Positions 1-11,539 of a DNA stretch of 11,539 nucleotides are shown here, piece after piece (the first letter of the stretch is position 1; the number at the start of each line of letters is the position of its first letter). This DNA comes from Armatimonadota bacterium (GTDB taxonomy: Bacteria; Armatimonadota; UBA5829; DTLH01). The notes under the pieces are model-generated. The model worked only from the letters and a program-made list of their open reading frames with translations. It ran no database searches and was not told where the DNA came from. The stretch spans positions 1 through 11,539 of the forward strand of contig JBBRAE010000056.1 of NCBI GenBank assembly GCA_038207085.1, written 5' to 3'. The translations under genes were made by a program, and so were the position numbers.

Positions 1-152
1 TGATAAGCATCCGCAGTCGGAAACGCCTCCAACACGTCCGGAGCGAGCACGACAATGTTCGAGCCCTGCCTGTAGCGCTCGGCGTATTTGCCGCGAACTC
101 CGCCCTCAAGCTTGGGCATATTGTAATCCTCGCGGAGTTCAAATGTCCGCAC
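1..152 (-). CDS. BrnA-like small antitoxin-type protein, partial (runs off the window edge; possibly degenerate)
   Basis: Not in the ORF track. Manual translation from GTG at 152 gives VRTFELREDYNMPKLEGGVRGKYAERYRQGSNIVVLAPDVLEAFPTADAY. This resembles the 'ELRxEYD..GGVRGKY..RY..GTNLVLLDPDVAxAFP' proteins usually found after BrnT toxins. The start is uncertain. Confidence 0.6.
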   Translation of the reverse strand, partial: MRTFELREDYNMPKLEGGVRGKYAERYRQGSNIVVLAPDVLEAFPTADAY

Positions 153-185
153 CGGGTGAGACACCCGGCGCGATCGTACCTGCTG

Positions 186-1556
186 CTAGTTATTCAAACT
201 CGTAATCGGCGCGGGAATCCTCCCGCCCATCTGGACGAAGGCGGTAGACGCGCCGTTGGGAATCTCCATGATCGGGCTTTCGCCGAACAGTCCCCCAAAG
301 ACGGCCCGGTCGCCTGCTTTCTTCCCCGGAACCGGTATCACTCGCACTGAGGTCGTCTTTTTGTTGATGACGCCGATCGCGAGCTCGTCCATCGCAAGGG
401 CAGTGAGCGTGTCGGCGGTGGTGTCGCCGGGGAGGACTACCATATCAAGCCCCACGCTGCAGACTGCGGTCATGGCTTCGAGCTTTTCGATTGTGAGATG
501 ACCCTCCTCGGCGGCGCGAGCGAGGGCGGAGTCCTCGGCGACGGGAATAAACGCCCCTGAGAGGCCGCCGACCGAGCTTGAAGCGAACGATCCGCCTTTT
601 TTCACGGCGTCGTTTAGCATCGCAAGCGCCGCGGTCGTACCGGGGCCGCCGACTTTGGCGATTCCCATAGCCTCGAATATCTCACCGACACTGTCGCCGA
701 CCTCGGGGGTCGGAGCAAGGGAAAGGTCGACGATGCCGAACGTCGCGCCTACGGCACGCGCAACCTCTCGACCGATCAGCTCGCCACAGCGGGTCACTCG
801 AAACGCGGTGCTCTTTATCTCCTCGGCAATCGCGCCAAGGTCGCAGCGTCCCGGACCGCAGCGGATGCGCTCGATCGCTCGCTTTACGACACCCGGGCCG
901 CTTACCCCGATGTTGATCACCGTTTCAGGCTCGCCTATCCCCTTGTAGGCCCCCGACATAAAGGGGTTGTCCTCGGGCATATTGGCAAAAACCGAAAGCT
1001 TGCAGCAGCCGAAACCGTCGGCCTCGGCAGTCGCCTGGGCGATCTTCAGCCAAATGTCGCCGAGCAGCAGCAGAGCGTCGACGTTGATCCCTGCCTTGGT
1101 GCTCGCGGCGTTAACACTGGAGCAGATGTGGCGGGTCTTGGACAGCACCTCGGGGAGGCTTTCGATCAGCGCGCGGTCGGAGTTGCTCATCCCCTTCTGC
1201 ACAAGCGCCGTGTAGCCGCCGATGATGTCGATGCCGGTTTCGTCAGCCGCAGCGTCAAGCGCAAAGGCGAGCTGAAGCATTCCCTCCTGACCGTGACCGG
1301 CCATAACGTCGGCGATCGGACTCACCGCCACGCGCTTGTTGACGATCGGAATGCCGTAGCGCCTGCTGACCGACTGGCACGCCTTCACCATCGGGGCGGC
1401 GTGGCGGACGATCTTCTCGCGGACAAGGCGGCAGACGGTGTCGACGTTGCGGTCGGTGCAGTCGAAGAGGTCGACCCCCATCGTCACCGCGCGAACGTCG
1501 AGGTGCTCGTTTTGGAGCATTTCAATCGTTTGGAGAATCTGCTGCTGGCCGATCAT
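186..1556 (-). CDS. DUF711 / UPF0210 (PFL-like fold) family protein
   Basis: 456-aa ORF with family motifs LDVRAVTMG, GIPIVNKRVAVSP, FANMPEDNPFMSGA, GVSGPGVV, DLSLAPTP, VGGLSGAFIPV, KLEAMTAVCSVGLDM and GGRIPAP. Its start overlaps the upstream ACT gene stop. Confidence 0.93.
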   Translation of the reverse strand: MIGQQQILQTIEMLQNEHLDVRAVTMGVDLFDCTDRNVDTVCRLVREKIVRHAAPMVKACQSVSRRYGIPIVNKRVAVSPIADVMAGHGQEGMLQLAFALDAAADETGIDIIGGYTALVQKGMSNSDRALIESLPEVLSKTRHICSSVNAASTKAGINVDALLLLGDIWLKIAQATAEADGFGCCKLSVFANMPEDNPFMSGAYKGIGEPETVINIGVSGPGVVKRAIERIRCGPGRCDLGAIAEEIKSTAFRVTRCGELIGREVARAVGATFGIVDLSLAPTPEVGDSVGEIFEAMGIAKVGGPGTTAALAMLNDAVKKGGSFASSSVGGLSGAFIPVAEDSALARAAEEGHLTIEKLEAMTAVCSVGLDMVVLPGDTTADTLTALAMDELAIGVINKKTTSVRVIPVPGKKAGDRAVFGGLFGESPIMEIPNGASTAFVQMGGRIPAPITSLNN

Positions 1557-2125
1557 AGCGCTGTCCTTTCAAAATCGATTATGGAGCGAACGTCGCTTGT
1601 CGCCCGGAAGATGTTCTCGTGCTGGAGGTGGACGACCAGGCCAAACTCCCCTCCCACCGCCTCAAGGCCGGTCTGGACCTCCTCGACATCGACCCCGGAC
1701 GGGATCGACACCTGCGCGAGCATGAGGAGCACACCGTCGTGGACGTAGGAGTAGAAGTCCTCGACGTTGATCCCGCGCTCGGCGAGGTAGGTGGTGGTGC
1801 GGGCGATGATCCCCTTCTGGTCCCGGCCCTGCATGCTAAGCGTGAACCGATCAGAGGCGCACGACTCGCAGGGGACGGCTTCGGCGTAGGGCCGAACGCT
1901 CACCTCAAACTCGCCGACCTCCCCTTTTCGCTCGACCGCCTGACGGATTTCAAGTTGGGTGCGCTCGTCTGGGGCTTCAACGGAGATGATGAGTGTGAAA
2001 TATCCGCGCATAACCGTCTGGTTCAGATGCGTAATGTTGCCGCCGATACCCGCAAGCGCCGAGCTCACGTCGCGGACGATCCCTACCCGGTCCTGCGCCA
2101 TAACGGTCAGAATATAGTCTTTCAT
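1553..2125 (-). CDS. Tandem ACT-domain protein (GcvR-like / UPF0237-related)
   Basis: Two ACT repeats (LTVMAQDRVGIV; LSMQGRDQKGII) and a C-terminal QHENIF motif. ATG at 2125 follows a GGAGG ribosome-binding site, so it is preferred over the track start at 2155. This is the usual partner of DUF711 genes. Confidence 0.88.
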   Translation of the reverse strand: MKDYILTVMAQDRVGIVRDVSSALAGIGGNITHLNQTVMRGYFTLIISVEAPDERTQLEIRQAVERKGEVGEFEVSVRPYAEAVPCESCASDRFTLSMQGRDQKGIIARTTTYLAERGINVEDFYSYVHDGVLLMLAQVSIPSGVDVEEVQTGLEAVGGEFGLVVHLQHENIFRATSDVRSIIDFERTAL

Positions 2126-2153
2126 TGGTCCTCCAGGGTGTCTTCTACGACAC

Positions 2154-2162
2154 ATTTTAGCA
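2154..2162 (-). promoter_or_regulatory. Putative extended -10 element (TGCTAAAAT) for the ACT-DUF711 operon
   Basis: Matches TGnTAnnnT about 30 nt upstream of the ATG at 2125. Confidence 0.45.
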
Positions 2163-2193
2163 GAACCGAGCCCACTTGGGTATGATTAGGCTG

Positions 2194-2475
2194 ATGAACA
2201 GCGCCGAGATCCACTTTTTGACCAAGTTACTACAGTCGGCGATGGCCCTTCTTATCGTGCTCGACCCGCTTGGGCTATTGCCACTCGTGGTCGCCATAAC
2301 CCGCCAGATGAGCGACACCGAGCGCCGCCTGGTCATCCGCCGCTCGATACTGACGGGGTTCGCGCTGCTCCTCATCTTCACCTTCGCCGGAAGCTGAATA
2401 CTGCTTGCAGCAATCGCGGTAGTCTACATCAGGGAGGGGGTTGTAGGGGTGGTTCGGGCGCTTGGGAAGGGGTAA
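2194..2475 (+). pseudogene. marC: MarC family membrane protein pseudogene (in-frame stop plus large internal deletion)
   Basis: The MarC N-terminal motif LLIVLDPLGLLP..ERRLVIRR is followed by TGA at 2395-2397. The same frame continues ILLAAIAVVYIREGVVGVVRALGKG to TAA at 2473-2475, which resembles the MarC C-terminal helix. Alternative starts are at 2176 and 2182. Confidence 0.75.
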
Positions 2476-2492
2476 GCGCAGGCCTATGGTGG

Positions 2493-2721
2493 TTACCCCC
2501 GCAGAAGCTCGACAAATTCTGTGACGGTGATCCCGGAGTCTCTTGCAATTCCACGCAGGGTTCCGGGGTCAAGTTCCTTGTGCAACGGAATAGACATGAT
2601 TGGCCTGTTTTCCCGCTTTGATGAGCACTACGTGACTTCCTCGCTGACGCGCCATAACCCAGCCTGCGCGCTCAAAGGCTTTGATCGCGTCGGCACCTGA
2701 AACCACCGGAAGTCTCGTCAT
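2493..2721 (-). pseudogene. hicA: HicA family toxin, frameshifted
   Basis: Translation gives MTRLPVVSGADAIKAFERAGWVMARQRGSHVVLIKAG. After one extra base in GGGAAAAC (2607-2614) it continues NRPIMSIPLHKELDPGTLRGIARDSGITVTEFVELLRG*. The GSH motif is present. The span is 229 nt (3n+1), and the start overlaps the hicB stop (ATGA). Confidence 0.85.
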
Positions 2722-2927
2722 ATCTGAACGGCTACGATCTCAGAGGCGCTCGGCAGTTCTCTCGTGCGCTTTTCCTGCTCGACTTCCAACCAGAGCGCGG
2801 CAGCTTCCTTCGCGTTTTCGACGGCTTCATCTCTGGTGTTGCCTTGTGACCAGCACCCTTTGAGCGCAGGAACCCGCGTCACGAAGTAACCGGCTTCCCC
2901 TCTTCTTACAACGATTTTTATTTCCAT
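2718..2927 (-). CDS. hicB: HicB family antitoxin (short, partial RNase H-like domain only)
   Basis: 69 aa from ATG at 2927 with a GGAG ribosome-binding site. Motif GYFVTRVPALKGCWSQGNTRDEAVENAKEA. Confidence 0.88.
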   Translation of the reverse strand: MEIKIVVRRGEAGYFVTRVPALKGCWSQGNTRDEAVENAKEAAALWLEVEQEKRTRELPSASEIVAVQI

Positions 2928-2954
2928 ACAGGTACTCCAATGACTATTAGTTAC

Positions 2955-2963
2955 ATGATACCA
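2955..2963 (-). promoter_or_regulatory. Putative extended -10 element (TGGTATCAT) for hicBA
   Basis: Matches TGnTAnnnT about 28 nt upstream of the hicB ATG. Confidence 0.4.
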
Positions 2964-2986
2964 CACGTGCGGGACTCACGACGCAC

Positions 2987-3028
2987 ACCCTAACAGAGCA
3001 TTATTCGCTTCACGAATAATGCGGGCTA
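2987..3028. repeat. REP-like palindrome, family copy 1
   Basis: GCATTATTCG-cttca-CGAATAATGC (2998-3022) is preceded by ACCCTAAC and followed by GGGCTA. It is homologous to the hairpins at 8154-8234. Confidence 0.7.
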
Positions 3029-3301
3029 ATGCTTCACCCGAATATCCCAAAACTCTTCTGTCGCTGTGACGTAGGTTGCAACCACTTCTCGGACGAACGC
3101 GCCCGCCGGTCCTCGTTTCAAGAGCTCGGCGAATTGGCGCAGGTTGTCATCGTCACCCTCTGCGACTACTTTGACGTTGCCGTCGGGCATGTTCTGAACG
3201 TAGCCCGTTAGGCCGAGCGCTTCTGCCCGCTGGATCGCCCAGAAGCGGTAGCCGACCCCCTGCACCGTCCCCATGACTACCGCTACCAGCCGCTTTTTCA
3301 C
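3026..3301 (-). CDS. acyP: Acylphosphatase
   Basis: Signature motifs [20 protein letters not shown] and GPAGA. The GTG start overlaps the kdsA stop. Confidence 0.95.
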
Positions 3302-4128
3302 TGTTTCTGCCCCAAAACGGCCTTTTCGACCGATTTTGCCATTGCAAGAATGCCGGGAAGGTCGGACAGCGCTAGCATCGACGCTGCATCCGAGTGGGCC
3401 TTCTCAGGCTCGGGGTGGACTTCAAGGAATAGCGCGTCGATCCCAACCGCGACAGCCGCGCGGACGAGATGCGGGATGAACTCCCTCGCGCCGCCGGATG
3501 CGTTCCCCTGGCCGCCCGGACGCTGCACGCTGTGGGTTGCGTCAAAGATAACGGGGTAGCCAAAATCGCGCATAATGGGAAGCGAGCACATATCGACCAC
3601 GAGCGTGTTGTAGCCAAACGACACGCCGCGCTCGGTGAGCATCAGGTTCTCATTGCCGGTGCTCTCGATCTTGCCGACGACGTTTTTCATGTCCCAGGGA
3701 GCAAGAAACTGGCCCTTTTTCACATTGATCGGCTTGCCTGTCTCGGCGGCTGTGACGAGCAGATCGGTCTGTCGGCACAAGAAGGCCGGAATTTGCAAAA
3801 TATCTACAACCTCTGCGGCGGGCTCGACGTGGCAGCACTCGTGGACATCGGTCAACACGGGCACGCCGACTCGCTTTTTTACTTCGGCCAGGATTTCAAG
3901 CCCCCGCTCCATCCCAGGACCTCTTCTGCCTGAGACAGCGGTGCGGTTGGCCTTGTCAAACGAGGCCTTAAATATGTAAGGAATACCGATCCCTTCTGCG
4001 GTGTCACGCGCGACGGTCGCGATCTCAAGGCAAAGATCAAGCGACTCGATCACGCACGGCCCGGCGATCAGCACAAGCGGGAGGCTCCCGCCTATCTCAA
4101 CGTTTCCGACTTTGACGATTCTGGTCAT
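3298..4128 (-). CDS. kdsA: KDO-8-phosphate synthase (3-deoxy-8-phosphooctulonate synthase)
   Basis: Motifs [51 protein letters not shown] and FDATHSVQ. The Cys in GPC fits the metal-dependent class. ATG at 4128 has GGAG upstream; 4140 is an alternative start. Confidence 0.97.
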
Positions 4129-4157
4129 CTGATTCTCCATAACTGTTAATCCTGATG

Positions 4158-4166
4158 ATTATAGCA
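4158..4166 (-). promoter_or_regulatory. Extended -10 element (TGCTATAAT) for kdsA-acyP
   Basis: Perfect TGnTATAAT about 30 nt upstream of the ATG at 4128. Confidence 0.6.
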
Positions 4167-4173
4167 GAAATCG

Positions 4174-4198
4174 GGCAGGGTCGTCTCTGAAGCCTGCC
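4174..4198. repeat. Short GC hairpin, degenerate REP-like
   Basis: GGCAGG (4174-4179) pairs with CCTGCC (4193-4198) in the divergent intergenic region. Confidence 0.35.
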
Positions 4199-4237
4199 TA
4201 TTTGCGCCATTTTGGATTTCCCATATCACATCCTGCA

Positions 4238-4246
4238 TGTTATACT
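4238..4246 (+). promoter_or_regulatory. Putative extended -10 element (TGTTATACT) for cdaA-cdaR
   Basis: TGnTATACT overlaps the ORF-track start at 4237, which implies the real start lies downstream. Confidence 0.5.
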
Positions 4247-4317
4247 ATTCAGGAGAGTTTCTTATTAACGCTGGCCTGCCTTACCTATCGGCTGGTCACG
4301 GGTTTGCGGGAAGAGCA

Positions 4318-5187
4318 TTGAGATTTCTATCCGCGTGGTTGCAGGGGATGTTTGGTCCGGGGCAGTCCAGTTCGTTTGCGACCACTGTCGACATTATACT
4401 GGTATCCGTAGTCATCTACTGGGTTATCATGCTGGCCAAGCGCACCAGGGCGTCGTGGCACGTTATGTGGGGCCTGTTGATACTGGTCGTCACCGTGTCT
4501 GTGACCGAATGGCTGCACCTCTGGACCCTCAACTGGCTCCTTCAGACGCTTATCCCCCTCGGTCCGGTCGCTATCGTGATTTTGTTTTACCCTGAGCTGA
4601 GACACGCACTTGAGGACATCGGCCGCGTCGCCGGATGGGGCAGGAGCCTCACCAAAATGACCAACGAAGACGCCGGAAGCGTGATCAAGGAGATCGGCAC
4701 AGCCGCCGCGAGGATGTCGGCCAAGCAGGTCGGCGCGCTGATGGTGCTTGAGCGCGACGTGCAGCTCGACGATATAACCGCAAGCGGCACCGCGATCCAT
4801 GCGACCGTCTCAACCGAACTTCTTTGCACGATTTTTCACCCCGGAAGCGCTCTCCATGACGGAGCGGTGATCGTCCGCGGCAGCAGAATAGTGGCAGCCG
4901 GCTGCATTTTGCCCCTAAGCGACAGCGTTCACATCGGGACTATGATCCACACCCGCCACAAGGCGGCTATAGGAATGAGTGAAGTGAGCGACGCGGCTGT
5001 GGTCGTCGTAAGCGAAGAAACGGGGACGATCTCCCTTGCAATCGAGGGCAAACTCCACTCTGGCCTGAACGAAGAGACGCTTACCAAGTGGCTGAGAGGC
5101 ATATTCGGCGACGGCGATGACGATCAGAAATCCAACTTCAAGAAAACCGTGGATGACACGCTGCGGCGAGCGGGGCTGAGGTCGTAG
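4318..5187 (+). CDS. cdaA: Membrane diadenylate cyclase CdaA/DacA
   Basis: N-terminal hydrophobic helices, FYPELRHALE, GALMVLER, LHDGAVIV, HTRHKAAIGMSE and VVSEETGTIS. The start is uncertain (TTG 4318, ATG 4348, or the track start 4237). Confidence 0.95.
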   Translation: MRFLSAWLQGMFGPGQSSSFATTVDIILVSVVIYWVIMLAKRTRASWHVMWGLLILVVTVSVTEWLHLWTLNWLLQTLIPLGPVAIVILFYPELRHALEDIGRVAGWGRSLTKMTNEDAGSVIKEIGTAAARMSAKQVGALMVLERDVQLDDITASGTAIHATVSTELLCTIFHPGSALHDGAVIVRGSRIVAAGCILPLSDSVHIGTMIHTRHKAAIGMSEVSDAAVVVVSEETGTISLAIEGKLHSGLNEETLTKWLRGIFGDGDDDQKSNFKKTVDDTLRRAGLRS

Positions 5188-5190
5188 ACT

Positions 5191-6132
5191 ATGACGGGAA
5201 TACTGCTCAAAAACTGGCCCTACAAGATTTTTGCCGTGTTGATCGCCTTCACGATCTGGAGTCACGTCCAAAACGTGCGAAACCCCGTCACGGATGTCCC
5301 GGCCAAAGTGCCGGTCAAATATACCCATCTGCATAAGGGGTACGTGGCAAACGTCATCCCCGAAGAGATATTGGTGACGCTTCAGGGGCCAAAGCTTCAG
5401 GTCGACGAGATGAACATCAAAAAAGACATCATGGCGACAGTCGACCTCGCAAACCTTGACGTAGGCACACACCGGGTGCCGATAAAGATTGTTATCCCCG
5501 AAGAACGGCGCGACGGCGTCGCGGCGCTGTTTGACTCCAAGGACGTGGCGGTGACGATCGAGTCGGTCTCATCGCGCACGATCGGCATCGAGGTCAAGAT
5601 GAAAAGCCCGCCGCCGATCGGCTGGACGCTTAGCGACCCGACGATCCAGCCCAGCCGAGCTATCGTCTCAGGGAGAAGCAGCCTGGTCGACAGAGTCGCT
5701 CGCCTGGCCGTGACCACCGATGCGACACCGCTCAAGCCTTCGATCGACGACTACGTCCACATCAAAGCGCTTGACGCCCGGGGCAGGGAGATCGATGGGG
5801 TTAGGGTAGCGCCCGACGGCGCGCGTGTGGCGCTCAAGCTTGTTGAAGCCCCCGCAGGCAAATCGGTTTTTGTCAGCCCCACTGTTACCGGCCAGCCACA
5901 GTTCCCCTATCAGGTGACCAAGGTCAGCGTCACCCCCAACTCAGTGACGATCAAGGGGCGGCCTGAGAGCCTGGTGAACACGAGCACCCTCTCGACAGAC
6001 GAGGTCGATGTGACCGGCGCGACAGGCAACGTCGTCCGGCGCACAACGCTTCGAGTGCCCCCTGGGCTTGACATTGATGGGCCGCGCACGGTCAAGGTGA
6101 CGGTAAAGATCGAGTCCCTTCAGAACCGCTAG
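5191..6132 (+). CDS. cdaR: CdaR / YbbR-domain regulator of diadenylate cyclase
   Basis: N-terminal NWPYKIFAVLIAFTIW transmembrane anchor followed by about three beta-rich YbbR-like repeats (VTLQGP, AIVSGR, VTIKGR). It starts 3 nt after cdaA. Confidence 0.92.
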   Translation: MTGILLKNWPYKIFAVLIAFTIWSHVQNVRNPVTDVPAKVPVKYTHLHKGYVANVIPEEILVTLQGPKLQVDEMNIKKDIMATVDLANLDVGTHRVPIKIVIPEERRDGVAALFDSKDVAVTIESVSSRTIGIEVKMKSPPPIGWTLSDPTIQPSRAIVSGRSSLVDRVARLAVTTDATPLKPSIDDYVHIKALDARGREIDGVRVAPDGARVALKLVEAPAGKSVFVSPTVTGQPQFPYQVTKVSVTPNSVTIKGRPESLVNTSTLSTDEVDVTGATGNVVRRTTLRVPPGLDIDGPRTVKVTVKIESLQNR

Positions 6133-6138
6133 GATTTG

Positions 6139-6927
6139 TCATAGGGCAAGGGTGAGGCACTTTGCCGCCCCTCCCGCTTTCAGGAACTCGGAAAGCTCGG
6201 TCGTGACGCAGCTTAGGCCCCGGGCGGCAAGTGCGGCGCAGAGCCTTGGGGCACCCGTGTTCATCAAAACCCACTCGCCTATGACTACGGAGTTGCAGGC
6301 AAAGGTCGCCACTTCCTCGGGCGTAACCTCGATTGCGTCCGGGAACATACCACGGATCACTGTGAGCGAATACTGGTCAAACGCGCCGGGGTAATAGACA
6401 AGCGAGTCACCTACGGGCAAGAAACAGGTGTCGAGGTGATAAAACCGCTCATCGACTAGCCTGAGCGGCAGCACCTCCTCCCCGAGTATCTCCGAAACCG
6501 CCGCCAGAGCCGCGGGCGCGCTTCTATAGTAGTACGCGCCAAACCAGGTGTCCCCTGCGCGAAGAACGTCGCCCGCCCCTTCAAACTTGAGCGCGTCAGG
6601 AAGGGTCTCGACCACAAAACCGTGAGATGCAAACCAGCGCTCGAAGTGCTCCTCCTCGCCCTGGCGCTCCGGGTAACGGAAGCGCGAAGCGATAAACAGA
6701 TCACCCTTGATAAGCCCCGCGTTCGCAGTAAAAACCATATCCGGAAGCCCTGGCGCGGGGTTCACAAGCTCGATTTGGGTGTCGGGCATCTCCCCCAGCG
6801 TCTCATAGAGATTACCCCACTGAGCGGCTGCAAGCGCGTGATCGGCTGGGTGTTCGCGGCGCATCCAGGGGTTGATCTCGTACTCGATCCCGTAGTGGTC
6901 CGGCGGACACATCAGAAAGCGGCGCAT
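6139..6927 (-). CDS. Amidinotransferase-superfamily protein, arginine dihydrolase-like (ArgZ/AgrE N-terminal domain)
   Basis: Motifs FLMCPPDHY..INPWM, GLPDMVFTANAGL, FEGAGD, FYHLDTCF and EFLKAGGAAKCL, giving an intact Glu-His-Cys triad. A GGAGG ribosome-binding site lies inside the upstream gene. Confidence 0.88.
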   Translation of the reverse strand: MRRFLMCPPDHYGIEYEINPWMRREHPADHALAAAQWGNLYETLGEMPDTQIELVNPAPGLPDMVFTANAGLIKGDLFIASRFRYPERQGEEEHFERWFASHGFVVETLPDALKFEGAGDVLRAGDTWFGAYYYRSAPAALAAVSEILGEEVLPLRLVDERFYHLDTCFLPVGDSLVYYPGAFDQYSLTVIRGMFPDAIEVTPEEVATFACNSVVIGEWVLMNTGAPRLCAALAARGLSCVTTELSEFLKAGGAAKCLTLAL

Positions 6928-8147
6928 AGACCCTCCTCCCCAAGCATGCGGGCAAGTTCCTGCATGAAAAGCGCCGCGTCGGTTACGACACCTATCGCCT
7001 GGTGGGTGCCCCGGTCCGAGAGCTTGGTGACGACCGCGGGGTTGATGTCTACCGCGACGACCTCCACCTCCGCCGGGAGCATGTTCCCCGTCGCGACGGA
7101 GTGAAGCGTCGTCCCGACCATAAGCGCCAGCCCCACCCCGGGGATCTGCGCGCGCATCGCGTCCTGAGCCTCAAGCGTGTCGGTGATGACATCGGGGAGC
7201 GGGCCGTCGTCTCTGATCGAGCCCGCGAGCACGTAGGGGATGCCTGCGCGGACGCACTCGTACATTATGCCGCGGGTGATGATTCCACGGCGGACGGCCT
7301 CGGCGATGCTTCCGACGCCCCTCACCGTGTTCACCGCGCGCAGGTGATGTTCGTGGCCGTGCGCGGCGGGTTTGCCCTCTTTGACAGACACACCGAGCGA
7401 TGTCCCGTAGATCGCTGCCTCGATATCGTGGAGGGCAAGCGCGTTTCCTGCAAAGAGCAGGTCTATGCGGCCGCCCCGGATCATCCCCGCGACGGCTTCG
7501 GTCGAGCCCGCATGCACTACCGCCGGCCCGGCAACAAGGAGCACCCGTTTGCCTGCGCGCTTGGTTTCCGCGATCATCCGGGCGACAGCGGCAATCATCA
7601 CGGTCTTAGGCTTCTCGCTTGAAACGGCGCTTGCCATAAACTCAAAGACGCCCGCTTCCCGCGCCCGAGGCCTGGTCTCGACCCGAACACCTTCGTGGCC
7701 GACGACAACTGCGTCCCCGGCGCGCACGTGGTTCATCGGGGTCGTTACTGCGCGACCGTCAGCTACGACGATCCCGCAGTCCATCTCTATTCGCTCGACG
7801 GCGAGCCAACTGCCGTTGATACGAACGCGGGTAGGCAGGTTGGTCGTGCAGTAGAACCCGTCGGGGAAGACGCCATCGGCGGGCGCGGGCACAAACTGAG
7901 CGTCACCCTGATCCAGCCTGTTTGCCCCCTCGCGCTCGATATAGGCGAGCACCGATTCCAGAGTTGCCTGGTCGGGCGCACTCACTCTGATCTTCACAAC
8001 GCTCTGCTCGGCGCGCGTGCGGCCGATGGAGACGCTTTCAAACTCAAACTCCCCACCCTGCGCAAGGATCGCGTCAAGCACCCTCGGCAAGCTGAGTGAG
8101 TCGATGATATGGCCCTTTAGTTCAACTATCTCGGAAAACGCGTTCAT
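6912..8147 (-). CDS. TIGR00300 family protein (LOR/SDH-related; AgrE-type ornithine cyclodeaminase-like)
   Basis: Motifs ELKGHIIDSL, DGVFPDGFYCTTNLPT, EMDCGIV, FEFMASAVSSEKPK, GNALALHDIE, LAGSIRDDGPLP, LHSVATGNMLP and VDINPAVVTKLSDRG. Confidence 0.9.
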   Translation of the reverse strand: MNAFSEIVELKGHIIDSLSLPRVLDAILAQGGEFEFESVSIGRTRAEQSVVKIRVSAPDQATLESVLAYIEREGANRLDQGDAQFVPAPADGVFPDGFYCTTNLPTRVRINGSWLAVERIEMDCGIVVADGRAVTTPMNHVRAGDAVVVGHEGVRVETRPRAREAGVFEFMASAVSSEKPKTVMIAAVARMIAETKRAGKRVLLVAGPAVVHAGSTEAVAGMIRGGRIDLLFAGNALALHDIEAAIYGTSLGVSVKEGKPAAHGHEHHLRAVNTVRGVGSIAEAVRRGIITRGIMYECVRAGIPYVLAGSIRDDGPLPDVITDTLEAQDAMRAQIPGVGLALMVGTTLHSVATGNMLPAEVEVVAVDINPAVVTKLSDRGTHQAIGVVTDAALFMQELARMLGEEGLCAAF

Positions 8148-8153
8148 GTTTCT

Positions 8154-8234
8154 ACCCTAACCTGCATTATTCACGAGGAGCGTGAATAATGCTTTGCTAG
8201 CCCGCTTTATTTACTTCACGAATAAAGCGGGCTA
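8154..8234. repeat. Tandem pair of REP-like palindromes, family copies 2 and 3
   Basis: GCATTATTCACG-aggag-CGTGAATAATGC (8164-8192, 12-bp stem) and TAGCCCGCTTTATT-tacttcacg-AATAAAGCGGGCTA (8198-8234, 14-bp stem). Confidence 0.75.
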
Positions 8235-8590
8235 ACCATACATTACCCACTGTAGGGATCGTCCAACGTGTCGTCTTTCTATGCTCGTATGCAGCGGTGC
8301 GCCAAGCTAAGCTCACCTGATTCACCGGCCTGAGATTGGCCGGTCTGTATTTGCTCATTCGGCAGATAGCGCACGGTCCGTGGCGGCGGGTAACTTCTGT
8401 TATGGAGCGACCGATAGCGCGATTGTGCGGGTCATAGCGATAAGCGAACCCAATTCGGCCTCGTTAATACAAAGTGACAGTCGGCCGACCTCCCGCAGGT
8501 GGTGAAGTCTGTAACCATTCTGGTAGCACAGAGTGGGCTGTCCGGGGTGCAAGGGGATGACACGTGCATCGGGGTCAGGTGGGAACTTGG

Positions 8591-8654
8591 GTATGCGGCG
8601 GAAACGCCGGTTTCGTCCAATGATGGAATTACAGACAAGACAAGTTCCCGCAGC
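8591..8654. repeat. 60-bp inverted-repeat site, copy B (degenerate left arm)
   Basis: gtat-GCGGCGGAAAC (8595-8605), then 38 nt, then GTTCCCGCAGC (8644-8654). Confidence 0.65.
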
Positions 8655-8733
8655 CTAGAAGAACAAAAGGCTCAGTCCCCTTATTTCCTAGAAATCATCG
8701 AAACTACACCAGTTGAGCACGAATTCCACGCGT

Positions 8734-8773
8734 AAAACGCCAAAAGCGCCGGGATTTGCATCACCGGCGCTTT
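8734..8773 (-). terminator. Intrinsic terminator-like hairpin (possibly bidirectional)
   Basis: AAAGCGCCGG (8743-8752) pairs with CCGGCGCTTT (8764-8773). On the minus strand the GC stem is followed by TTTTGGCGTTTT, downstream of the three-gene unit. Confidence 0.65.
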
Positions 8774-8886
8774 CAATAGAGAGAAGCCTTATTCAGGCTT
8801 AAATGGTGGAGGAAACGCTCCCTCCGCAAAAAGTGACGGCGGTTTTCTCTCAAGTCCAAGAAACGGACGACGGCAAGGCCCAGAAG

Positions 8887-9627
8887 CTATAGAGCAGCAC
8901 GCACAAGACCCGCGACGCACTCAAGATCGAGTAGGTCTGCTGCGAGTGCGTTAATCAATATTCTGTTGTAATATGGAGGTTCGTTGCAGTCGATGCTGTA
9001 CCAACCTACAGGCGTTACGTCATTGGGCAGCGCTTCACCGTAGTTGAACAACTGAACGAGGGTTGGCGCACCGTGTATCGAGGCGGCATGCAATGGCAGG
9101 TTTACCGAATCACGATCTTGTTTGTAGCTAAAGGGGTCAATCAACATATACACCACTGGATTGGCCGCTTTGCTCAGAGCCTCCGAGAATGACGACTGAC
9201 TAAACTTGTCCGAAAAGACCACCTCGGCATCTCCACCTTGGAATGTTGCGCCGAACGAACTGCGAAGTCGTTCCAAGTAAACGGGGAGTAATTCAGAAAC
9301 AAGAAGACTGGACCTCGGGAAGCCTTTGGAAAGCGCAGCAGCAATGCCCGGAGAGCATAAGTATTCGCCTTTATCCAAATAGGGCTGCTCGAACTGAAAG
9401 TAAAGGTCGCTTTCGCTTCTGGGCCTTATGGTCTGTGCCCTACCGTTGGGAAGCACAGCGTCGAACGCATAAGCATGCGTGTCCACGTACACCAGTTGCG
9501 CATCAGGGAGCTTTGAAGCCAGCAAGTAGAGCAGATCAACCAGCACCCGGTGCTTGATAACGTCCCCTCGGTTGCCCACATTGCCGTCTTGTTTGTTAGT
9601 TGTCATATTCGCGGCCAACTCTCTCAT
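8887..9627 (-). CDS. Divergent RlmJ-fold SAM-dependent methyltransferase-like protein
   Basis: GNRGDVIKHRVL (RlmJ GNxADVxKH), YVDTHAY (YxDTHAG), YLCSP (YPGSP), SELLP (ELHP) and LIDPFSY (LIDPPY) occur in the RlmJ order. The start overlaps the upstream stop (ATGA). Confidence 0.72.
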   Translation of the reverse strand: MRELAANMTTNKQDGNVGNRGDVIKHRVLVDLLYLLASKLPDAQLVYVDTHAYAFDAVLPNGRAQTIRPRSESDLYFQFEQPYLDKGEYLCSPGIAAALSKGFPRSSLLVSELLPVYLERLRSSFGATFQGGDAEVVFSDKFSQSSFSEALSKAANPVVYMLIDPFSYKQDRDSVNLPLHAASIHGAPTLVQLFNYGEALPNDVTPVGWYSIDCNEPPYYNRILINALAADLLDLECVAGLVRAAL

Positions 9628-10571
9628 CGCTCGCCAGGGCCAACATCAATGGCAGTGTTGCGATGGTATTCATCGCGCGCTCGATTAAGTGAGCCAAGCA
9701 CCCCGTTACGAACTTGCCGTAGTCCATCCGAGCCGAAGCCAACCGACGCTACGAACACTGCAGAGTTGTTCGCCCTGAACATACACCAAGTATAGTCGGT
9801 AGCCGGCCCGAGATCGAAACTTGCGGCGTACTCCTGCGCGTATCTTTCTGCTCTTGCCGGAAAGCGGTCTCTGTCTTGTTCGTTCGTAAACATGATAAAG
9901 AACGTCGGCACACTGTCCGGCAGCTGAGCGCGCAGGAATTCCAGATCGAACCGGTTCATGCGGTTATCGTGGTCGGCCTGCGGAACGTCGTCATCCAGTG
10001 CGTAGCTCATAGGGTCGCAGTATAGTATGCGCGCTGCCGGCTGCACATTCGCATTCGCAATGCCAGCCCTCGCCTGCTCCCAGAGTGCTGGGGCCCGAAA
10101 CGTGCCACGTCCGAGGCTCCCTTGGACATGATCTGGTGTCAGCCCTTGCCCGGGAATGACCCCAGGATCATGCAGGAAATCCTCGATCTCCGGCCACTTC
10201 ATTTCCTTGATTTCAAAGAGGGACGCCCAAACACGTCGTCCGCTGTCCCGAGCAGCCCTCGCTGCGAAAACTACGTGGCTTGGATAGAGGCATCTGTTTG
10301 CTGATCTGGAATCCTGTACGACTCTGAAGAACGGGCTGAGTCCAACCAATTGTTTGGGGATATCGTTCCTCCACAAGTCGCGGAACAGCCCTTCTTCTCT
10401 AAACGGTACGTTGAGCGGATTCATCGCGTGCGTATCCACGTAGTGAATCCACGAGGGCGAATCCACAGTATTGCAGACGTAGCGCATCGCCTCTGTCAAG
10501 ACAAGATGCTCTAGTGTTGTTCCAACATTTCCTCGTACAGCGCCTGGCACTCTTCCGCCTCCCTTCATCAA
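9624..10571 (-). CDS. Second, more divergent RlmJ-fold methyltransferase-like protein
   Basis: GNVGTTLEHLVL, YVDTHAM, LYPSH, LFEI and YCDPMSY are collinear with the neighbour's motifs. The start is TTG 10571 or ATG 10568. Confidence 0.6.
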   Translation of the reverse strand: MMKGGGRVPGAVRGNVGTTLEHLVLTEAMRYVCNTVDSPSWIHYVDTHAMNPLNVPFREEGLFRDLWRNDIPKQLVGLSPFFRVVQDSRSANRCLYPSHVVFAARAARDSGRRVWASLFEIKEMKWPEIEDFLHDPGVIPGQGLTPDHVQGSLGRGTFRAPALWEQARAGIANANVQPAARILYCDPMSYALDDDVPQADHDNRMNRFDLEFLRAQLPDSVPTFFIMFTNEQDRDRFPARAERYAQEYAASFDLGPATDYTWCMFRANNSAVFVASVGFGSDGLRQVRNGVLGSLNRARDEYHRNTAIDVGPGER

Positions 10572-10578
10572 TCGACTC

Positions 10579-11292
10579 TCAAGACATTATGCTATTAGAG
10601 AGTTTTCTCACATGCATTGTAGGGCCAACCATAACGGCTTCATTCGAGGAGATCGCGACCGTGATTCTTCCGGACAGCAACCCCGCCTGGTAGGATGGCC
10701 GGTAAGTTAGGATTTTCTCCGTCTGTGTCTCAGGTATATAGCCGATCTGCGCCATCATCATGGTTAGTCGGTCTCGAAACTGTGCGGGATCACTTACCGG
10801 AATCCGTCGCATCTCGCCTTTGAGGAAGAATGCCATTGTGAAGCCGAACAAAACACCAAAGCCCAGACCGCCCCATATACCGACAGATAGGACATTACCG
10901 AAGCTCATCCCGTTCATCTGTGCAAATAGCCAAGACCATAGTAATGCAAATGGAAGAGAGGTGACTCCAGCGATCATCGAAAACGTTCCCCAGAAACTGC
11001 GCGGCTGAAGCCCCGACATCAGGTCGGCATCGTGCTGCAACGTGCCCCGTTGGCCGCCAGTCTGTTGGCGCACTTCGCGGGAATGATCCGACTGCAACTC
11101 CCGCCCGCACGATGCGCAGAAATTGGCCTCACAAGGCAGACTCTTTCCACAATGAGAGCAGTGGCCGCCATATTGCGTGGGCAAACGTGGTTGGACTGAT
11201 TGCTCTGGCTGGGCAACGAAGGGGTGACTACAGCTATAGCACTCGCTTATGTTCGCCGGATTTGGTGCCCCACATTTTTCGCACTTCCTCAT
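10579..11292 (-). CDS. Double zinc-ribbon membrane protein
   Basis: Four CxxC motifs (CEKC, CYSC, CSHC, CASC), Q/P-rich linkers, two hydrophobic helices and a soluble C-terminal domain. ATG at 11292 has GGAG upstream (track start 11310). Confidence 0.8.
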   Translation of the reverse strand: MRKCEKCGAPNPANISECYSCSHPFVAQPEQSVQPRLPTQYGGHCSHCGKSLPCEANFCASCGRELQSDHSREVRQQTGGQRGTLQHDADLMSGLQPRSFWGTFSMIAGVTSLPFALLWSWLFAQMNGMSFGNVLSVGIWGGLGFGVLFGFTMAFFLKGEMRRIPVSDPAQFRDRLTMMMAQIGYIPETQTEKILTYRPSYQAGLLSGRITVAISSNEAVMVGPTMHVRKLSNSIMS

Positions 11293-11329
11293 CCCTATGT
11301 CTCCATACACATCCGCATTCTCGCTTCGG

Positions 11330-11427
11330 TGCTAACGCCCGCGCAATCAGGCAGGAGTGATAGACTGATTTAGCGAACATCACAAATCGTCATTATGAAA
11401 ATAAAGGGACTGAGCCCTTTGTTAAGC
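11330..11427 (-). other. Degenerate attC-like site
   Basis: The minus strand reads GCTTAAC-aaagg-GCTCAG ... CTGATTGC-gcgggc-GTTAGCA. This gives RYYYAAC and GTT ends with 5-nt and 6-nt spacers over 98 bp. L-box pairing is imperfect. Confidence 0.35.
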
Positions 11428-11432
11428 CTTTC

Positions 11433-11496
11433 GTATGCTGCGGGAACGTTTCCATTAGCCTTGACTATGGGCCTATTACCATGAAGTTCCCGCAGC
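11433..11496. repeat. 60-bp inverted-repeat site, copy A (perfect 11-bp arms)
   Basis: gtat-GCTGCGGGAAC (11437-11447), then 38 nt, then GTTCCCGCAGC (11486-11496). Confidence 0.75.
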
Positions 11497-11505
11497 GGTG
11501 GTAAC

Positions 11506-11530
11506 GGCTGGCACGGCGGCCCGCCACTAC
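11506..11530 (-). repeat. GTAG-type REP-like element
   Basis: The minus strand reads GTAG-T-GGCGGGC-cgccgt-GCCAGCC: a GTAG tetranucleotide followed by an imperfect GC hairpin. Confidence 0.55.
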
Positions 11531-11539
11531 ATTTAGCTG

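Follow-up and report, generated by a model that had tools for sequence, protein, structure and literature searches.

The window analysed here (the whole stretch of 11,539 nt, contig JBBRAE010000056.1 of an Armatimonadota bacterium) carries on its minus strand a three-gene operon, ordered P0003, P0002 and P0001, in which the last two genes encode members of two unnamed and very different branches of the RlmJ superfamily, and these genes should not be annotated as RlmJ. Tentatively, and with somewhat less than even confidence, we read the locus as an acquired operon in which P0001 would be a nucleic-acid methyltransferase, P0002 its degenerate partner and P0003 a zinc-ribbon membrane protein. 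The features concerned are the following:

8639 to 8686, no strand assigned: left flank of the cassette, made up of a GTTCCCGCAGC module together with a palindromic hairpin (8662-8686), inverted relative to the right flank
8887 to 9627, minus strand: P0001, RlmJ-fold protein of a family lacking any model
9624 to 9627, minus strand: ATGA, the P0002 stop overlapping the first ATG of P0001
9624 to 10571, minus strand: P0002, RlmJ-fold protein of a very rare lineage (alignment A3)
10558 to 10565, minus strand: Shine-Dalgarno-like AAGGGAGG, 7 nt upstream of the P0002 GTG at 10550, read directly from the sequence
10579 to 11310, minus strand: P0003, first gene of the operon, with zinc ribbons and membrane helices
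11399 to 11452, no strand assigned: right flank of the cassette, the same composite repeat as the left flank

Both RlmJ-like reading frames are present and intact (246 aa for P0001, and 315 aa for P0002 when counted from a TTG), and the ATGA overlap claimed in the preliminary description is confirmed, the P0002 stop TGA (9626-9624) overlapping the P0001 ATG (9627-9625). Since a second ATG at 9606 would give P0001 an N-terminus matching its homologues in length, the two genes either overlap by 4 nt or stand 17 nt apart; judged from these coordinates, they are tightly linked under both start choices. The P0002 start is most likely the GTG at 10550, 7 nt past AAGGGAGG at 10565-10558, and the predicted 308-aa form corresponds to the protein database entry P0006. 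The gap between P0003 and P0002 measures 28 nt and contains a Shine-Dalgarno sequence, and for P0003 itself the ATG at 11292, 8 nt after a GGAG, is a likelier start. P0003 holds two CxxC...CxxC zinc ribbons (residues 10-27 and 51-68; Zn_Ribbon_1 E 1.6e-6, DZR E 7e-6), two membrane helices predicted from hydropathy (about 112-163) and a C-terminal domain of ~80 aa that matched only unnamed clusters in the ESM Atlas.

Until now, RlmJ has been regarded as one rRNA enzyme with a housekeeping role. The reference used for it was YhiR, the 23S rRNA m6A2030 methyltransferase of Pfam family PF04378, with the PDB entries 4blu/4blv/4blw, 6qdx, 7p8q and 2oo3 (a Legionella homologue). An RlmJ fold had been proposed for both proteins, and RlmJ is indeed the best PDB match of each AlphaFold model: the model of P0001 (pLDDT 80.4, pTM 0.83) superposes on 6qdx_A with Z 20.0 and an rmsd of 2.9 A over 214 aligned residues (next non-RlmJ chain Z 13.1; Foldseek against RlmJ E 1.7e-8), and that of P0002 (pLDDT 81.1, pTM 0.87) on 4blw_B with Z 17.8 and 3.6 A over 250 of 279 residues (next non-RlmJ chain Z 12.3; Foldseek E 4.2e-7). 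In these predicted models, the likeness spans nearly the full length, inserted helical part included, and stands 5-7 Z above other methyltransferases. Profile searches also link P0001 to RlmJ, since a profile of P0001 with two homologues matches RlmJ chains (E 1.3e-5, positions 9-167) and a 56-sequence P0001-family profile matches RlmJ at E 6e-10. Profiles of the P0002 family found no sequence relative in the PDB, and in the ESM Atlas P0002 matched only clusters without a name and, at low scores, clusters labelled RlmJ. Searched as single sequences against Pfam, NCBIfam, PADLOC and the PDB, P0001 and P0002 had no significant match (best E between P0001 and RlmJ 0.16), and neither protein matched PF04378 (RsmJ, curated cut-off 27 bits) or the TcmP model TIGR04474 even at E<=10. 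TcmP (three-Cys-motif partner protein) is distant kin within the RlmJ-like superfamily, and one of the 56 P0001-family members matches it (E 4.9e-4); none of the 56 matches any Pfam model at E<=0.01. The missing PF04378 match, together with the sporadic occurrence of the P0001 family in the phylum (see below), sets both proteins outside ordinary RlmJ, and in Pfam, NCBIfam and PADLOC they match no named system, as had been supposed. A literature search found neither family described, and papers on RlmJ and defence were judged irrelevant by title or abstract.

The P0001 family comprises 133 clusters at E<=1e-3 among 1.84 billion representatives (alignment A4), with one weak viral match for the wider family, and shows the signature NxQxxNVGNxGDxxKH, DTHA[FY], YxCSxG, E, DPF and W. 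P0001 matches the family profile with 163.7 bits (E 2.3e-51, positions 2-229 of 245), contains every invariant residue and has a length typical of the family (about 240-250 aa). Across 69 aligned members, N19, D22, K25, H26, S92, E112 and D164 are invariant, H51 is kept at 86% and DPF in 90%. P0001 forms a subgroup with its three closest relatives P0004, P0005 and P0013 (42-45% identical), distinguished by KHR.LVD and DPF.Y. The match of P0002 to the P0001-family profile covers 36 residues of the N-terminal motif (13.8 bits), not the full length. Five clusters were found for the P0002 lineage, whose motifs in P0002 read GN.GT.LEH, YVDTHAM, YPSH, FE and DPMSY. Pattern scans for this family gave 11 stretches in genome contigs (185,579 species representatives), 63 in metagenome contigs and 21 in viral contigs, none of which was confirmed.

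The collinear motifs previously noticed in the two proteins were all found (GN.G...[K/E]H.VL, YVDTHA followed by Y or M, YLCS/YPSH, SE/FE after a strand, and DPFSY/DPMSY); the ‘GNVG’ motif is present, but the P0001 counterparts of the RlmJ Gly-Asn are, in the alignment, G18-N19 and not residues 15-18. Judged from sequence and profile comparison, the resemblance between P0001 and P0002 exceeds chance. BLASTP aligned the N-terminal 36 residues only (E 0.001), profile-profile comparisons reached 83-93% probability (E 9e-6 to 4.4e-7), and the P0002 family aligned with the large P0001-family profile along 179 columns that run from motif X to past DPF/DPM (92.7%, E 4.4e-7). The idea that the pair arose by tandem duplication was considered and rejected as unsupported, as the P0002 family scored 93.2% (E 3.1e-7) against the P0001 family and 96.3% (E 1.9e-9) against 12 mixed RlmJ-like ORFs, a heterogeneous set picked by two motif patterns out of 25 with 13 dropped. 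The P0002 lineage is about equally distant from the P0001 family and from other RlmJ-like proteins, and a simple diverged tandem duplicate does not describe it.

According to the RlmJ structure paper (PMC3814359), the cofactor is contacted by H19, H42, S100, E118 and D164, catalysis involves Y4, H6, K18 and D164, and the K18A and D164A variants are inactive. Shared with RlmJ are the N-terminal motif X (GN..D..KH in P0001), DTH in motif I, the Y..S serine and the acidic residues of motifs II (Glu) and IV (Asp), and P0001 retains all RlmJ cofactor-contacting side chains as well as the catalytic Lys/Asp pair (K25, D164). Unlike in RlmJ, the Gly after DTHA is replaced (Tyr in P0001, Tyr/Phe in its family, Met in the P0002 family), and motif IV reads DPF(S)Y in P0001 (DPFSY) and DPM(S)Y in P0002 instead of DPPY; these substitutions, already pointed out in the preliminary description, are real and conserved among homologues. 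The Y4/H6 tail becomes N-x-Q in P0001, with N11 and Q13 at the corresponding offsets (a mapping that assumes a constant offset of 7), and is missing in P0002, in which K18 is also replaced by Glu. The tetrad Y4/H6/K18/D164 is complete in neither protein, and DPP[YF] is kept in neither. The replaced Gly after DTHA and the missing second Pro of motif IV could affect how SAM is bound or how the methyl group is transferred.

Its residues suggest that P0001 is likely the enzyme of the pair, with an intact-looking catalytic site. It would probably act as a class I SAM methyltransferase on an exocyclic nitrogen of a nucleic-acid base, and since the pocket and the Lys/Asp pair are kept, but the tail is Asn-x-Gln and motif IV is DPF, its target is probably other than 23S rRNA A2030. 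P0002 looks catalytically degenerate, as it has of the RlmJ tetrad only D179, with E14 at the place of K18 and no Y4/H6-type N-terminal tail. Within its 5-member family, the K18 equivalent is always Glu and the D15 equivalent always Thr, and H15, H41, H92, E113 and D179 are invariant; P0002 itself retains the equivalents of RlmJ H19, H42, E118 and D164. Given that the Lys is changed to Glu, the positioning Asp to Thr and the N-terminal tail lost, while the fold and most pocket residues are kept, P0002 is most likely non-catalytic, and would most likely serve as a binding partner of P0001, perhaps with an affinity for SAM or the substrate as well. Note that the Glu is no proof of inactivity, since M.TaqI has Thr at the place of RlmJ K18 (PMC3814359).

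With P0001 looking intact and P0002 degenerate, the pair may therefore act as an enzyme and its helper. The P0001-P0002 complex prediction gave a median ipSAE of 0.44 (runs 0.47, 0.44 and 0.40) against 0.00 for the best control, a value graded as weak support and lying in a band that is more often wrong than right unless the complex is likely beforehand; partner pLDDT was at least 89 and the runs agreed in at least 90% of contacts. The residue losses of P0002 fit the heterodimer of catalytic and scaffold subunits proposed earlier, and this score lends the association itself weak support. METTL3-METTL14 is a heterodimer of a catalytic methyltransferase and a pseudo-enzyme. P0001 and P0002 would resemble such pairs in having two homologous methyltransferase folds, one intact and one degenerate, a comparison that concerns only how the pair would work; METTL3-METTL14 belongs to other methyltransferase clades than P0001 and P0002, and P0001 relatives occur without such a partner.

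Less probable, yet the best placed of the alternatives, is that P0001 and P0002 are two stand-alone SAM-dependent enzymes with targets of their own, co-regulated in one operon and forming no complex. RlmJ was solved as a single protein (PMC3814359), and pairing of homologues, which had been expected, turned out not to be general: none of the 80 metagenomic loci of the wider P0001 family holds a second RlmJ-like ORF, the close homologue P0005 (genome G031) is solitary, with neither a P0002-like nor a P0003-like gene on its 7.7-kb contig, and none of the P0002 homologues comes from the 26.4-kb contig of P0004. P0001-type proteins thus evidently work alone elsewhere, and in contrast to P0001 the other members of alignment A4 that were examined are solitary or fused. 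A possible second pair is formed by P0013 (P0001-like) and P0008 (P0002-like), for which the sole evidence is the equal size of their longest Logan contigs (3686 bp). The pocket residues kept in P0002 and the working non-Lys residue of M.TaqI in motif X also fit two autonomous enzymes. However, P0002 has no counterpart of the N-terminal tail with which RlmJ covers the cofactor and contributes Y4/H6 (PMC3814359), its Glu faces the catalytic Asp, the rarity of its lineage (five clusters, and none in the 185,579 species representatives by pattern scan) would be odd for an autonomous enzyme, and the complex prediction stands above its controls. We retain, tentatively, the reading of an enzyme with a degenerate partner.

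As for its origin, the three-gene operon is best explained as accessory and horizontally acquired. The cassette has a GC content of 0.50-0.56 versus 0.60-0.67 in the remainder of the window, and is absent from three genomes of the same taxonomic family that carry the same neighbouring DDAH-like/ArgZ-like genes. The P0001 type occurs in 2/401 genomes of the phylum and the P0002 type in 1/401 (with one additional partial match of 22 bits), so that, unlike RlmJ, both genes are sporadic and accessory rather than housekeeping. Canonical RlmJ (PF04378) is itself absent from the source genome, and since none of 201 genomes of the phylum reaches the cut-off, the lineage does not use RlmJ. The cassette flanks form inverted repeats (I2, 25 nt, 92%; I3, 19 nt, 84%), which were considered as transposon ends and dropped, as both modules recur genome-wide; with 24 copies of the hairpin and far more of the second module, the flanks represent a general interspersed repeat, and we make no claim of cassette mobility on their basis. 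By its sequence, the hairpin resembles a terminator. Contig C49 opens with the same 141 nt that close the window (from 11399), and the genome therefore probably continues there; a 354-aa ORF lying upstream in C49 (signal peptide, no Pfam family) ends before the hairpin and was excluded as an operon member. Reads-derived contigs of two DNA runs contained no trustworthy joint excising the cassette, the sole one (10598 to 11397) having a 28-letter side and a depth of 4, and among the public runs listed for this sequence there was no RNA run. In addition, tblastn of P0001, P0006 and one family member found no match in 72,556 plasmid records, and tblastn of P0001 none in 50,697 phage records.

A three-component anti-phage or conflict module, in which the methyltransferase-like proteins would mark self nucleic acid or respond to a sign of phage such as modified DNA or SAM depletion and P0003 would act as effector or anchor, is unlikely, though only a little less probable than two independent enzymes. 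The defence role suggested for the operon derives from fusions and neighbours of other P0001-family members, not from the present locus. Among 31 tested relatives of P0001, six are proteins of 1160-1405 aa that begin with the RlmJ-like domain and end in a UvrD helicase (matching GajB-type models); in two of them the intervening stretch matches PADLOC PDC-S44, and in one of the two also Pfam DUF429, a nuclease-like combination. Other relatives carry DUF4145 (PDC-M16A, type I restriction N-terminus), an MNT nucleotidyltransferase (PDC-S09) or, in P0058, a zinc ribbon. Neighbours of family members include HEPN_Swt1 (L014), GmrSD_N with AAA_21 (L019), an SF1 helicase (L050), Uma2, conjugation genes and DUF433/DUF5615 toxin-antitoxin pairs (L025, G031), and the low GC, the flanking repeats and the absence from relatives of the cassette would suit such a module. 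Against it, no model of PADLOC-DB 2.0 (2023 library) matches P0001, P0002 or P0003 at E<=0.01, the operon contains no nuclease or NTPase, its immediate surroundings in the window and in C49 are free of defence genes, many P0001-family members lie among housekeeping genes (e.g., msrA, acyl-CoA dehydrogenase and tRNA synthetase), and the phage and plasmid records gave no match. More doubtful again is the stronger form of this idea, namely a new conflict system in which a degenerate P0002 would guide or gate P0001 in marking or sensing nucleic acid (or SAM), coupled to P0003, and in which the P0001 family would be an undescribed defence modification module whose active site departs from DPPY and whose target base may be new.

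That the genes are decaying or non-functional remnants of acquired DNA is improbable: great rarity, atypical GC and changed canonical motifs would be expected of remnants, but both frames are intact, homologues at 40-60% identity retain the motifs, the structure models are confident and P0002 has a strong ribosome-binding site. More improbable still is that one gene is an ordinary housekeeping RlmJ, a divergent orthologue making m6A2030 in 23S rRNA, since even with RlmJ as the best structural and sequence match and no canonical gene in the genome, PF04378 goes unmatched throughout the 201 phylum genomes, the P0001 type is confined to two of 401 genomes, none of 56 members of its family matches a Pfam model, DPPY is not kept, and the equivalents of Y4/H6, essential in RlmJ (PMC3814359), are Asn/Gln or missing.

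Altogether, the analysis delimits two unannotated branches of the RlmJ superfamily. The first (~130 clusters) combines an intact cofactor pocket with an altered substrate tail and motif IV and with recurrent helicase- and nuclease-type fusions; the second is very rare and catalytically degenerate, and adjoins a member of the first. If the P0001-P0002 complex is true, it would represent a bacterial methyltransferase regulated by a pseudo-enzyme paralogue, and should conflict systems use the P0001 family to modify DNA or RNA, it would offer a new modification chemistry or target for methylome data.

P0001 and P0002, encoded by adjacent minus-strand ORFs, are two unmodelled lineages of the RlmJ superfamily within a rare accessory operon and, judging from their residues, one lineage is probably catalytic and the other degenerate. 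The 11,539 bp contig belongs to a 3.35 Mb genome that is 100% complete, and the stated origin of one close homologue is an Armatimonadetes MAG. Housekeeping genes fill most of the window: DUF711, an ACT-domain protein, an acylphosphatase, a DAHP/KDO8P-synthase family member, cdaA, ybbR and a pair of DDAH-like and ArgZ-like genes. From ~8,000 onward, the GC content drops from 0.60-0.67 to 0.50-0.56, and this low-GC part forms a compact operon of three minus-strand genes:

10579-11310, minus strand: P0003, two CxxC...CxxC zinc ribbons, two predicted membrane helices and a C-terminal domain without assignment
9624-10571, minus strand: P0002, RlmJ-fold protein
8887-9627, minus strand: P0001, RlmJ-fold protein

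The start of P0002 is probably GTG 10550, which gives the 308-aa form of the protein database and lies 7 nt past AAGGGAGG and 28 nt past the P0003 stop. The stop codon of P0002 and the first ATG of P0001 share the ATGA at 9627-9624, and a second ATG at 9606 better fits the N-terminal length of the homologues; with two candidate ATGs, the genes therefore either overlap by 4 nt or are spaced by 17 nt.

Inverted copies of a composite repeat, at 8639-8686 and 11399-11452, lie on either side of the operon. One part of this repeat is a palindromic hairpin with the core AAGGGCTCAGTCCCTT and a T-rich tail, frequently present as a pair of inverted copies ~93 bp apart; it occurs at 24 places in the genome, in many cases close to the end of a contig. 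The second module, GTTCCCGCAGC, often in inverted pairs ~39 nt apart, is also widespread, and we therefore regard the flanks as interspersed or terminator-like repeats of general occurrence. The contig ends in 141 nt (11399-11539) that are identical to positions 1-141 of another contig of the genome (C49). There, an unrelated ORF without Pfam family comes next, and then genes for a G5/LysM protein, a phosphoglucosamine-mutase-like product and ArgRS. Note that cdaA-ybbR lies at 4237-6132 of the window, with a glmM-like gene located separately on C49 (3902-5254, minus), and that a HicB-like antitoxin ORF (PF15919, E 7e-10) sits amid the housekeeping genes at 2718-2966 (minus). In the best DNA run, contig depth at 8064-8367 reached ~2181 and 771 versus 10-17 nearby; many loose ends fall at 8156/8157, and 8182-8250 contains an inverted repeat of 30 nt. 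This segment is probably a repeat common to many genomes or contigs of that sample.

The preliminary description had proposed a divergent RlmJ-fold pair with shared motifs, and all of the listed motifs are present in both proteins. By BLASTP, P0001 and P0002 align only over 36 residues at the N-terminus (33% identity, E 0.001), whereas profile-profile comparison gave 83-89% probability with a small P0001 alignment and, with 56 P0001-family sequences against the P0002 family, 179 columns from motif X to beyond the DPF/DPM strand (92.7%, E 4.4e-7). AlphaFold models, for which the input alignments were shallow (3 and 5 rows), reached pLDDT 80.4 and 81.1 and pTM 0.83 and 0.87 for P0001 and P0002, respectively. 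For P0001, the top ten chains were all RlmJ or its Legionella homologue (best chain Z 20.0, rmsd 2.9 A over 214 residues, Foldseek E 1.7e-8; next fold Z 13.1), and the same ten chains headed the P0002 matches (Z 17.8, rmsd 3.6 A over 250/279 residues, Foldseek E 4.2e-7; next Z 12.3). Sequence profiles of P0001 also match RlmJ (E 1.3e-5 for the small profile and 6e-10 for the large one), and those of the P0002 family gave no RlmJ match among PDB sequences. The structural matches of both models, in agreement with the P0001 profiles, therefore support the RlmJ fold; the earlier observation stands, and its interpretation is supported in part.

RlmJ is the closest known protein, with a likeness in fold and cofactor pocket, but the pair departs from it in HMM, catalytic tail, motif IV and distribution. 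Neither protein matched PF04378 or any other Pfam, NCBIfam or PADLOC model; the source genome has no PF04378 gene, and none of 201 sampled genomes of the phylum reached the PF04378 cut-off, two showing weak partial matches. Among 401 sampled genomes of the phylum, P0001-type genes occurred in two and P0002-type genes in one, plus one 22-bit fragment. The operon is missing from three genomes of the same family, which have in common with the window only the adjacent DDAH-like/ArgZ-like pair (arginine dihydrolase type; 6139-8147, minus), the only block conserved in them. At title and abstract level, no description of either lineage was found in the literature.

As excerpted from the published account of RlmJ, the cofactor is held by H42, L119, F145, D143/G144, E118, S100, D164 and H19, and catalysis needs Y4, H6, K18 and D164; K18A and D164A are dead, K18R is 10-fold down, and K18 is positioned by D15 (PMC3814359). 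The equivalent residues were mapped from sequence-profile and structure alignments.

Table. RlmJ residues and their equivalents (P0002 in 308-aa numbering)
N12: P0001 N19; P0002 N8
D15: P0001 D22; P0002 T11
K18: P0001 K25; P0002 E14
H19: P0001 H26; P0002 H15
H42: P0001 H51; P0002 H41
S100: P0001 S92; P0002 H92
E118: P0001 E112; P0002 E113
D164: P0001 D164; P0002 D179
W195: P0001 F194 (presumed from equal spacing from D164)
Y4/H6 tail: P0001 N11/Q13; P0002 without tail

In P0001, an Asn-x-Gln is conserved at what a constant offset of 7 suggests are the Y4/H6 positions; unlike in RlmJ, motif IV reads DPF, and DTHA is followed by Tyr/Phe in place of Gly. These residues suggest that P0001 would be competent as a SAM enzyme and have a different substrate pocket. 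The tabulated P0002 residues, except N8, are invariant across its five-member family, and P0002 may be a degenerate paralogue-like partner, although M.TaqI carries a Thr at the K18-equivalent contact (PMC3814359).

P0001 has three close relatives (P0004, P0005 and P0013; 42-45% identity), and exhaustive HMMER searching of 1.84 billion representatives extended its family to 133 clusters at E<=1e-3, of which 64 reach E<=1e-10; lengths are mostly 240-250 aa. In 69 aligned members, N11, Q13, N16, G18, N19, G21, D22, K25, H26, Y76, Y89, C91, S92, G94, E112, D164, P165, F166, F194 and W209 are (near-)invariant. None of 56 members matched any Pfam model, and one matched TcmP of NCBIfam (E 4.9e-4). 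The P0002 lineage is much rarer: searches of 5.8 billion proteins yielded no more than four relatives, three sharing 43-60% and one 34% identity, and pattern scans confirmed none in species-representative genomes, JGI metagenomes or viral contigs. A recent tandem duplication is not supported, since in profile comparison the P0002 family is as distant from the P0001 family as from other RlmJ-like ORFs, or more so.

Complex prediction with both alignments lends weak support to P0001-P0002 binding: ipSAE was 0.47, 0.44 and 0.40 (three controls all 0.00), partner pLDDT was no lower than 89, the runs agreed in at least 90% of contacts, and the band of the median, 0.44, held only 18 of 157 solved complexes, plus both mismatched pairs that passed. 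As for co-occurrence as pairs, the P0001-like P0013 and the P0002-like P0008 both come from Logan assemblies whose longest contig measures 3686 bp, and this equal size suggests a second instance. In contrast, P0002-like and P0003-like genes are absent from all frames of the 7.7 kb contig of P0005, the 26.4 kb contig of P0004 matches in size none of the contigs of P0002 homologues, and the wider family, examined in 80 metagenomic loci with 79 ORFs matching the family HMM, one per locus, shows no second RlmJ-like or P0002-like ORF.

A domain scan of 31 relatives of P0001 found six (P0032, P0079, P0081, P0088, P0114 and P0142; 1160-1405 aa) with an N-terminal RlmJ-like domain and a C-terminal UvrD helicase matching GajB-type models. 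Between these parts, P0088 matches Pfam DUF429, and P0081 and P0088 match PADLOC PDC-S44, an architecture resembling a fused modification-nuclease-helicase enzyme. Two others carry DUF4145, matching PDC-M16A and type I restriction N-terminus models, one an MNT-type nucleotidyltransferase (PDC-S09) and one a zinc ribbon. P0050, P0091 and P0096 share a C-terminal extension of ~110 aa (conserved QRATYGA.GG...NSW.VSA.TG.PT) with no Pfam match at 1e-3, which may resemble the DNA-binding domain of alkyltransferase-like proteins.

The 139 proteins around the 41 best-scoring family loci form heterogeneous contexts. In four loci, a DUF488 gene lies directly upstream, overlapping or a few bases apart (L007:341-880, L009:7397-7984, L010:1788-2327 and L011:7445-7993), and DUF488 could be a functional partner in this subgroup; its protein is identical in L007 and L010, and all four loci may be from related organisms. 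Other neighbours include HEPN_Swt1 (L014), GmrSD_N plus AAA_21 (L019), an SF1 helicase (L050), Uma2 (L076), DUF433/DUF5615 (L025 and the P0005 genome), TraU/TraN/TraF (L021) and a transposase (L053), and many loci adjoin ordinary metabolic genes (msrA, acyl-CoA dehydrogenases, CysRS). Downstream of the solitary homologue P0005 (L005, contig C87 of genome G031) lies a 378-aa ORF without Pfam family (5546-6682), whose RNRVAH presumably fits the HEPN Rx4H motif, followed by a DUF433 gene and, overlapping the latter, a DUF5615-domain ORF (7053-7717). Altogether, these associations do not establish a defence function for the P0003-P0002-P0001 operon; the fusions and neighbours point to a nucleic-acid substrate for the family of P0001 and, for part of it, to conflict or mobile contexts.
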